Shown piece after piece: positions 1-64,000 of a DNA stretch of 64,000 bases (position 1 is the first letter of the stretch; every line of letters begins with the position of its first letter). A model generated the notes under the pieces. The model saw only the letters and a program-made list of their open reading frames with translations, made no database searches and was not told the origin of the DNA. This stretch comes from Octopus sinensis. Taxonomy: Eukaryota. A program made the position numbers and the translations under genes. The stretch is taken from contig NC_042997.1 of assembly GCF_006345805.1 (NCBI RefSeq), positions 61,318,001 to 61,382,000 of the forward strand. The letters are read 5' to 3'.

Positions 1-699
1 CCAAATCCAATCTAATAGTATCTTGTGACGTTCATGTTCATGACTTTGTCAATGCCATCACATGCTATTGTTATTGTCATTATCATTATTGTCATTATCA
101 TTGTCACCTTCATCTTGGTAAGAATATATTTTTCTTGATCATAATTTTAAATGTTAAACATAATTGTAATGAATCAGTTAAACATGTCAAGATGTAAGAT
201 TATTAACAATATCATACTTTCTATTTTGTGGTCAGTAGTAATTGGTATAAATGATTAAATTTAGATGGAGAAAACTGTATTTGGTAATAAAATTAACTTA
301 GGTGTAAGACTATATTTTTCTTTATATACCTCTGAATATACTATGTTAAAAAAGAGAAGTATTTTGTTGGAATATCTTATGTTCTGCCATAAAAAAATAT
401 TGTTTTGCCATAAAATGAATATTGCATTGTCTTCACTATATTTATAAAAAAATGTCTGGAGAGAAATTATTGGATGGACCAAGAATGTGAATCTGAAAGC
501 ATCGTTGTCAGTGTATGAAAGTTGATAATGAGTCAAACCTTAAAGTGAGGTACAATAGCCATAAATGTAAAGAACTGACCCACTAAAAACAAATTTTACT
601 ACAACAACCACGATGTATAAGTGAAATATATGTTTCAGTGTCTTGCTTCTCATCTCATTCTATCATCATTGGGCATACAACAAATGTATACACACATGA

Positions 700-1058
700 A
701 CATACATGCACACACACACACACACACACAGGTTGCATTACTTTCAGTTTCCTATTTCTTTATTGCCCACAAGGGGCTAGAAAAGACCTCTTGATCAGAC
801 GGGGCCCCAGGACGATGGGATCCCAGAGCCGCAATGTGCATTCGAGGTGTCGATGTTTACTGAGTCCTGCAATTTGCATCAGTTCATGCAGATAGCCGCG
901 CTCTTCTTTGACAGACGAGCCAAGTGATCCCCCGTCCAGTTTCCATCTACCAAATGCACCCAAAAGGCTTTGATCAGCCTAGGGACAAGAAGCTACTTGC
1001 CTAAGGTGTCACATAGGGCCTGAACTTGAAACCATTTGATTGGGAAGTAAAACTTCTT
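700..1058 (-). mobile_element. tRNA-derived SINE (host) interrupted by the 5.8S chimera
   Basis: The SINE body GGTAGATGGAAACTG|AAAG is split by the insert 753-936. The same family recurs at about 7145, 9805, 10700, 14140, 17890, 27380, 56230 and 58900. Confidence 0.65.
785..936 (-). rRNA. 5.8S rRNA-derived dispersed copy (probable retropseudogene)
   Basis: Reverse complement reads GGATCACTTGGCTCGTCTGTCAAAGAAGAGCGCGGCTATCTGCATGAACTGATGCAAATTGCAGGAC...CATCGACACCTCGAATGCACATTGCGGC...CCCGTCTGA, collinear with the canonical 5.8S motifs (GGATCACTCGGCTCG, GATGAAGAACGC, AATTGCAGGAC, TCGAACGCAC). About 150 nt long; no ITS, 18S or 28S nearby. Confidence 0.85.
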
Positions 1059-1359
1059 ATAGGTCTCATTCATTTAATTAGATGAATATATTGAATTAGA
1101 ATATGTCAGCAATATTTATTAAATGCAAACTGGAATGGAAAATTGTTTATATCTAACAGCATAGGTTTTGGTACCAGTCCAGGTTCTTTGCAATCAGTTA
1201 TAGTTGTTGTTACAAATATCATCTTAATGAAATTGTTGGTTCTTGCCATGATTTATGTTTTATTATTTCTTTTGTGTGTGCATGTATGTATGTCAGTATT
1301 ATCTATATATGTATGTATGTATTTATTGATGTATATATGTGTGTGTGTATGTATGTATA

Positions 1360-1427
<68 letters not shown>

Positions 1428-1498
1428 TCAAAATGTTACCACATGTGAATTGCTGATGATTTTCTTCCTCCGTCTTCCTTTCTATTGGACTTTCATCT

Positions 1499-1533
1499 GT
1501 TTCTGAAGAAGAGTGTTGCTCAAAACATTAAAT
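1499..1533 (+). ncRNA. Decayed minimal hammerhead ribozyme motif (Penelope-like terminal module)
   Basis: GTTT-CTGAAGA-A-GAGT gtt GCTC-AAAA-CATT-AAAT. Stem I, core and stem II are in hammerhead order. GAAACGTT has degraded to AAAACATT, consistent with CpG decay. Confidence 0.5.
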
Positions 1534-2649
1534 CATCTTTCTTTCCTTCCTTGAGCATTTGCTAATACTTTACATGTGCCATGTACTCGCGTTGTTGATT
1601 TTTTTGTGTTTGTTGTTCTTTTTTAGGATTTACTATATATATATATATATATATATGCATGTATATATATATATATATGTATATGTATGTATACATATGT
1701 ATGTACATCTATATATATATATATAGTGTGTGTGTGTATGTATACATATGTATGTGTAAGTGTGTATATATATGTGTGTGTATATATATGCATGTGTATA
1801 TATACATATATGTGTTTATGTATATGTGTGTGTATATATATATATATGTATGTGTGTGTGTATGTGTGTATATATATGTCTAGATATATATGTGTGTATG
1901 TGTGTGTGTATGTAATAACTGCTTATTAGTAATGCTTTAGCTGTGTGAAATCATAAAATACACACATACATGCACTATCTTGATTTACAAGGTATCAGTC
2001 TGAGATTAGTGTAGCTCACTTGAGGTATTAAAATACACCAAATAAAATGTATACTTCACTTTTGTTTCCATATAGTTGTAAATTTGGGAATATATATATG
2101 TGTATGTGTGCTATCTAGATTAGTAATCTTTAGTTATATTAATATATTAGTTATTTTCCCCTCTTTCATCGTCATCATCATCATCACTGTCATCATTGTC
2201 ATTAACACCACCATTAACATATTCAAATTCATCGCCATCATGATCATTAATCATGATCATTATTTTTAAACATTTTTTCCTTGATTAAAAAATGCTAAAC
2301 TTTTGAGCTAGAACAGGCTGCATATTGGCAGAGTCTTTAAAGCCTTATATAAAATGTCTTATAGAATATGTTCCACTCTCTGTGTTCTGAGTTCAAATCC
2401 AACCATGGTTGTCTTTGCCATCCATTCTTTTAGCATTGTTAAAAAGATGTACCATTTTAGATGGTTGGCCTTGGGGTCTCTTTTCTGGTGCTGTGTTCTG
2501 GCAGTGGTGTCTGCAATTACATTGGTGCCATGCTATATTGGCTTAAGTCAATGGTCTTTCATATGGACAACATGGAGATAGTGAGCTTGGAAATAGTGAG
2601 ACCCTCATGGGCAATTACTAGCTTCCCTTAAAGAAAACATTTTACCTGT

Positions 2650-3020
2650 ATTTAGCTTCTGGAACATCTCTGTTTTAGTGACCAACAATAATCAACCAAC
2701 ATAGAAGAGCTCCACTTTCCTTAGTACTGGGTTTCCTTGTTCTAAATGTCCCGGTGAAACCTCTTGCCATGCTCATCACTGGTAGCTTCAAGATTAACAG
2801 GGAAAAAGTCCAAGTGGGAGTTCAAGAAGTGGATTTTGAGGTTCATATTGCATCTCAAAACCTTGTATGATGTCGGTAGCTCTTTCACAATGTCAAAATA
2901 GTCTTCTCTTCTGAGATTCTCCCAAAACTCTCTGCAAACTTTCTTAAATGACAGCCACACAGCTTTTTCAGCATCATTAAGTTCTTCATCAAACTTTTGG
3001 TCTCTCATCAGCTCAGTACA
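2650..3020 (-). pseudogene. DNA transposase C-terminal remnant (Chapaev-3/CMC-like; family assignment from memory)
   Basis: Translates to EKAVWLSFKKV...CNMNLKIHFLNSHLDFFPVNLEATSDEHGKRFHRDI*NKETQY*GKWSSSMLVDYCW, a widespread invertebrate transposase motif block, with in-frame stops. Confidence 0.6.
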
Positions 3021-3821
3021 TAAAGATGAACTAGATGCTGCAAAGTACTTTACCTGGTGTGCTAGCAATTCTGCCAACTTGCTGCCTTAAAGGTCTGCAA
3101 TAATGATTTAATGTTTTACCTCAGTTAGGTCTATACTAAAATAGTTATGACTGACCAAAACTATCACTTATTTATGTAATCATATTGAGTAAACTGTTGT
3201 TTAGCAAATTTAGATATTTGTACACGAAATACTAAACTAAATACTTTAACACTTGGGTGGATATCTTTCCTACTGCTAATTAGTCTTTAGTAAAGTGTTT
3301 ACTTGATTTCATTAAATTAAACATAATATTGACTCTTGTCCAAATTACAACAAAGTATTCATTGTAGCATGGCTTGAAACCATTGCTGTGTGGCAGTATA
3401 ACCACCTCAAGGTCATCTGGTCATCATTTGAATATAAAAGTTATAGTAACATAATATTACATTAGTATAGTATTCAGTGTCTTGTCTTTCAAGGTTGTAA
3501 CTTCTGACATTCAAGACTTTTCAATATTTTAAGGGTCTCTTATTTTTTAACAACATTATGATGGAAGAACTAAAAGTTACTTGGTTGCTGGAGGAGAGAA
3601 TTATATACATTTTATATCTTTTCTGGCATTAAGTCAAGAATTAGCAAGAAAACATGGAGAGAAATTAGCTAGAAAGAGTCCATGAAAAGATTGTTGAAAT
3701 CCTCATAGCATGATAGATGCATTAGAAATATGTTAATGGATTTTACTGAAATAAGGACTTCCTGAATAGGGTCAGTATATACAGAGAAAACAAAATCATA
3801 TCAAATCTAATTGGTTTTGGT

Positions 3822-4028
3822 GTTTTGATACAGCCCCTATCTGAGACAGACCCCAGTTCCATGATGCATGCTTTCTGGTTTAAAGTGATCTAAATTAAGA
3901 CCTTCCATCAAAATTTCATGCTAATTAATATTCTTAATATCAGTTAGTTTACTAAATATTTTGTAATTTTCAAAATTAATAGCAGCAAAGACAGTATATG
4001 TCAATAGAAATATGGTAAGGAGAAAAGG
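3822..4028. mobile_element. piggyBac-type MITE remnant
   Basis: Ends in ...AAAAGG-TTAA. Body is similar to the repeat starting at 19943. Left terminus is degraded. Confidence 0.4.
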
Positions 4029-5393
4029 TTAATTCAGAGATATTAGTAGACTAGTATATCAGTAGTGGAGTTGAATGATGAATGATTAATAATTATGAAC
4101 AGGTGTAGAAAATTGGCAGTCAAAGGCAGATAATATTGTTATTATTGTTGTCATAGTAGTCATAAAAATATATTTGAAATAATTGAATTGCAAATGCTGA
4201 CTTCCATGATATTTCTTAAGTCATTTCAAAGACTGACTACTTTACTCTGTTCTTGTGAAATTAAGGGAATTAGCAATATAATTTGTTTTCATGTCAAGAG
4301 ACTGAAGTGCGTGCTAAAGCATAGATTGACAGAAAAAAATATTTTCAATTAGTAAAGTTAATGATATTTGAAATTATAAGCTTTCTTTCACTTAAAATCT
4401 CCTGCTGTCATGTTTTAAGACAATTTAGAAACTAATTAAGCACATAGTTTTAACTGTATTTATAAACAGTTGGAGAAAGATAGTCTTAGATGCAGTTTTT
4501 ATAACAACTTTTTTGTCTTGGGAGTTACTTTGTTTAATATGACCGGTTTCATTCTGATTTGCATGCATATTTTTGATGTATAAATAAAAAACAATGATGG
4601 AATTTCTGATCTGCTCTATACTTGATTCGAATATCTAATTTGCTATCTGAGATAAGTTCATGAAGCATAGTACTGATGAAGCTAAGATGACACCATTTCA
4701 GACAGTGAAAGTTTGAAAATATATAAAAGAAAATAATGTTTTAGTTAAGAAATTTCAAACTAATCATTTGTTTATCAAAAGCCAACTAAACATTTAAGAG
4801 ATTGAAATGTAGTACTTAGATATATGGAGGTATTTAAATAGACATTTGAAAAAGACTAAGCTGAAGGTAGAAAGGAATTATCAGCTTTCAATCAAATGTA
4901 GATAAATACATTTGAATGTACTCCACAAGATGATTAATAAGCCTAAATCAAAAGTGTGGAAAATCACTGAAACACTGACACAATAAAACACTTTCAAAAT
5001 TGGACAAAATATATTATATAGCTCAGTCTTATAACTTTATTTTTGTAACCACCAGGTGCTAAGAATATTTTAAAATATAATCTTAATCAATTATTCTAAT
5101 CAGTGAACTTTACCAGTATTCTAATCAATGAATTCAACTCAATTAACTCTACCTTTTCAGATCTAAGTAAATTTATTGATAATTACATTAGAAAAAACAG
5201 TCTTTCTTTGTTTTACATAAACTTGATTCTTTATTTATTTTAAAGGGCTCTGTTATCAAAAATTTTCTCTTTCACTTCATTTTTCCATGTTTCTTCTGAT
5301 TAAAGTAAAAAAAATTGCTATGTATTATAAATATATTTATAAAAATTAATGTAGGAAATAACTCTTTTTTTTTTTTTTGCTCTCTTTATCCAG

Positions 5394-5494
5394 GTTCTTA
5401 TAAATTCTGTTTAATGATGAAGTTTGAGAACTGCTGAAAATGAGCTCACAGTAATGATGGTGGACTATCGAACACAAACAAGCAAAAAACAACT
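5394..5494 (+). promoter_or_regulatory. 5' UTR part of the FAM20B first coding exon with three uORF starts
   Basis: Strong acceptor (T-run...TCTCTTTATCCAG|G at 5393/5394). uORFs at 5414-5437, 5440-5454 and 5454-5594. Confidence 0.65.
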
Positions 5495-5903
5495 ATGTTC
5501 CTGGGTATTTTTAGGGTTCGCAGAAAGAAGCATCTCGTTGTGGCTGGATTGCTTTGTATTATACTGTTTCTATTATATGAAATCCAACAGCTAAGTTATA
5601 TTGATAATCAGCAGAGACTGGATATACCTTTACATAAAGAAAAATATAATGTTGCTGAAAGTAATGCTGTTAAAAATAATGAGCAAGATGTAATGCAACC
5701 CATATTAAATGAATTAGAAAAAGATAATGACAATTTTAATGATAATTTTGATTCAATCCATCCTGAAGATATAAGTTGGGAATTAATTGAAAAGTTTAAA
5801 GTTGACTATGACGATCATTTTCAACCTATTGTTTCACCTTGGGATGTGTCAAAAAGTTGGGTTAATTCAAGAGAAATCTTTCCAGATGTTGTTCCTGAGC
5901 TAG
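5495..5903 (+). CDS. FAM20B: First coding exon of a FAM20B-like glycosaminoglycan xylosylkinase (type II Golgi membrane protein)
   Basis: Basic tail (RRKK), TM helix and stem, then SPWDVSKSWVNSREIFPDVVPELG, which matches FAM20B [24 protein letters not shown]. Phase-1 donor G|GTAAAT at 5903/5904. Confidence 0.85.
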
Positions 5904-6505
5904 GTAAATATTAAGATTTCAATTTCAAATTCTAATTGCTGCAAACCTCATTTGTTTGCTGATAGATTTTCTCTCTTACTTTCTTTTATTAACACAGGAA
6001 CAGTTTTCATTGAAAAAGATTTTAATTTACCATTCATGACACAATTTAGAAAATCAAATACAATTTTCATCATTAGTCTTAGAATGTCTGTTGTTTATCA
6101 GATCATTATTATTGTCTCAGTTTCAGTTACGACAGGAACATTAACTTGTAAGGTGTAATCAGGTTGGATGTAGGCCAAGACAAATATGGTTTCAAACTGA
6201 TAAATTAACAGAGAGTATGTGAGAAAAGAAAGACCAATAAATGTTTTCAGTCAGTAAGAAACAAAATCTATAAGCACATCTCTCTAGTATTTTCATTTAA
6301 GACTAAATAAACATTTTCTTAGTCTGTTGTAATTGACTGATCAATTAAGATTATAACTCGTAGAAGTGACACTATGGCTTTGATAATAAATACAGTTGAT
6401 AATGTCCTTTTCTCTTTCAGTTAATGAGTTAATTAAATTCTTCTCACTTACAGTCAATTTCTCCTACATTGTCAGCATTAAAGCAATGTGCAAGACCAAC
6501 TTTAA

Positions 6506-6621
6506 ATTTGTTAAGAGATCTTGTGTGGTTTATGATTATCACTAGATATTAGAGCAATGCTATTTGTTAAGAGATCTTGTGTGGTTTATGATTATCACTA
6601 GATATTAGAGCAATGCTATTT
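6506..6621. repeat. Perfect 56-bp tandem duplication
   Basis: ATTTGTTAAGAGATC...GAGCAATGCT twice, followed by ATTT. Confidence 0.95.
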
Positions 6622-6972
6622 ATTAACTGAAGTGTCTTAATTGAATGTCTTTTTTTTTTCCTATGAAATCCATTGTATAAGCAGTAGAAGAAATTTCATT
6701 AATTTACTATTTGTATATTTTTTTGTGCTCTCTGATAATATTGTAACGCATTATATTATCTAATATCATTACACATTTCAAAATGTTCAATTTTTCATTT
6801 TTTTCTGTGGCATATTAAAAATTATTGAAATATTGAAATAGAAAAAATATATAGACTATAATAATGAACACACATAAAATCTTCTTTACATATCTATAAT
6901 AGGATGACCAACACACACACACATGTGTATGAGAGTGTCTGGACAGACAGACAGACACACACACACACACAA

Positions 6973-7007
<35 letters not shown>

Positions 7008-7144
7008 TGTGTGTGTGTATGTGTGTACATACACACAAACGTATTTTAAAATTTTTTACGTGTTTCATTCATTGGATTGTTGGGACAATGCCTTGAGGGA
7101 TTTTTGGTGGACAAATCAACCTCAGTGCTTATTATTATTATAAA

Positions 7145-7400
7145 GGCAGATACTTATTCTATTGGGTATCTTTTGCTGAACCACTAAGTCACAGGGGTGT
7201 AAACAAACCAACACCGATTGTCAAGCAGTGGTGGTGGACAAACACAAACATACATACACATACATATATACATATGTGATGGACATCTTTCACTTTCCAT
7301 CTACTGAATCCACTCACAAGGCACTTATAGCACAAGGTGTCACGCAGTGAGTCTGAACTTGCAACAATGTGTTAGGAAGCAAAATTCTTACCACACTGCA
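7145..7400 (-). mobile_element. tRNA-derived SINE; mariner inserted at its 5' head
   Basis: Family body (CTGAACCACTAAGTCAC...CCACTCACAAGGC...TTCTTACCAC) abuts the mariner TA site. Confidence 0.6.
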
Positions 7401-7404
7401 TATA

Positions 7405-8696
7405 CGAGGGGCGTTCAATAAGTAATGCCCCTGACCCACTTCCCATTGCAGTAGAGCAATGAAACTTGGCACAGTTATTAGTCTTTTTCTACATAGGAAC
7501 CACCCAGAGTTACGCATTTCTCCCATCGTTTGATGCAGCTCTGGAGACCGTTTTTGTAGAAGACCCCAGCTTGGTCCTCCAACCACGATGTGACTTCAGA
7601 AATCAAGGCCGCATCATCTGGGAAACGTTTTCCTTTCAAAAGTAACTTCATGGCTGGGAAGAGGTGAAAATCAGAAGGTGCAAGGTCAGGAGAGTAGGGG
7701 GATGAGGGAGGAGTTCATAGCCGCACGCCTGTGCTTCTGATCTGGCGACAAGCGAGTTGTGGATCGGAGCGTTGTCCTGCAGGAGGAGGATGCCTTTGCT
7801 GATCTTACCCCGCCTCTTGATTTTGATAGCTTCTCTTAATTTCCTCAAAAGTGAAGCATAATTGGCTCCTGTAATTGTGGTACCCTTTGCCAGGAAATCT
7901 GTTATCATTACTCCGTCCTGGTCCCAGAAGACTGTGAGCATGACCTTGCCAGCGGAGGGCTGCACCCTTGCCTCCTTTGGAGGAGGTGAGTCACGGTGCT
8001 TCCACTGCATTGACTGGGCTTTGGTCTCTGGATCATAGTGATGGACCCAGGTTTCATCCTGTGTAATCAGTCTTTTGAAAAATTTTGACTCATCTTCTTG
8101 GCACATCTCCAAATTCACCCTCGAGCACTCGACGCATTCTTGCTTCTGGAAAGGTGTGAGCAACCTGGCAATCCATCTGGCAGACACCTTTTGCATATGC
8201 AAATGGTCATGAATGATAGTTTCCACAGTCCTGGTACTAATCTTGACCTCATGGGCTACTTGGCGAATAGTTATGCGTCGATCTTCCAAAATGGCAGCCT
8301 CAACTTGATGTAAAGATGCCTCATCAATGGCAGAAGTGGGGCGACCAGATCTGGGAGCTGTTTCCACAGAGTTCCGACCATGTTTGAATTCACGATGCCA
8401 GCGTTTTACAAGGTCATATGATGGGGCATCATCACCATAAGTTACTTTCATTTCATCAAAAGTCTCCCGTGGTGTGCGTCCTTTCAAATACAAAAACCGG
8501 ATCACTAATCGACACTCAACTGGCTCCATTTCACACTTGACTCAGTTCAAACACCTGTAATTCAGAAACCACAATTAGTTCAGAGCTGTAATTTGCCACT
8601 TAATCTATAGAGATATAAATAATTGCACATGCAAAATTTCAGCTAGATCAAACAACTGCAAGTGGGTCAGGGGCATTACTTATTGAACACCCCTCA
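7405..8696 (-). mobile_element. Full-length mariner (DD34D, irritans-like TIR) transposon, 1292 bp
   Basis: 37-bp TIRs (CGAGGGGCGTTCAATAAGTAATGCCCCTGACCCACTT; 35/37 identical). TA duplication at 7403-7404 and 8697-8698. Confidence 0.95.
7478..8529 (-). pseudogene. Mariner transposase with a single 1-nt frameshift (350 aa if repaired)
   Basis: HTH region, WIARLL, TQDETW, LQDNAP. After a missing base in the G5 run at 7697-7701 the frame continues YSPDLAPSDFHLFPAMK...YVEKD*. Confidence 0.92.
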
Positions 8697-8802
8697 TATG
8701 TATATAGATATATATTGTGGATCTGAACCTAAAAATTTCTTTCCCAAGATATAGGCTGAGGATTATTTTGTAGGTAGAAGAGCAGTTGTAGCCCATATTT
8801 GC

Positions 8803-9736
8803 AAATCACTGCCTGAAGTATACAATGGTGATAGTTAAAAATCAGTACTGTTAATGTCAATCTAGTACAGCAATCATTTTACAGTAAATTATTATGAAGT
8901 TCTGTATCAGATACATGACCATAAATAACATCTCTGTTTTCATATCCTGTATATCTTACAGAAATTATATGTTTACAACATGGAAACCAAATACTGTATT
9001 ACCCATTTTTAAAAGTGAAAATATGCATGTTTACAGATCTGTTCTCTACTACAGGGAAAGAAATTTATGTGACTAGAGCAAAATATTTCACATATTTTAA
9101 CAGTGATGTTGGTCAAAGGAAAGGGGAAAAGGCCTATACAGCTTGGCTTCAGTATCATTGCAAGGAGTGCTGTCAGAGCACAAAAAGTCAAATCAGATGA
9201 TTCAATGCATCTCATGTAATGTCCTAGCAATTTCATCAATCTACTGTCCTGAACTGCTACAAAAGTTGAAATTAGTGGGGTTTTAACACATCATAATCAT
9301 CAGCATCATCATTATTGTTTCAACATCCACTTTTCCTTGTTTGCATTACTTGGACAGAATTTGTTAAGGTGGATTTTCTATGGCCAGATGCCCTTCCTGT
9401 CACCAGCCCTCACCTGTTTCCAAGCTAGGTAATATTTTCCCACGAGATATTTTTTCATGGAAGTTTGGAAACACAGGACATTGCTTGTATGATTGCTAAC
9501 ACTTGCTTATAATTATCATGCAAAGTCAAGGTAAAGAGACAGTAAAACAAATACACAAACATACATACATGTGCGCACACACACACATATGTACATACAT
9601 ATGGAAAACACGAATAATGGAGTGGAATGTAATTTTGAGGACCGTATGAGTTGCAGTGACTTAGACTGGTGATTAAAAAGTGTGATTAAAAAGTATTTGC
9701 CTATATTTTTAATTTTGTTTTCTCTCTCTCTTTCTC

Positions 9737-9808
<72 letters not shown>

Positions 9809-10258
9809 GCATCTTTCAGTTTCTGTCTCCCAAATCAGTGCACAAACCATTGGTCAGTGTAGGGATATCATGGAAGACACTTGCTCGAGGTGCTGTGCAG
9901 TGGAATGAACCCAAATCCATGTGGTTAAAAAGCAATCTTCTTTCCTCACAATTTTGCTAAATCACTGCCTGAAGTATACAATGGTGATAGTTAAAAATCA
10001 GTACTGTTAATGTCAATCTAGTACAGCAACCATTTTACAGTAAATTATTATGAAGTTCTGTATCAGATATATGACCATAAATAACATCTCTGTTTTCATA
10101 TCCTGTATATCTTACAGAAATTATATGTTTACAACATGTAAACCAAATACTGTATTACCCATTTTTAAAAGTGAAAATATGCATGTTTACAGATCTGTTC
10201 TCTACTACAGAGAAAGAAATTTACGTGACTAGAGCAAAATATTTCATATATTTTAACA
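8803..10258. repeat. 300-bp direct repeat pair (8803-9102 and 9959-10258)
   Basis: Offset 1156 bp; 6 substitutions counted; produces the near-identical ORFs at 8894 and 10050. Confidence 0.95.
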
Positions 10259-10986
10259 TATAAATAAAGGAGGGTTAACAGTACAATCATAGTGGTCTAT
10301 AGTTACTATTAAACAAGTGCTGTAGAAACATCTGCTGAGTTGGTGACTTGATTTCAGTATCTGGTTAATGTTATTTCATTTTATATCACTAATGATCTCG
10401 GTGGAAAAGCATTAATGTTGTTACGTATCCATTTTCTTTACTGTCAAAGACATTGACCTCAATAACTTCTTGAGAAATGGTTCATCAGTTTTGAAAAAAG
10501 TTGAAATGAAGTAATTGGCATTAAAGGGTAGCATTAAAAGTGGGTAGTGATCTGATAGGAAAATAGTGCCCATCTTTTGAAGTACTGTTTGATGTTAGTG
10601 GAAATGTCTGACAACAAGGAGTTTTGTCTAACTTTTTTTTTTTTGTTTCAATCATTGAACTATGGGCATATTGGGGCTCCTTGAAGAGTTTAGTCAGATA
10701 AATCAACCCCAGTACTTATCTTTTGGCCACACTGCTAAGCTATGAAGGTATAAACAAACCAGCATTGGTTGTAAAGTAAAAAGAGAGAAAGACACACACA
10801 CACACACACACACAAAGAGAGAGAGGGGCTTCTTTCAGTTTTTGTCTATTATCAGATCTTCTCACAAGGCTTTGTTTGGTCTGGGGTTGTAGTAGAAAAC
10901 ACCCAAGGTGGGTTTGAACCTGGAACCATGTGGTTGAGAAGAAAACTTTCTAACACACAGCCATGTCTGCACCTATTATAGAATGA

Positions 10987-11140
10987 TGTCTAGAATTAGG
11001 AATTGTCTAGCATTAGTCCTACTGTCTAGCATTAAAGATGGTGTCCAGTAGTGATGTCTAATATTTGGAGAAGTGTCTAATGTGAAAGAGAAGTGTTTAA
11101 TATTAAGACTAGTGGCTAACATCTATCAGTGGTGTCTAAC
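10987..11140. repeat. Degenerate ~19-20-bp minisatellite (TGTCTA core, about 9 units)
   Basis: TGTCTAG/TGTCTAA-like core recurs at near-constant spacing. Confidence 0.6.
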
Positions 11141-11159
11141 ATAAGGTATCTTGGCAAGG

Positions 11160-11205
<46 letters not shown>

Positions 11206-11207
<2 letters not shown>

Positions 11208-11855
11208 AGGGTGGGTAAAATTCCTGGGATCCATGGTTTAGTTCTCTGTAACAGTCCTTGTCCCTTACCATTGCTACCATGTCCTGTGTCTCCCAGAGAC
11301 CAGTGTCTGTCCTTAGGACATCAACATATTTCATCCTCAGTCTCCCTCTTCTAGTGTGTCAATATAGGGGCTCCCACAGGAGCACTGAGTGCAGTATCAA
11401 CTCTGAATGACGGTGAGCATGTCCAGCTAACCTCAGTCTCCTCTGTGTTATTTTTGAGCTAACTTTTGGGAGGCTTTTGTACAGGTGTGAGTTCTTCATC
11501 CTGATATATACTGATTAATGTTCAGAGCCACCCCCAGCATTCTCATGTAGCACCCAACCACCATCTGAGTGAGTTTCTTGTGTCAAGTCTCAGACCCGTA
11601 CAACAACACAGACTCCATTGCAGCAATGAAGAGACGGATCTTCAGATCTTTATGAAGGCTGAAAATAAATGAGATTAAGATGAAGTATCTGGTAGACAAC
11701 ATTAAGAAGCCAGAGAAGATTATGAATGTAGGTGGGAAGCCACTAGAGTGGTTGAGAACTTCCTGTATCTGGGAGCAAAGATTGGGAACATAGAAGGTAA
11801 TATAGTTGAGAGGAAGAGCAAATCTTGGCTGGCATGCCACAGTTGTGATCTGTAT

Positions 11856-11858
<3 letters not shown>
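11206..11858 (-). mobile_element. 5'-truncated RTE-clade LINE with an inverted 5' segment
   Basis: Minus strand 11661 to 11206: SLHKDLKIRLFIAAMESVLLYGSET...WEPL...GR...YVDVLRTDTGL...stop, then a (TA)n tail. Plus strand 11657-11858: LKINEIKMKYL...VENFLYLG...SWLACHS...VW. Confidence 0.8.
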
Positions 11859-11891
<33 letters not shown>

Positions 11892-12034
11892 AATATATAT
11901 TTACTGTTTACTTATTTTACAGATAGAATACTTGAGTTACAGAGACAAGTATTTGATTGAATTTATCCCCTCTCTGTTATATCTATCAAGCCATCTCCAC
12001 TACAAAGTGTTCATGTCTTCCACTAATATAAGTA

Positions 12035-12236
12035 CATGTATGACTGTGTGGTTAAGAAGCTCACTTTGCAACTGTGTGGCTTTGTGTTCAGTTCTACTGC
12101 ACAGCCCCTTGGGCAAGTGTCTCCTATTATAACCTCAAGTCAACCAATACGTTGTTAGTGAATTCAGAAGGTGAAACTGTATGGAGGCCTTTCACATATG
12201 TATATATGGCTATGTGTGTGTGTTTGTATATAATAT

Positions 12237-12286
<50 letters not shown>

Positions 12287-12510
12287 GATGAGTATGCATC
12301 TTGGCCTTTGTGTTCGTTTCTTACCTCTGCTTAACAACCACTATTGTTATGCTTATGTCCAGGTAAGTTAGCAGTTCAGTAAAAGAGACCAAAGGAGTAA
12401 TTGCCAGACTTGAAAATAAGTACTGGTATCAATTTGTTCAACTAAACCCTTCAAGGTAGTGCCTCAACATGGCCACAGTCCAGTGACTGAATCAAGTAAA
12501 AGATAAAAAA
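12035..12510 (+). mobile_element. tRNA-derived SINE with internal microsatellite
   Basis: Head GTGTGGTTAAGAAGC...CCTTGGGCAAGTGTC; tail CCCTTCAAGGTAGTGCC...GACTGAATCAAGTAAAAGATAAAA. Confidence 0.65.
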
Positions 12511-13473
12511 TAACTCCTGTACGTATAAAGTATCAGAAATCTTGTTTTTCTATAGGCTGTGTAATATTGACTTCTGAGATGGGTTCAAATACATACAACA
12601 GAGTGGTCTCTGCTAAAGGCCATTGACAACCTGATAGCGGTGTTAAACAAGGAGACTGATTGAGTCTACCAGCCTAGAACAAGAACAGTCAATCCAACAG
12701 GCTTCCAGGTAGTTTCCGTCTACAAGACTTAGTACACAAGGATTTGGTTGACCAGAGGTTATGGTAGAGTGTCTGACATGTTGTGAAGTGGGATTGAATC
12801 TGAAACCTTCCACAGAGCCATACCTGTGTGCCAATGTATAAATACATTTCCATCTATATATATAATCATCATCATTTAGTGTCCATTTTCCATGTTGGCA
12901 TGGGTAAGAGGGTTTGACTAGAGCTGGTAAGCTGGAGAGCTGTACCAGTCTCCAGTCTGTTTTGGCTTCATTTCTATGGTTGAATGCCCTTCCTAATACC
13001 AATCACTGCACAGTGTGTACTGGGTGTCTTTTATGTGTCACCAGCACGGGTGCCATGTATACACATGTACAAGTATATATACACATACATACATTGATGA
13101 CAAGAGGATGAAAAACAAAGTTGACCATGTCAAGATTTAAACAACAAATGTAAAAGTATGTAACTAAATACTACAGAACCTCTTACAATCTACTGATGCT
13201 CTGACATTCCACCTCTTGTTATGTTTAACATTGTGCATAGTTATAATAAGATTTACTGTCTATGATGCTGAAGATTTATGTCCTCAGGCATTTGATAGCT
13301 CCAACCATATTCTCTGTGTAGTATTTATTTTTCTTTCTTTTCCATACAGCGTCAAGTTCTTCTTTCCTGAAAGTGATTGAATAGATCTGGAAATTCTGTT
13401 TATATTAGTTATTTTGTTTTATTTATTTATAGTCTGTTGTAGTTTGTAAACAAGAATATCATGGTTACATAGA

Positions 13474-13512
<39 letters not shown>

Positions 13513-13865
13513 TTATAAATAAGTTGCTTACTGGGAGAGTAGCGATGTAGAATCTGTACATCAGTGCAAAGATTTACTGGTATTCACACCCAACACTGTC
13601 ATCATTGTGTAAATTAGAAAAAACTATAAACACACACAGACACACACATTCAACAAGCTTTTATATAGTTCCTGCCTTCCAGGCTCCACTTATACGTTAT
13701 CATTAGGTCTTAGATTTCTATGAAACTGCTTTATATATTCTTTTCCATATTTCTATCACCCCTTATGACAGCTCATCAAAAATAAGTGAATGGATCCCTC
13801 TGCTAGTTTCAACAATGAATATATCCTTAATTCAGTCTACAGAAATGCCTACTGATTGTATTAGT

Positions 13866-14043
13866 CAGTGCTCTCTTAAGGCATGGGCACAGTGGGCATT
13901 TGTCTGAGGACCATCTTGGGCCTAGGGGCCCAATTCTGATCTGTATATGCTGGATTTGTTATCAATAAATAAATACTATAAGGTCCAGTGCATTGATTTG
14001 CTTGGGGCAGGGTGGGGGTCAATAATGCTCTAAGATGGCCTTG
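13866..14043. mobile_element. hAT-type MITE, 178 bp
   Basis: Exact 8-bp TSD GTATTAGT (13858-13865, 14044-14051); degenerate TIRs CAGTGCTCTCTTA / CAAGGCCATCTTA. Confidence 0.75.
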
Positions 14044-15515
14044 GTATTAGTATGTATGTGACTGTATAATTCTATTAACATGTATACCCTTAAAGTAATC
14101 CTTAGGTGGGATCTGCATGACACTGTGTATGACAAAGCTCATACTGATTTATGGACACAACTCATCTGCTGCACTTCCACACAATTTCTGTCCACCCACT
14201 TCCATTCATATAAGGCTTGTGTTGACATGAGACTCTGTTGAAAGGTGCCCTAAGTTGCCATGCTGCAGAATTGAACTTGGGATTTTATGATTGCAATGGG
14301 TATCTCCTTAACCATTCAGCCAATCTTGCATCTCTGTGTGGCAATACACACATACACATGTGCATGCACATGCATGTGCACGCACACACACACACACACA
14401 CACATTCACACACACATATCCCCCCTCCCCATTTACACCTTTTCTGTCCCCGGTTATATTTTGATTAATGTTTTTTTTCCTTTTTCATGTTCATGCAAAC
14501 ATTTATCTCCATGGATTATATTTGGTTTATAATTCTCTAAGGGAATCAGAAAGCCATTGCATGCAACCACATGATGTGATGAATACATCTGGGACTTCAC
14601 CAACAAAGCAAAATACAAATATTTTTATTTCAAATCCGTTACAGTATAATCTTTTATTATATTGTTCTGGAATACCAAAATACATCCTATGGAAACATGA
14701 TTGTTTTTCTATTATATTTTATACTTCTTAGAATTATAATGAAAAAATTATATTTTTCTGTTTAGAAATTGGTCATAAATCAAAACTTATTTTATTGTTT
14801 TGCATTTTTTTGTTCAAAGTGTACCTGATAGCTAATAAGAGAAAACATCATATTACTGCAGATACTGAAATTATAAAAATATTAAATATATTAAAGATAT
14901 TTAAAAGAATATTAAAAAGAAAATCACTGACTTTACTATCATAAAATTTAAATTTATACTGGCTTATAGTGCTATGGTGCTACCCATGCTAGAACCCCTG
15001 TATGACAGACACTTTAATCCTCATGTGGCATACTTTAATGTTTGTGTTAACAGACACTACATTTCCTTATATAGATATTAGACAGCAATAAAGTTTATTT
15101 AATCAGTTTTATGCCCCATTTTATGTAATGTAATGGGAAGCAGATGGATTTGGTATTAATCAAGTTTGAATTCTTGGAATTGAGCTCACTAGTTTTCCAT
15201 GCCATCAAATACTTATGGAAGTTATCCTTATCACTGCCAGCACCATCATCATCATCACAATCTTCACTGTCATCATCACCATCACCATCAAAATCATCAT
15301 CGTCATCATCATCATACTTGCCATCTTTCATCATCAGTATCATTTAGTTACTATTTCTGTTATCCATCCCAGCATTCGTTGGATAAATTCTAAAGCTAAT
15401 GTGTTTTCATATATCTTTAGTCTACACCATATCATCTATGATCATAAAGTAAGTAATTTCATTCTTTCGACTATTTTTAGGTTTTATATCTTCTGCTACC
15501 AACTTTTGTATACAC

Positions 15516-15690
15516 GGTGAGCTGGCAGAATCATTAGCATGCTGGCAAAATGCTTAGCAGCATTTCATCCATCTATATGTTCTGAGTTCAAATTCTGCTG
15601 AGGTCAACTTTGCCTTTCAACCTTTTGGGGTCAGTAAAATAAGTACCAGTTGAGTGCTGGGGTCTTTGTAATTGACTTGCCCCCCCCCCC
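15516..15690 (+). mobile_element. tRNA-SINE with a conserved central (Meta/beta-like) domain
   Basis: GGTGAGCTGGCAGAATC head, GAGTTCAAATTC B-box, GAGGTCAACTTTGCCTTTCAACCTTTTGGGGTC...AAAATAAGTACCAG domain. The domain name is from memory. Confidence 0.7.
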
Positions 15691-16240
15691 CAAATGATTG
15701 ATATCACATGTCCATATTGACAACATATTTGTTTGATGTCCAATAAAGCTCATTTGCCATAGACATCTTTACATACTTCTTATCATATAACTGAATTTTG
15801 TATGGTGCCATTTAGAACAAGGGACTCCCTAAATCATTATTCTCAGTACCCAACCTCATTGTAATTTTAAATCCAGTTCAAGAACAATAAGAATCATCTG
15901 AAGAATGTTAACTGGTGATAGCTAGTTCTGATATCATTGTTATGTGGGTTTATGCAGGAATGTATCACCTGAAATGTAATGAGACAAAATGGGATTAAAC
16001 CAGGGGTTTGGATTTGTGACTGAGGTCAAATAACTGGTTGATGTGTTTGGAAAATTGCTTGTTACTTGTGCTTTGCAGAATGTTTTGGGTTGTAGAAGTA
16101 AGCAGGCATTTACTTTTTACTCCCTAAGAGAAATAAAAAAGGATGCAACTCAATAATGAAAGAATGTGGCATTACTGACAATGAATAGACTGAATAATAA
16201 CAACAGATTGACTTTAACAAAATTCATACGATAGGAGTCA

Positions 16241-16649
16241 TCATCATCATTTAGCGTCTGCTTTCCATGCTAGCATGGGTTGGATGGTTCAACTGGGGTC
16301 TGTGAAGCCAGAAGGCTGCATCAGGCCCAGTCTGATCTTGCAGTGTTTCTACGGCTGGATGCCCTTCCTAACGCCAACCACTCCGTGAGTGTAGTGGGTG
16401 CTTTTTACGTGCCACCTGCACAGGTGCCAGACGGAGCTGGCAAACGGCCACGGACGGATGGTGCTTTTTACGTGCCACCGGCATGAGGCCAGTCGGGGCG
16501 GCACTGGCAACGGCCACAAACGGATGGTGGTGCCAGACGAGTCTGGCAAACGGCCATGAACGGTTGGTGCTTTTTTACGTGCCACCAGCATGGGGGCCAG
16601 GCGAGGCTGGCAATGGTCACGAACGGATGGTGCTTTTTACGTGCCACTT
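16241..16649 (-). mobile_element. RTE 3'-UTR-only insertion
   Basis: Homologous to 35550-35882; (GAT)n tail; 7-bp TSD GGAGTCA (16234-16240, 16650-16656). Confidence 0.9.
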
Positions 16650-16717
16650 GGAGTCAGTGTTCTTAATATCACATACTAATCCTACTAATCCTTGTCTTAC
16701 AAATACTTATAATTCTT

Positions 16718-16976
16718 CATTGTTTACATTATTTACATTTGATGGATATTTGTCCTCATCTTGTTTGTTGTTAACACAACATTTCAGCTGATATACCCTC
16801 CAGCCTTCATCAGGTGTCTTGGGGGAAATTTCGAACCTCGGTTCTCATTTCTATGGTATTTTTCAATGTCGTCGTTGTCGTCATCATTTTTATTCAGGTC
16901 ACTGCCTGGAATTGAACCTGGAATCTTGGGGTTAATAGCCCGTGCTCTTAACTACTACACCGTATGCCCATGGGAA
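16718..16976 (-). mobile_element. Full-length tRNA-headed SINE with hammerhead module, 259 bp
   Basis: A-box-like CGGTGTAGTAG, B-box GGTTCAATTCC, tRNA-Asn-like anticodon arm, hammerhead motif, and exact 10-bp TSD TATAATTCTT (16708-16717, 16977-16986). Confidence 0.8.
16773..16818 (-). ncRNA. Minimal type I hammerhead ribozyme motif
   Basis: GACAC-CTGATGA-A-GGCTG(GAGGGTATAT)CAGCT-GAAA-TGTT-GTGTT. Stem I ACAC/GTGT, CUGAUGA core, stem II and GAAA are present, with a loopless stem III as in Penelope-type minimal hammerheads. Confidence 0.7.
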
Positions 16977-17139
16977 TATAATTCTTGTCTTATAGATTCT
17001 TTAAACCCTACTCCAAAATAGATGTATACAAAATGTGATTTAGGTAGATAGAAGGGAAGCAATAGTACAAAAGACTTTTATTATTGTTGAAATAACTAAA
17101 AAAAAAAAAGAAGGTATCTAAGATCCTTTCCAAGCCATA

Positions 17140-17360
17140 GCCTCTTAAGACAGGTTTCTTGGATTTTATGGCTTATACATTCATCCCTCTAGATGGGACA
17201 CCAGTCTGTTGCAGTGTTACTCTTTTTGCCAGTTGAGTGAACTGGGGCAACATGAAACAAAATGTTTTGCTCAAAAACACAATGCAACACCCAGTTCAGG
17301 AATTGAAACCACAATCTTAAAATCATGAGTGCAGCATCTTAACCACTAAGTCACAAGCAT
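17140..17360 (-). mobile_element. tRNA-derived SINE (third family; also at 36560-36725 + and 37010-37260 -)
   Basis: Shared block TGAGCAAAAC...GCCCCAGTTCACTCA...GGCAAAAAGAGTAA and B-box GGTTTCAATTCC. Confidence 0.6.
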
Positions 17361-17490
17361 CCAGTTAAGGTAATTAATCATCATTGTCATTATCATCATT
17401 TTAATATCTATTTTTCCCTGTGAGCTGGGAAAAGTGGACAGAATTTGTTGAGGCAGATTTTCTACTGTCAGCTGTTCCTGTCATCAACCC

Positions 17491-17728
17491 TATGGGCCTG
17501 GGAACAGGGTGTACAGGGGGTGCAAGGGCACCCCCTAGAATTTGCACCCCTACTTCCCTCAGGTTTAGAGTACAGTGAATAAAAAGTGATCTGTAACAAG
17601 TAGCTTGAAGCTAGGTTTCTTCTCAAAGAACAAAAATAAATTTGAAAAAGAAAACAATTATACCTTTTTTGTAAAAATTTTGTACCTGGGTTTGCACCCG
17701 CTAAACAAATTTTGTTCCCAAGCCAGTG
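17491..17728. mobile_element. MITE inserted in an RTE-tailed SINE
   Basis: Imperfect 15-bp TIRs (TATGGGCCTGGGAAC / rc CACTGGCTTGGGAAC). Interrupts a SINE that is contiguous at about 9400-9430. Confidence 0.5.
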
Positions 17729-18616
17729 CCTTTACCTCTTTCAAAGTAAGGTAATATTTCTCTATGAGCCGACATACATGTTTCCACTGAAGATTGGAAA
17801 TTTGTTTACAACTATCATGTTAATTCAAGGCAAGAAAACAGTAACACACGTGCATACAAGCATAAATGCATGCATATGCACTCACACACACACACATGCA
17901 TGCACACATGTTTTGTTCAATTCTTGTTTACTAAATTCACTGTCCACCAGGCTTTGGTCAGCCTGGTACTATAGAGGAAGACATTTGCCCCATGTGGTTG
18001 GGAAGTACAATTATCACACAGCAACCCTTACACCTAACATAAAAAAAGATTTTAATATTAAAAAAATTGAGAGATATGTGTACCTTGATAAAGTTAACAA
18101 TTTATCTAAGAACACCCATAAATGCTTTCTGATTCTACTGAATATGGAGAAGTTTTATAATCCTATGATTATTAATGTGAGTTGACCTCATCGGTCAAAA
18201 GATTATTTTAATTAAGGAATAAACCATAAAATATTGCTAATAAGAACAGCTATAAAAATATAACATAATGAAGTGAAAATAACTAAGGAAGTAAAATATA
18301 CAGAAAAAATTCTTTAAGTGATGGAAATAAATATTTTCAATGAGGCAAGTGACCGGGTGGTAAATAAGCGGTAAATAAAAAAATACTGGCTATGGTGAGA
18401 ATACTGTTTGCTCAACAAATTCTTTCGTAAGAGGTTATCGTAACAGTAGTTCACTTGGATTATATTTTTCTTAAACAAAAAAAAAAATGAGAGAGACAAA
18501 AAACTTCTTTTCACACACAAACAAATGTACATATATATATGCACACACTTATACACACAAATAGATGCATATATCCACATACACACATAACCATAAACAC
18601 TCATACATACTCAAGT

Positions 18617-18663
<47 letters not shown>

Positions 18664-19133
18664 ATATATATTGCATGAATGCACTACATAAATAGAGACT
18701 GTGTAAAGTATTTTTTCTTTAAATATTAGAAAATATAAATGAATGAATAAATAAATAAATAAAAAACAAGTTGAAGATAAAATTCAGTGTTATGAATGAA
18801 TAGGATCTAAACTTTTGGATCTCAGTTCATCCAATCAGATTCTTCTGTTGTTACCTCTTTTTTTTTTATAAATGTCATATGCACCATGATGTAATGACAG
18901 TAGCGTTATAAAACAGAATGTTGTTATAGTATTTTATTTAAAACAAACATCTATTCAAACACCAACAGGGGATTGACTGCACAATTTAGAATTTTTCAAG
19001 AAAATATCCAGCATTTAATGTTGATACTGAAAACTGTTGCAGTTGTGCAAAAAATTATTGATTTTTATAAGATAGTAGTATTATTATCAATAATCTTAAG
19101 TATGAAAAAAAAAAACAACACACTTAATCTTAC

Positions 19134-19315
19134 CTTTGCATAGCTGAATCATCGGGGTCCAAAAGAGATTCTACAAATGATTTTGTACTGTGTAGCCTAG
19201 CCATAAACTGTCGATGCTTACTACTGTGGTTACTGTTGTTCATCGCCTCTTCCTCTTTGTCTTCTTCTGAATGGCAGCTTTCCTTCATGCTGCCTGAAGT
19301 TTCAGTTACCATCAT
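19134..19315 (-). CDS. Candidate first coding exon of an unidentified antisense gene (MMVTETSG...LDPDDSAMQR)
   Basis: Acceptor TTTTTTTTTACTCTTTTGTTTAG| at 19447/19446, upstream in-frame stop, 60 codons plus 2 nt with an acidic patch, donor AAG|GTAAG at 19134/19133. GC and CpG are higher than in the flanks. No homology recognised. Confidence 0.5.
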
Positions 19316-20502
19316 CGCCGATCAATAACTCATCAATGCTGTAGATTGGCTGCAGAAATTTGCTGCTTTAGTTAGAATTTAAGGCGAATAAAATCTGAAG
19401 GAATGTCGCAGTGTTAGTATTGATGTTTCAAATCTTATTTTACTATCTAAACAAAAGAGTAAAAAAAAACATATATAATTAAAAAAAAATTTTTTATTAA
19501 ATATTTAAATAAATACAGTGTTTAATTTTATTTCTGTGAATGTTACTTTATTGCTATTTTAAAGAATGTATATCTCTGAAGTATGTGGGAATTGATTTCT
19601 TACTTTGAATTTATTGGTGCAAAGAGACAAGAATGTATAATGTTTGTTTTTCTCTGTGACTAGTAAAATAAGTAATGTGTCTGGCTTCAGTTGGAATTGA
19701 AACCCTTAATCCTCCAATATGAGCTTGTCTTTACTCAATGGTATAAATAACTGAAAAAAATTTTTTTTTCTCTTGTTATGTATATCTTATAAGGATAGAT
19801 GTTTAATAACACTGTTACTTTCTAAGATGATTAGTTTTAAATGATAAAATTCTGTTTTATTGTAATTATAACTTATTTTAAATTAAATTAGTTTCTCAAG
19901 AATTACTTATTTTAAACATTAAAAAAAAATATTTATGTGCTTAACTCTCTTGATACCAACCTGCTCAATATTGCTCTATGTCCTAAAGTACAAAACCACT
20001 TGTTTGAAAGTATTCATATTTAGATTAAAAACTTAGCTAATTATTTTATCTTGAAAGCTTCTTTGTTAAGATATTTTCTTAACATCAGGTTTATAATGTA
20101 AAAAGTTTTAAGTGGCTTGTAATAAATACCATCAAACTTAGTTGAAAGAGATAGACAGCAAACTAAGTATAAATGCAGCTTATAAAGATGTGAAAAAAAT
20201 CAAAAGGGATAAATTTGTGGGGATTGAACGTTTTTACTATCTTCTCAGTTGTTATAAGTAGAGTGAAGTTGTATGGTATCATATGTGCTTTTTTAACACA
20301 GAGGACAGGGTGAAAATTCAAGCCCAAATTTTATGTGATTCACCTGTCTGTAAACTAGTTCTGCAGTATTTGGGAAGGAGAATTAGAAGGGTCACTGTCA
20401 GGGACATTGTTGATGACATTGATCTCTAGCTAGTAATTATCTTCATAGTGCTATCATGGGCATGTGGTCAGGGCAGACATAACGGGTGTTAGTATGAGGT
20501 GA

Positions 20503-20536
20503 GGTGGGATAACCATATACATATGGTTATCCCACC
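20503..20536. repeat. Perfect palindrome (16-bp arms, 2-nt spacer)
   Basis: GGTGGGATAACCATAT-AC-ATATGGTTATCCCACC. Confidence 0.95.
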
Positions 20537-21796
20537 AAAAGAGAGACCTTTACATTCAGCATAAGAAGATAGACAACCAAGATGCTACACTTGTGGCACT
20601 AAAAGCCATTTAAGAGGTTACAGCCATGCCAGCATGGAAAATGGGCATTAAATGATGATGGTGATTATGACACCAAGCATAATTCTTAAGTCAACAAATT
20701 AGATTACCCCATCCACATTGCCAGGAGCAAATCATAAGATCCAATAAACTTCCTCCATCTTACCCAGCCACAACCATTGAAAACAAGGGGCATCACTTAC
20801 AACAGCAACAACAACGTAAGTTAGAGCTAAGTGACATCCTAATTTAGTAGTACTGCTCTATCCACTTGTGAGGATAAGGCCCAAACAAAGGTTGAAGGAG
20901 ATAAGCAGTATCTTTAAAAAAAAATAAGAAAAGAAAAAGGCCCGATAGAGAAAACACTAAGCTGGGTACATCTGCTTTGGAGAAATGATACTCTTTACTG
21001 AGAAAGTACTCATCATATAGAGAGCCATCCTTTGAGGGAGAACCAGCCTCATCCTGCAAAGAAATGAAATTTACAGTCCTTCACAACACTAACAAAACAC
21101 TAATAAGCCACTTATACTATATCTACAAAGGATTTCCAGATGAAGTATGGATTGAGAAGGAAATGAAATCACATTTTAAACAGCATAAAAATGACAGAGT
21201 ACTTGTAAAAACTTAGATAGATTTTGAGAAGTGCAACAGTTCAACAGTCTGTGAAGGACTAGCATCCCATTCAGGGATAATGTGATCTTTGTCACCTATA
21301 CACTGTGGAAACTGAGTAACTGGCTCTATGAGTGTTTTCTATACACTACCTAAATTTAGATATAACAACAACTGAGGTGAGAAAAATGTTCAGTTCTTAG
21401 TTGGGAATTTGTAACTTTGTAAGCTGTGTATATTCTGAATTCTAGCATTCTTTACTGACATCATCAGATTTTCCCTACTTTATATAACTTGCACCAACCA
21501 GAACAAGTGTAAAATAAATTTTTAGTTTGGAAGATTTATTCCATTAAAATGTAATCTTCTTTGAAAATTGATAATAATCTTGTGGCCCTCTTAGACCCAA
21601 TCTCTTTTCTATTTTTCTCTCATACACAAGGCAGTAAATTAGCTGTCATTAGAGCAATGGCTAAAATGCCTTTCTGTTCAAATCCTAAAGAGGTTAACTT
21701 TGCACATTTCTGTAATACTTTTATACAAACAAGAGATAAAAGATTCACATTTGTATGGGCTTAAAGGACAGAAATTTAGAGTGGAATGTTTTATAT

Positions 21797-23057
21797 AATC
21801 AAACATTTCCTGGACTAGTTCTGTAGCATGCCAGCAGTTGATAACATAAGGTTGCATGCACATTAAGAGCTAGCAGTGACCTTCATGACGCAGTGTGCTG
21901 AGTGACATTACTGTGTTTACTTTGTAAGTTGTGAAGTTTGTGTTTTTGTGATCACGTGTATACTGCAGTCTGTAGTTTTTGTCATGGACAGAAAGTTGAA
22001 ACAAAGAGCCAATGTGAAATTTTGCATTAAACTTGAGAAGTCTGCTACAGAGACATTGAGCATGCTTTGGCAAGCTTACAGTGATGAGGCAATGGGTTGC
22101 ATGCAATGTTTCAAGTGGCATGGGTGCTTCAAAAGCAGAAAAAAATCTCTGGAAGACGATGAGTGATCTGGAAGACCTGCTGTGGGCATTACTCCCAAAG
22201 AAAATTCATCAGCTTGTGCATGAGGAATGTTGAAGGACAATCAACAAAATTGGTGCTGTTGTTGGTCTGTAGTATGGGTTCATACAGGCAATCCTAATGT
22301 CTGAATTGAATATGTGGTGTGCCTCTGCTAAGTTTGTCTCTCACCTGCTGACCACTAAGCAGAAAGTACTTCACGTCAGAGTCTGTCAAGATCTTCATCA
22401 GCATGCCATTGATGACCCATCCTTCATGTCTAGGATCATCACTGGATTTTCGTAAATGACCCTGAGACAAAGAAACAGTTGTCACAATGGAAGAGGCTTT
22501 CATCTCTATGACCGAAGGAAGCACAACAGAGCTGCAGCTCAATCAAGTTCACGCTCATCAGTTTTTTGACATTGATGGCATTGTGCATCAAGAATTCATC
22601 CCCCAGGGCCTGAAGCATTTGAGGGAGGGCATTCAGCGAAAGTCACAGGGTCTGTTGAGTGAGAAGAATTGGATTCTTCATGATGACAATGCACCCTGTC
22701 ACCAAGCTTTCCTCACCCATGAGTTTCTTACTGAAAAAAAAACATGGTATTGCTTCTTCACCTACCCTATTCACCAGATTTAGCACCTGAAGACTTCAGT
22801 TTCTTCCCCAAGATGAAAATGAAGCTCAAAGGTCACTGTGTTGACACCATTATTGAGATCGAGGGTGAATTGCAGAAGGTCCTTGGCTCGCTTATGGAAA
22901 ACAACTTACTGGTCCGATTCAAAAAGTGCAGGAATGCTGGGACTGGTGTATTGCTTTGCAAGGGGACTATTTTGAAGGAGATGATGTTAAAACTTAAGTA
23001 AATAGGTTTTTTTTTTATTAAACATAACTAGTCCCGGAACTTTTGGATACGACCTTG
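21797..23057 (+). mobile_element. Decayed mariner transposon (second family)
   Basis: MDRKLKQRANVKFCIKL...; LHDDNAPCH; HLPYSPDLAPEDF; several stops and frameshifts. Right TIR CTAGTCCCGGAACTTTTGGATACGACCTTG followed by TA; partial left TIR at about 21798-21818. Confidence 0.88.
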
Positions 23058-23401
23058 TACTTTATTTGTAGCTAAAAGGAAAATTGTTATTTGTGGTTAG
23101 AAATCTGAAATATATATCAGTTAGATTATGTTATTTTGTTATGAACAAGTCAAACTACCTAAATGAGTCAAACTGTTTAAAATAGTTCATCTCCCTTAGA
23201 TCCTAAAAGAAAATCATTGTTTTCATCTATTATTTAATTCAGATCAAATCCTGAAGTTGTGAAATTAAGTTGTTGACCAACTTATCGAAAAAACCTTCTG
23301 TTGAACATTTGTTACACCCATTATATGATATTACTAAGTAAGATATTTTGATTTTGGATTTGATTTGCAAATTTTTTTATATGAGATTGTGTGTTGAAGT
23401 A

Positions 23402-23620
23402 TATTCTGTTGTGTCTGGGGAGAGTCATTTTCTTTTTGTGCCATATAATTTAACACACTCACCAGTAAAATTTCCACTTATTTCTTATTCCAAAAAGGTT
23501 GCAAGACATAACAAAAATTTTAGGAAAATAAAAATAAGAAATAAGTGGAAATTTTACTGGTGAGTGTGTTAAATTATAAGGCACAAGAAGAAAATGACTC
23601 TCCCCAGACACAACAGAATA
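23402..23620. repeat. Long inverted repeat (88-bp arms, 43-nt spacer)
   Basis: 23402-23489 versus reverse complement of 23533-23620: 86/88 identical. Confidence 0.95.
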
Positions 23621-24383
23621 AGTAAGATATGTTCACCAGTTTCCACATTGTATAAGTGACCAAGAGTACAATACTTCTCACTTTTTGAGATACTACTCCA
23701 TTGCAGGATTAATAACCAGCTGTTGCTAATACTCATTTTCAGCTGACTGGATTGAAACAGCATAAAATAAATCATTTTACTCAAGAACACTAAGCACTGA
23801 TTGATCTTGGAGCATTAAATAGCTAACTTGCAATAATTATGAAATAAGAAAAAACAACAAAATAATATTAGGTGTTAGTTAATGATATTTTAATTATTGC
23901 AGGAAGTATAGGAGGTAACTTTGAGTATATTTTGGTCATGGTCCTTGCATCAAATGTATTAAATCTAACTCAACTATTGTTTTGCATGCAAGTAGCATTT
24001 CTGATAATTTTTTGCTCTCTCTAAATAATTCTATTTTCTTATACCAACAGTGTGCAATGCAATCCTGCACAGTGAAGTATATGCTTTGCTGAGGAGGTCA
24101 TTATGTGTTTCAAAGTTGTCTCATGTTCTTGTAAAAATAATAAAAATAATATTAGTCATGACTAATATTATTTTCCCTTTCAATGCATAATTCTTCCTAA
24201 TAACCTTTTTAAATGATAATAAGGATGATGGGGAGGGGGAGGAGGGTGGTGACAATGACCATGACTATTTAATGTTCACCTTTTCATGCTTACATGGATC
24301 AGATGGAATTTGTTGTGAAAAATTTTCTGTGACTGGAAGTCCTTCCTGTCACCAACCTCCCCCTGTCTCAGGCCAGGTATGTA

Positions 24384-24557
24384 CGAGGGGCGTTCAATAA
24401 GTAATGCCCCTGACCCACTTCCCATAGCAGTAGAACAACGACACTTGGCACAGTTATTAGTCTTTTCCTACATAGGAACTACCCAGAGTTATGCATTTCT
24501 CCCATCGTTTGATACAGCTCTGGAGACCGTTTTTGTAGAAGACCCCAGCTTGGTCCT
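24384..24557 (-). mobile_element. Truncated copy of the 7405 mariner (one TIR plus transposase 3' end)
   Basis: TA followed by CGAGGGGCGTTCAATAAG...; collinear with 7405-7577, then stops abruptly. Confidence 0.92.
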
Positions 24558-25971
24558 GTTTATCAGGATAATAGCATCTCTGAATGAAAACTTAAATGCT
24601 AATTTCATTTCATGGTTGAATAGTTAGCTTTAGGAAGTACATATAGCTGTGAATATTTTCTGACAGTTCATATGCAAATATTGAAATGGTAAAGATCCAC
24701 TCAGTGTATGCTCTGGTGTGAGATAAAGAATTTAAAACTTCAAAAAATATAAACTAAGTCATTAAGATAATCATATTATTAATGAAAATAATTTAAATTC
24801 TGCTGAGGTCGACTTTTTCTTTCATCCCTTCAGAGTTGATAAAGTAAGTATCAGTTGAGCCCTGGAATCAGTTAATCGACTTACCCACTACCCGAAATTG
24901 CTGGCCTTGCAGCAAATATTTAAAATCAATATTAGTGACAGGAATGTTAATGAAGACATGACAGTAAGGGTGACAATGACAATGACGGTGATAATGATGA
25001 TTATGATGGCAAAAAGGCAACAACAATTGTGGTGACAATGCTTATGAAAATAACATAACTGATCATAATTTATAAACTATTCCTGTGATTATATCCTTAC
25101 TGTGTGTGGCCAATGATGATGGTGGTGAGGAAGGGACATTTGGTTTTGTTTTTAGTTTTGGAAGATTCTCCTAAAGGCTTTCCTTTTTGTGTACCTCTTA
25201 CAAGCTTCTGTATGTACTTCTCTCTGATTAAAAATGTGTAATAATTAATTTTGTTTGTGCAAAATGTTTAACTGTTGGCAATAAATTATTTCATATTCTA
25301 TGTAATCAGGTTTATCCATACATCAAACTTTGGGGATCTTGTTATGTAATGCAAGAGGAGTAACTCAGATTAATATGAAGCTATCCAATAAGGAGTTAGA
25401 TATTTATGTATTTAATTCAAGGCTGAAAATGTTGATGCTTCTGTAGTGCAGTATGTCTATGGTTTCATTTCTGCTATATTGCTTTTCCACATTCAAATTG
25501 TATGATTAAAATGTATACCAATTAATTTTGTTTCTATTATGATCTTAACTAATGATAATTTTTATACATACACACACACACCAACTACTTGTATACTAAA
25601 ACTTCTGTTGCATTAGTTAATTTATATCAATAATTGCAAATTAAGAACTAAACTGATAGTAAGCTCTTCTGTCAATTGTAATTCCTTAAACACTAACTCA
25701 TACTTTTAAACATGTTCTGCTTCCTTTGCTCCATATATCTGAGTTGATTTTTGTAAAAGACCTTGTCACCAAAAATGATATAGATTTAACCACCAACCAC
25801 TTCAAACTCAGACTCAGTCATCACAACCACACTTTAGAAATCCAGTTAGCAAAATTCTCACTATTTATAGTCTTTTAACCAAAAATAAAAGACATCAAAA
25901 ACTATTTTGGGATTTTATTGGCATCAGGCTTTCCTATTTCTAATTATCAAGGATTCGCAATCTGTGTACTG

Positions 25972-26190
25972 CAGAAACAATACTTTTCACTTGGAAACAC
26001 AAAAATAAATTCTTTATAAGAAATTATATAAATGTAAACGGAAAAGATGTACATCATATAGTTGTTACCTTCTAACTCACAATCTATGTATCACAGAAAT
26101 GATACTTTTCTCTTAGAAACACAAAAATAAATTCTTTGTAAGAAATTATATAGATTCAAATGGAAAAGATGTACACCATGTAGTTGCTGC
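25972..26190. repeat. Diverged 97-bp direct repeat (period 122, about 87% identity)
   Basis: CAGAAACAATACTTTTC... versus CAGAAATGATACTTTTC... Confidence 0.85.
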
Positions 26191-29169
26191 TCTCTGGCCT
26201 TAAAAACCTCACTTCTTTTAACTCAGTCGCATGCTCCCTGCATTCTTATCTGCTGGCTCATTCTGACACATGTTAAGGACATAGTACCTAGAACTAACAA
26301 CAATATAACTGTCATTCACTGATTGATTCAACCAATTGCAGCACTAATTGTTTCCAAAAGTTTTCTCTGCCTCCATCACCCTGTGCCACTCTACTGTCCA
26401 GTCAGTCAGTCAGTGGAATATTGGTTCTTAGTATTTGCCTGACATTTAAAAGTGAGAAACTTTAAGTAGCAAATTCTGAATAATATCTAAATTCTCTAAC
26501 CATGTATTGAGTTCTCGCTCAGTTGTATAAACATGATCATGTTTATATATATATGACAGCAGTGTTATCAGCATCACTTGTAATATAATGCAATATTATA
26601 TCTTCATTTGTAATGTTGTCACAATGAAATACACGAACATACGCACACACACATTTATAAATATGTATATATGTGTGTGTGTATGAGAGAGAGGAAGAGA
26701 GAGAGAGAGAGAGCGAGAGAGAGAGGTGTATAATATCTTGTTATAACAACACTGGAACATAAGATATTAAGTTATATAGTGAGTGTTATTAATAACGTGG
26801 CTGTCATAAATTTCTATTTGTTTTCTGTGAAGTTTTTCCCATTTGCAGAGTTTGTGCTTCAATATTTATATAAAAGAAAAAAAATGGGGACTAGTTCTTA
26901 TTTAAACAGTTGTGTGTAGTTGTGCATGTGGCCATGTGCTTGTGAGTGTTTGTGTGTTGTGTGATTGCATGCATGAGTGAGTGAGTATTTGTGCAAGTGT
27001 ATGTGTGATTTTGATGAGCTTCCTTTACCAGTGACATTCATAGAACATCACATGATTTTTTTTCCCCTCATGCAACCTTTAGTGTCTATTTCAACTGTAA
27101 ATTATTTGCTTTTTCTAATCTTTTAGTGTTTCACTGGTTTCAGTTATTAGACTGCAGCCTTGTTGCAGCATTGCCTTCAAGGATTATTAGTTGATCATAG
27201 TTTACTCTTGTACTTATATATCATTTCCTACATATCAAATTACTAAGTTACAGAAACAATAAAAGCAGCAACACTGGCTTTATTTCAACCAATGCAAATA
27301 TAAATTACACACACGTGTGTGTATATATACATGTGGGTGTGTGCATGTGTGCTTGTGCATATATATGTATGTATACACAGGCTTTTGTAGTTTCTGCCTA
27401 TCAAATTTCACTAACAGGCATTGGTCAACACAAGGCTATTGCAAGAAGGCACTTGCTTAAGGTGCTACACAGTAGGATCGACCCTAAAACCATGTAGTTG
27501 CAAGCAAATTTCTCATCTACAAGGCCATGCTGAAGCCTAATGAATTCATTTAATTGTTTAAAATCCTAATTTGATTTGAAAACTCTGTGTGAATGGTTAT
27601 TTATGGGTTGTGTAATAAGTTTGAATATGCTGTGGTGTGAGAAAATCAATAATGGCCTGCGAAGATTCCTTATACCAAAAAGCAGTGTTTGATCTCATTC
27701 AGTAGTTGACCCACTTTGTGCAAAAATTCTTATTGGTGATAGATATTAACGGAAAAAAAAAATAAAAACCTCTCTCTGTGAAGAAAAACCATAATTTGTT
27801 TCAGGCCATTAAATAATGGCATTTTGTGAAACTAGATTAGTAGAACATATAAATTCTTATTTAGTTAGTGTTGTGTATGTATGCATGGGCATACAATGTG
27901 TGTATTTATTTATTTAGTTGTGTGTGTGTGTGTGTGTGTGTGTGTGGTGTATGTATGTGTGCATGCATGTGCATGTGTATACATATGTGTGCATGTAGTG
28001 TGTGTGTGTAAATTTTGAGCATACTAAATCATTGCATTATTATTACACTGTTGGAGAAGGTATGTAAATTTCAATTTAAGAAATCCTTCAGTTTGTGAAG
28101 ATGAAAAGGAAATTAAGGTTTATTGATTGCTAAATACAAAAGAGAGATTTTTCTCACTTAGTTTACAATGACAGTCCAGTAAAACCTGTTTCAAACAGTG
28201 TTGCCTTCAATTTTCTGTTTGATTACTTTTGCAGTTTGTCTTGCTAAGAGCCAATAAAATATATCTGTTCAAAGTTACTTTACTAGTGATACTCAATTTT
28301 AGATTAAATCTGTTCAGTGGCTAAAACAATAGAATGCAAGACTAGATTAAATGTCTTGTAATATTTGGCTTCATTTAAGTTTTGCGTTCAAGTTTTCTGC
28401 CAGTGTTGTATTTCATCCTTGCATGGTTAATAAAACAAGTGTCCGATACCATACTGGAGGCAATGATAGGAGTAATCATCTTTTCTCTTCTGGACAACTT
28501 TGTTAGCCTTGTGGCAAAGTGGAAATCTGTATTCAGTTTCATATTGACTACTAAAGGAATCATCATTTATTGATTTTAAGATATAATCAATAAATATAGT
28601 GTTTGAATACCATTCTATAATATTCACTTTCTTTTATTTGTTAGCATTTTGACAGTTATTTGATTTAGGGTGAAAAAAAAAAATCAAATATATCAATAGA
28701 ATTGTAGTGACAGAGGAAAACATTGTATATTCTTGATAGAAAATCTGTATAACCAGTAAGAGATTTTGATTTAATGTTGGATGATATATTAACAGCTTAA
28801 TTGTAAAAAGCTTCAACTAGAATTTGTCAAATCTGTTAGTTTTTGAAATCACAAAATCAACTCTTCAGCTCAAGGCATGTTTTTGAAATACAACATATAA
28901 TTGGTAAAAATAATAATTTTTATGTGTCACTTCTGTAATATGAAATTATGCAAAAATATTGATGTTTGTGATTTCTGACATTTATACTGAAACTGAATTT
29001 GTAGGAGTTCTGTCACCTTATATGTATGATACATCTAAAAGAGGGTTGGTAAAAGAAACCCTGGCTTTGATGAGGCTCTGATCAATTTAGATGAACTATA
29101 AGATCAACTATTGCTAATTAGCAACTGCCCTCAGGACAGCTGGTTTTTTGAAAGGCTAGGCTGCTTCAG

Positions 29170-29830
29170 TGTTCAATGACAAACATCCTAGTGATCAGAT
29201 TAAATGGTCACCTATTGGAATCATTTTGAATCACATGCTCAGTCCATCGAGTGTGACCACTCACATTGACTTTTGTATATTCTGCACATTTGTATACACT
29301 GATTAGTCACAATTGTGGAAGTTAGAGGTGTTGAAAGATATTTGTTCAAAGTAGGATACAAAAGAGTTATGTCAGCACACTTGGCAAACATAATTGTAAT
29401 GGTGTTGAATAATATGGAAATCAAGATGATTGATACTGTTGTAAAGAGATATAAGGCAGTAACAGGGTAAAGATTAACCTGAACAAGCCAGAGAGTTCAT
29501 AGATTTGCATATAGGTAGTAATATGGCATGCTGGACAGGTGGAACAGTCAAGTTGCTTGAGATTTCGTTCAGTGTACTCCTACAGGTTAATAGGAACTGG
29601 GGTGAGGTTATAGCAACGTGGTCAGTCTCATTCAGAAATGGACTGAGAGAAAGCTATTCCTGAAAGCTTGGGCAGAGGTGGCACATGTATATGTCATCTC
29701 TGTTATTCACAAATTTAATATATAGGTATTAATGACCTGTACACTTATATGAAACAATTGTTGTGGAATATAGAGCAACCAACAAGGGCAGGCATTTTTC
29801 TTCTTTTTGGTAATTATGATAGATGAAGTT
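29170..29830 (+). pseudogene. Tx1/L1-like LINE reverse transcriptase remnant
   Basis: IRLNGHLLESF*ITCSVHR..PL, SAH(Y)ANIIVMV, YKAVTG.KINLNK, WTGGTVKLL motifs in order, heavily disrupted. Confidence 0.6.
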
Positions 29831-30699
29831 GTGTGGTGGAGAAAACTGAAGGTCAACACTGCTTTTTTTGTTAAGCTCTCATAGACTTTTTCAAGTTTTA
29901 CATGGAAAAGAAAGTAAGATTGGATAAAGAAGTGCTCTCCCTGTAAATTTGTTTAAATGTGAAAGACAGTAGCAAATTTGGCACAAGTGAATGGTTCTAC
30001 TCTAAGCATGTGCTTTGGACCAGAAAATGATATTTGGTAGAAAGTACCTTACTTTGGTAATCAGCTTAATCCTAGATGTGTGAGGTCCCTTGACTCTAGG
30101 AGGTGATTTTTCCTCTCTAAGGACTATATCACATATTTGTATACATTGTGCAAAATTTTTTCATCTTCATCAATTTTATTTCTCACTATGCAAAACCCCA
30201 CGATTTTTGTAATTTGCATTTGCAATGTCATCTTCATTCTGAATTCAAATCCTATTGAGTGATGTATTTCATCCTCCTGAAGTTTGATAAATTAAATACC
30301 AGTCAAATATTGAGATCAGTACAAACAACTGACCCCCCCCCCTCTCAATTTGCTGCATATTGATGTTGTTGCTAAGCCTGTGTAAGCTTGGCTGCAAATC
30401 TACAAAGATGTTCTGGTAATGATCAGTGTCCTTCTTTCAGACACTATACATCTAGAACTACATTATCCAATATATCTTTCTCTTCTCATGACAATGTGGT
30501 ATAACAATAAGAAATATTTAGCTGCTCTTTCTTGCCAGTTGAATAAATTTCTATCAAATTTTCTCATTTCTCCTCATAACCAGTTTTTATTTCAGTTTTT
30601 GCTTTTAATTTATTGGCTTCCTTGAAGATAGAAAATTGTTACTTTTTGTACAAGTTTTGCAGCAATTTGTGTTATTTTCCTCTTATTCTTTACTAAATA

Positions 30700-31291
30700 T
30701 GTTTTGTAGTCCTACAGTAGATGCATCATGTTAATTTTCTAGTTGCAGCTATCTTTCTGTAGTTGTGGTAAATATAATTTTTTCTGTATCAGATTTTGGG
30801 TGGGTAGCCTATTCTGAATGTCGTCATTATTTTCCTTGTTTTCATGTCTAGTCATGTTGATTCACCTAGCATATAGTTGGGATTATCATAACAATGACTT
30901 AATACTGAGATAGCAAGAGTATTGATGTTTTTGCGTCTAACTGTGTTCTAATGCATCTACATTGTCCTTCTTCACTTTTACTTTCATTTGTGTGTATTAT
31001 ATTCCATCTCATTCATTAATTCCTAAGTATTTGTAAATCTGTATTTGATATTCTTTTATCTTTGTTTCTTTATTTAACACTATATTATCGATCTTCATCT
31101 TTCAAATTTACTGTACCTCATTTCTCTAAACTGAATTTCATATTAGTTCTTTTAGTGAATCTTTGTGCAAGCCTTTTAAACAGTGTTTCCAGTTGTTTAT
31201 CACCTGTGAAGTACAGCTTGAGACCATTTATATTTTTTAAAATGGTTGATTGTTTTCCTGTGACATTTTCATCGAAGTCCAGTCTTGTTTA
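30700..31291 (-). pseudogene. R4/Dong-like LINE reverse transcriptase remnant
   Basis: NKTGL...KTINH..Y.(D)GLKLYFTGDKQLETL...NMKFSLEK, resembling the INHLFYMDDLKLY...MEFGLEKC block. Confidence 0.65.
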
Positions 31292-31324
31292 CTAAACAAG
31301 ACTGGATTTGGATGAAAATGTCAC
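31260..31324. repeat. Near-perfect 65-bp palindrome (32-bp arms, 1-nt spacer, 2 mismatches)
   Basis: GTGACATTTTCATCGAAGTCCAGTCTTGTTTA-C-TAAACAAGACTGGATTTGGATGAAAATGTCAC. Confidence 0.95.
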
Positions 31325-31447
31325 ATTAATACCTTGGTTAAAGGTATTAGTGTCACATTAATACCTTGATTAAAGTTATTAATGCCAAGCATAAACAGGT
31401 AAAGAGAGAAAGTATCCTTGAAATATTTATTCAAAATATCTAAAGAG

Positions 31448-34400
31448 CCCACTCGCTTCAAAATATCTAAAGAATACGCACAGATCATGAATGGCTAAAA
31501 GTTAAGTGAATCGTCCAACCTCGCTACGACTACCTTCTTTCTTGCACTTATTCTTATTCTTTCTCTATTCTTCAATTTCCATCTCATTGTATTGTCCCTC
31601 ATTCTTTCAGTATTCCCTCATTACCCTGTCTAGCTCAAACATTTTTTTTCGTTTAGACTTGTCTACAGGTTCATAGCCACTCTGATTTTTCAATTTTTCG
31701 TTTAGTGTTGTCTCCCGATTCATACAAACCCATTTGCTAGCTCATACGATTAACAGAACCTCTTTACCCAGACACGGTGTTATATTAGCTATCAATAATG
31801 ATATTCCCTCTGATTTTTCTGATTTTCAAACCTATTTATCTAATGTTTATTTATCGACAATGCCGTCCCCAGTCAAATTCCCTCACACCGCTTATTGTCA
31901 CGTGTCCCTTGACCTCTCTCTCTAACTAACCCTATCTCTCTCTCTCTATGTCCCCCCTTCCCATAACCATCATCGCCATGGTTCTCTATGCCCCCACCCC
32001 TTCCCAAAACCATCATCGCCATATATAAAAGAGCGATCGCATTTATCGTTAACCCCACTCGCTTCAAAATATCTAAAGAATACGCACAGATCATGAATGG
32101 CTAAAAGTTAAGTGAATCGTCCAACCTCGCTACGACTACCTTCTTTCTTGCACTTATTCTTATTTTTTCTCTATTCTTCTCTATACACGAAGCTACTGTC
32201 CACCGTCCCAGGGTCTCTAGAGCCCATGCCTCCCACACCCTCAGGGTTGGCACCCTCAACGTTGGCACTCTGAAAGGTAGGTCTGGTGAGATAGTCGAGA
32301 TGCTTGAACGGAGATGTGTGGATATATGTTGCATGCAAGAAATAAGGTGGAGAGGAGGATCAGCTAGGTTCCTCACAGGCAAGGAACGCAGGTACAAGAT
32401 TTTCTGGGCAGGGAACACTGACGGGGTTGGTGGCGTGGGTATACTTATCGCTGAGAAATGGGTAGATAAAGTAATTGAGGTAATCAGAGTATGTGACAGA
32501 ATACTTAAGATTAGATTAGTGCTTCATCATAGTTTAGCAACCATTATATCAGCCTATGCTCCTCAGTCGGGGCTACCCAATGGACAGAAAGACCGATTCT
32601 ATGACACTCTACTGCAGACTACCTCGTTGACGAATGACAGAGACCTTATCTTTGTGGCTGGTGACTTCAATGGTCACGTTGGACGACATGCTGGGGGCTT
32701 CCATGGCGTACATGGAGGCTATGGCTATGGCTCCCGCAACGAGGAGGGAACCAGGCTGCTGGAGTTCTGCGATGCAAATAATCTTATGATTTGCAACACT
32801 AACTTCAGGAAACCTACCAGCCACCTAGTCACTTACCAATCGGGCCAACATACCAGCCAAATTGACTACATCCTTACAAGGCAAAGGGAGAGATGGCTGC
32901 TTATAAATGCCAAAACCTTCCCAGGTGAATAATGTACCCCACAACATAGACTGGTAGTTAGTGACTTTAGGATCAGGACTAGGAGGACAACCAGAAGACG
33001 ACAAATATGGAGAAGAAGGATCTGGAAGCTTAAAGATCCTGCAAATGGACAGAGATTTAGGGACATATTACTTGAAGCCTCTGACGAAGTAGAAGGGGAT
33101 AGAGCATCACAGGGGGTAGAAGACAGCTGGACGTTTCTAAGGGACAACCTGCTGAGAGCCACTGACCAGATCTGTGGCTGGTGCAAAGTCCCCTCTCGAC
33201 CTAGAATAACGTGGTGGTGGAACAATATTGTAGACAGGGCTATTAGAGAAAAGAGACAGGCTTGGAAGGTCTGGAAAAATGGGGGTAGCAGGGGATTGTA
33301 TCAGACTGCCAAAAGAGAAGCTAGGAGACAGGTTTATTTAGCCAGAGGGGAAGCAGATAAGAAAAAATTTGCCAATGTTCTGCGCCGTGAGGACCAAAGA
33401 CTGGAGGTGTTTCGTGTTGCAAGACAGTGTGTGAGAGAGAATCGTGATGTGGTAGGAGAGAAGTGTGTTCGCATGGAAGATGGTTCACTTGCGCTAAATG
33501 AGGATGCAAAGAGAGAGGTTTGGAGATGCCACTATGAAAGGTTGCTGAATGAAGAAAATGAATGGGATAAAGAGTTTGCCGAATGTTGACCCAACAGAGG
33601 GACCAGCTATCCGAGTTGATAGTTCCGTGGTAGCTAAGGCAATTAGAAGCATGAAGACAGGGAAAGCCCCAGGCCCATCAGGAATCACTGCAGAGATGCT
33701 CAAAATGTCTGGTAGTGTCGGCTATAGCCTAGTCACCCGTATAGTTAATCAGGTGATACACAAAGGGGTCATACCCAATGGCTGGTGTAGCAGTATAATA
33801 GTCAACTGCTACAAAGGTAAAGGTGATGCCCTAGATACAAATAACTACAGAGGTGATGAAGGTTACGGAGAGGGTCATAGCCCAACTAATTAGAGAGAGA
33901 GTTAGTTTAGATGAGATGCAGTTTGGGTTTGTGCCAGGGAAAAGTACTACTGATGTTATATTCCTGGTAAGGCAGCTGCAGGAGAAATACCTAGCCAAAG
34001 ATAAGCCCCTGTACCTGGCTTTTGTTGACATGGAGAAAGCCTTCGACAGGGTCCCCCGATCCCTTATCTGGTGGGCAATGAGGAAACTAGGGATAGATGA
34101 ATGGTTAGTGAGAGCTGTGCGGGCCATGTACAGGGACGCCGCTAGTAGGGTGAGGGTTGGAAATGTGTACAGTGAAGAATTCCGGGTAGAGGTAGGAGTC
34201 CACCAAGGCTCAGTACTCAGCCCCCTCCTATTTATCATAGTCCTCCAGGCAATAACGGAGGAATTCAAGACAGGATGCCCTTGGGAGCTCCTCTATGCTG
34301 ATGACCTTGCTCTAATTGCTGAGTCGCTATCAGAACTGGAGGAGAAGTTTCAGGTGTGGAAACAAGGATTAGAATCGAAGGGCCTCAGAGTCAATCTAGC

Positions 34401-35882
34401 TAAAACCAAAGTCGTAATCAGTAGGAAGGTAGACAAATCACAAACACCTTCAGGTAGATGGCCCTGCTCGATCTGTAGAAAAGGTGTAGGTAGAAACTCT
34501 ATAAGATGCACCAAGTGTAAGCTATGGACACATAAGAGATGCAGCAATGTCAAAGGAAGGCTAACTAGGAAGATGGTTTTTGTATGTGGCAGATGCTCAG
34601 GAACAATAAACACTGAAAATGCTCTGAGACCAACTTCCGTCACTTTCCAGGGAGAAAAACTAGAAATAGTACAGGAATTTGAAGGGGTTGATAGTTTCCG
34701 TTACCTAGGTGACCAAGTCAGCAGCGGGGGCGGGTGTGCTGAAAGTGTAACTGCTAGAGTAAGAATAGCTTGGGCAAAGTTCAGAGAGCTCTTACCTCTG
34801 CTGGTGACAAAAGGCCTCTCGCACAGAGTGAAAGGCAGACTGTATGATGCGTGTGTACGAACAGCCATGCTACATGGCAGTGAAAAATGGGCCGTGACTG
34901 CTGAGGATATGCGTAAGCTCACTAGAAATGAAGCCAGTATGCTCCGATGGATGTGTAATGCCGGTACTCACACTCGGCAGAGTGTAAGTACCTTGAGAGA
35001 AAAGCTGGACCTAAGAAGCATCAGTTGTGGTGTGCAAGAGAGACGTTTGCGCTGGTATGGTCATGTGGCGAGAATGGATGAAGATAGTTGTGTGAAAAAG
35101 TGCCACACCCTAGCGGTTGAGGGAACCTGTGGAAGAGGCAGACCCAGGAAAACCTGGGACGAGGTGGTGAAGCACGACCTTCGAACTTTAGGTCTCACTG
35201 AGGAAATGACTAGAGACCGAGACCTCTGGAAGTGTGCTGTGCGCGAGAAGACCCGGCAGGACAAGTGAGTCCATAACCCGTGGCCTTCTACATGGGATGG
35301 AGCCAGCCTACGTATGCATACCTTCCCTTCTTGGGACACAAAACTCTACTTGTGAAGACGTGATGAGGCAAGTGAGGATCAGAATCGAAATCGATCAATG
35401 GAAATTGCAGATGTGCTACCAGTGCCGGTGGCATGCCAAAACTCTGCTTGTGAGGACCCGTTGAGGCAAGTGACGATCAGAATCGAAATCGATCAATGGA
35501 AATCGATCAATGGAAATTGCAGATGTGTTACCAGTGCCGGTGGCATGTAAGAGAACTTTCCGTTTCGCGACCGTTGCCAGCACCGCCCCGTTTCGTGTCC
35601 GTTGCCAGCCTCGCCTGGCCCTCGTGCCGGTGGCACATAAAAAGCACCATCCGTTCGTGGCCGTTTGCCAACTCTGTCTGGCACCAGTGCGGGTGGCACG
35701 TAAAAAGCACCCACTACACTCACGGAGTGGTTGGCGTTAGGAAGGGCATCCAGCCGTAGAAACACTGCCAGATTTGACTGGGCCTGATGAAGCCTTCTGG
35801 CTTCACAGACCCCAGTAGAACCGTCCAACCCATGCTAGCATGGAAAACGAACGCTAAACGATGATGATGATGATGATGATGA
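31448..35882 (+). mobile_element. Near-full-length RTE-clade LINE
   Basis: Pyrimidine-rich 5' region, APE endonuclease, RT (LYADD), 3' UTR with stem-loop modules and a (GAT)n tail. CpGs are retained, suggesting a young copy. No clear TSD. Confidence 0.93.
32240..35268 (+). pseudogene. RTE ORF2 (APE endonuclease, RT, PHD finger) with 1 nonsense and 2 frameshift lesions
   Basis: LRVGTLNVGTL, DICCMQE, AGDFNGHVG, QIDYIL; stop at 32930-32932; shift near 33570; shift near 33852; FVDMEKAFD, GVHQGSVLSP, LLYADD, FRYLG. Confidence 0.93.
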
Positions 35883-37344
35883 GTGTTGAGATTCATATTT
35901 ATCTGAAATGATTTGAAAAATATACATTATATGTTTTAGATACCTGCTTACTATTGGTGTACCTTACTCATGGCTCATGTCCTTAGAAAACAGTGGGAAA
36001 TTTTGTCAAAAATTTTCCAAGTCAGTCTATGCCATGCTAAAACTCTTCTTTCTCCTTCTTCAGACATTAGTTATGGCTTTGCTGGGTTTTTTTAAATCTC
36101 AGAGATTATGATGGTTTTCTTCTTGAGGAGGCATCCAGGTATTGCTTCAGGCTCTTTCATTAGATTATTACATATTTTTGTCAGTATTCTGTGTGAAATA
36201 AATCAAATGGATGTTAGATTGATGTATGAAGAACTAGTGACTTTCAGTTGTTCATCTTTTTCTTTTCTTTTTTTTTTTTGTAGCTGCTGAGCTAGTTCTT
36301 GAATTGGTATTGCTTTTCGTGATCGTTCAGTTGCTAGGATTATTTTTTGAAACACACTTGTCCATAGCAACCCCTTCAAATTCCTGTACATATCTTGTTG
36401 GCAAATATATGATATTTTATTTCCATATTGACCAAATCATTGTGGATTAGCATAAAACTGTTTTGTTTTGTTCAGAGTCATTGCTACTTTTCATAATGCC
36501 AGACTTTTTGTGATTTATCAGATAAATTAAGTGGAAGTATATGGCTTAAGATTGGGATTTAAATTCCTGGACTGAGTGATGCATTGATTTCTTGAGGAAA
36601 ATACTTCATTTCACATTGCTCCAGTTCACTATGTTGAAAAAATTGAGTATTCCTGTGATGGACTGGTGTTCCATCCAGGGGTAGTATATATGCCACTGAA
36701 TCCAGTCTGTATGACTCAGGGAGGAGTTTTTTTTTTATTAAGATAAGTTTTAATTTATACTTTTCTCTGTTTTACTTATTGTTTAAATTTTGATATTCCT
36801 ATATGGGTAGTGGTACTGCATAAATTATTTAATTTTGTTTTTTACATCTGTTTTCATTAAACATATCAAAGACAAGTTTGCATTATTTGTTGCCCTTGCT
36901 GTTTTATGACAAAGTTCTATTATTGATAGAAGGGTGCTTTTGTTTGTTTGTAGTAATGTCTGCTATCAATTTTGATTGTTTAACTATTTCAACCTTTATT
37001 GTATGGTAAAGATAAAGATACTTCCTGAGTCAAATAGACTCATAGGGCCTGTTTCCCAGTTTCAATGGTATATATATTCACCTCCTGGTTGGGACACTGG
37101 GCAGGATCGCAGGATTACTCACTTTTGCCAGCTGAATGAACCAGAGATAATGTGAAATGCAGTGTTTTGCTCCAGAGCACAATGCATTGCTTGGCCAAGC
37201 AATCGAAACTACAATCTTTTGATCATGAGTTCAACACCCTAACCTCTAAGCCACATGTCTCCATACCTTTCCATTTAAAAATTTTTCTATTCTTAAATTT
37301 TCTTACAATCCATTTTATTCCTGTTTTCATTAGTGTAGAACTTA

Positions 37345-37575
37345 CACCTGAATGTTAAGAGGAGTATCTTGGAGAACTCATCCCATCAAAGAACAGCTGC
37401 ATGGAGATCTACCTCTTTCCACCATCATAAGGGAAAGGTTCTTGCATTTTGTGGAACATTGCTGGTGAATTTAACAAAAACTGGCAAGTGACCTCTGCAA
37501 AGACCTCCCTCAATTAATGCAGGACCAAGATGGATGGCATGCACAGGTTAAAGATATTTGAGCAAGCTTGACTAG
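37345..37575 (+). mobile_element. RTE-clade LINE 3' fragment (related to the 11206 family)
   Basis: SWRTHPIKEQLHGDLPLSTIIRER..HF.EHCW...LASDL...DLPQLMQDQDGW. Confidence 0.55.
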
Positions 37576-40328
37576 ATAATGATATGAATTCTGGTCTGCT
37601 GTTTGCTGCTCAGTATTCTGTAGGAGTTCTAGGTTTTCATTTTATTATTTTGCTATTTATTTTATTTGTTTCACATGTGCTAGATCTGTTTTTGTGGTTT
37701 ATAGTCTCAATGTTTATATCAAAATGCTTTTATTGTCATTGCCTACAGTTTTATTGTTATTTTGTTTGAGGTTTTTATTTTCCTCATATATTCCCCAAAG
37801 TGTCTCTATTTGTGGATTTTATATCTGTATAAAGTATTTTAATAGCATTGTTACCTGTTGAAGAATACCATACAGCTGTCGTATCTTCAACATTTTTTTC
37901 TCTGAGAACAGAATAAGAAGTCTTTTAGCCTTTCTGTTATCAAAATGGTAACAAAATGGCAAAAGCTGAGAAATATATTTTGTTTCTAACTTAGGCACAA
38001 GCTCAGAAGTTTGCAGGTAGGGAGCAGTCAATTATACTTAGTCAATACTTGACTGGTACTTTGTTTTAATGACTCTGAAGGATGAAAGATAAATTGATCT
38101 GAGTGGATTTTGAACTCAGAATGTAAAGCACCAAAAGAAATACTACCAAGTGTTTTGTTTGATATTTGACTGTTTTGCCAATTTGCCTCTAAAGTATATT
38201 AGCAACACTTCTAGATTGCAATTATTGAATTATTTCTTTAAAGGTTCATTGAATTGATGATGCCTTGACTCAAGTTTGACACTTTAGATTTTTTCTTTAG
38301 AATTGATTCCACAATAAGTAACAGAAGATTAAAAATTATTTTGTTGTATAACTTAGCAGAAATAGAAAGTAAAGATAAGATACCCCTCAATAGTCAGTTG
38401 GCAATATGAGGGCACCTTGCTTTGAAACAGGAATTATTTATTTAAAAAAAAAAAAGCTTTATGATGGGATAAAGTATGTGCATTTTAATTCAATCAAAAT
38501 AGTATTTCATTCATATGTAATAAAAAACTAATGAAAAATATAAGCTTTAACAGAAGAATTTAGCAATATCATTTCACTCAGGAAAATCACGCTCCATGTT
38601 TTTCATATCTAAAGATAACCTGATTTCACTTAAACACTGAAGAAACCTTTCAAGTACTCGACCAAAACTCAATAATTTTACAATATTGTACATTATGAAA
38701 ATATTGTAAACTGATTTAATTTCATTTAGAAATAAATTGAATTTTCTTTTAAGTAAAGTCTTAGCAGCTATGAAATTGATTTTGCCACAATTCTTACCAC
38801 TTCATGAAAATTTTTACAGCCTAGTTCACACAGTTCTTTTTGTAAATTAAAATTGAAAGAAAGAGTTGGGCAACGGTTTTTCTAAATTACTTTATATAAT
38901 GAATATTTCAACCTACCATATTTTTGGCAAATATATTTGTCTTTCATGAATTATTTTACATGCCTTTTCCTAGCTTAATCAATTTCTCATAAATAGATTG
39001 TCTGAAAATATTTTAGTTAAATTTAACATGACGCTAAACGATGATGATGATGATCACCATTTGGATATTTACAGGCCCAAAGCTGATTACATAAAAACTT
39101 CATTGGTAAGAATACTGTATTCTTCCAAGAAATCAGGCAGTCCCCCACCCCACCAATTTCTCTTTGCATACTAAAAGTAAATTTAGCAGCCATAAACTTA
39201 TTTTTGCATTAGAGTCCTCTGGGACTAGTAAAAAAAATTGTAGGATATAATATAGTCAAGAATTCAACATAAATTATGATAGGACACTTTTGACTCTTCA
39301 GCAGAATTATGAAGACTCTAGTGGGAAATAAGTTATTTTTAAGATAGCCCCAAATGTCAGAGCTAACATACATGCTGATATAGATTTGTTATGGAAGTGG
39401 CTATCAAAATCTTCTTGTGATGAAAGGAGAAAAATTAGCCCACTAATAATGGAGTTTACACTGTTCTTGATTGCAGATGAAATAATTAGTCTGTCGCTAT
39501 CAACAGATTGATAATAGTCAATATCAGTGTGAGGATGAAAGAATCTGTGCTCTTGTATGGCAAATCACTTATATCTTTGCATCTTTTACTTGTTCTTGTA
39601 TGACTTATAATATTTTAAGTTTGAGCATTGAAAGTGTTAATTAGAAATTATAGAAGAACAGAGGTGACTTCTTCAAAGGCTTCCTTGTGGTAAACAAGTT
39701 CTGAAATGAGACCTAATGTGAAAGGGCCTGAATCAAACATCATAGGTCTACTAATTTGTACAGTTCCTTGATGTTTTTGAACCATGGTGCAATTAATTAT
39801 GCAATGCACTTTTCCAGAAAAATAATTGATATGACTACATGCATCATGTAATCATATCAGTTGACCACTAACCCTTGTTTTTATTCAGAAACCATATCTC
39901 TTGGGGATTACCAGCTAAAGTTAAAGAGCTCATTATCTGCCAATGTGATATGATTATCCTCTGCTAGATATCAATCATGTATTTCAGTAGTTTTTGCCAC
40001 AACCTTGTACAAGGACTCATACCAAATACAGTCAACTGTAGCCATCTAAAACTGGAACTCATGTCAGATGGAATCATCATTCCCTGAAGTAGTGATTGAA
40101 GTCACTGCCTTGATGGTGAGATAATGACCATAATTTCAGTGTGATTCATGAGCACCCTTCTTTTTCTTTAATAATTATGATACTTTGAGTATCATAAATA
40201 CAATAAATACAATAAATGCTGCCTGTTCAGATATAAAACTAATACTGGATGCATGAATGTAAAATGGATTTCCTCCCCCAAACAGCAATGCTATGGTTAG
40301 TTTGCAACAAATATTTGGAGTTTGGAAG

Positions 40329-41135
40329 GTGGTGAGCTAGCAGAATTGTTAGCATACCAGACAAAATGCTTAGCAGCATCTATTCTGGTTTTACATTGTG
40401 AGTTCAATTCGGTCAAGGTCTGCTTTGTCTTTCAGGATCAATGAAATAAGTACCAATTGAGCACTGGGGTCAATGTAATTGACTAACCTGCATCTCCAAA
40501 GTTTCAAGCCTTGTGCTTATAGTAGAAAGAATTATTTGGAATTTCAATGTTTGCTTGAAGCTAATCCCTTAAAATTAATCTTTCACATTCTTGTTGAGCC
40601 AGTTCTCTGATATGGCTAAGAAATGCTATATGTAAGGTTCTAATGGAACATCCAGGGTATGACTACTGGAGAGAGAGAGGAGGAGAGGGAGAGAACAGTG
40701 GGGTATACCAACACAAGGAAAGAATCGTTTCTTTATTGACCTTGACCCTAGAAGGGTGAAAGACAAATCTCACCATGATGGTAAGATTTGAGTTCAGAGT
40801 ACAGAAAGCCAGAACAAATATCGTAACATATTTTATCTGACACCAACAACTTTTACAATCAATCATCTAAAATAATGTTGCAATTATTGATTATATTTGT
40901 TATTATAACATTCAATGAGGTATGAAGATGACAGAATTGGTTAGCACATTAGACAAAATACTTAGCGGCATTTCTTCTGAATTTTATATTGAGTTGAAAT
41001 TCTGTTGATGTTGACTTTACCTTTCAACCTTTTGGGCTCAATACAATTAGTACCATTTGAGCATTGGGCTTGATGTGCATCAACTAGCCCCTTCCCCATA
41101 AAATTTCATGTCTTGTGCCTGTAGTAGAAAGGATT
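40329..41135. mobile_element. Three Meta-like tRNA-SINE copies (+ 40329-40535, - 40700-40868, + 40918-41135)
   Basis: Repeated head, B-box and central domain in alternating orientation. Confidence 0.7.
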
Positions 41136-41383
41136 ATATACATTCAGTGGACATACTTGTGTCAGAAAAAACCCCTAAGATTTTTGCACAGATTGACTAG
41201 TAAAATGTGGCTGGAGCATCATCACCTGAGCCAATCATGCTATTTTGATTATATAACTCTACAGAAAAGATTAAGCGAATTCCTACTGATGTCTGAAATT
41301 CAAACAGTTTAAAAGCAAGTTGATTGGTAGATGTTAGAATAAAATCAATGGATTAATGCACACATAGATACATAAAAGTGCAT

Positions 41384-41501
<118 letters not shown>

Positions 41502-42494
41502 ACAAGATTTATAGCCAAGTTATATGCCATTAAAAATACTTTTGCCTACTTATCATTTATCATGTAGATGGTGCCTGAAAACTTCAATTTGTATGCTAGT
41601 TTCTTCTCTCCCCACTCTACTGTTCCTTGCTTTCTCTCTCTCAACAAATATTTGCTATTGCATGTTCACAGAGTTGATTCAATCTTCAACACTTCAGCTA
41701 TTATAACAGGATTATATATATGTCTACTGAAGATTCCAAGCGAGAGAGACTGTTCAGATTTATCTCCCATATGTATTGATAAAAAGAAAGCAATTACTCA
41801 ATTTTCTTTTTCTGTATATCAAATATATTCAACTTTTTTATTGTTTCAAGCATGAAAAATATTTTCATTCATATAACTGTTACGGCAAGACACTTGTTAC
41901 AAATTCAACTATCTAAATATTCAAATTACTTCAATTTAATTAAGAATACATTTTTTCAATCATTTCAGTCACTAGTTAAAGTTATGGTGGATGTTTAAAA
42001 ATAAAGATGTGTGTATGTGCATATATGTGTGTCTGGTGCATGTGTATGTATGTGGCCAGTTACATCATTGAAAGACACTTTACTGCATTGTTCACCTAGA
42101 GATAACATCGCTTATTGACATACTTTATTTAAAAACACAATATATATTAGAGAGAGATGAAAATTGTACCAGCAGCAAGAACAGCTGATTCATTTCAGCC
42201 TTATACTCTTAATCAACCACATGCTTAGACAAAATTCATTGCTTCCAATATATAGGAAACACTGAAGAAACAGCCACTGGTATTGCAAATAGGCATCTGG
42301 CTGACTAAAAGTCCACTAAATGTAACTTTTAAATCAAAGGCATTTTCTTCTTTCCTTTTTATAGAAGAGCGTAAGCTTGAAACATCAAAGACTTCTTCCA
42401 TTTATGTTGAGTAATAAATTAATACACTCTGTTTGTTGTTCTTTCAGCTTATCGTTGTGTTTTTGTTTTGCATCTTTGGACTATATATATATAT

Positions 42495-43736
42495 ATGCTC
42501 AGGGGCAATAAACTCTGGAAATGTGCAGAGAACAACTTCTGTCGCATTCCAGGGAGAAAAACTAGAAGTAGTTGATAGCTTCCATTACCTAGGTGACCAA
42601 GTCATTTGTAGGGGTGGATGCTCTGAAAATGTAGCTGTTAGAATAAGAATAACCTGGGAAAAGTTCAGAGAGATCCTACTTCTGCTGGTGACAAATGGCC
42701 TCTTGCTCAGAGTAAAAGGTAGATTGTATGATGCATGTGTATGAACAGCCATGCTATATGGCAGTGAAACATGAGCAGTGACTACTGAGGACATGCGTAA
42801 GCTTGGAAAGAATGAAGCCAGTATGCTCCACTGGATGTGTAATGTCAGTGTGCATATGTGACAGAGTGTAAGCACCTTCAGAGAAAAGTTGGACCTAAGA
42901 AGCATTAGATGCACTGGTATGGACATGTAGTGTGAATGGATGAGGACAGCTATGTGAAAAAGTGTCACACCCTAGCAGTTGAGGGAATCTGTGGAAGAGG
43001 TAGACCCAAGAAGACCTTGGGATGAGGTGGTGAAGCACGACCTTCTAACATTGGGTCTCACCAAAGCAATGATGAGTGACTGAGACCTATGGAAATATGC
43101 TGTGCTTGAGAAGACCCGGCAAGCCAAGGGAGATCATAACCCGTGGCCTATGCCAGCAGTGTAACCAGCCTACTTATGTGTTGCTTGCGAAAACCAGTTA
43201 AGGCAAGTGAAATCACAATTAAAATCAAATTCGTTGATGTAGCCACTGACAGCACCGCCTGACTGGCACCCGTGCCAGTGGAATGTTAAAAGCACCATCC
43301 AAGTGTCATTGTTGCCAGGGCCGCTGACTGGCTCCCATGCTGGTGGCACATAAAAAGCACCATTCAAGCGTGATCGTTACCAGTGTTGCTTTACTGGCAC
43401 TTGTACTGGTGGTATGTGAAATGCAACATTTGAGCAAGGTCGTTGCCAGTGCTGCTGGACTGATTCCTGTGCAGGTGGTACATAAAAAACCACCATTTGA
43501 GTTTGGCTATCGTCAGTACCGCCTGACTGACGCTCATGCTGGTGTACGTAAAAGTACTCACTACACTCTCGGAGTGGTTGGCATTAGGAAGGGCATCCAG
43601 CTGTAGAAACTCTGATTTAGTAGATCAGATTGGAACCTGGTGCAGCCATCTGGCTTGCCAGTCCTCAGTCAAACCACCCAACTCATGCCAGCTTGGAAAG
43701 TGGATGTTAAACGATGATGATGATGATGATGATGAT
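42495..43736 (+). mobile_element. 5'-truncated, older RTE LINE copy (same family as 31448)
   Basis: FQGEKLEVVDSFHYLGDQV...RVKGRLYDACV*; 3' UTR modules; (GAT)n tail. Confidence 0.9.
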
Positions 43737-44206
43737 ATATGTATCTTGTAATTGTATTATCTGAGATTTTTACTACATCATTAAATTATACTCTTTATCT
43801 AATTTGTAATGGTCATCTTTCTCTCCATTCAGTACAGATTCTCCATTTTACTGCAAAAATGACCCCCCTACTCAACACACCCTTTCAACTGTAGTTTAGA
43901 GTTCAATTCAGTTTTGTTGTTGTACAACTGAATTCAATGAGAGTGAATGTTGTCAATAAATGCATTTTTCTCTCACTGCCATGACAATTAGGTCACATAA
44001 GCAACAGATGGTACAGTTTCAATGATACATCATGACAAAATTATATAGATCCTAATTTATGTCTGTGTGTATATATAGAATCATTTTGAATGGAACAGGT
44101 TACTTCATTTATTTCTTTTTAATGTTGTGAGGGTAGGACAATGCTCCTGTTTTTGCAAACCTTTGGAGACTGTTGAGATTGATATGACTAGTGTTCAGTA
44201 TATCAA

Positions 44207-44422
44207 CCATTTAGCATTCAGATTTCTTTGTCAAGTGTATTATTTATTCACATTGTTCTGAATTAATCACACATTATCCTGTTGTTTCAAGATTTCAATG
44301 GTGCTTTTGTATATTTTTAGGGTGATATTGTTGGGTAGGTGTGAGAGGTTGGATCTGATTAGTTTTAACATAATACATGGAGAATATTTGGGTCAGATAT
44401 GGCTTAATTAAATACTAAAGTG
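44207..44422. mobile_element. piggyBac-type MITE (older copy)
   Basis: TCAA|CCATTTAGCAT...ATACTAAAGTG|TTAA; inverted homolog of 56774-56998. Confidence 0.65.
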
Positions 44423-44479
44423 TTAAACATTTGTAAATCAATGTCTGCAGGAAAATCTTGAGTTAGTTGATGTTCAAGG

Positions 44480-44810
44480 GACGAAAGAATGGTCAAGGGA
44501 ATTAGCATAGGGTTTGTAAGCAGTAAGTGATACATAGTATGGATAACAAGATGAAAGAGAGGGATGTGTTGAATGGGTTAGCTGGTGATGGTATAAGAGT
44601 GCTTCTGAACAGCAGAAGAAAAGACAGAGTAAGGAAACTCCATATAGGAATTAGAGGTTGAATTGTGTATTTTCCTATCAGGTAGATAGCCTTCTTTTGA
44701 ATGATGTCTAGGATGTTTATGTGTAGCAGTGGCACCATCCCAGATGTTGGAGCAGTATTCTACTTTGAGTTTTAGATGAACTTTGTACAGAATCAACAGT
44801 TAATCAAAGC
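44480..44810 (-). pseudogene. CR1/Jockey-like LINE RT C-terminal remnant
   Basis: ILYKVHLKLKVEYCSNIWDGA then LDIIQKKAIYLIG across a frameshift. Confidence 0.6.
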
Positions 44811-45787
44811 CAGGTTTTAATTTTGTGTTCAGAGTGTCATCAATCATGATGGATAATAGCATAAAATACATGGTTTCTAGGGGCTACCAAAGGTAAGTAG
44901 CATGAAAAACATAGCTTCTATGGGTTACTGCTCAATATTTCCTTATGATTGGGAGGCTAGGTTGATAATAAGGTTACATCAAGATAATAAAAGATGTATT
45001 GTAAACCTAACCTATCTTACTATAACAATGCTCTAAACATTGCTGGGATGTACTCATTGTCATATGCAACAGCTGATGAACTGTAAACAATCACTTTTCC
45101 AATGTCAGAGTACTCTTTTATACAACATTTTCAAGGTACTCGTCCAGCTAAGGCTTTCAAAATAAGTGTAGATAAGCAAATGTATTAGCTAACCTGAAGT
45201 TATGTGCACATGTACACACACACACACACACACACATGTTGACTGAAAATGTACTGAATGTACTTGTACTATTTTACTATTAGTTCAACTGGATAAGTAC
45301 AAGCTATTGCCTAACTCTAGGTCAGTTGTCATTCAACAGGCCTAGGGTCAAAAGTATACAAAAGAACATGACATCATTTTTGAGGGATGTATAAGACTAC
45401 ATTGCCTTCCTGTTTTTAATACAGTGGGAAGTGATTTGAGGGACATTTGGTACCTTTTCCTAGCAGGTCAAGCAACCACATAATGACTCTTCTTAGAGCT
45501 CAATAAGTGCAGGCTAGTATAAAGTTATGAAAGATGAGCAGCTGATATCTGATTGAGGAGAGAAAAGGCAACTGCTTATGTTGGTGTAGGCATGGCTATG
45601 TGGTCAAGAATATTTGCAACCACATGGATTTGGGTTTGTTCCCATTGTGTGGTACTGCAAGCAGTTGTCTTCTACTATAGCCACAGGTTGACCACTGCTT
45701 TATACATGGGATTGGTGGTGGGAAACTGTACAGAAGCCCACCATATATATACATGTATAATTACATACACGCAGACAGATACAGATA

Positions 45788-45820
<33 letters not shown>

Positions 45821-47841
45821 TTATACATTCAAGTATACAAGGTGTGTGTATTTGTACCCTGACATTATTTATATGCTTAAGCTTAAAAGATATCACCATT
45901 TAGGTGGAGGTGCTGCTGTTTACATTTCTCATAGAAACAAATAAATACTTTATTTCAAAACAAGGATTGGCAATAGGAAGTGCATCTGACCTTCAATACT
46001 GCCTCAGCAAGTTTCATCTAGTATTAAAAATATGCACGTAAAATTCCTGATGACAATGATAAGGCGACTGGATGCAAAACTTGATTCCCAGAATCTCCAT
46101 CTGAAATGTAGCTTTTGAGGTATACTCACTACTTAAAACTGCTTGCAGCAGTAGCTTACACATGTCGACTTTGGTTCAATGTATGGAAATTTTGAACAAG
46201 GTAAATATGTTTTTAATATGCTTTGGTATATAGTGAACTAAAACCAACACTTGTAATCTACAGTTACCAAAGTTATAAAGGTTTCCACATAGCATTAAAG
46301 ATATTTCCATTTATGTCAACAAAACCACCCCACATAAGTTCTCATTTAGACACTATTTTTCTCAAGGAAATTATCATTGGGTTCCACTTAGTTCCTGTAA
46401 TGCATGAATGTGCTAGAGTAAATCTTATTTATTCATGTCTTATTGTTTTTAGTAACAATCTTTTTATGATCTCTGTATCTATAGTTCAAGTACCAAGCAT
46501 ATCAAAGTTCATTGGTGTTTCATCCTTGTTTCACATATTGTGTATTATGTAGCAACAGAAATTTGAAATTTTAACATAAAGATTTACTACTAATTTCTGT
46601 ACTATTTTAGTTTCTATCTCAGTACTAGATCATTTCTTTTTAATGCACATAAACACACAAGCACATTTTGTGTTTATGTGCATTATGGTTTACATACAAA
46701 TATCTATTTCAGGTTTTAAGTTTAAATGAAATAACTTTTATTTGAAATTGTCGATTTGTTGTGAATGATTATCACGTCTGTATCATTTACAATTGAGTTA
46801 ATGCATTATAAACAGATTTATTTATTTATGTATTTACTTATTATTTGTTAGTGCATGATTATGAACACTTTGCTTGTGAGAAATGTTAACTGCTTCATCT
46901 GACTTAGGTGATGTATGATTGATAACAACTTTCATAACATTTGTCATATTAACTTGTGAACAAAATGAATAGTAATACAATTTTTAGATAACTGGAATAT
47001 TATATTTATTGTTTACTATACGATACACTACTTTTCTTTTTGTCTTGTTGAAAGTATGATTAACAATGTGATTGCCAAAGTGGTAATAAAATCAAATATG
47101 AAACTTAGTTTGGCATGAAAAGAAACATGTTAAGGTTAAATTTTGTGCATTTAATTCATCATAATTTTGAAAAGAAAACAAGTAAAAGAATGTATTGTAA
47201 TGATATACATATCCTCCATCAATTGAATAAACAAGGTTGAACAAGAAAAGTTCCAGAAAAATTAGTTCCCATTTTTCAACAACGATATATGTTCCTTTGC
47301 TAACACATAGTTCTAAAATAAAGTTCTGTATTATTAATTATGAAGAATTTGTGGTATTTTCCAATCAGATTCTGAAGATAATTTACTGTTGAATATTTTT
47401 TTTCTTCCAAAACTGAAACTATGTCTTCAAAATCATTATAAAATGTTTAGTTTTTTTTTCTCTCCTCTAATTGGAAGATGGTGACTACTTTATATTTTCC
47501 ACACATCAAACATGTTCTGTAAGCAAAAGATTTGATTCTACTGCCTTTATAATGTTTGTGTATTTGAATGATTGCTTGAATATCCAAACTGCTATCTTAA
47601 AACTTTTAAGCTAAAACATTCTGTGATAATAATGCAAAACTACTGGTTTTGTTCGTTTTCCCTTAATTGTTACTATTGAAAATTTACATATAAGGTCAGC
47701 AACCTATCTCTGTTCATTCAGCATGTTATATACTAAGTGAGCTTTAGCTTATATGGAAAAGGAAACCATTTATGCGTTGTCAATGAAATACACCTGAGCA
47801 CTTCATACAAGTTCATCATCATTATCTTAATAATAATAATG

Positions 47842-48186
47842 ATTTCAAATTTTGGCACAAGGTCAGCAATTTTGGGGAAGAGTAAATCAATTACATCAAC
47901 CTCAGTGCTTGACTGGTACTTATTTTATTGATCCCAAAAGGACCAAAGGCAAACTTGACCTTGGTGGAGTTTGAACTCAGAACATAAAGATGGATGAAGC
48001 ATGCCAGGTAAAATGCCTAGCGACATGTCATCCATCTTTACGTTCTCAGTTCAAATCCTGCCAAGGTCAACTTTGCCTTTCATCCTTTTGGGGTCTATGA
48101 AATAAGTACCTGTTACTCGCTGGGGTTGATGTAATCGACTAGCCCCTTTCTCCATAATTTCAGACCTTGTGCCTATAATAGAAAGG
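47842..48186. mobile_element. Head-to-head pair of Meta-like SINEs
   Basis: Minus copy at about 47842-47998 and plus copy at about 48000-48186. Confidence 0.75.
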
Positions 48187-49337
48187 ATTATTATTATTAT
48201 TATTATTTGTACATATGAGCCAATGAAGGTTTGTCTTCTCAGTTACTCAACCCACTACAACAGCTGCTAAATCTTCCACATACCATTTCTCTTTCCCTAA
48301 AGCAGGAAGTACACATTAGCTTCCAGATATCCCTAAAAATGTGGTATGGTCATGGCTGGAGTTCCTCTAGTCATATGTCTACTTGATCAGGGCTGGCCTT
48401 GGGCTAAACAACAAAAACATAAGTATGTGGCAATACAATTTCTTTCAGATCAAAAGCATTCTGACTGTAATTGTCCTGTCTTTTTCTTTTCTTTTAGTAC
48501 ATCACAAATTACTTTGTTCAGTATATTTAAAATGGTAGAATTTGATTTGAGGAAATTTGACAGCTATTTCTAACAGGTCAGGTAATTGCATAGAGGTTTT
48601 CTCATTGAATTTTAGAATGATTTTCAGTTTTACAGGTTTATTGTTGTTTTTAGGACAGAGTTCTTCTTGTCTTGTGGTAGCTATTTACAATTAGATGGTC
48701 AAAGTCTTTTGAGTTTTTGGTGTTTTCCCTATACACAATACTATGCTAGCAATAGGGTATTGAAATATGGCCTTCTGGCAGCTCAGGTATTCTGAGCTAA
48801 CATAGTAAAATGTATGTAACTTAGTAAATAAAAATCTTTGTAAGACATAATCATTATCATAATTTTACTATGCTGGTATAAGTTCAATGGCTCAATGCAC
48901 TCCAAGTCAGTTCTTACACAAGGTTCTTGATTTCTTAGATAGGTTAGGAATCTTGCCTTGCCCATTTGATCAATTTTGACATGGTTTTTGTGGTTCAGTG
49001 CCTTTCCTATCACCAACTGCTTTAAAGACTGTACTGTGTGAATATTATTTACTGGCCTTGTAGAGGTTGTCTTGTCTTTGGTAACACTAAAGACTTCTCT
49101 CAGTGTTGTCTTCATTCATTTATTCACCAGTACCAGCTGAATATCCTTCTTAATGCCAACCACTTTACAGAGTGTACTGGGTGCCTTTTATCTGTGACAC
49201 CAGCTCTAGTAAGGTTTACCAAGTACTTGCATTATCCATTGACCGAGCTAGGTATAATATTGAAGGATGTGAAAGTATGATAGAGAAACAGGAACAGGTT
49301 TCTTGTTTAGGAGGTAGATACATGGCTTTCCCAGCTG

Positions 49338-49376
<39 letters not shown>

Positions 49377-49576
49377 GATGATGATGATGACCATTACACC
49401 TTCAAGGTAAAGGGTGATATATGAGAGAATAGGGATAGAGGAACAGAAAAGGTAGGTAAGTGTACTAGACTATGAAAAAGTGTATGACTTGGTTAGATGC
49501 ATCATTCAAATGCCTTCTGTGAATTTGTTGTCTCAAATTCCTCTTTATAACATCTAATATTATTTACATAATTGAA

Positions 49577-50400
49577 GTGGTGATATAGCAGAATCTTTAG
49601 CATGCCAAGCAAAATGCTTAGTGGCATTTCATCCATCCTTACCTTCTGAGTTCAAATTCCACCAAGGTTGACTTTACTTTTCATCTTTTGGGGATCAATA
49701 AAATAAATACCAGCTGAGTGCTTGGGTTGATGTAATCAACTGTCTCCTCCCCTAAAATTGTTGACCTTGTGCCAAAATTTTGAAACAATATTATTTACAT
49801 AATTAAGGTTGTGATCTGGCACAATCATTAGCACACCAGGCAAAATGTTCAGCAGCATTTCGTTCGTCTTTACATTCTGAGTTCAAATTCTGCTGAGGTC
49901 ATCTTTGCCTTTCATCTTTCCTGGATTGATAAAAAATGTACCAGTTGAACACTGAGGTCAGTATAATTGACTTACCCCTTCCCCTGAATTTGCTGACTCT
50001 GTGAAACCAATATTTGAAACCAATATTACTTACATAATTTTTCATAATTTCATTCATGGGATTATGTCTCTTAGCAAACATTAAATTGAAGAGGGGCATT
50101 TGCTGTACTGGTCTCCAATACATAAAGAATATTTATATATGTTTTATAACCTATCCTGCTATACTAAGTAACTGAACAATTTTGGAGTTGGTATATAGTA
50201 GTGGCCATTTGGTTGTCAGAACTATGAATATTTCTCTGTGATTAGTTGATGGGTTTGTAATGATATTTTCATATTCCAACAGGGAAAAAAAATGTCTTAG
50301 AAAATCCCATTGGAATTCAGTAAAAGGAGTCAGTAAAACTTAAGCAAAAATGGTGATAATGTGGGTCTAAAGATCAAAGCTGTGATGATGCAATTATGTT

Positions 50401-50434
<34 letters not shown>

Positions 50435-50836
50435 TAAGAAGAAGAAGAAGAAGAAGAAACCTTTATATTATAAGCACAAAGTTTGAAATTTTAGTCAAGG
50501 GACTAGTAAATTGTGTCAACCCCAATGCTCAACTGATACTTATTTCATTGACCTCAAAAGGACCAAAGGTAAAGTTGACCATAGTGGAATTTGAACTTAG
50601 AATGTAAAGATGGATGAAATGCCTCTAAGCATTTTGTCTGACATACTAATGAAACTGCCAATTTACTATGTTTAATAGTTCTTTCTTATATAGACACAAA
50701 GCCTGGAATTTTTGTGGAGAGTTATAGTTGATTACATCAACCCTAGTTCTTGACTAGTACTTGATTATTCAACTCCAAAAGTATGAAAGGCAGAATTTGA
50801 TCTCAGAACATAAAGCCAGAGGAAATGGTAATAATG

Positions 50837-50925
<89 letters not shown>

Positions 50926-51130
50926 TATAATTCATTCTTCCATAGGCACAAGGCCTGAAATTTGCCGGCAGGAGATTTAGTGAATTACATCGATCCTGGT
51001 ATTCAATGGTGCTTTTTTAAATTGACTTCGAAATTATGAAAGCCAAAGTCACCTCAGAATGTACAGATGGATTTAAAGGTTGCTAAGCATTTTGTCTGGT
51101 AGTATAATCATTCTACCAGCTCACTACCTT
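49577..51130. mobile_element. Cluster of five Meta-like SINEs (+,+,-,-,-)
   Basis: +49577-49790, +49806-50025, -50458-50665, -50690-50825, -50935-51130. Confidence 0.75.
50826..50930. repeat. (AAT)n microsatellite
   Basis: Long near-pure AAT run. Confidence 0.97.
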
Positions 51131-51172
51131 AATAATAATAATAATAATGATGATGATGATAATAATAATAAT

Positions 51173-52258
51173 CTTACAAAACCACCACTGTAGGATTAAA
51201 TACATATCTTGAGCTGTCAAAAGATCCTCTAATGAAGCTTGTGCACCAGCATGATAAAGTAAAGAAACTAAACTAGGTATACAAAGAATCTGTACAGTTT
51301 AAGAAACAACTGATGATGGAGGAACCTAGGATGAAGGCGAGTGAGAAAGTAACCCTGTTTGCTAAAAGAGTTAAGGAAGAGATGAAAAAACAAGCCCAGA
51401 AGAAGAGCAAAGAAGAATGGCTAGAAAAACTAATGCATGGCCAATATCCATGTAGAGTGAACAAACCTGGCGTAGAAAAACAAGACACTCATGTATGGAT
51501 GAAGAGCTCTGGACTGAAGGCTGAAACCGAAGGTTTTATCATAGCAGTACAAGATCGAAGCTTGGCAACCAGAGCTTACCACAACAAAATAATGAACGAT
51601 GGCACTGACCCGAAATGCTGAATGTGTCATGAGCAGCATGAAACATTGGACCACTTCTTAACTTGATGCACAGCGCTTGCAAAAACTGAATATATTCATA
51701 AACACGATAGAGTAGCGTAATATATCCATTGGAAGATATGTAAACACTACCAGCTTCCAACTTCAGAAAAATAGTACCAGCATAAACCTGAAACTGTGAC
51801 AGTACTGATGTAACAGTACTCTGGGACATGCCAATCAACACTGATAAAGAAATCATGGCAAACAGGCTGGATATAATCATCAAAGATTGGAAGAATAAGA
51901 ACTGCTTAGTGATAGATGTGACAGTACCATCAAAGAGTAATTTGTCCGTTAAAGAAGTTGAGAAGTTATTCAAGTACAAAGACCTAGAAATAGAAGTAAC
52001 CAAGATGTGGGGAATGAAAAGCAGCACAGCACCAGTGGTGATTGGAGCATTAGGGCTAATTAAAAAGGGCTTTGATAAGCAGCTCAACAAACTCCCTTGC
52101 AGTGTTAACGTGGGAGAACTTCAGAAAATAGTGTTGCTAGGTTCCGCACACATTTTACATCATGTACTCTCCATGAGATGAGGATCTGCTGTGACCCTAG
52201 GGTCAAGAGATGACCCCGGTTTAGCAGAAGACAATGGACCATATTTTATTTTTAAAAA
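51173..52258 (+). mobile_element. 5'-truncated R4/Dong-like LINE (CCHC knuckle and restriction-like endonuclease)
   Basis: MHGQY, GLKAETEGFIIAVQD, C*MCHEQHETLDHFLT*C, HDRVA, WD.PI.TD...NRLDIII...IDVTVP...EK..KYKDL, PVVIGALG; multiple stops. Confidence 0.88.
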
Positions 52259-52842
52259 ATAATAACAACAACAACATAGGCAGAGAGTCACACATTTTAG
52301 AGGGATAATATGGTCAATTATATTGCTGCAAAGACCACAGTTACCATTTTCAAGGAATCTAGTGTCTTTTTATTTAATGTTTAATAAGCTATTGTGTTGT
52401 CATTTAGCTTTGATACATCATACCTATAACCAAAGACACATTGTCAATGTGTCCTTCCTTTTTGGAACGTTAGTGTATAATAGAGGGAAATTTGGTCACT
52501 ATTTCTTGTGGGTCAAGCAGCTGCATAGAAGATACCTCTTTTACTCATATTTAATAGGTGAATGAAAGATGTAGCATCTAACCTCTTCATAAAAGCTATT
52601 TCTTCTGTCTTGAATCAGAAAACCTCAGTTTCCTGTAAATAAGGAATGCCACAAGGAAATGTGCAGTGATATAAAGTGGATAGGTGCTTCTTATTTAAAA
52701 CTTTTCAAAGAATTAGAATGGAAATATTTGTACAAAATAAACAGCAAACATATAAAGAGAGAGAAAAGAAGCATTAAATCATCCCACTTATGTTAGTGAA
52801 TGACTGCAGCTGTAGTTGGCAGGAAATTATGACGATGGTCAA

Positions 52843-53363
52843 ATTACCTGTGTAATAACCTAACCTTGCTTTATTTAATCAGGCTTGAAACTTTCATAAT
52901 TTCCTAGGAATTGAAGAATTTGTTGCCATATAAGTGTCTGTTGCCATATATATGCCATTCTTTATGTTATTTTTATAATAATTTATATCCATCAATTTTT
53001 GTTTTATTATTTTCTTTTTATTTTGTGAATACTAACATCTCTAATTGTGGATTTTCAACAAACCTATCTCTAGTTTGACTAGAGTATATACAGGATTTTT
53101 TTTATTACCTGTGTAATAACCTAACCTTGCTTTATTTAATCAGGCTTGAAACTTTCATAATTTCCTAGGAATTGAAGAATTTGTTGCCATATAAGTGTCT
53201 GTTGCCATATATATGCCATTCTTTATGTTATTTTTATAATAATTTATATCCATCAATTTTTGTTTTATTATTTTCTTTTTATTTTGTGAATACTAACATC
53301 TCTAATTGTGGATTTTCAACAAACCTATCTCTAGTTTGACTAGAGTATATATAGGATTTTTTT
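52843..53363. repeat. 261-bp tandem duplication (about 99% identical)
   Basis: ATTACCTGTGTAATAACC... recurs at +261; one substitution and one T-run length difference seen. Confidence 0.95.
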
Positions 53364-55306
53364 GTTCAGTGCACCAATTTACCTGTTGTGTGTGTGACTC
53401 AGTCAGTTTTATTTTAAGATTTTTTGTCAATAGAGAAAGAGCCAGTTTTCTAACTGAGATCCAACATCTGAAAGATGTCCAGATGTTGGATCATCTTCAA
53501 GACTCTCCTTTCCCCTCCTAAATTCAGCTTCTCACTTTTGCACTGTTGATAAAGCTAGAATGTCATCTCCTAATGTAGCAGCCATGTCAACATGAATTTC
53601 CTTTGGGGCTAAACCATTTTTCTGTAGGTAGCTTGTAGCACTGCAATGTCAAATTTTGTGCATTTTCAAGAGAAGTTACTGTTCTCTGAACAGTCAGATG
53701 TCATTTAACCTCAAAAGAAATAATGTAGCATTTAATAAAAAAGCTGAAATTAGAGCATCCAAGACTTCACAGCTCCAACATGACTCCTTAGTAGTCAGCC
53801 TATGAACTTTTCAACCCTCTCTCATAGCAGTCTCTGACTACAGTACTGCAGTATAAAATACAAGTATAAATATAATTTTAAGTACCATAGCTGATTTGGT
53901 CTTTTGATGTACTTTTGTCACATTTTGGTAAATAAATTTTAAGTCTCTTTGGGCCTTGACTAAACTCATTCAGTATTTGCAAGCATTAAAACAATAATTT
54001 CCTGACAGAATATCAAGAAGACATTAGAAATTAGAAGGAAAAACTATCTTGGCTAATTTGTCTAAATATTAATACTGAAAATGGATTAATGTATTTATTT
54101 GAAGTGTTTTAAAAATCTTATGCAAATCTTTGCAAAACTTTACTAACTTGGGTACAGATAGTGATGTCACTGTTTGCAGCTCATCTTTAAACAAGGATAT
54201 CATTGTAATTGAGCTGCAACCAGTGAAGTATGCAACTAACTCTGCACACAAATTTCTCTGAAATAAAAATTCCCTTATTTGAAAAATAGATGCAGGTTGG
54301 CAACATCTAGTGTGTCCAGCCATAAAAATCCTGCATTGAAATCTATTTTAATCTAAAGCCAGACAATCATGGAGAACACGTTAAATGAAACAAAAGAATG
54401 AACATTATCTGATAGAGGACTCAATACAAGTGTGGAGCCTAACAAGTAGGCTGAGTGTATAGAAGTTTCACTAGCATCAGGTCATTAGGCTGTAGTTAAT
54501 TTAGTAACTCTAATACTTGCTGTTGAAACAACTTGACTTATTTTCCTCTCAGCTTTCTTTTATTAGTTCTTTGACTAATATTCAGATTGAGAAAACGTGT
54601 TAAAGGGTTTAAGCTTCTGTTTGAGGCATTAGACTTTCTGTCTTCCCCACAGTGAGTCAATTTGTTCCACTGTTCTACTATTCATATTCACAACAAAGAA
54701 CACTACTAGCTTCCAACAAAGAACACCACTAGCTTCCCCAGATCCTGCTGTTTACTTTATTAATAAAGCTAGCTTACTAATTCTTGTCACTCTGACTTTA
54801 ATATCATTAGAAAGGAAATAATTATTGCATGCCAGTCAGATTGATACAGAAAGTGCCAAAGAATCACTGTTATATTTAGTTTAAGAGAGCAAGCTAAGTT
54901 GGTATTGTTTGTTAGTATTACGCTGATTCTTACTGATATAAAAGAACTAATTAGGAGGTGTCTAGAATTAGTTTTCTTCATAAGATCTAAAACAGTTTCT
55001 CAAATAACTTTTATTACACAAACCAATTTATTGTCAAGTTCCTGTATTGATATCCTGCCAAAAATTCAGTTACAAATCTCTCATGTCATGTTCCATTGCC
55101 ACAAGATATTTTGCTCAGAATGTTCTGTTAATATGTAAAATCCTTCAGATGTGAAATATGTATGTTAATTCATTTTCAAAGTTAACTGATTGGTACGTTT
55201 GAAAAACGTTTTACCAATTTTGTGGTTAAGAAGCTTACTTCTTTATTGAGTGGTCTTGGGTTCGGCCCCACTGCACCCCCCCCCCCACACACACACACGC
55301 ACACGC

Positions 55307-55368
<62 letters not shown>

Positions 55369-56773
55369 CTTAAAAATAAGTTTTGGGATTGATTTGTTTG
55401 ACTAAGCTCTTCAAGGTGGTGTTCCGGCGTGGCCACAGTCCAATAACTGAAAACAGTAAAATGTTATAAGTCCTCTCCCAATCTCTGTCTCTTTCTCTCT
55501 CTAACTCTGTTAGATGCCCTTTTGAAGATAGTCTCTCCCATCCTCTCTCTCTCACACACACACACACAGTCCAAAAGTAGTTGCATACCATGATTATCTA
55601 CGACTCTGTTCATTTTGAAAATAGTGTTGGTCTACTAGTTAGCTGCAGGTGTATCTAGAAATCATTCTGGCATTAGACTACCAGTCAAATAATGTTCTGT
55701 TATAAAATCTAAGGCTGATATTAGCCTAATATTTAGACAGCCAAACCTGACAAGGTACAACTTTCTCTTCTAGTTTGAATATTGCATTACAGTGCTAGCA
55801 GTTTCTACTTGGTCATCCTATTTGAAAATGGCATCAAAGTTTTGGCTAGTTTATTGATTGTTGATGTTTTTGTTATTTAGACCTAGGTAAGCCTTAATTG
55901 TGTACATATATCATCAACTGTATTCCATCTGTAGCTGTCTCATTCTTTATTCAGACACATTATGTGTATTTTGTTTGAATTTCTTATCTTTTATCTTTTC
56001 CTTGTTTCAGTTATAGGACTATGGCCATACTGGGGCACTGCCTTGAATTGTTTAATTGAACAAATTACCCCAGTACTTATTTTTTAAGCCTGATATTTAT
56101 TATATCAATCTCTTTTACTGAACTACTAAGATACAAGGATGTAAACAAAATGACAAGCAGTGGAGGAGGATAAACATAAGCACAAAGAGAGAGAGACACA
56201 CACACACACACATACACATGCATGCGCGCATGTACACACACACACATAATGGGATTCCACACAGTTTCTGCTTACCAAACTTACTTACAAGGCATTGAAT
56301 GACCATGGTCTATTGTAGAGGATGCTTGCCTCAGGTGCCATGCAGTGGGACTGAACTTGAAATCACATTGTTGGAAATTGAGCTTCTTAACTACACAGGC
56401 AAGCTTAGTCAAAGAATTGTTCTTATAAATTAATATATTCAGACTAGTGTACATGCCATAGTTGTTATAGTCACATGTATGAGACATTGGACCATTTGGC
56501 TTTGTATTAAAAAAGGAAAAAAAACCATTAAACATACAACCATAAAATAAAGTTAGGTTTACAGCTCCTAATTTTCTCCACCTAATTGTCCTTTTGGACA
56601 ATAGGGTACTGAATATAAGTTTAGTAGCTTAGCTAGTGGACATGAATTGAAAGTCTGAGTTAATCAAGTTGTATATAATCTAGCAGAAGCACAACAAGCA
56701 ACAGATTATTTAATAAGAAGAATATTCCTGGAATGGACTACTGAAAGAGAGCAATCTACTCTTGTAGAGTTAA

Positions 56774-56998
56774 CCCTTTAACATTTAAACTGGTCATATC
56801 TGGCCAAAATATTCTACCTGTTTTATGTTTAAACTGGCCAAAAAGATCCAGCCTCTCACACTGACCCTACAATGTTAGTCTAAAAAATATACAGTGACAT
56901 AACTGAAATCTCAAGGCTACAAGATAACGCAGTATAAATTGAAAATGATGTGAATAAATAAGCATTACATTTGATAGAATAATCTGAGTGCTAAAGGG
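56774..56998. mobile_element. piggyBac-type MITE
   Basis: TTAA|CCCTTTAACAT...GTGCTAAAGGG|TTAG. Confidence 0.75.
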
Positions 56999-57048
56999 TT
57001 AGTAATAGGTTTGGTTTCATATTCTAAGAACATTTTTGACTGCAACGG

Positions 57049-57090
57049 CACCTGAAGAAGGCTAGAGGATACAATATCCAAAACCTTGTG
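57049..57090 (+). ncRNA. Decayed hammerhead motif homologous to the 16773 module
   Basis: CAC-CTGAAGA-A-GGCTAGAGGATACAATATCC-AAAA-CCTT-GTG, followed by sequence resembling the 16718 SINE tail. Confidence 0.5.
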
Positions 57091-57816
57091 ATTATAACAA
57101 CCAGCATAAGAACACTTGTTATCTAATATGTACCTCATTTTTAAGTTGGTAGGATATGATTTGAAGAAACGTTTTGTTTTTTCCATTTTTTTTTCTTTTT
57201 TGTAGCAGTTCAAGCAACCACATAAATGTTCTTTTATTGGCTCATTGCTCATCAAAGCTTCTTTATAAACTTGATAGATCCTCCCTCATTAATTAAGTTA
57301 TAGCATCATCTGTTGTATTTTTATGTCTCACTTGGTTACTCCATCCATCCATCATTCCATCCATCCATCCATTCAGCCCACAATTCCTGCAAGACTCTTG
57401 GAACCTGAGTCCTCAAACATACATCTCACTGTCATGCAGAAGATACTGTCAGAAGCAGATGTTTGCCTATGGTTTGATTACTTAATGTATGGATAATTTT
57501 ATTGCACCAGTTAGTTTCACTAGATTAAACAAACTATTCAACTGATTGCATAGATTCAAATTGTTTAAAGTTCTGATCACAGATTCTGAATAGAAACAGT
57601 TTGTAAACAAGTAGAAAATACATGATTTTTTTTTTATGTTTTCCCTATGATTGTGGAAAGAAATGGTATACAGACACACAAAAAATAAATCTTAATTCAC
57701 ACTTGAATTAATTTGCTTTATTGTTAGTTTCAAAGCTATTTAAATATTACCAATACATCAACACCACATGGAAATAAGAATAAAACATTGCTCTATATAT
57801 ATATATATAGCGTGTG

Positions 57817-57867
<51 letters not shown>

Positions 57868-58321
57868 CATACATACATGCATATACACACACATACACAC
57901 TTATGCTACTGTACTGAAGTATATTCATATCATTAAATCATATTCTTTCTCAATTTTCTCAAATGAATCTCAAGGAAAAACAAACTGTTTCATCTCAGTA
58001 TCGCAGCAGTGTTGTAAAGCAATCTCAAATGAAAGAATAAAAACATTCAGACTTGTGCAGTTTTATACTTAAGATATGCTGCTGGGAATTCATTTGCACA
58101 GCAACTCTATGTTTTGAATATATGTACATGCTGTCAAAGAAGCAAAAGAGCCTCACCATGAAACTGTTTGCATCTCTATTCATTTGTTCAGCTAAATATG
58201 TGTAAAGATACAAACTTGTGTTTCCATGTATGTGTGTGTATATATATATGTATATATAATGGAGATGTACTTGCAATAGCAAGTGACTTAATCTGAGATT
58301 GTGTGCTGAAACAAAAACACT

Positions 58322-58505
58322 TGCAGCGTGGAAGGTGTTTATAAGCCATTTAAAAACACACAAAAATCATTAAATTCACTTCAGACTGATCAGGTCGCGG
58401 TCTCAAAGGGACAAAAATATTTTGGTAAATTAAATTTAAATGTTGAAGTGAATCTAATGGTTTTTGTGTGTTTTTAAATGGTTTATAAACACCTTTCATG
58501 CTGCA
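58322..58505. repeat. Inverted repeat (62-bp arms, 60-nt spacer)
   Basis: 57/62 identical; all 5 differences are transitions. Confidence 0.93.
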
Positions 58506-58517
58506 GTTGTATATACA

Positions 58518-58559
<42 letters not shown>

Positions 58560-58570
58560 GTATATATATA

Positions 58571-58602
<32 letters not shown>

Positions 58603-58616
58603 ATATATATATATAT

Positions 58617-58652
<36 letters not shown>

Positions 58653-61600
58653 CTTTTGTTTGTTTCAGTCATCTGACTGTGGCCATGCTACAGCACCAAC
58701 TTGAAGGGTTTTAGTTGACCAAATCAACTGCAGTACTTACTTTTAAATCTGTTACTTATTTTATCATTATCTTTTACTGAACTGCTAATTCATGCAGATG
58801 TAAACAAACCAAAACTGGTTATCAAATGGTGTTGGGGTGATAAACACAAAGACATGCACACACACACACACATGCACACATATAATATATACATGATGAG
58901 CTTCCACACAGTCTCTTTTCACCAAATCCATTCTCAGAGCATTGGTGGTCCAGGGCTATAGTAGAAGACATTCGACCAATGTGCTGCACTATGAACCTGA
59001 AACCACATGACTGCCAAGCTAGCTTCTTAACCACAGCGCCATATCTGTAGCTATTCATTTATACACACGCACACTTGCAATCAAATACAAAATCAAAAAC
59101 AGTGTGCATGTGCAAAATTAATAATCTAAAATGGTGACAATTTACCCATCGCACCTTGTATGTATGTATGTATGTATGTATGTATATGTGTATATGCATA
59201 CATATATATATGTTTATTTATACTTTTATTCTTTTGCTTGCTTCAATCATTTGGCTGTGGCCATGCTGGAGCACCGCCAGCATGGCCATAGAAGGAATCG
59301 ACTCCAGGACTTATTCTTTGTAAGTTTAATACTCATTGTATCGATATCTTTTGCTGAACATCTAGGTTACGGGGATGTAAACACACCTATATCAGTTGTC
59401 AAGCGATGGTGGGGAAACAAACGCAGACACACAAAAATATACATACATACATACATACATATATATATATGTGTGTGTGTGTGTCTATACATGCATACAT
59501 ATATGTGTGTGTGTGTGTAAATATATGTATAGGCATGAAAGCATGCATATATACATATAGGAACAAATTAAAATTATGACTGTGTACACTAGAATGGAAG
59601 ATCAAAATAATGGTGAAGGGTGTATATGATCACATAAAGGACAAAAATAAACTTAGATAAACCATTCTGTCAGCCATCTTTTCCTCCAAAGTCATTATAA
59701 TTCTGGCACTGGAAAAGGGTATCACTCATCTGGAAAGTGCCGGGATATAAAATAACATAAAATGAAATCTTATGCTTGAAAACACACTGGACAGGATGTT
59801 AGCATGGAGAGAAATTAGAAAAATACTTTTGTGATAAACAAACACAACTGGACAGAGGAATGTTGGACAAAAGTGATGAGTGTGAAGCTTGTGAGACCAA
59901 TCACAATAGAAAGAAGAGGGAGAGATCAGTCAGCATGAGCAGGTGATGTAAAAGGGAGAGAAGGAATGCAAGATAGAGCAAGCAAAAGATAGTGTTAATC
60001 ACAGTGAGAGGAGCGAGTAGGGGTGAAAGTATCAGTCTTATGTCTCCATAATGTGTATCTTTCTTAAGACTTGACTTCATTTTGTTTTGTTTTTATCTTG
60101 GCTCTTTTCAAATGAGCAATATCAAATTTTACCAGGGCTGAAATTATGATGACTCTGAATTAAAAAGTTGGTTGATGTAATGGGTTTATCCATGTCCTGT
60201 TCTTTTATATATTTTCCATTACTTGCTGTAATATATGGAGAATTACATCGTGGAAGACTATATTTACCCTGCTAGTCATTATCAGGTTTTCAAAAGTGTT
60301 TCTTCATCCAAGAGAGAAGATTGAAAGGAGAGAGTCTTGTGGTTTTTACAAAGAGTTTATTTGTACAGTGAGACTAAATGTAGGTATATTAAGCACATGC
60401 TTGCTAATATATTTACACAGTTTCCACAGATATACTGTCTCTTGTTTTCATTAACATATATATTTGCTTAGCTTTATAATTTTGGTAGTCTATACCTTTC
60501 CAGATGTTCTCTTCCTGTAGTCTCTAAAATTTTACCTGCATATATTGGTTTATAGAAAACAAAGCTACTTTTATATGCTGGCTGCTTGAACATGACTATT
60601 TAGTATCATTAAATTCATAGTTTCATTATGCAAAACAACATTCACAATATTGTTTGTGATTTAATAGAAAATGTTGATGTGTAACCAGTAAGCTTGTTCG
60701 GGAAGTAAATTGATGACCAATACGTATGTACCTGGAAACAATAAACATTTTATGAATAAAGAGCAGGGATGGTTTATAGGTATTAAAATAGTATATAGTT
60801 TTAACGGTCCACTGATAGCTGATATTGGTGTTGGTGATAAAATTTTGTTTCCATTGGAATTACAGCAATTGTAACTTACTTGAAATAGATTTATTATTGA
60901 CTATACAAATAGTATACAAAATTATGTCAGCATATTCAGTCATATCTATAGTGTGTTTAGTAGTTACAATAGATTACAGTATATCTATAACTTAAATCAA
61001 TATGCTACCTCAAAGCACTGTTCAGGCTCTCATTAAATATGTCATAGACTGTAGCAAATTATTATGTGTCTGTATGTCTCTCCCTCTTCTTATTTCTATA
61101 TATGTTCATATATGTATGTGTGTGTGTATGTGCATGCATGTGTGGATGTGTATATATGTACAGACACCTGTAGATGTTTTTAGCTCATAATATTTTGCAA
61201 AGAAGCAATGTTCATAACATTTTTAGTTCCTTGCAGAATGAGGACAAGGATAAGTAGGTAGGCATGGAAGTATGGTTAAGAAGCTTACTTTGTATCCACA
61301 CATTTGCAGGTTCAGTCCCACTGTGCTGTGCCTTGGGCAAGTGTTTTTCATTATACTTTGTGAGTAAATTTGGTTGACAGAAACTATATTGATGCCTATA
61401 TATGTGTGTGTGTGTGCAGGACCAGATTTAAAACATGGTGCCTGAGGGATTTATGCACAAGAATTGAAATCTTGGAAAATTACTAAATTTAGATCTCAAA
61501 ATCCATCTATTGCATGTAATTAAATTTCATGAGTTAGCAGAGAAAGTTTAAATAGAAGACTGAAAATGTCGTTTGATAGATACACTTTTCAAAATTCTAA

Positions 61601-63822
61601 TTTCGTTTTTCACACATCCACTTGCAGTTTTGACTTTTTCTTTGTTGTGAAAAGCACAATGAAGGAGGAAGATATGTTTTTCTTCAATGCAAATTACAAG
61701 TGTTGCAAAATGGAGAATACAATAAAATGACAGAAAATTACATGAATGAAATATTTTAGTAGTTGCTGCTGTTCCAAAGGCATGGTGGGAGTATGTGGGG
61801 GTGGAAGGGCAAACATTTTGAAGACATGGATTTTTAAAATTCTTGTTTTAAAAGCTTTCCCTTCATTGTTTGGCTATGCATGAAAAAAGAAAAGGGGAAA
61901 ATCCTGACAAAAACAGGGTAATTCCAACTTATATGGGACAGCTATTCTGAAAGTCCACTTTTCCAGTAGGGGCACAATGAGTAATATTTACTGCGTTTTT
62001 TTTCTCCAAATGTTCACTACCTTGTCAAAACTATATCAGCAAAGAAAAGACCTCTAAATGCATTAAAAACAGTATAACATATTCAGAACACTATTTCAGA
62101 GAATTATCTATGTTCACTTTAGATGGGGTAAAACGAGTAAGACAAGGTGAGGTCAATTTACCTTTTCCATCCTTAGACATCAGAAAGATTAGAAAATCAA
62201 TAAAATTTTTTAAATATCTTGGTCAAATGAAAGAAGATCATGCAAAAAGCGAAACTCATCTAAATCTAAAAACTAAGTATAAAATATTCTCTATAGTTTC
62301 TTCATGATCTGGTGAATTAGATCTCTTCCTGACATATATATATGTGTGTGTGTGTGTGTGTATGTATATACATGCACCAACCAGATAAAGAGAAGAAATT
62401 ATTGAAATTAGTCATTACTCATTTTACCCCAATTTGGATATCACCTCTTTGAAAATTGTAAATGATCAAATTAGAAATTAGTGTGGGAAGAAAATTGACT
62501 TGGATTCCTACAGAGAAAAGAATATTGATTGCTAAACAACAAAAATTACCCAGATAATTTATTAGTGACTTCAGTTACAATCGATTCAAATTTGAGAAAA
62601 AAAATTCCTTGCGAAAAGTACCTGCCGCCTGACTATGTTTCAAACTCTCTCAACTTCAACGACTATGCTGACCAACTTTTTACCTCCAAAGATAATGCAA
62701 CAGTATAAAATGGTAAAGCAATACTTGCAATGTAATGGTTTCAAACAGGTAAAAAGAAAATAACAAGTTGGAAATAACGCATTTTGCCCCAGTTACTAAT
62801 TTTGCCCCACTCCTCTATAGTAATATTAAGTGTTTGACAAAATGACACAAAATGTAGAGAGTAAAAAAAACGAAGGTTTGATTTAATGAAAAACATTTGA
62901 AAATATATGCAATAATTCTAAAATATTCTTTTAGCTGTTCAGAGATGTTATTTTATAATTCAAACTACCATTAAAACCCATGTGATTTATGCAGGTGATT
63001 TTCAGGATAAAATTTGTTAACAAAAGCTTCTACTCATGTAAGATTCACACCTAAAAGTTTTCAGAATTGCTGATATAATCAGGGGAAAAAGGTTTTCAAT
63101 TTAGTTGTATTTAGCATAATTTCACTTACTTACGATTAGATTTTATTAAATTTTCATTGTATAAAAATAATTTCTGTTTAACAGGTATCACATTGAAAGT
63201 TATTAAATTACAAAGTATTTGTGTTGTTTATCGTAAATTTTACTTTACATTACTTGCCCACAAGAGATTATGTCCAATCTTTAGCATACTGCTGTATGTC
63301 TTTCCAAATCACAAATACAGGAAAAGTTGTTGATAAGAAGTACCAACAAAAACAAAACTGATAAATACACACAAGTATTGCAAATTAAGTTTAATTACCA
63401 ATAAACATCATCTTGGATGACACTTTACTCAACCAACAAAGGAAGATGATCGATCAAACTGATTATGTAAACAGAATTCTTTTCCACTTATTCTTATCGG
63501 AACCTTTGATACGGAGTATTGAAATTTTAATTCCTTTCACACTTATAAAATGTCAAGCAAACTTTAAAATTTGTTATTACCATTATTGTCAGTATGAGAA
63601 GAACTTCTGAATCACTTACTGTTAAGGAGAAATTAAATATGAGTTTCATTGCAACTCCAAGCAATGTAAAATATAGCCCAGATTGTGTTTACCTGCATGA
63701 ATGTCAAACCATTTAATAGTTTTTGTAAATTTATACAGAAAAAGTAAGCATTATACTGTCCAGCATAAATAAAAGTCAACTTCATTATGCGTATTTTAGC
63801 CATTACTTTTTCGGTAAAAACC

Positions 63823-63987
63823 TATTCTGACATTAACTGAGTCAATTTCCAGTATGAATTTTTACGCTTTGTACTTCTTTTTACAAAAAAAATACAAAAA
63901 AAAAAAACATATTCTGACATTAAATGAGTCAATTTCCAGTATGAATTTTTACGCTTTGTACTTCTTTTTACAAAAAAAAAAAAAAAA
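63823..63987. repeat. 87-bp tandem duplication, each unit ending in an A-run
   Basis: TATTCTGACATTAA...CTTTTTAC(A)n twice. Confidence 0.93.
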
Positions 63988-64000
63988 TTCTGGAAATGAT

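What the first reader, a model, noticed from the sequence alone, without database searches (positions are those of the whole stretch)
745..944. Retroposed 5.8S rRNA / 3'-tail chimera with an 8-bp TSD, inserted into a SINE
Seen: a near-complete 5.8S rRNA sequence (785-936, minus strand) is fused to a 32-nt tail (TTTTCTAGCCCCTTGTGGGCAATAAAGAAATA). The unit 753-936 is bracketed by an exact CAGTTTCC duplication, and the host SINE resumes on the far side. Established: LINE machinery makes RNA chimeras by template switching (U6-L1 type), and SINEs derived from 5S and 28S rRNA exist; 5.8S has no Pol III promoter. Inference: this is either a one-off template-switch chimera or a member of a 5.8S-derived SINE family. 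I recall the tail as a SINE/LINE 3' end but cannot confirm that from this window.
Basis: partly seen in the sequence, partly recalled or inferred. Interest (0 to 1): 0.78.

Follow-up and report, generated by a model that had tools for sequence, protein, structure and literature searches.

The report
5.8S rRNA–SINE-tail chimeric retrocopy
A decayed reverse-transcribed copy of mature 5.8S ribosomal RNA, fused to the last 27 bases of a very common SINE, was pasted as one piece into an older SINE; it is one of at least 22 independently formed 5.8S–SINE fusions in this octopus-like genome, a known copying accident with an unreported RNA partner, and it did not found a new repeat family.

Summary
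Window 787-936 (-) is a 5.8S rRNA copy (Rfam RF00002, 89 bits, E 9e-21). It is followed by a 7-nt linker and by 27 nt identical to the 3' end of an abundant 233-nt SINE ("SINE A"). An exact 8-bp duplication, GGAAACTG on the element strand, brackets the whole unit. Eighteen intact copies of the host SINE ("SINE B") carry that octamer once.

This is a template-switch-type chimera, but not a 5.8S-derived SINE.
- My sample of the 2.72-Gb genome holds at least 22 dispersed 5.8S copies joined at the mature 5.8S 3' end to SINEs: full-length SINE A, partial SINE A tails, or three other SINEs.
- Every junction and every clear TSD differs.
- Apart from CpG hot spots, the only shared substitution is an old rDNA variant.
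- Only one other locus (C19) has a short tail, and its linker and tail subfamily differ.
- U6-SINE A fusions also occur (19 exact-pattern hits, control 0), so this is the U6/L1-type phenomenon acting on a SINE.

The window copy is old: 10.5% diverged, with 11 of 16 changes being CpG transitions. I did not identify the donor LINE. The scan had already noted this class at other loci of this genome. The contig is not human.

The parts
745..752 (.). Target-site duplication, copy next to the SINE tail (CAGTTTCC on +, GGAAACTG on the element strand)
   Evidence: Sequence read. The intact host-type SINE consensus carries this octamer once.
753..779 (-). Last 27 nt of SINE A (TAGCCCC...AAAGAAATA), the retroposon 3' tail
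   Evidence: It has 0 mismatches and is the only occurrence in the window. It is identical to the 3' end of SINE A copies of the GGGCAATAAAG subtype, within the 233-nt consensus built from 34 copies. This tail variant occurs thousands of times in the genome, and nearly all listed matches continue into SINE A body sequence.
780..786 (-). 7-nt junction linker TCTTTTC: either filler or diverged SINE A sequence (the SINE has TCTGTGTT here)
   Evidence: Comparison of the window with the rDNA 5.8S 3' end and the SINE A consensus. Three other loci hold an exact 31-mer that extends 4 nt into this stretch.
787..936 (-). Retroposed mature 5.8S rRNA, 150 nt, from reference position 10 (GACGG) to 159 (GAGAGG), with no ITS sequence on either side
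   Evidence: Rfam RF00002, 89 bits. Identity to the genome's rDNA 5.8S is 89-90%. Of 153 aligned positions, 16 are mismatches and 11 of those are CpG transitions.
937..944 (.). Target-site duplication, copy next to the 5.8S 5' end; it resembles the missing 5.8S 5' end (GAAACCCTG)
945..1060 (-). Host SINE B, the 5' portion upstream of the insertion point
   Evidence: Alignment to the consensus of 18 SINE B copies.
731..744 (-). Host SINE B, the 3' portion after the insertion point, followed by its (TG)n tail at about 703-730
   Evidence: Alignment to the SINE B consensus; sequence.

Best explanation
This is a chimeric retrocopy made in one target-primed reverse-transcription event. A LINE-encoded reverse transcriptase, the one that mobilises SINE A, nicked an old SINE B copy at GGAAACTG. 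It started cDNA synthesis on the 3' tail of a SINE A RNA, or of the LINE RNA that shares that tail. After about 27-34 nt it switched template to the 3' end of a mature 5.8S rRNA and copied that almost to its 5' end. Staggered second-strand cleavage produced the 8-bp TSD.

Shown: the anatomy, the TSD, the SINE origin of the tail, the mature-rRNA origin of the head, and the recurrence and independence of such events.

Inferred: the order of steps, template switching rather than an RNA-level fusion, and the identity of the enzyme.

The insert is an inert, decaying pseudogene. It has no promoter of its own and never amplified.
For: - Structure. The unit is TSD, 5.8S, linker, 27-nt SINE A tail, TSD, with all parts in one orientation. 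The host SINE is intact on both sides and its consensus has a single copy of the octamer.
- Mature rRNA as template. The 5.8S part ends at the mature 3' end GAGAGG and has no ITS1 or ITS2, unlike the 16 rDNA-type copies, where ITS2 follows.
- Recurrence. At least 22 dispersed 5.8S copies are fused at 5.8S reference positions 143-161 (13 of 23 at 157-161) to a SINE: 15 to full-length SINE A; the window, L003 and L026 to 27-51 nt of its tail, and L027 to an internal SINE A fragment; 4 to three other SINEs.
- Independence. All linkers differ. Clear TSDs of 13-19 bp differ and enclose 5.8S plus SINE in L003, L012, L013, L025, L058, L062, L068 and L070.
- No shared lineage. All recurrent substitutions are CpG transitions except T129C. 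That change is also present in old ITS-bearing rDNA fragments (L093, L094), so it is an earlier rDNA variant.
- Same process with U6. The U6 3' end joined to the SINE A head gives 19 exact-pattern loci with variable linkers, control 0.
- Full-length SINE A partners start at the SINE's own 5' end, as expected if the enzyme jumps on reaching the end of its first template.
Against: - The reverse transcriptase was not identified.
- Template switching cannot be told from pre-ligated RNA by sequence alone.
- The predicted hairpin in the tail is not significantly more stable than shuffled sequence (z = -1.9; for L003, -0.25). The idea that the 27-nt tail is a discrete recognition module therefore rests only on two loci sharing that boundary.
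- Most chimeras lack about 8 nt of the canonical 5.8S 5' end, which is unexplained.
Confidence: 0.85

Rival explanations
1. The two RNAs were joined before reverse transcription. 5.8S rRNA was ligated or otherwise recombined to a 5'-truncated SINE A (or LINE) RNA fragment, as proposed for U6/L1 chimeras via the RtcB ligase, and the fused RNA was then retroposed normally.
For: It gives the same final anatomy. The mammalian survey lists RNA ligation alongside template switching as a route to sense-oriented chimeras (bioRxiv 10.1101/2025.02.02.635956, read). The window's SINE part is a 5'-truncated fragment, which could in principle carry a 5'-OH.
Against: - Most partners in this genome are full-length SINE A starting at the SINE's own first bases. 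From general knowledge, primary Pol III transcripts carry a 5'-triphosphate and are not RtcB substrates.
- Variable A-rich or T-rich filler sits at the junctions. That fits non-templated addition or oligoadenylated acceptor RNAs better than clean ligation.
- The 5.8S 3' end is made by exonucleolytic trimming, not by a cleavage that leaves a cyclic phosphate (general knowledge, not tested here).
Confidence: 0.08
2. The unit belongs to a self-propagating 5.8S-headed SINE family (5.8S head plus short LINE/SINE tail) that amplified from a master copy.
For: A second locus, L003 on C19, has the same architecture with the switch at the same 27-nt boundary. Template-switch products are thought to seed new SINEs (PMC5729268, listed).
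Against: - The junction query found 24 candidate places, all scored, and only the window and C19 cover the junction.
- Their linkers differ (TCTTTTC versus GCGAAA), their tail subtypes differ (GGGCAATAAAG versus GGGTAGTAAAG), and their 5' ends differ (L003 keeps GAAACCCTG).
- They share only CpG-site changes and the general T129C variant.
- 5.8S is part of the Pol I pre-rRNA and has no known internal Pol III promoter (general knowledge).
Confidence: 0.03
3. Two separate events: a tailless 5.8S retropseudogene or a DNA-level rDNA fragment, with a 5'-truncated SINE A landing beside it by chance.
For: Dispersed rDNA fragments that keep ITS sequence do exist in this genome (L093, L094, L055).
Against: - One exact 8-bp TSD encloses both parts, and the host SINE consensus has a single copy of it.
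- There is no ITS sequence and no second TSD.
- The same head-to-tail arrangement recurs at more than 20 loci, each within its own single TSD.
Confidence: 0.02

Closest known systems
U6/L1 and other small-RNA/LINE-1 chimeric retrocopies of mammals (U6, U3, U5, 5S, 7SL, tRNA, 28S, Y, 7SK partners)
   Same: A small abundant RNA is fused in sense orientation, at its 3' end, to the variably 5'-truncated 3' part of a retroposon. The whole unit is flanked by one TSD, and many independent events have different junctions (partner list from bioRxiv 10.1101/2025.02.02.635956).
   Different: - The acceptor RNA is 5.8S rRNA. It is absent from that survey (0 occurrences) and from the rDNA-TE review table (PMC10946416).
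- The 3' partner is a SINE with a specific non-poly(A) tail, not L1.
- The host is a mollusc.
- In mammals, nucleolar Pol I rRNAs are reported as under-represented among L1-made retropseudogenes (PMC5322556).
Bipartite and tripartite chimeric retrogenes of Magnaporthe grisea (MGL LINE, Mg-SINE, WEIRD RNA)
   Same: Template-jump chimeras made by a non-L1 LINE and involving a SINE as one component (PMC2104539, listed; abstract only read).
   Different: A different kingdom, different RNAs, and no rRNA component reported in the abstract.
rRNA-derived SINEs (5S-derived SINE3 and relatives; 28S-derived SINE28)
   Same: An rRNA-derived head joined to a LINE-type tail (table in PMC10946416).
   Different: Those are amplified families that share one junction. 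Here there is no amplification: each 5.8S-SINE fusion is a separate event.
De novo SINE birth by template switching (passerine TguSINE1: tRNA plus CR1 tail)
   Same: A short stringent-type retroposon 3' tail is attached to an unrelated small RNA by template switching, the same architecture as the window's 5.8S plus 27-nt tail (PMC5729268, listed).
   Different: The bird fusion gained a Pol III-transcribed head and amplified. The 5.8S head has no such promoter and stayed a single copy.

Membership tests
LINE-mediated chimeric retrocopy (U6/L1 type) | Two unrelated RNA-derived segments joined head-to-tail in the same orientation | tested here: met
   5.8S at 787-936 (-) and SINE A tail at 753-779 (-).
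LINE-mediated chimeric retrocopy (U6/L1 type) | The 3' segment is the 3' end of a LINE or SINE, with variable 5' truncation among loci | tested here: met
   27 nt in the window and L003, about 51 nt in L026, and full-length 233 nt at 15 loci.
LINE-mediated chimeric retrocopy (U6/L1 type) | The 5' segment ends at the mature 3' end of the small RNA | tested here: met
   The window copy ends at GAGAGG (reference position 159). 13 of 23 chimeras end at 157-161, and none continues into ITS2.
LINE-mediated chimeric retrocopy (U6/L1 type) | One target-site duplication encloses the composite | tested here: met
   An exact 8-bp TSD. The consensus of 18 intact host-type SINE copies has one copy of it.
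LINE-mediated chimeric retrocopy (U6/L1 type) | Independent events: junctions and TSDs differ between loci | tested here: met
LINE-mediated chimeric retrocopy (U6/L1 type) | An identified autonomous LINE supplies the RT and shares the tail | not testable with these tools
Earlier scan notes name an L1/Tx1-like LINE; I did not verify this.
SINE (5.8S-derived family) | Multiple copies sharing one head-tail junction, each with its own TSD | tested here: not met
   There are only two short-tail copies, with different linkers and tail subtypes.
SINE (5.8S-derived family) | Shared diagnostic substitutions tracing copies to a master | tested here: not met
   Only CpG hot-spot changes and the old rDNA variant T129C are shared.
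SINE (5.8S-derived family) | Internal Pol III promoter in the head | not tested
   5.8S is processed from the Pol I pre-rRNA (general knowledge). I made no promoter scan.
Functional 5.8S rRNA gene (RF00002 in an rDNA unit) | Lies between ITS1 and ITS2 of an rDNA repeat, with intact sequence | tested here: not met
   It is flanked by SINE sequence. It scores 89 bits against 118-121 bits for rDNA copies and has 16 substitutions.

The most novel reading that the evidence does not exclude
In octopods, 5.8S rRNA may be a preferred second template of the SINE A/LINE reverse transcriptase, alongside U6. The precise features of the chimeras might then report biology that is otherwise hard to see:
- the sharp 5' start at GACGG, about 8 nt inside the canonical end;
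- the A-rich linkers that suggest oligoadenylated 5.8S;
- two independent switches exactly 27 nt from the SINE 3' end.

These could reflect a short or adenylated nuclear 5.8S species, reverse transcription taking place near pre-ribosomes, and a minimal 27-nt tail sufficient for priming.
Probability: 0.15. Interest if true: 0.5.

Novelty: new member of a known kind. Interest (0 to 1): 0.35.

Why it matters
This extends the catalogue of RNAs captured by LINE reverse transcriptases to 5.8S rRNA. It also shows that the U6/L1-type chimera process operates in a mollusc with a SINE that has a specific, non-poly(A) tail. As a set, the chimeras form a dated fossil record of the rDNA: most carry C at position 129 where today's arrays have T. 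They also give natural data on where this reverse transcriptase starts, stops and jumps. The single locus in this window has no sign of function and is not a new element class.

Tried and rejected
- **LINE partner.** I searched the window and all loci for the tail preceded by non-SINE sequence. The only such hits were the 5.8S chimeras themselves; two further hits are preceded by a run of N and cannot be judged. It then returned about 4,900 matches that were nearly all SINE A copies with small indels, so the filter was useless.
- **More loci.** The census is therefore a lower bound.
- **Exact-pattern census.** A search for 5.8S 3' end plus SINE A head found only 3 loci, all already known, because CpG decay destroys the anchors.
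- **Tail hairpin.** The predicted stem GCCC/GGGC is not significantly more stable than shuffled sequence, so I make no structural claim.
- **SINE A origin.** Neither ARAGORN nor Rfam recognises SINE A as a tRNA, so I do not call it tRNA-derived.
- **Literature.** Searches for 5.8S-derived SINEs, 5.8S retropseudogenes or 5.8S chimeras found nothing relevant.
- **Orthologous empty site.** No other cephalopod genome is reachable with these tools, so I used the paralogous SINE B consensus instead.

Full report
**What is in the sequence**

CAGTTTCC lies at 745-752 and again at 937-944. Between them, on the minus strand, is a 5.8S-like stretch followed by the quoted tail. Rfam's 5.8S model (RF00002) matches 785-943 (-) with 89 bits against a gathering score of 42 (E 8.7e-21). 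It is the only Rfam family hit in the 64-kb window.

The window is C1:61,318,001-61,382,000 of a 2.72-Gb assembly with 13,516 contigs. Its repeats and earlier scan notes indicate an octopus genome. It is not human.

**Boundaries, using the genome's own rDNA**

Searching the whole assembly with the 184-nt unit and with RF00002 returned rDNA-type and dispersed 5.8S copies.

- In rDNA-type copies the gene reads ...GAAACCCTG-GACGGGGGATCAC...GTCGAGAGG and is followed by ITS2 (CGGTCAAGAC...). I found 16 distinct such copies.
- Against this reference, the window's 5.8S part is 787-936. It runs from GACGG (reference position 10) to the mature 3' end GAGAGG (position 159), with no ITS on either side.
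- It has 16 mismatches in 153 aligned positions (10.5%), and 11 of them are CpG transitions. It is therefore an old, methylation-decayed pseudogene, which explains 89 bits against 118-121 bits for rDNA copies.
- The Rfam alignment extends 7 nt into the TSD copy only because GGAAACTG resembles the missing 5.8S 5' end GAAACCCTG. The 5' boundary, and hence the TSD length of 7-8 bp, is ambiguous by a base or so.

**The tail**

The 27 nt at 753-779 (TAGCCCC...AAAGAAATA) are the 3' end of a very abundant SINE.

- I built a 233-nt consensus, "SINE A", from 34 copies in the fetched loci.
- The window's tail is identical to the GGGCAATAAAG subtype of it.
- A genome-wide pattern holding the exact 24-nt tail gave about 4,900 matches, and nearly all listed ones continue into SINE A body sequence.
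- The 7 nt between 5.8S and tail (TCTTTTC, 780-786) are either filler or diverged SINE sequence (the SINE has TCTGTGTT here).
- ARAGORN and Rfam do not recognise SINE A as a tRNA, so I do not call it tRNA-derived.

**The host and the TSD**

A consensus of 18 near-full-length copies of the host repeat, "SINE B", reads ...GGTAGACGGAAACTGAAAGAAGCC..., with one GGAAACTG. In the window this octamer occurs on both sides of the insert, and SINE B continues normally at 945-1060 and 731-744, followed by its (TG)n tail. This serves as a paralogous empty site and confirms a single insertion with an 8-bp TSD.

**Is it a family?**

No. They contain at least 22 dispersed 5.8S copies fused at the 5.8S 3' end to a SINE:

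| Partner | Loci |
|---|---|
| Full-length SINE A (15 loci) | L012, L013, L023, L025, L029, L058, L062, L064, L066, L067, L068, L069, L070, L091, L092 |
| Partial SINE A (4 loci) | window (27-34 nt), L003 (27 nt), L026 (about 51 nt), L027 (internal fragment) |
| Three other SINEs (4 loci) | L018, L020, L030 (host type), L060 |

The evidence that these are independent events:

- Every linker differs.
- Clear TSDs of 13-19 bp enclose the composite in L003, L012, L013, L025, L058, L062, L068 and L070, and all are different.
- The 5.8S parts diverge 0.7-11.9% from the rDNA copy, so events were spread over time.
- All substitutions shared by three or more chimeras are CpG transitions except T129C, which is present in 17 of 23. 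That change also occurs in two old ITS-bearing rDNA fragments (L093, L094), so it is an earlier rDNA variant and not the mark of a master element.
- A search with just the window's junction (5.8S 3' part plus tail) had 24 candidate places, all scored. Only the window and C19 (L003) cover the junction.
- Those two differ in linker (TCTTTTC versus GCGAAA), in tail subtype (GGGCAATAAAG versus GGGTAGTAAAG) and in 5' end (L003 keeps GAAACCCTG).

**Mechanism**

The pattern matches the U6/L1 chimeras of mammals: a mature small RNA joined at its 3' end to a variably truncated retroposon 3' part, within one TSD, arising many times independently.

The same genome also has U6 fusions. An exact pattern of the U6 3' end, a gap of 0-50 nt and the SINE A head gives 19 loci with variable, mostly A/T-rich linkers, and none for the reversed control. 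The equivalent 5.8S pattern gives 3.

The likeliest course of events is as follows. The reverse transcriptase that mobilises SINE A primed on the SINE tail at a nick in SINE B. It copied about 27-34 nt, jumped to the 3' end of a mature 5.8S rRNA, and copied it to near its 5' end.

The main rival is an RNA-level fusion before reverse transcription, the route proposed for U6/L1. I rate it lower because most partners here are full-length SINE transcripts beginning at their own first base and separated from 5.8S by variable filler.

The enzyme itself was not identified here. Earlier scan notes attribute the SINE A tail to a site-specific L1/Tx1-like LINE that lands in SINE A. I could confirm only one part of that: SINE A copies tend to be followed by GGTATTTCGTCTG, a motif from SINE A's own body.

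**Unexplained details**

- Twelve of 23 chimeras start at reference positions 7-11, about 8 nt inside the canonical 5.8S 5' end.
- Linkers are A-rich or T-rich, and a few resemble the reverse complement of the tail.
- The window and L003 switch at exactly the same 27-nt boundary, yet the predicted tail hairpin is not statistically supported.

**Comparison with what is known**

- In the searchable literature, chimeric partners of LINE-1 include U6, U3, U5, 5S, tRNA, 28S, 7SL, Y and 7SK RNAs. That survey has no occurrence of "5.8S".
- The review of rDNA-TE relations lists only 5S- and 28S-derived elements.
- Nucleolar Pol I rRNAs are reported as under-represented among L1-made retropseudogenes.
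- Targeted phrase searches for 5.8S pseudogenes or 5.8S-derived elements found nothing relevant.

So the process is known, while the 5.8S partner, the SINE (rather than LINE) 3' part and the molluscan host appear unreported.

**Relation to earlier scan notes**

This scan had already noted the same class at other loci of this genome. One note counts about 23 independent fusions, which my own census matches.

**Verdict**

This is a new member of a known kind, of moderate to low interest as a single locus and somewhat more as a recurrent class.

Noticed in passing
Genome-wide, e.g. G000:C1:42550856-42550901 and C29:10554269-10554314: The U6 snRNA 3' end is fused to the 5' end of full-length SINE A at 19 exact-pattern loci (reversed control 0). 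Linkers are variable, mostly A-rich or oligo-U. This is the classical U6-type chimera, but with a SINE as partner.
   Followed up: partly
SINE A copies in L071-L090 and others (consensus): The 13 bases after the 3' end of SINE A copies have a consensus GGTATTTCGTCTG, which is a motif of SINE A's own body (about positions 50-62). SINE A therefore often lands at one site inside other SINE A copies, forming tail-to-body stacks (also seen in L013/L044, L066, L069).
   Followed up: partly
5.8S reference position 129 across loci; L093, L094: 17 of 23 chimeras and two old ITS-bearing rDNA fragments have C (GATCCCATCG) where present-day rDNA arrays have T (GATCCTATCG). The retrocopies appear to preserve an earlier rDNA variant since replaced by concerted evolution.
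   Followed up: partly
L055 (G000:C5:121030256-121030406): A 5.8S copy with genuine ITS1 upstream is interrupted at reference position 136 by unrelated sequence. This could be an insertion into an rDNA-derived fragment.
   Followed up: no
L092 (G000:C25:15622200-15623200): The 5' 90 nt of the 5.8S part of a 5.8S/A-rich linker/SINE A chimera is repeated in tandem at least three times, with a spacer of about 52 nt.
   Followed up: no
C18 3.8-4.75 Mb (L015, L016, L019, L022, L053, L054) versus other rDNA loci: There are two kinds of rDNA-type unit, with different ITS1 ends (…CGCCCGAGTG versus …ACCGAAACCCTG before GACGG) and slightly different 5.8S and ITS2. The C18 type lacks the canonical 5.8S 5' end and scores lower with Rfam (94-97 bits), so these may be pseudo-rDNA arrays.
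   Followed up: no
L070 (G000:C18:43311506-43311723) and window 937-944: An independent 5.8S-SINE A chimera (L070) sits in another SINE B copy at practically the same site as the window's insert (TSD AGAAACTGAAAGCTC versus GGAAACTG). This SINE B motif may be a secondary landing site for the enzyme.
   Followed up: no
window 1290-1800: Long (TA)n, (TG)n and (TATG)n microsatellite tracts flank the SINE cluster.
   Followed up: no
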